From assembly GCA_048128005.1 (NCBI GenBank), contig JBEUKZ010000007.1, positions 184,570 to 204,569 on the forward strand: a stretch of DNA of 20,000 bases. Reading direction: 5' to 3'. The stretch comes from Veleropilina oligotropha (Eukaryota). Below the pieces are notes generated by a model, which had not been told where the DNA came from, did no database searches, and worked only from the letters and a program-made list of their open reading frames with translations. A program made the position numbers and the translations under genes. Below, piece by piece: positions 1 to 20,000 of this stretch. Position 1 is the stretch's first letter. Every line of letters begins with the position of its first letter.

Positions 1-1218
1 TGGCTCACAATTGATCAATAGACTCACGGAGCTGTTTCAATCCATGTCGACCCAAGAGAAACTTTCGCAGAAATTCAATGTTGCTTCTATCGTCCACCTG
101 TTTACGAGAAAAGGAAACCAGCAAGCATGTGACAATCACCGCGGCATCTCACTGCTCTTCATTACAGGGAAGATTCTGGCCAGGATTTTTCTGAACCGTA
201 TGAATCAACACCAGGAGCAAAATCTGCTTCAAAAGAGTCAATGTGGATTCAGGCCGAGCCACAGTACAGCGGATATGATCTTTGCTGCGCGCTAACTACA
301 AGAGAAATGTCAGGAGCAGAACATCGAACTCTATACCACTTTTGTAGATCTGACCAAGGCCTTCGACACTGTCTGTCGTGAGGGACTCTGGAATATCATG
401 GCCAAATTCGACTGGCAAAGTTCATCTCACTGGTCTGGCAATTTCACGACGGCATGCTATCGTGCAGGACGGTGGAGAAAATTCAGAGTTATTCCCTGTA
501 ACAAATGGCATCAAACAGTGCTGCATACTTGCCCCACACTATTCGGTATGATGTTTTCGGCTATGTTGACAGACGCTTTTCGTGATGGCAACATCGGATT
601 CAGTATCAGGTACCGGACAGACGGAAAGCTCTTTAACGTACCGAGGCTGCAGGCGAAAACCAAACCCCAGGAAGCCGCTGAACTCATTTCATAGGAGGTG
701 CAAGTCAAATGAAAGGACAAAGTTCCAGATACAAAGATACTCCAGAGGGCAATGGTCAAGCGTTCTCAACTCTGGTGGGCAAGTCACGTGCGCCGCATGT
801 CCGACAAACCTCCCGGAGAAAATATTTTACAACGAGCTAAAGGACGGCAAGCGCTCTCATGGGGACAAAGGAAGCGGTACAATGACACATTCAAAGTTAC
901 CCTGAAGTGTTGTAGCATCGATCCAAACTCTTGGGAATAATCTGCACAGGACTGCACCGCCCGGTGCACCCTGATCAAGTCTGGACTGACGAACTACGAA
1001 TCAAGGCGCGTGGTAGAGCCGAAGAACAAACGTCAACAGCGAAAAAGCAGGGCGAGTACCACTCCTCAGCAGGCTCACCATCGACAATTAATTGCATGCC
1101 CTCATTGCAAAACACAGTTCAGAGCGCGGATTGGACTTACCAGCCATCTTCGCATACACAACCCCAATGATATAAGAAATCTTGGTCGTCTTCGGCAGCG
1201 AAGGACGTACATCATCAT
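1..1218 (+). mobile_element. Degenerate RTE-clade (BovB-like) non-LTR retrotransposon: 3' part of RT ORF and 3' end
   Basis: GISLL..GKILARIFLNR, SQCGFRP..ST.DMIFAAR, FVDLTKAFDTV.REGLW, LFGMMFSAML, YRTDGKLFN..RLQAKTK, C-terminal CPHC..F.ARIGL.SHLR.H and a short (CAT)n tail. Has frameshifts and an internal deletion near 665-700 that removes the (F/Y)ADD motif. Truncated by the window edge. Confidence 0.9.
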
Positions 1219-1744
1219 GTTGTGTAGTTATCTGCCCCTGAAATCTTTATTTTATATTTTTCGTATGCACAACAGTGTAAAGCTCGCACTGCGTGCTCGC
1301 TATTAATATATTGTGCGTTGCTCTGTCACTTATAAACCGTTATTTAGAGGAAGACTACGTAACTAACAATTTAAAAAATTTCTTTCAGGGTGGCGGCAAT
1401 CGCGGCAAACGTTGTACCACTTCGACATTCATATCTCACCTCGTTTAAGAAAGACACATCAATCAGCAACGTTGCTTGTCGCGTCTATCACTGTGGGATT
1501 ATTAATGGCAATAAAATATTGGAAATGTTTTTTATGTGATGTAGTTAATGACACGTGGTATTGTGTGATATTATTTTCATTTAAGTTCTCGATTTACACA
1601 TTCGTATAATGTATACTCACTAAATGTATGTCAGACATGACGCAGAAGACAGAAACAGTCAAATTATACAATTTCGTTGTTTATTCTGAAGGAGATTACT
1701 TTGTCACACTTCGAAGTTTTAAAACACATTTTCACAATCAAATA

Positions 1745-1975
1745 GATTGATTTGGATCGATAAATGGCCTGATTTTAATAACCTTCAGGTTCACACCCGT
1801 GGGAGGAAATTCCTCTCGCCCGAGAAAACCCGTCCTCTCCGGTCAATTATGGACACCTATCATTGGTGACAGAACCAAGAACGCCATTGCCGGTGATCGA
1901 ACCCACTCTTGCTAGGCTGAACATTCAAGCCAGTAATTTCAGAGTCCACATTCACATTCACTCGGCTATCGAAGC
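1745..1975 (-). mobile_element. tRNA-derived SINE, copy 1
   Basis: Minus strand shows A-box-like GATAGCCGAGTG and B-box GGGTTCGATCACC. Body GGGTTTTCTCGGGCGAGAGGAATTTCCTCC and 3' end GATCCAAA are shared with the copies at ~6.3 kb and ~9.8 kb. Confidence 0.7.
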
Positions 1976-3549
1976 GTTCACAATGTAATAGACAATTTAA
2001 CAACAAAATTGTTTAGAATAAAATTTGACGCCAAATACAGACAATTTTATCCATGTCACGTGATGTCCAAATTTTACTCTTAGCTCGATAAGGTAGGCTA
2101 CATAGAAATCATACTACATTGACTGAAAAGTGGAATGCGTCGCGTACAGGTCACGCGTTCGATACTTTGTCCGGATATGACCATACGAATTTCCAGATAT
2201 AACCCTTTTAGAACGTGTACGGGCTTTCGCATATGATAACAATGTGATTAATATCAACTTCTCCAACGGTTGTCTACCAAATTTTGTACGTAAACTCTAG
2301 ACGTGATCGTCTGTTGATGATGGCAGTTTGCCTGAAATTAATTATTCGACGCGCATATGAACTTCGAGCGTTTTCCAAAAATATAGATAATATAATTATA
2401 GGTCTATACATTATTATTTCGCGCTATTTCAAGTTCTCATCTAAAACACGACTCAGTCATGTGTGACAGGCTCATTGGTATTATTGTTTTACGGCCATCT
2501 TTGATAATTTATAAGTGTCATCGCAGACGGTACCCCGATTTAATGTCTTTATCCTATCTAGCCCCAACCAGTCAACAGTTGCGACAGTCGAACACTGAAA
2601 AGGGTGGTGTTATTGAGTCGAGCCTCAGTTATTTCTGAGACGTCTAAGTGAACATGGAACCTTCACCGGTTTGGATGCTATGATGCTGTCAAGTTGCACT
2701 TAATCATATGCACACGTGTACTTTTCATACACAACATTTATCACGGTTGCAGATGCATGTAATACGGCGGGTATGATTCTATCTCCGCAACTGGAGTATG
2801 AAAGGTCAAATTCGGCCGGAGACCGATGTCGTAAATTCTGTTGGGGACCGATGTCGTAAATACATCGCGTTGGAATGTTTCATTTACATGCAGCATACTT
2901 ATCATTTCTCTTCACATCGTTATTAAAACTAAGTATCACCTCGAATTAATTTGGGAACAATTATTACCATCGACTTACGTTTGTCTGTAGGCCTATATTA
3001 GTAGCCTATATATATATGTCAATTCGCATTAGGCCTACTAAAAAATATTAATCCGATTTTAAATTTAGTCAAATCTAATTAAAATTATGTAAATTCGTAT
3101 TGCAATTTGCTGTCTAAATGATATTATAACATAATTCAGCTAAAAAAGGTGAAATATCAACATTATAAGCCTTTTAAGAATCAATTAAATCAAACTGCAA
3201 CAAATAGCTATAACTCTGTAACCACTGAGAGTAGACATCTCATATTTTGACGTGACAGAGGGAGGGTGGCATTGTCTACAACTTCTTAACAGGCATTGTG
3301 TGTGCTAGAGCGAATTTGTGGACCTCTTTGTGCTCCGAAATTAAAATCGTCGAAAGGGTACGATAGTTGTAATATATCAGATAATCCGTCAACTTGGAAG
3401 AAATTTGCTAAAATCTCACAATTATGCCGTAGGCCTAAGATTTGAGTACATTCCTATGAAGTGCAATGATTCGAAAGCTGGTCCAAAAATGTGTGGTCAG
3501 ATGTTCAAACAACGATAATTACAAAACATATTGTTTCAGCGTCCTTATA

Positions 3550-4660
3550 CTGGGGCGGATCCAGGGGGGTCCGTGAGGGTCGGACCCCCCCCCCCCTTGA
3601 AATAAAAAAAAACAAAGTAATAAAATCCGTACACCTTTATGTGTAGTTAGGGGTATAGGGTTATTTTAAAGAACCGTTTCTTAAAGCATATGCATTAAAA
3701 CTTTCCTCCCAGAATCTCAACGCCCCCGCTTGGAGCAGTATTAACACTTAAAAAGTTGATATATTTGCTATTCAACCTCCAACTTAATATCATATCCAGG
3801 CTAAACATGTGGGAAATGCGCCTACGATAACGGATTTTTTTCTTTCTCTGTGTTGGCCGCCCTTTGATTCTGATAAAACAAAATCTAAACGCCTCTATTG
3901 TCAGTTAATCTTAGCACGCAATTACACCAACCGCTCTAAAGAGCGAGATGAAAGAATGCCGGCACAGCTGGAATACCACTTCCGAGGACCAACGGCCCGA
4001 AAACCTCATCGACTGTTTGAGGAAGACAGATCCAGATATATTCCCCAATATATCTGCATTACTGAGAGTTGGATGCACACTTCCAGTCGGCAGTGCCGGA
4101 GCTGAACGCTCGTTCTCGTGTTTCCGGAGAGTCAAGACCTACATCCGCAACAGAATGGGCGAAGAGCGCCTCTCAGGACTGTGTTTGATGAATTTGCATC
4201 AGGACCTGATAATTGAAACTGATGCCGTCCTGAAAGAGTTCATTTCAGTCAACAACAGACGGATGTTCAGTCGATTGAAATTGAATTGAATTTGTTGTGA
4301 TCAATATCACCTTTCTAGTACATTCATAAAACGTATACGATCGATGTTCTTTTGGCTTAATTTCGTGGTGCCAGGGCCGTAGCTAACATGAGAACAGGGG
4401 GGGGGCAGTTTCCCCCCCCCCCCCTGAAATCTGGAAAACGCGGACGTAAAACTAAAGTGATTCACATTAAATAAAACGCTTAGAGTGCAGGAGGGGCCGT
4501 TTCGTAAGAATGAATCCAAAATGTTCTTGTGCCTTGGGGAACCATGGTCCCCAACGCACAACCGTTGACTTAGGGTTCCGATAATCACACGGGCCCTGGG
4601 TGCCCTTTTGGGATTCTCCCGACCCCCCCCCCCCTTTCGAATTTCCTGGATCCGCCCCTG
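3550..4660 (+). mobile_element. Internally deleted hAT DNA transposon with terminal inverted repeats
   Basis: TIRs CTGGGGCGGATCCAGG (3550-3565) and CCTGGATCCGCCCCTG (4645-4660), 15/16 match, enclosing a transposase C-terminal fragment. No 8-bp TSD visible. Confidence 0.7.
3915..4289 (+). pseudogene. hAT transposase C-terminal dimerisation domain fragment (P52rIPK/ZMYM1-like group)
   Basis: FPNISALLRVGCTLPVGSAGAERSFSCFRRVKTYIRNRMGEERLSGLCLMNLH is the hATC signature. In-frame TAG at 3912 and no upstream transposase domains. Confidence 0.88.
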
Positions 4661-5175
4661 TAATACTCTCCTCTTCGAAAATCATCAGGATTTTATGATA
4701 TTATATCCGGTTTTCGGTTGACTTCTCTACAGACAAAACTATTGTTCTATTGCTTTTCATTATGGGGTTCCTTGGCAACGAGGCTGGAGATTGCCATCTC
4801 GGTTTGTCTTGCTGTAAATTGATGGGTTCGCTCTCGGATCTCCTAACAACCTTGGTTGAGTGTCTGGAGCGCTAATAACTTATCGACCGAGAAGGATGCA
4901 TTGCTAAAGCATAAAAGTAACTATTTCGCAGATATAAGCAACCTTTATTACTTCATTATTTATTGTCATTAAATAACGATATAATCAATATGAAACACAT
5001 GTAAATAATTTAATGAAAATATTTATTGTCACTGTATGTTTTGTCCTTCCATTCACGAACCAAAGTTAATCTGTACGAAAAGAAAAATAAGCATTCATTA
5101 GTTACAGATAAGACATGCTTTACCTTAAAAATACAGTTAGGATAGTATGTTGATCATTTCAGTACATGCTACTTT

Positions 5176-5213
5176 TTATCTAATATAATTGAATTTTATG
5201 GTGCTGGGCGAAT
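5176..5213 (-). CDS. Candidate terminal coding exon 10 of the EPDR gene
   Basis: Acceptor aatttcag at 5214-5221. Reads IRPAP* (stop 5196-5198) from the phase-0 donor, or NSPSTIKFNYIR* (stop 5176-5178) from the phase-1 donor. AATAAA on the minus strand at ~5022-5027 and ~4944-4965. No homology support. Confidence 0.45.
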
Positions 5214-5519
5214 CTGAAATTCCACTTACTTCATTGTTAGAAGACCTTTCCGAACGTCACCGCAACCTTTACAAACTTTGCACATATATTTACCAATATG
5301 ACAAGTTGTCGATTAAATATGAACTCCTCGGCATTGAAACCAAATATAACTGCATTTAACCATGTTTTTCTATCTTGTGAAATGTCTGTAGCCTGGGTCA
5401 CGAAAATTATAATTTATTAATATATATAGTACCGGTATTTCACGGGTTTTCGCAACAGCTCAATTCGCTAGGATTAACTACACACGAAATCACCAAATCG
5501 CATATATATCATACGACAT

Positions 5520-5916
5520 TATAAGTTGTCGAGCGACATTGCGGTAGACACGGTGCATTGAATACCGAATGAAGTTGTTTAACTTAATAAGGTATTCAAT
5601 GCACCGTATTTACCAAGACGTTGCTCGATAACGTATATATCTTGCTTTGATAATGATAAACTTACTAAACAAACTCCTGACTTGGCTCATAACACTGTCG
5701 TTATTTAAACCGTGATGTATTCAAAATGGCAGACGACAAAGTTCAGTAAAGCCTACTCAAGGTTTTCCGAGTTAGAATAGTTTCATTGACAGGCGACGTA
5801 TGACGCTATAGCCGTGGTATAAGAATCCATATACCACGTCTGGCTGGGGTTTACGGCAAGTTAGTGAAATGACGTCAGCCAATCAGAACAGAGGATACGC
5901 GGTCAAAGCTAGATAA
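5520..5916. mobile_element. Hairpin-ended non-autonomous element
   Basis: Imperfect ~105-bp hairpin at 5525-5632 (CGGTGCATTGAATACC...GGTATTCAATGCACCG). Internal GCCGTGGTATA/TATACCACG and CCAAT...GAGGA...CAAAG...ATAA motifs are shared with the 19306-19978 element. Confidence 0.55.
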
Positions 5917-6025
5917 AAGATCATTGCATACACACAAACACAAGACTATACGCATTTGCGTGAAGATAATTAGACACCATAAGGATGTCTGCATACTTAC
6001 TTGCACGACCAGGCGACAGACTTAC

Positions 6026-6117
6026 CGCTTGGCACATTGTTGGAAGTTGAAAGATTGTCGATGAGTCATTCACCCAAGGTTGAAAATTCTCGAACCATAG
6101 AACATCTTCAAAATTAT
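6026..6117 (-). CDS. EPDR exon 9 (end of domain 2)
   Basis: atttgcag|(N)[30 protein letters not shown]|gtaagt. A second GTAAGT donor 25 nt downstream would extend the exon to 6001. Confidence 0.85.
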
Positions 6118-7297
6118 CTGCAAATAATATTTATATATAAATGAATCGATGGAGATTTTATGATTGTTGTGGTATATCAAATGAGTTCTACAAAATTGGC
6201 TCGATGGAGCAACGACGATGACTCAGCATCACGGAAGTCTATTGGTCGAAGTGATTTCAATATCCATTCTGGCTTTACCTCCACAATCAAATAAGCATTT
6301 GCATCCGGCGCTTGACTGCTGTAACAAAGAGGAGTGGGTTCGAAACTTCGGTTGGGTATACTTTGCTCAGTTAACAGTCAGAGATGTCCACAGCTGGTCG
6401 GCGAGGGTGAGTTTGCTCGGGCAACCGGGCTTTCCTCCAGCGATAATATGGATATATCCCGGTATGAACTGGACGTAGTAAAAACAGGATATTAAGCATT
6501 GATCCAAACAAAAAACTAAGCCATGGCATATTCTAAAGATCTAAAAGTTTCACACCAATACGTTGAGTAGGATTTTAGTTAGGCCTATTATCACTTTGTT
6601 TAAGCAAGAACAGCTATTTTGAACAAACTCACACAAGCAAACATGACAATTACAATATAGTAACAGTAGTAAGTCATAAGTAATCAACTTTTCGCAATAT
6701 AGAGCATGACAATTAAACGCTGCCACTGAATTATGAACCAGATCTTACTTGAACCGAATTGGGCTTGAATGACCTGTGTGACCGGTACACATCCGTCCCT
6801 GGTCACCGTCATAGTTACGGGTATATTAGCATCGAAAAAATCCCATGTATCGACCACAAACGGGTTGCGCCTGTCTCCTAGATTGGCGGTGTTGGTGAAG
6901 TTAGCGTCATCTGTAAGATTGTATAGCAATAAAACAGTATCCAAAGGAAAGAAACAAAGAACAATTCTAAAACATAAATAGGCTGATATAACTGATAATC
7001 CCATTGCTAATTTTTGCAATATGATATGTTTAACTGATAATCGGTTGATATATCTAATAATCGGTTGATATAACTGATAATCGGTTGATATAACTTATAA
7101 TCGGTTGATGTACTTGATAATTCACTGATATCAATGATACTCTGTTGAAACCATTTGTAGACAAACGCATCATAATTATAGAACCAAGCTAGATACAAGA
7201 TATTTATTTGCGCTTAATTTTTACAATAGTGTACACAGATCCACAGCACGGTAATACATATAAACATATGTATATAATATGTTTATATGTGTGTGTG

Positions 7298-7349
<52 letters not shown>

Positions 7350-10300
7350 TGTGTGTGTGTGTGTGTGTGTGCGTGTGTGTGTGTGTGTGTGTGTAAATAG
7401 ATTGAGTGGTTGGTTAAGAAATGTGTTATAGTATACCAATATAAATTAAAAGTGCGGGACCGCTGAAGTAACGATACGTTTTCTAATCAGCGACCCCCTA
7501 GATAATTGTTTAATTTGTTGACCGAGACGGTTATAAAATGGCAAGCAGAACAGTGTACCGGTATCCTATAATATATATATTTTCAGAAAGTATCAATAGA
7601 TTGATTGATCGTGATTTGTCCACATGTATATAGTGTTAAGATTTGCGTGAATTAATTATTGCTCAGTTGATAAAAGTTGTTTCCTCTATTTACATTTAAA
7701 CGTACTCAATTCTAGATTTTTCAAAGATGCTGGAATTTCAGACCATATCTTCACACCTCGAAACTCTAATGTCATTTTACCAACATCTGTCATTACTTTC
7801 GTAATTGATAATTAGTTCTTGCATATCTAGTATTGTATGTGTGAAGTTCAGCTGCAGATTTGAAATAATTAGAACATGCCGGCTGAAGTTTATTATTATG
7901 ATATTTGTGCATTATTACTGCAATTTGATATTTAAATATATCGTCTATTTGTAAGTTAACTGTTAATTTATTTGTTATTAGCCATTGATCAATTTTTATT
8001 CATAGTTTACTTTTATTTCGAGATCCTTAATATTTTTTTCATTTAAAAAGAGATTTGTATCATCGGAAAAAGTCTAACATATAAGTCTGTGCAATTAGGT
8101 AAGTCATTAATATACATATAAGAAACAATAATGAGCCAAATGTTGACCCCTGGGGGACTCCGCATTTCATAACACTAGAGTCAGACCTTTTATTATTAAC
8201 TTCTGTGTAATTTTGCCGATTTGTCAGACATGATTTGAAAAGGGTATGAACATTTCCTCTGATACCGTATTGATGCATTTTATCGAGTAATATATTATGT
8301 TGTACGGTATCAAACGCTTTGGACAGATCTAAGAATATTCCACAGGTTATGCCTTTTTTATCCATTGAATCCAATAATTTATCACGTATTTCTGCTAAAG
8401 CTAATGTTATAGAATGACCTTTTATAAAGCCAAATAGTAATTTATATAAAATAGTGTGCTTATCTATGTAATCAGTTAATCGCTTGTGCAAAAGTTTTTC
8501 GAGAATTTTTGCAAAGAGCGACAGTAAAGATATTGGTCTATAATTTGTTGTCTCGTCTGACGAACCACTCTTATAAATAGGTATGATTTTTGAACATTTC
8601 AGAACATCAGGGAAAATTCCTTCAGATATTGATTCATTGTATAATTGTTGCAGCAGAGGAGTTATTACATCGGAATACATTTCAATCACCTTTATTGGAA
8701 TGTCTTCTGGGCCATTTGCTTTTTTGAGTTTAAAAAGCAAATTTCATTTTCAGAATGTTAGGCGAAGAAGTAACTCGTGGAAGCAGATTAATAAAATTCC
8801 CAATTTATAAATTTATATCTGTTAAATCGGACTACAACGTGCATATATAAAGGTGTCCAATTATCCGGATTTCGTTTCGTAAAGATGTTGACCCGAATCC
8901 GTCCCGTCATATGGAATTTAACGCCATTTTATCTGACACTTTTATATGTAGTCTTTGTATAAATTTTTGCTGGTTTAGACATTATCAAATCATTAAATAA
9001 AAAGTAAGATATAGATACAAATGTTCAAAATGTCGTTAATTAATAGAAGGCGGCCGTCTTTCATTCACGGCGATGCTGCACGTCGGTTTCTGGGGGTTTC
9101 GTCCATTTCCATATAAATATATATTTTATTCATGAATACAATAATTTATCAGAACAAAAAGTTAAAACTAAGAGCATGTACTGTATTTTTAAATATAATA
9201 TATATATGTAGCTGTTATTATGGTACTGTAACATTACATAATAGACCAGGGCGGAACTTCCAGTTTCAATAGGCCTATATACCATGGCTTCGTTCACGTT
9301 AAAATTATGCTCATAACTGAATCGATTATCCTATAACTGAAAATTGCATTTTAACTTGTGGATCATCATGCGAATCATCAAATACACACAATACCCCATT
9401 TGTAGCTTTCTTTCGATAGTGAATCACGTTAAGAAGAGGAATCAGCATCTCTAGATAAGCATGTATTACGTTTGTATAGTAAATAAATTATGCAATTGTA
9501 CCTACCCGGTATGCAAGACAGAAACTTTGTTGGTAAGTGAAAAGATTGACATACGCCGTCAGTGACTCTATATTGAATGTTCTGTAAAGATTTAGAGTAA
9601 CGAATCATATAAAAGGTGTCAAAATATTTGTAAAAATTTTCGTATAATTATGTAGATCCTAAAATGGTGTTTTCAATTCCGTTTTCATATGGCCCAAGGG
9701 AATGGAAGGAAAGGATCTATGCTTTACGTCCTGTATATTTCAAACCATCATTTGGTTCAAAGCAGGACATGTCCATATTATCGCGGGAGGAGAGCCCGGT
9801 CGCCCGGGGAAACCCGCCATCTCCGACAACTGTGACTCATAACATAACAAATAATGCTACTACTGTTCGCGTCAGCGGAATAAGCCAGTGATTTTCGAAG
9901 TCCACATCCGAAACCACACAACTGTCGAAGGGGCCATATGGCTCAAGGGCATACGACTCCCAAACATAGATGTTTAAGTTAAAAAAGTAGCATGATTTAA
10001 ATAAAATTGACCGCTAAGGAATGTAGCGGAGATAACATTTAAGTTCTGAAGTCGTTATATTTTCCTGACAGGTTTCTGAAGGATAATTTTAACTGGAATC
10101 TCTACTATTTATATCGCTTGTTAGGTAATAGATAATACATTACCAGTCAGAGCGTTATAATTCACATAACAGACCGAGTCGGAACGAGGCTGTTATGTTA
10201 TAACGCCGAGGGGTGCCAGTTGTATTATCTGTTATACACACAGCGAAAATCTATTGTAAATTGCAAGCAGTAACCCCTTAAAACATTCATGTCATGCTCC

Positions 10301-13300
10301 AGAAGGAGATATGGTGGGAAATTGAGAGTCGACTCTTCCATTGGCAAGCGGTCAAATCTATTGTCGCTCCAATTAGTCTGGCCGGCTAGCCGAATTAATC
10401 ATTGTCTGAAAACAATGGGTCAATTAACATTATGAGGTCTATTGTTCACATAAGTTTCCCATGGTGTGTATGTAATAGTTAATACACTGCCAGCCCGAGT
10501 GATATATGCAACTAACAAACGGGTGGCAGCTGTATTATCTGTTATACACACCATGCAAATGTATTGTAAGTTGCAAGATGACATCCCTTAAAACACGAAA
10601 TTGCCCACCATATCGTTCTCTATGGCCTGATATGAGAATAGACTCTTCCATTGGCTGCTTGCCAAATCCTTTGTTACTGCCCAGCTCATGACAAGCAACC
10701 CGGGTAACCCATTGTTATCTTCTTAAGTGGAACAACGGAGTAAGTAACACTGTGAGACCTATTGTTCAAATAACCAACCCCATGGTGTGTATTTCGTAAG
10801 ATCGTTTGGCCGATTGGAGCTGAACATTGCAACGGATTCGTTGTATTGACCCATCAAGCAGCGAACATAACCAATATTACGTTATCTACTTTTGGCCAAT
10901 GGGGTGGGCGCAAATATGCAGTCGTGTAACTTAATTTTTGCAACATATGTTTTATTGTTCACTTCCAGGTTTTGACGAAAAGTGACATTAGCCGAATGTC
11001 GATCACATAGTATTTGGTTATCACGTTATGTTCGCTGTTTGGCAAATTAAGTATTTATCGTGTTATCGCAAGACTTTGTAGACATGGGCAGAGAATAATC
11101 ATTGCTTTTCGCAAGAAGTAAATCTATAACTAAATGCCTGACGTATTCACAGTGAATTCCAATAATAAATTTCGTAATATAACACTTCATTATATAATGA
11201 AGTGTTATATTACGACGCTATGAATGTTTAAAAATGTAAACACAATACGTTAACCGTATTGACATCTTAAAGGAATATTTTACATGATAAAACAGTATAT
11301 TTACTTAGATATGTTGTGATCAAAACAGCGATAGTATAATATGTATACGGTGAATACAGCCATTCATTACGTACTGTGAAGATTGGTTTGCTGACGACTC
11401 TGAAAGTGACGTCACTAATTTATGCACAGTTATAACATAATATTATAGTGAGGCGACGCAACAACGGACTGGCTAATATCAAGTTACTCATCACGGCAAG
11501 TAAAGAGAAAAGCGAATAATTGCATAATATAAGTATTAAAAAATCCATGTTGCATTAATGTTTTTATAGCTTTCAAAAACATACATTAACTAAAAATTTG
11601 AGTACAGTTAACTAACACTTTAAAACGCACGAAAACTCACAGTATTGTAATCCTGAAGGAATTTGACGTGCGTGCGATTCGCGTCCCTGTCGTCAATGAT
11701 ATCACGGACAATCATCTTGAGTGTGCTATCAACGTACATAAATCCAGTGTCCTGTTAATGCATAAAATTTCACTTTTATAACAAATATGTACAATTATAA
11801 CATCATGAAGAAACTACATATTGTCTCTCAATAGAGCAAGTAAAATTGTGGAGTGAAGATAATGTTGGACATATTTGCATATATTTCCTTTGTCTCAATT
11901 CTAAGTAATATTAATAATTGTATGTATCAATCGACCGGTGACATACGTGAAGTTGCGTATCAACATTGTTGGCTGAATTGTAAATGTCGCCGTTTTCCAC
12001 GATTTTGGCGGTCCATTGATCTGCAAAACAGCAACGGGGAGGAGTCGGGTTGCAGAAGTCCGGAACATCAAAGACGCTGGGATCTGAGATTCCATCCTTA
12101 ATGTTAGCGTAAGTTCGCTCCGTAACAAATGTATCTGAAAAACCCCCAGATCTGCCTTAATCCAATAACGAAAGAAGCACGAATGCGTCTTCATTGTAAA
12201 CGCAATATATAATCTCATATCATGTCATGATGATATAATATTAACAGGTGATAACTAGAGTTAACAAGCGGGACGTCGATCCCATAATATAACTTTGGTG
12301 AGCTTTATCCAGACTACGGGACAAACAGAGATATATAGGTGCATCTAACATCTGGGACCAAAATCTGAGACAAATGAATAGACAGACATTATCAAATGTA
12401 GCTTATTTTGACTAATATAATCATATCATAATTATTATTATAAATGTAACATGTCTACTACTGTTATTGTTATCTCTCGCGCGGGGGGGGGGGGGGGGTG
12501 GGGGTGATTCTCGTATAGCGATATCGATGTAGCTCGTTACCTGCATTCTCCACTCTCCAGGCATAGAATACACGAAACTGCTAGGCTTACTAATTTATAC
12601 TTTGTGACGCGAAATCATGTCTCTTCGCAGGAGAGTATGTTAACTGCTTACTGTCTGCAAGCTCCACTCTGATGGTCAACGCTACGGGATAACAATGTTC
12701 AACGGTGGTGAAGGCCGAATATGTGGCGTTATAACTTGTAAATGTCCAAGAGTTCACTGCTGTTGGATGCGACGCCATTCCAAAGTAACTTGTTCCATGG
12801 AATGTTGCGTCATCTGCAAATGTATATTTTTGCAAAGCTTTAAAGCATGCCTTTATACAACTCTCTAAACATTAAAATCATAGACATATATTGCAAAAAG
12901 ATTATGTAACGTTTACATTCTTACCTGAAATACAGGTCAGCATAGGTATGACCATTTCATTTCTTTGACAAGTATTTGCCTCTAGGTCGACGCTGTAAGT
13001 ATATCCCTGAAATGACGTGACATCATAGATTGGATAATTTGAATACAATCATAATAAGCCTCTTATTCCACTAGAACTTACTGTGCTAGTACCAAGATAT
13101 TTTAAACTAACTGGATCTGCCCGCCGGTGGCCGTACACCCCGGCGCCAAGTGGACATGGCCCAAACGCTATTTTTTAGCCGTGCTCCCATATAATAGCTT
13201 TGCCCGAAGTTATGCGTGTGCATTGCGTGACAGCGGAATGAAAGGATTAGAGTTTTAAGTATTAGAAGATGAAAGTAAATTAATTAAGCAACAGGTCAAC

Positions 13301-15962
13301 GCCCATGTTAGCTATTTCTGCAAATTACAGATCATAGCTAACACCACCAATATAAAGATATAACATGATAAATGATAAATGCTGTCACCTAGCTACGTTT
13401 CGGTTAATCCAATAATATCAAACTTGACAACTTCAACGGTAAGGATATCGATATAATTAAGCGACAAAACTTGTAACAATTAAATAATTGTAAATAGGCT
13501 ATGTGGCTCCAGTAAGGTTGGGTAACAGTGGGTTACTATCTACATCTACACACTACAAAGAAGCACCCAACACAACTCTCATGTTATGGAATATTAATTT
13601 GGAAAGGTCATGAGGTTTAAAATTTCTTTTCGCGCAAATCGATGAAATTCATATATCTCTGATTGCTTTACACCCCTGTAAAATGACATGCATGCCTCCA
13701 TAGCGCACCTGCATGAGCGTATAGCATGCTTCATTTCACAAATAAATAAAGAATGACACAAACAAGGCGAAAATTAAAAAATATATAGGTATATAGTATG
13801 CCAGGCGTTTCAGACATGTGGATTTATCTGACACGATAGTTAATAACCGATCGTCACTCTTGGTTTATAAATATCCTGCTTTCATGTGTCTTCCTTTTAT
13901 TTCGTGATATATAAGGATGTCTCTACTCTTTGTAGGCCTATACCATTCAAATCAAATTCGAACAAAATTCTAGACATTCCATGGTTTTGTCGACTGTTTG
14001 AAAATAATATTGTAGGAAATCATTATCATGTGGCACGTCGAGAAAGTTTTAAAAGCAATGCTAATTTATTAAATATTTAATTGTTATGCTTATGAAACTA
14101 CACAGCATCATCGTTTCGAACATGAAATTCAAAAACCTGCTTGAAATATCGAGACAATTTGACGAGTTTGAATTATATATCGTAATTTGGCTAGAGTATA
14201 ACTGCACGCACCTTCACGTAATAGTGAGTATTACTGCTCGCACCTTCTAGGAGTCTAAAGAATAACGGCAGTGGCTATGCGAAACAATATCTGTTCTCAC
14301 TTTCTCATAGTCCAGAGCTTACCTTCATACACCTTAATATAGTTACAATTATACATGCACGCACATCCTCATATGTAGGATAACTGCACCTACATTAAAT
14401 TTGCGTAGTCCGCGGTATAAATGCACTCACCTTCGACTAGTCTATAGTATACTTGTACGCACCTTCGCGAGTCCAGAGTATACATGCACGCACCTTCGCG
14501 AGTCCAGAGTATATCCGCACGCACCTTCGCCTAATCCAGACTATCAGTTCGCTCATCGCACTCACCGCACCAAGGCCAGCGAATAAGTCAACGCACCTTC
14601 ACGTAGTTCGTAGTATAACTGCACTCACCGTCGCATAGTCCTGAATGTATCGAGTTTTGTTGATTTTCATGGCAGCGTCTCCATCTATAACTATCGACGA
14701 GCGCTTTCCAGCGGCATCGTAAACCAAATGTCCAAATCTCTGAAATCAATCATCATAACTATGGTCGTTACCTGTTTTTACCTCTTATTTCGTATAACGA
14801 TGCAACTACAGAACGAAGAGAGGAAAGGTCGAAAAGATATCAAAATACTTGTATTGCGAAAGATGACAACGTGAACCTTTCAAAACGACAATTTCAGCGT
14901 GTCGCTGTATCGTTTTCGTGCTTTCACGTTATCGTCTTTTGCATAAAAATGTCGCCGTGGGGTATTGGCTTCCTATCATGTTGTCCTCTTGGTGGGACGA
15001 CATGACATTAATTAATCAGCCATCATATAGATAAATGATGTTGTGTTTCTTTCATAACATCCAACATAGGCATGATATTCCAAGGACAATATAAGGTGTG
15101 TGCAACGGATTAACGTTATTTACTTGCGATATCCTATGTTCTAGTTCCTAAGAAGAATTAATCTTTGAACTGTGCAACGGATAATAAGAAAAGTACGGGT
15201 ATGTTGATGTAAGATAACACAATTGAGTGTGATCTAATATGTTGTATATGTACCTAAGAACTTTTTTATTTTTGTGCTGGTGATGCTACTATATGTATGT
15301 TCGGAAATTTATGTGTGTATTAACCACTGTTTTTATACGAATACACGAAGATATGTGTCTGTGTATATATGGACACAGCAAACGAATTGACTTAAAGTCT
15401 GACATCTGATCTATCATGTTAGCGTGTGTGTGTCTGTATGTCTGTGCGTATGATTGCAATACGTAGTTTTTCATATTCAGCTTATCTCAGATTTACCTGT
15501 CACTGCCCAACTGTACTTAATATTTGGCGAAACGATTCACATAGGCTTAGTCCTGTTTTCGAATCGCCACAATTTTGATACATATTACTTTTTCCGATAT
15601 CATATATTATTCCTTGTAATATCAACAATATGTTTGCTCCTAATGCTAAACTGAATAAAAATATTGTTAATCTAATCTAAAAATCTAATATGTCTTTAAA
15701 TAAAGATCATCAATGAAGAACAAAATGGGAATTAGCGTGATTGTTTCAATCATCCGTCTATATACGCACGCCAAATTTGCAGTCATGGCCGCTTTTGAAG
15801 TATCAGCATACCTACCTTACGCTGTCGATAATGATCTTTGGGAAGGTCATAACTAGCGCCGTTTGAGATGACATCAGCCTCCCATTGCTGAGGTACGCAG
15901 CATTTATCCGGGTCTGTGGAAACACAGACCGCGACTAGCAGTAACGCGATGAATGCTCTCAT
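6026..15962 (-). CDS. Secreted ependymin-related protein (EPDR) with two tandem ependymin domains. Spliced CDS join(15816-15962,14629-14739,12925-13006,12652-12813,11947-12134,11641-11751,9506-9581,6749-6910,6026-6117), plus probable terminal exon near 5176/5196-5213
   Basis: Manual splicing gives an open 377-codon frame with all GT-AG introns: [31 protein letters not shown]...YDAAGKR...[18 protein letters not shown]...CISDDATF...W...CYPV...[37 protein letters not shown]...QDYNT...C...CIPDDANF...W...GCVPV...FENF...IFQLPTMC. Motifs CC.P.QWE, C.P and GI.DPSVF..P..C match the ependymin family (recognised from memory, no search run). Confidence 0.9.
6245..6512 (+). mobile_element. tRNA-derived SINE, copy 2 (EPDR intron 8)
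   Basis: GAGTGGGTTCGAAAC B-box. CACAGCTGGTCGG...GGGCAACCGGGCTTTCCTCCAGCGATAATATGGA...AAGCATTGATCC aligns with the reverse complement of 9711-9840. Confidence 0.7.
6749..6910 (-). CDS. EPDR exon 8 (paralogous to exon 4)
   Basis: tcttacag|(D)[53 protein letters not shown]+A|gtaaga; 162 nt, phase 1-1; lies within track ORF 6684..7019. Confidence 0.9.
7031..7130. repeat. 20-bp minisatellite, ~5 copies
   Basis: Unit TAACTGATAATCGGTTGATA with a few substitutions; partial unit near 6985. Confidence 0.9.
7228..7394. repeat. Compound (GT)n/(GCGT)n microsatellite
   Basis: Directly visible. Confidence 0.97.
7655..8745 (-). mobile_element. 5'-truncated, internally deleted CR1/L2-group LINE (RT fragment) in EPDR intron 7
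   Basis: [56 protein letters not shown], frameshifted YINDL..LFSDD, then a C-terminal remnant HTYNTRYAR...[11 protein letters not shown]. Confidence 0.88.
9506..9581 (-). CDS. EPDR exon 7 (paralogous to exon 3)
   Basis: ctttacag|[25 protein letters not shown]+G|gtaggt; 76 nt, phase 0-1. Confidence 0.88.
9711..9930 (-). mobile_element. tRNA-derived SINE, copy 3 (EPDR intron 6)
   Basis: Reverse complement GTGGACTTCGAAAATCACTGGCTT matches the copy 1 head. CACAGTTGTCGG...GGGCGACCGGGCTCTCCTCCCGCGATAATATGGA...AAGCATAGATCC matches the copy 2 body. Confidence 0.7.
10127..10792. mobile_element. Two head-to-tail copies of a ~320-345 bp hairpin-ended element
   Basis: 10210-10471 aligns with 10521-10791 (TGTATTATCTGTTATACACAC...CCCTTAAAACA...GACTCTTCCATTGGC...CTATTGTTCA...CCCATGGTGTGTAT). 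Each copy begins with a TAATAG.TAATACA...TGTATTATCTGTTA hairpin. Confidence 0.75.
10855..11041. mobile_element. Small MITE-like element
   Basis: Perfect 13-bp inverted repeats CAGCGAACATAAC (10859-10871) and GTTATGTTCGCTG (11025-11037), extendable to 16/17. TSD not evident. Confidence 0.5.
11172..11215. repeat. Perfect 44-bp palindrome
   Basis: TCGTAATATAACACTTCATTAT|ATAATGAAGTGTTATATTACGA, with no spacer and no mismatch. Confidence 0.95.
11641..11751 (-). CDS. EPDR exon 6 (paralogous to exon 2)
   Basis: ttaacag|[37 protein letters not shown]|gtgagt; 111 nt, phase 0-0. Confidence 0.9.
11947..12134 (-). CDS. EPDR exon 5 (end of domain 1, linker, start of domain 2)
   Basis: tttttcag|(N)[62 protein letters not shown]|gtatgt; 188 nt, phase 1-0. 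Confidence 0.92.
12652..12813 (-). CDS. EPDR exon 4
   Basis: tttgcag|(D)[53 protein letters not shown]+A|gtaagc; 162 nt, phase 1-1; lies within track ORF 12590..12835. Confidence 0.9.
12925..13006 (-). CDS. EPDR exon 3
   Basis: catttcag|[27 protein letters not shown]+G|gtaaga; 82 nt, phase 0-1. Confidence 0.9.
14191..14641. repeat. Degenerate 31-32 bp minisatellite overlapping the exon 2 donor
   Basis: Unit ~GCACCTTCGCGAGTCCAGAGTATACATGCAC (period 31 at 14461/14492/14523), about a dozen diverged units. Confidence 0.85.
14629..14739 (-). CDS. EPDR exon 2
   Basis: gatttcag|[37 protein letters not shown]|gtgagt; 111 nt, phase 0-0. Confidence 0.9.
15816..15962 (-). CDS. EPDR exon 1 (signal peptide and start of domain 1)
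   Basis: ATAATC-ATG start; [49 protein letters not shown]. Donor AAG|GTAGGT is phase 0, as required by exon 2 and matching the homologous donor of exon 5. Confidence 0.9.
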
Positions 15963-16504
15963 GATTATAACGGCCGGGAGGTATGAATGTCAAACGCCAG
16001 CCTTGAATGTACGTAAATGAACCAGAGTCTTATCTTCGCATATGCGATAGTGTTGTTTCTTTCCCAGACATATCTGGTTCGCTATTACCTGTAACGGTAA
16101 TGCCATATAGTGCATAATCGCTTATTTGTCTGCAATATGTATACTTTCTGTATCATACGTCTGGGAATATAAACGTCATATAAATTGAAAATATTAATAA
16201 TATATGTATTGAAATTGTATGAATACGATAGCCAAATATCGTAGTGTCTGAAATACATGTATATTGCTTACAAATACACAAATCATTCTGTTGGATACGT
16301 TTATAAATCTCAATAATGTATTATACGGGTCCGTTTTAATGCAAATCATCGTAATTCTGGCGTGTTATGCTTGATTTGATTGATTTGTAGTTCTGACAAT
16401 CAGGTTATTAAGCATTTTAAGTTGGGTGAGTATGGTCTGAAGATCATAATATGCTGCTGACTCGCCGATGTTAGCAATGGACAACCACGACCGATTCAAA
16501 CGAA

Positions 16505-17168
16505 AGGCTTTTATACGAATCGACCCACATTCGAGCTGCGACTATGCCAGTCTGTCGTACAATCACCTAAGACTGTTTACGATTGCCAATGACTAGTCGC
16601 GCGATTACACGCGACTGGTCGTTGGACATGACAAAACACGACTGGTCGTGACTTTATACGACTGTATACGATTGGCTGTAAATGGATGCGACTGGTCGGG
16701 ACTGAATATGACTGGTTGTGCGACTTTATACGATTGGTCGTGCGACTTGTCGTAATTGGATACGATTAGTCGTGTGACCTACCAAAGACCATCTACGACC
16801 AATTTGGTCGCAGATAGGATTTTGAACATTATCAAAAACTTCTCCACGACTGAATTTTGTTGCGCGACAACCCCAGACCACTCAAGACCAGTTGCATTTG
16901 CGGTCAGACTTGTAGCAAAATATTCTACAATATCTTGCTATTTCCAGTCTTAGCCGTTCGTAACCTGTTGTAAGTTGCCATATCTCAGTGTGGCTGTGGC
17001 GTAACATGATCGAAAACATATCCACTATCGAATTTTCTCATGCAACTACCCTAGACCATCCAAGATCGCTCATGACTTGTCGCGTGACTTTTCTACGAAA
17101 TCTTCCGACTCAGTCGTAACCAGTCGTATCCTGCTGTAAGTTGTCTTATCTCTCTCAGTATGACAGTG
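16505..17168. mobile_element. Degenerate non-autonomous DNA element (PIF/Harbinger-MITE-like) with short internal repeats
   Basis: Many (A)CGACTGGTCG-type motifs in both orientations; duplicated 3' motif TGTAAGTTG.C.TATCTC..AGT.TG (~16968-16998 and ~17135-17165). The superfamily assignment is inference. Confidence 0.5.
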
Positions 17169-17172
17169 TGAT

Positions 17173-17715
17173 TTACATATTTGTAAGAAAGCTTCTCGTC
17201 AGATTAATGTTTTGAAACGTATTGGAAATGTTTAACCCGTCAAGGTAGACTCGCTATTTATTATTCGTTTATCATGAGTAATTTTAACTACTGCCCACTT
17301 ACATGTCATTTTTGCAGCAGTACAAATACCAAAATATTGAGAAAATCCAAGAAATGGCACTTCTTTTTATTCATGATGATTATTCCTGCTCTTATTCAAA
17401 TATTTCGACACCTCTGGCTTGCCATATTTACATGTTGCGAGGTTAAGATATATGACATTCGAAATTCTCGATATACAACCGACAAAGTTATGTTTATCTT
17501 AATGATTTAATCCACCAAATATGCTGTTCCTACACTCTCAGATACGAAAATTTACTAGATATTCCGAGAGTCAGAACCACTACGTATGGTCTTAACTCTT
17601 TTAGATATGCAGGAGCCAAATTGTGGAATGGGCTCCCTAATGAACATCGCAAATCAACCAGTTTTAGCCATTTCAAGGCAGCAATAAATACTTGGAATGA
17701 TGGTATTTGCAAAAA
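17173..17715 (+). mobile_element. CR1/L2-group LINE, decayed 3' fragment
   Basis: Frameshifted ICKKASRQINVLKRIG..IYYSFIMSNFNYCPL..HFCS..EKIQE.AL.FI.DDY...YTLRY..LLDIPRVRTTTYGLNSFRYAGAKLWNGLP..FK..I.TW. Confidence 0.85.
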
Positions 17716-18159
17716 CAGTGCAAAATTAACAGTGTTTCTGGCTTCGGTGATATTTTACTTTATATTTTCTTTTTAACTTTGCCATATCCCTATTTCATGA
17801 TTTGTCTACTTTTAACTAATATCTTTTAAATCACAGTTGTGACGTTATTCATTGTTCTATGCATCCATTACATGGTATAATGTCCTGCAAGCATGAAGTA
17901 AATGTTCAATATTAATCGCCTGCTGTCCATTATTTCGACTAGGTGTCCATTATTACGCTTAATATTGGACAGCGTAATAATGGACAGTGACAAAATAAAA
18001 ACGAGAACGACCGTTCGGATTGTCTTGACCTTTGTCTACCTAGACAGTCTGTTGTATATTAGTGTACGTTAAATGTGATTATACAATCTAACATATTCAT
18101 ACGATGTATTTACTTCCAACTCATGATTTTCTGACAGATGACAATTAAATTATATGATG

Positions 18160-19274
<1,115 letters not shown>

Positions 19275-19305
19275 TATATATACAAGTATATATATATATA
19301 TATAT

Positions 19306-19978
19306 TTATTACCCCTTTGATATATTTCCTCGTTTTTCATTGGTCAATGCGTAATGCATATATCTCAGTGTATGTTAGGTAACGTTAATTTGCCGAGGTA
19401 TAACAGTTTCGTATATCCCGGCAAAATGCGGTCACGTAATTTTGCCGTGGTATACCAAAATGTTTATAATAATCAAGATGGCGGACTACACTCGCTTCAG
19501 ATGGTATTACGTAATTAAACATGCACTAGTCAAATGTAACGAAATGCCGCTACAGTAAGTAGCAATATTTTTCTCAGTAGTTATCATAAGTAATAAATAA
19601 AAGCAATAAATACGTCCCGACAATAGAAAGCGAAATTGTAAAATATCGCGCTAAGGAAAATGTAACGTTAATTTGCCGTGGTATAACAGTTTTGGTATAC
19701 CCTGCAAAATGCGGTCACGTGATTTTGCCGTGGTATACCAAAATGTTTGTTTTAAATGATGGACGCTATAGTGATATCGACAGTAATTATTTATGCCTAA
19801 ATATGAACGAAACTGTGAATAAGAATGGGTAATAAATTCGTCATACTGGCTATTGACGGGGTATACGGGATTTAACACCCTCCAAAATTTCGTATTTCCT
19901 GAGGCTGCGCCTCAGGAAATACGAAATTTGGAGGGTGGTAAAATCCCGTATACTTCGTCAAAAGCCAGTATAACTAAT
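19306..19978. mobile_element. Non-autonomous element with a long terminal hairpin and an 87-bp internal direct repeat
   Basis: Hairpin at ~19845-19970 with ~60-bp arms around GAGGC-TGC-GCCTC; direct repeat at 19379-19465 and 19662-19748; flanked by TA tracts. Confidence 0.7.
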
Positions 19979-20000
19979 AGTATATATATATATATATATA

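Follow-up and report, generated by a model that had tools for sequence, protein, structure and literature searches.

Gene structure

The window, a 20,000-nucleotide stretch of a Veleropilina oligotropha contig, contains nine open exons on its minus strand. All have canonical AG/GT borders, and together they extend from 15962 to 5921 and splice into one open frame of 1236 nt encoding a 411-aa protein with two domains of the ependymin-related protein (EPDR) family (Table 1). This reading bears out the original prediction of a hidden multi-exon gene, including its ATG at 15962. The donor of exon 1 (AAG/GTAGGT) is in phase 0. At the opposite end of the gene, the prediction had placed the boundary at 6026 and allowed for nine to ten exons. 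Nine exons were found; the frame, however, reads past 6026 to 5921, and a tenth exon is only possible.

Position 6026 is the final base ahead of an optional GT donor, and the unspliced frame continues beyond it to a TGA at 5923-5921. The 3' end of the gene is thereby ambiguous: exon 9 either includes a 36-residue tail that ends at this TGA or is spliced from the GT donor after 6026 to a tenth exon. Downstream of 6026, nine acceptor-like sites would lead into short open tails, none of which can be preferred.

Table 1. Positions in the window of the exons of the two-domain EPDR gene and of a retrotransposon fragment
Feature	Position	Strand	Description
Exon 1	15816..15962	-	147 nt; ATG at 15962, putative signal peptide of ~15 residues, CC motif and N-terminal strand of domain 1
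Exon 2	14629..14739	-	111 nt, both ends in phase 0; domain 1; length equal to that of exon 6
Exon 3	12925..13006	-	82 nt, end in phase 1; small exon of domain 1 with two Cys (residues 99, 111)
Exon 4	12652..12813	-	162 nt; core of domain 1 with C-x-P motif; length equal to that of exon 8
Exon 5 (fusion exon)	11947..12134	-	188 nt, 62 residues; C-terminal part of domain 1 up to its last Cys, linker, and CC with the first strand of domain 2
Exon 6	11641..11751	-	111 nt; domain 2; counterpart of exon 2
Exon 7	9506..9581	-	76 nt; small exon of domain 2 with two Cys; counterpart of exon 3
Exon 8	6749..6910	-	162 nt; core of domain 2 with C-x-P motif
Exon 9	5921..6117	-	End of domain 2; last Cys at 6034-6032
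Reverse-transcriptase fragment of a retrotransposon	8060..8743	-	RVT_1, E 2.1e-24; within intron 7, non-coding for the EPDR gene

Domain architecture and family membership

Proteins of the EPDR family have been described as single-domain proteins of ~200 aa with a LolA-like fold, which homodimerise and have undergone expansion in marine invertebrates (PMC6280359, PMC6608618, PMC6363788), and the background claims of the original prediction agree with these sources. In the 411-aa protein a putative signal peptide is followed by an EPDR domain, a six-residue linker, and a second complete EPDR domain. As read from the sequence, residues 1-15 comprise Met-Arg and then 12 consecutive hydrophobic residues, directly before the mature CC motif. 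The one hydrophobic signal peptide that had been foreseen corresponds to this N-terminal stretch, and no such stretch precedes domain 2.

Six Cys are present in each half (residues 21, 22, 99, 111, 154, and 195 in the first, and residues 202, 203, 278, 290, 333, and 375 in the second), and all the expected elements, namely the CC pair, the two Cys of the small exon, the C-x-P motif, and the terminal F..P..C, could be located in both. Among the cysteine profiles of EPDRs, profile 2 is defined by six Cys at alignment positions 23, 24, 94, 107, 148, and 186, and by a Pro at position 150 (PMC6280359). Both halves fit this profile as described there, including the Pro two residues past the fifth Cys, and all six Cys columns line up with those of mollusc EPDRs in our alignment.

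The assignment of both halves to the family was further assessed with an external profile, which was built of five EPDR domains from three mollusc proteins that pass the Pfam cut-off (107.1, 80, and 42.8 bits) and from which the window sequence was excluded. Domain 1 (residues 17-195) matched positions 2-190 of the 190 profile positions with 82.7 bits, and domain 2 (residues 199-375) matched positions 3-190 of 190 with 92.5 bits, while the best score among 1000 shuffles was 10.3 bits. The Pfam Ependymin model (PF00811), with a family cut-off (gathering score) of 32.3 bits, was used to scan the gene exon by exon. It matched exon 4 (19 bits, positions 45-97), exon 5 (19.5 bits, positions 106-128), and exon 8 (17.1 bits, positions 45-98), all of them below the cut-off; Ependymin was the sole Pfam family matched by these exons, and the scan of single exons gave no match for the other six of the nine.

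The two halves and their junction

The two halves can be aligned with each other end to end. The local alignment contains 53 identical residues of 169 aligned (31%), and the MAFFT alignment gives 29% identity, compared with the earlier hand estimate of roughly 28%. The E value of the BLASTP comparison between the halves is 2.5e-23, and the alignment score of 207 compares with a mean of 31.6, a standard deviation of 5.0, and a maximum of 51 among 500 shuffles (z 35). Four introns per half are located in identical alignment columns (33, 74, 101, and 155) and have identical phases (0, 0, 1, and 1). The predicted order of a putative signal peptide, an EPDR domain, a six-residue linker, and a second EPDR domain is thus supported by profile matches, by the alignment of the halves, and by the shared intron positions. 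The halves are, however, barely closer to each other (29% identity) than to other mollusc EPDRs (23-30%), and they group only weakly in the tree (76/85).

The junction of the domains lies within exon 5. The last Cys of domain 1 (12054-12052) is followed by the linker NPTPPR, present as predicted (12051-12034), and by the CC of domain 2 (12033-12028), the domain ends being 18 nt apart. The whole exon is one uninterrupted frame, whose 62 residues include neither a stop nor a Met. Since exon 5 reads through the junction in this way, domain 2 has neither a start nor a signal peptide of its own.

Multi-domain EPDR gene models are treated as annotation errors by the main survey of the family, which describes them as usually prediction errors in three genomes (PMC6280359). 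An analogous explanation of the gene described here, in which two separate neighbouring EPDR genes were wrongly joined, is scarcely credible. The hallmarks of such merges, namely a hidden stop, a start, and a second signal peptide between the domains (PMC6280359), are absent at the exon 5 junction, and the location of this junction inside one uninterrupted exon argues against the usual mis-merge of neighbouring genes. Additionally, reading of intron 4 by eye revealed no in-frame start for domain 2, and the single ATG-led ORF at this place (11901-12224) uses a different frame.

Relatives in databases

Exon 8 is matched by P0002, an ORF on a genomic contig from another sample, in which 49 of 53 residues are identical; the intron reading that flanks exon 8 on this contig is visibly less alike than the exon and contains indels. 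P0002 was also the one match among 27 candidates in a word-based protein search with an exon 4/exon 8 profile. The same type of search with exon 5 yielded five candidates, none of them at E <= 0.01. An exhaustive HMMER search with the 53-column exon 4/exon 8 profile, a short query that gives no census of the family, returned 10 proteins at E <= 0.001. Three of these (P0003, P0005, and P0006) were set aside as long repeat proteins with no Ependymin match, whose scores were spurious sums of many weak stretches. A phmmer search of solved structures with exon 4 alone did not return EPDR1 and matched only designed repeat proteins, likewise by sums of weak stretches, and a search of the ESM Atlas with exon 8 gave no useful match (best score 0.76).

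These data bear on the possibility that the fusion exists in the DNA only and gives no full-length protein, the gene being a young unprocessed pseudogene, or its transcripts stopping after exon 5 and leaving the exons of domain 2 as relics. The length of introns 6 and 7 (2.1 and 2.6 kb, respectively), the transposon debris in the latter, and the ambiguous 3' end would be compatible with such a scenario, as would the empty result of a search for RNA runs with exons 3-6 (11640-13015); we nevertheless consider it quite improbable. All five exons of domain 2 are open and retain canonical splice sites, the six Cys, and the C-x-P motif; domain 2 scores above domain 1 on the external profile; and exon 8 is open also in the second sample. 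As the halves are ~70% diverged, relic exons should have decayed.

Comparison with known EPDRs

The individual domains are most similar in their features to the single-domain EPDRs of invertebrates in clade 2 with cysteine profile 2, described by McDougall et al. 2018 (PMC6280359), such as the mollusc proteins Liolophura sinensis XP_064595690.1 (P0007) and the first domain of Sinanodonta woodiana KAL3876403.1 (P0009). They share with them a putative signal peptide, a domain of ~180-190 residues, six Cys, a Pro two residues past the fifth Cys, and 23-30% identity over the entire domain. While those proteins have one domain per chain, the protein described here has two, joined by six residues, of which the second is devoid of a signal peptide.

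Vertebrate EPDR1/MERP1 belongs to the same family. Its crystal structures revealed a secreted glycoprotein that forms a dimer with two hydrophobic grooves. Three disulfides within the chain link the C-x-P loop with the N-terminal end, and the beta3-beta4 loop with the C-terminal end (PMC6363788, PMC6608618). In contrast to the two-domain chain, EPDR1 consists of two separate chains that are tightly bound as a homodimer (PMC6363788, PMC6608618), and its cysteine profile is different, namely that of clade 1 with an extra Cys (PMC6280359).

In functional terms, a two-domain chain finds its nearest model in the sponge blue carotenoprotein EPD-BCP1, a natural EPDR heterodimer in which two different subunits make one functional unit and two carotenoids are bound at the heterodimer interface (PMC10470211). 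The subunits of EPD-BCP1 differ from the two domains in that, according to its description, they are separate gene products with four conserved Cys each and with no peptide linker (PMC10470211). Moreover, EPD-BCP1 is a carotenoid-binding protein, whereas for the protein described here a carotenoid ligand is conjectural.

Our full-text literature searches found no description of a genuine tandem EPDR protein. As predicted, the chain encoded by the gene carries two complete EPDR domains, whereas the known members of the family have one domain and are paired as separate chains. One predicted protein in the databases has a comparable junction, namely the RefSeq model of Babylonia areolata LOC143293575 (XP_076460736.1, P0004), which comprises 632 aa and three EPDR domains (Pfam 107 bits, in three stretches). 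Its domains 2 and 3 are joined by C-QPAPQK-CC, similarly to the last Cys, NPTPPR, and CC of the gene described here. The differences concern the number of domains, the first junction of the Babylonia model, which has 46 residues and includes a signal-peptide-like stretch, and the third domain, which is devoid of ~9 residues after CIP. Owing to the signal-peptide-like stretch in its first junction, the model may be partly a merge with a neighbour gene. The Babylonia domains are 38-56% identical to one another and 22-27% identical to the domains of the protein described here; they form a clade of their own (97/97), which indicates that the duplication there was separate.

XP_076460736.1 is an automatic prediction and is uncharacterised. 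A word-based search with this protein found only itself among 8000 candidates scored. A search of the ESM Atlas with its residues 250-632 matched mollusc Ependymin clusters of one domain each (208-232 aa), and a multi-domain cluster was absent among the matches listed. For P0004, taken as a stand-in, AlphaFold2 (8-row alignment) returned a model with a mean pLDDT of 40.1 and a pTM of 0.28, values too low for use, and the complex prediction for its domains 2 and 3 gave a score of 0.17 (mark 0.34), which speaks neither for nor against binding.

Proposed origin and function

Taken as a whole, the locus probably represents an intact animal gene, probably molluscan, for a secreted glycoprotein with two six-Cys EPDR domains, formed by fusion of tandem copies, whose domains pair with each other as an intramolecular covalent heterodimer. 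The gene most likely originated, as far as its sequence allows one to judge, when two EPDR genes in tandem were fused in frame. An in-frame deletion could have joined two neighbouring EPDR gene copies, the final coding exon of the one upstream becoming continuous with the initial coding exon of the one downstream. Such a deletion would have taken out the stop codon and the second signal peptide together with the intergenic DNA, and the linker NPTPPR may represent the short peptide with which the mature downstream protein began.

In the product, if expressed as we infer, each domain would adopt a LolA-like curved beta-sheet with a hydrophobic groove. The linked domains would then pair mutually as a covalent heterodimer, and its ligands may be hydrophobic, e.g., lipids or carotenoid-like molecules. 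Pairing within one molecule appears the most likely arrangement because free EPDRs work as dimers. It is also conceivable, but rather unlikely, that the fusion gene is real and its domains dimerise across molecules, to form domain-swapped dimers, chains, or networks, for instance as an extracellular or shell-matrix component. The dimerisation of EPDRs uses an extensive surface (PMC6363788), six residues may not suffice for pairing within one chain, where the linker would have to reach from the C-terminal Cys of one protomer to the N-terminal Cys of the other, and EPDRs are reported to be abundant in the gastropod shell matrix (PMC6003135). We found no counter-evidence to pairing across molecules; all the sequence evidence is common to it and to intramolecular pairing, and the two differ only in quaternary structure.

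A broader, if somewhat doubtful, possibility may also be considered. Mollusc lineages may have made the EPDR dimer single-chain at least twice independently, in the gene described here and in Babylonia, each time by fusion exactly at the last Cys, with six residues of the mature N-terminus left over. Such a chain would be a fixed and asymmetric heterodimer, able to accommodate two distinct hydrophobic ligands at its interface or in its paired grooves, as in EPD-BCP1. If this is true, some of the multi-domain EPDR models discarded as errors are real.

Implications for the EPDR family

EPDRs are widespread secreted proteins of animals, whose ligands and functions are largely unknown. A real tandem EPDR would correct the prevailing treatment of multi-domain EPDR models as annotation errors, and would provide a clean case of a new architecture made from tandem paralogues fused within an exon. 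A single-chain EPDR dimer, if true, would offer structural and ligand work a ready-made heterodimer of fixed stoichiometry, and its natural occurrence would demonstrate the central role of dimerisation in EPDR function.

Results

The window consists of AT-rich eukaryotic DNA (GC about 0.30-0.48) with much transposon debris. The hidden gene of 9-10 exons postulated by the original prediction is borne out by a minus-strand model that runs from 15962 to 5921, with exon ends located by script. Each of its nine exons is preceded by a pyrimidine-rich tract with AG and followed by GT, and together they form an open 1236-nt frame of 411 codons. In the predicted product, Met-Arg and 12 hydrophobic residues form an apparent signal peptide ahead of two units of about 180 residues. 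Two 3' ends are conceivable for the gene: a 36-residue tail closed by the TGA at 5923-5921, or splicing from the GT that follows 6026 into a candidate tenth exon.

Features of the EPDR gene and of the surrounding repeats and transposon remnants (all exons with AG/GT borders, script-located)
Feature	Position	Strand	Remarks
Exon 1	15962-15816	-	
Exon 2	14739-14629	-	
Exon 3	13006-12925	-	
Exon 4	12813-12652	-	
Exon 5	12134-11947	-	
Exon 6	11751-11641	-	
Exon 7	9581-9506	-	
Exon 8	6910-6749	-	
Exon 9	6117-5921	-	
Reverse-transcriptase fragment, non-LTR-type	8060-8743	-	RVT_1, E 2.1e-24; inside intron 7, same orientation as EPDR gene
Reverse-transcriptase fragment, non-LTR-type	2-694	+	E 5.4e-06 and 8.6e-04; split over two frames, runs off window start
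Open frame, hAT-family transposase C-terminal dimerisation region	3915-4289	+	PF05699, E 3e-09
Minisatellite, 31-nt unit x 3.7 copies	14415-14544		intron 2
Minisatellite, 20-nt unit x ~4 copies	7031-7148		intron 7, just upstream of exon 8
(TG/CA)n run with interspersed GCAC units	7288-7394		
(AT)55 run	18385-18495		
Run of ~15 C	12484-12500	-	intron 4

The hAT frame, located downstream of the EPDR gene, is probably what remains of a transposon. Similar stretches of about 100 nt in introns 8 (6380-6480) and 6 (9720-9850), both reading ...IIAGG.PG.P... in one frame of the minus strand, probably represent a dispersed SINE-like repeat. Another element is present as two related tandem copies at about 10200-10700.

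In the exon-by-exon Pfam scan, Ependymin (PF00811) was the sole family found, with 19 bits for exon 4, 19.5 bits for the first half of exon 5 and 17.1 bits for exon 8, all these single-exon scores being below the 32.3-bit cut-off; the remaining six exons, queried singly, gave no Pfam match. Exons 4 and 8 were also combined into a profile for an exhaustive HMMER search; at 53 columns it is too short for a census of multi-domain EPDRs, and it returned 10 proteins at E <= 0.001: an ORF on a genomic contig from another sample (P0002), six proteins with Ependymin matches and three repeat proteins, which were set aside as spurious. Of these six, the three that exceed the Pfam cut-off come from molluscs: Babylonia areolata XP_076460736.1 (632 aa), Liolophura sinensis XP_064595690.1 (232 aa) and Sinanodonta woodiana KAL3876403.1 (288 aa). 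The nearest named relatives are all molluscan, which makes a mollusc the probable source of the window; with 23-30% identity they give a lead and no more.

A profile built from five domains of these three proteins, with no window sequence included, matched the spliced protein twice and nearly end to end, at residues 17-195 (82.7 bits) and 199-375 (92.5 bits), the top score among 1000 shuffled versions being 10.3 bits. Each half contains six Cys and a Pro two residues past the fifth Cys, a pattern that matches the cysteine 'profile 2' defined in the EPDR survey of McDougall et al. (PMC6280359). On the basis of the two matches and this pattern, both halves are assigned as complete EPDR domains. 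The two complete ependymin domains of the original prediction are thus recovered with an external mollusc profile, and the six Cys per half, the C.P motif and the NPTPPR join that it described are all present in the spliced protein.

The two units align from the CC motif to the last Cys with 53 identities in 169 aligned residues and a score of 207, compared with 31.6 ± 5.0 in 500 shuffles (maximum 51), and BLASTP of half against half gave E 2.5e-23. Corresponding exons of units 1 and 2 have parallel lengths (111/111, 82/76 and 162/162 nt), and in both units the four introns occupy identical alignment columns (33, 74, 101 and 155) with identical phases (0, 0, 1 and 1). A tblastn search of the window with both halves revealed no copies beyond the EPDR gene.

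Discussion

According to the family survey (PMC6280359), where EPDR models of Acanthaster, Amphimedon and Branchiostoma contain several domains, this is mostly a prediction error in which tandem genes have been merged. In the gene described here, domain 1 ends in …PDFC and domain 2 begins with CCFADQW…, six codons (NPTPPR) apart in the same exon, exon 5, whose 62 residues include neither a stop nor a Met; domain 2 therefore has neither its own start codon nor its own signal peptide. Reading intron 4 by eye revealed no hidden in-frame start. As read from the genomic sequence, any transcript that holds the end of domain 1 reads on into domain 2. The PPRCCFAD codons of exon 5 (12028-12050, minus strand) form a pyrimidine-rich tract ending in TTTTGCAG, which resembles a splice acceptor. 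A join to exon 4 (phase 1) would keep the frame and omit the last part of domain 1 together with the CC of domain 2. The resemblance may be due to chance, or the site may be a minor alternative acceptor.

The NPTPPR linker resembles the short peptide preceding CC in domain 1 (…DPDK-CC) and in the mature form of single-domain EPDRs. This likeness suggests that the fusion may have arisen by an in-frame deletion, which would have brought the last coding exon of one EPDR copy together with the first of the next copy in the tandem, just past the signal peptide of the latter.

All five exons of domain 2 are open, its splice sites and all family-defining residues are kept, and it outscores domain 1 on the external profile. 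In the P0002 ORF, 49 of the 53 exon 8 residues are unchanged, the four differences being N to G, V to I, M to L and Q to E; the flanking intron reading matches less well and contains indels. These features suggest selection.

The halves are about 70% diverged and group together weakly (76/85) in a seven-row tree, in which the three domains of the Babylonia protein make up a separate clade with good support (97/97). The latter share 38-56% identity among themselves and 22-27% with the halves of the window gene. Domains 2 and 3 of the Babylonia model are joined as C-QPAPQK-CC, the same junction type as in the window gene. Its first junction comprises 46 residues with a signal-peptide-like stretch and may therefore reflect the merging of a neighbouring gene. 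Should the model be correct, EPDR pairs in a single chain would have arisen at least twice, a tentative reading of few sequences, one of them an automatic model.

The Sinanodonta protein (P0009), a bivalve model, contains one full EPDR domain and, past the last Cys of this domain, a near-identical repeat of its middle part only; Pfam matches the protein in two stretches. The extra part stems either from internal duplication of part of the domain or from an artefact of annotation or assembly.

The homodimer of vertebrate EPDR1 is tight and contains two hydrophobic grooves; the N- and C-terminal ends are held by three intrachain disulfides (PMC6363788, PMC6608618). In the sponge EPDR EPD-BCP1, two different subunits form a heterodimer with two carotenoids at the interface (PMC10470211). 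By analogy with these dimers, the two domains would most likely pair with each other inside one chain and so create a fixed heterodimer carrying hydrophobic ligands. In the chief rival reading, each domain would instead bind a second molecule, and swapped dimers or chains would form. An AlphaFold2 model of the Babylonia protein, used as a stand-in, had a mean pLDDT of 40, too low to favour either reading, and a complex prediction on its domains 2 and 3 scored 0.17 against a mark of 0.34, which counts neither for nor against binding.

Our full-text literature searches found no paper describing a genuine tandem-domain EPDR; multi-domain models were treated as errors in the family survey (PMC6280359), and the same junction type is known in one uncharacterised RefSeq model, that of Babylonia. 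The gene belongs to the known EPDR family and its two-domain architecture would be the new part, of moderate relevance to EPDR researchers and to the evolution of domain architectures.
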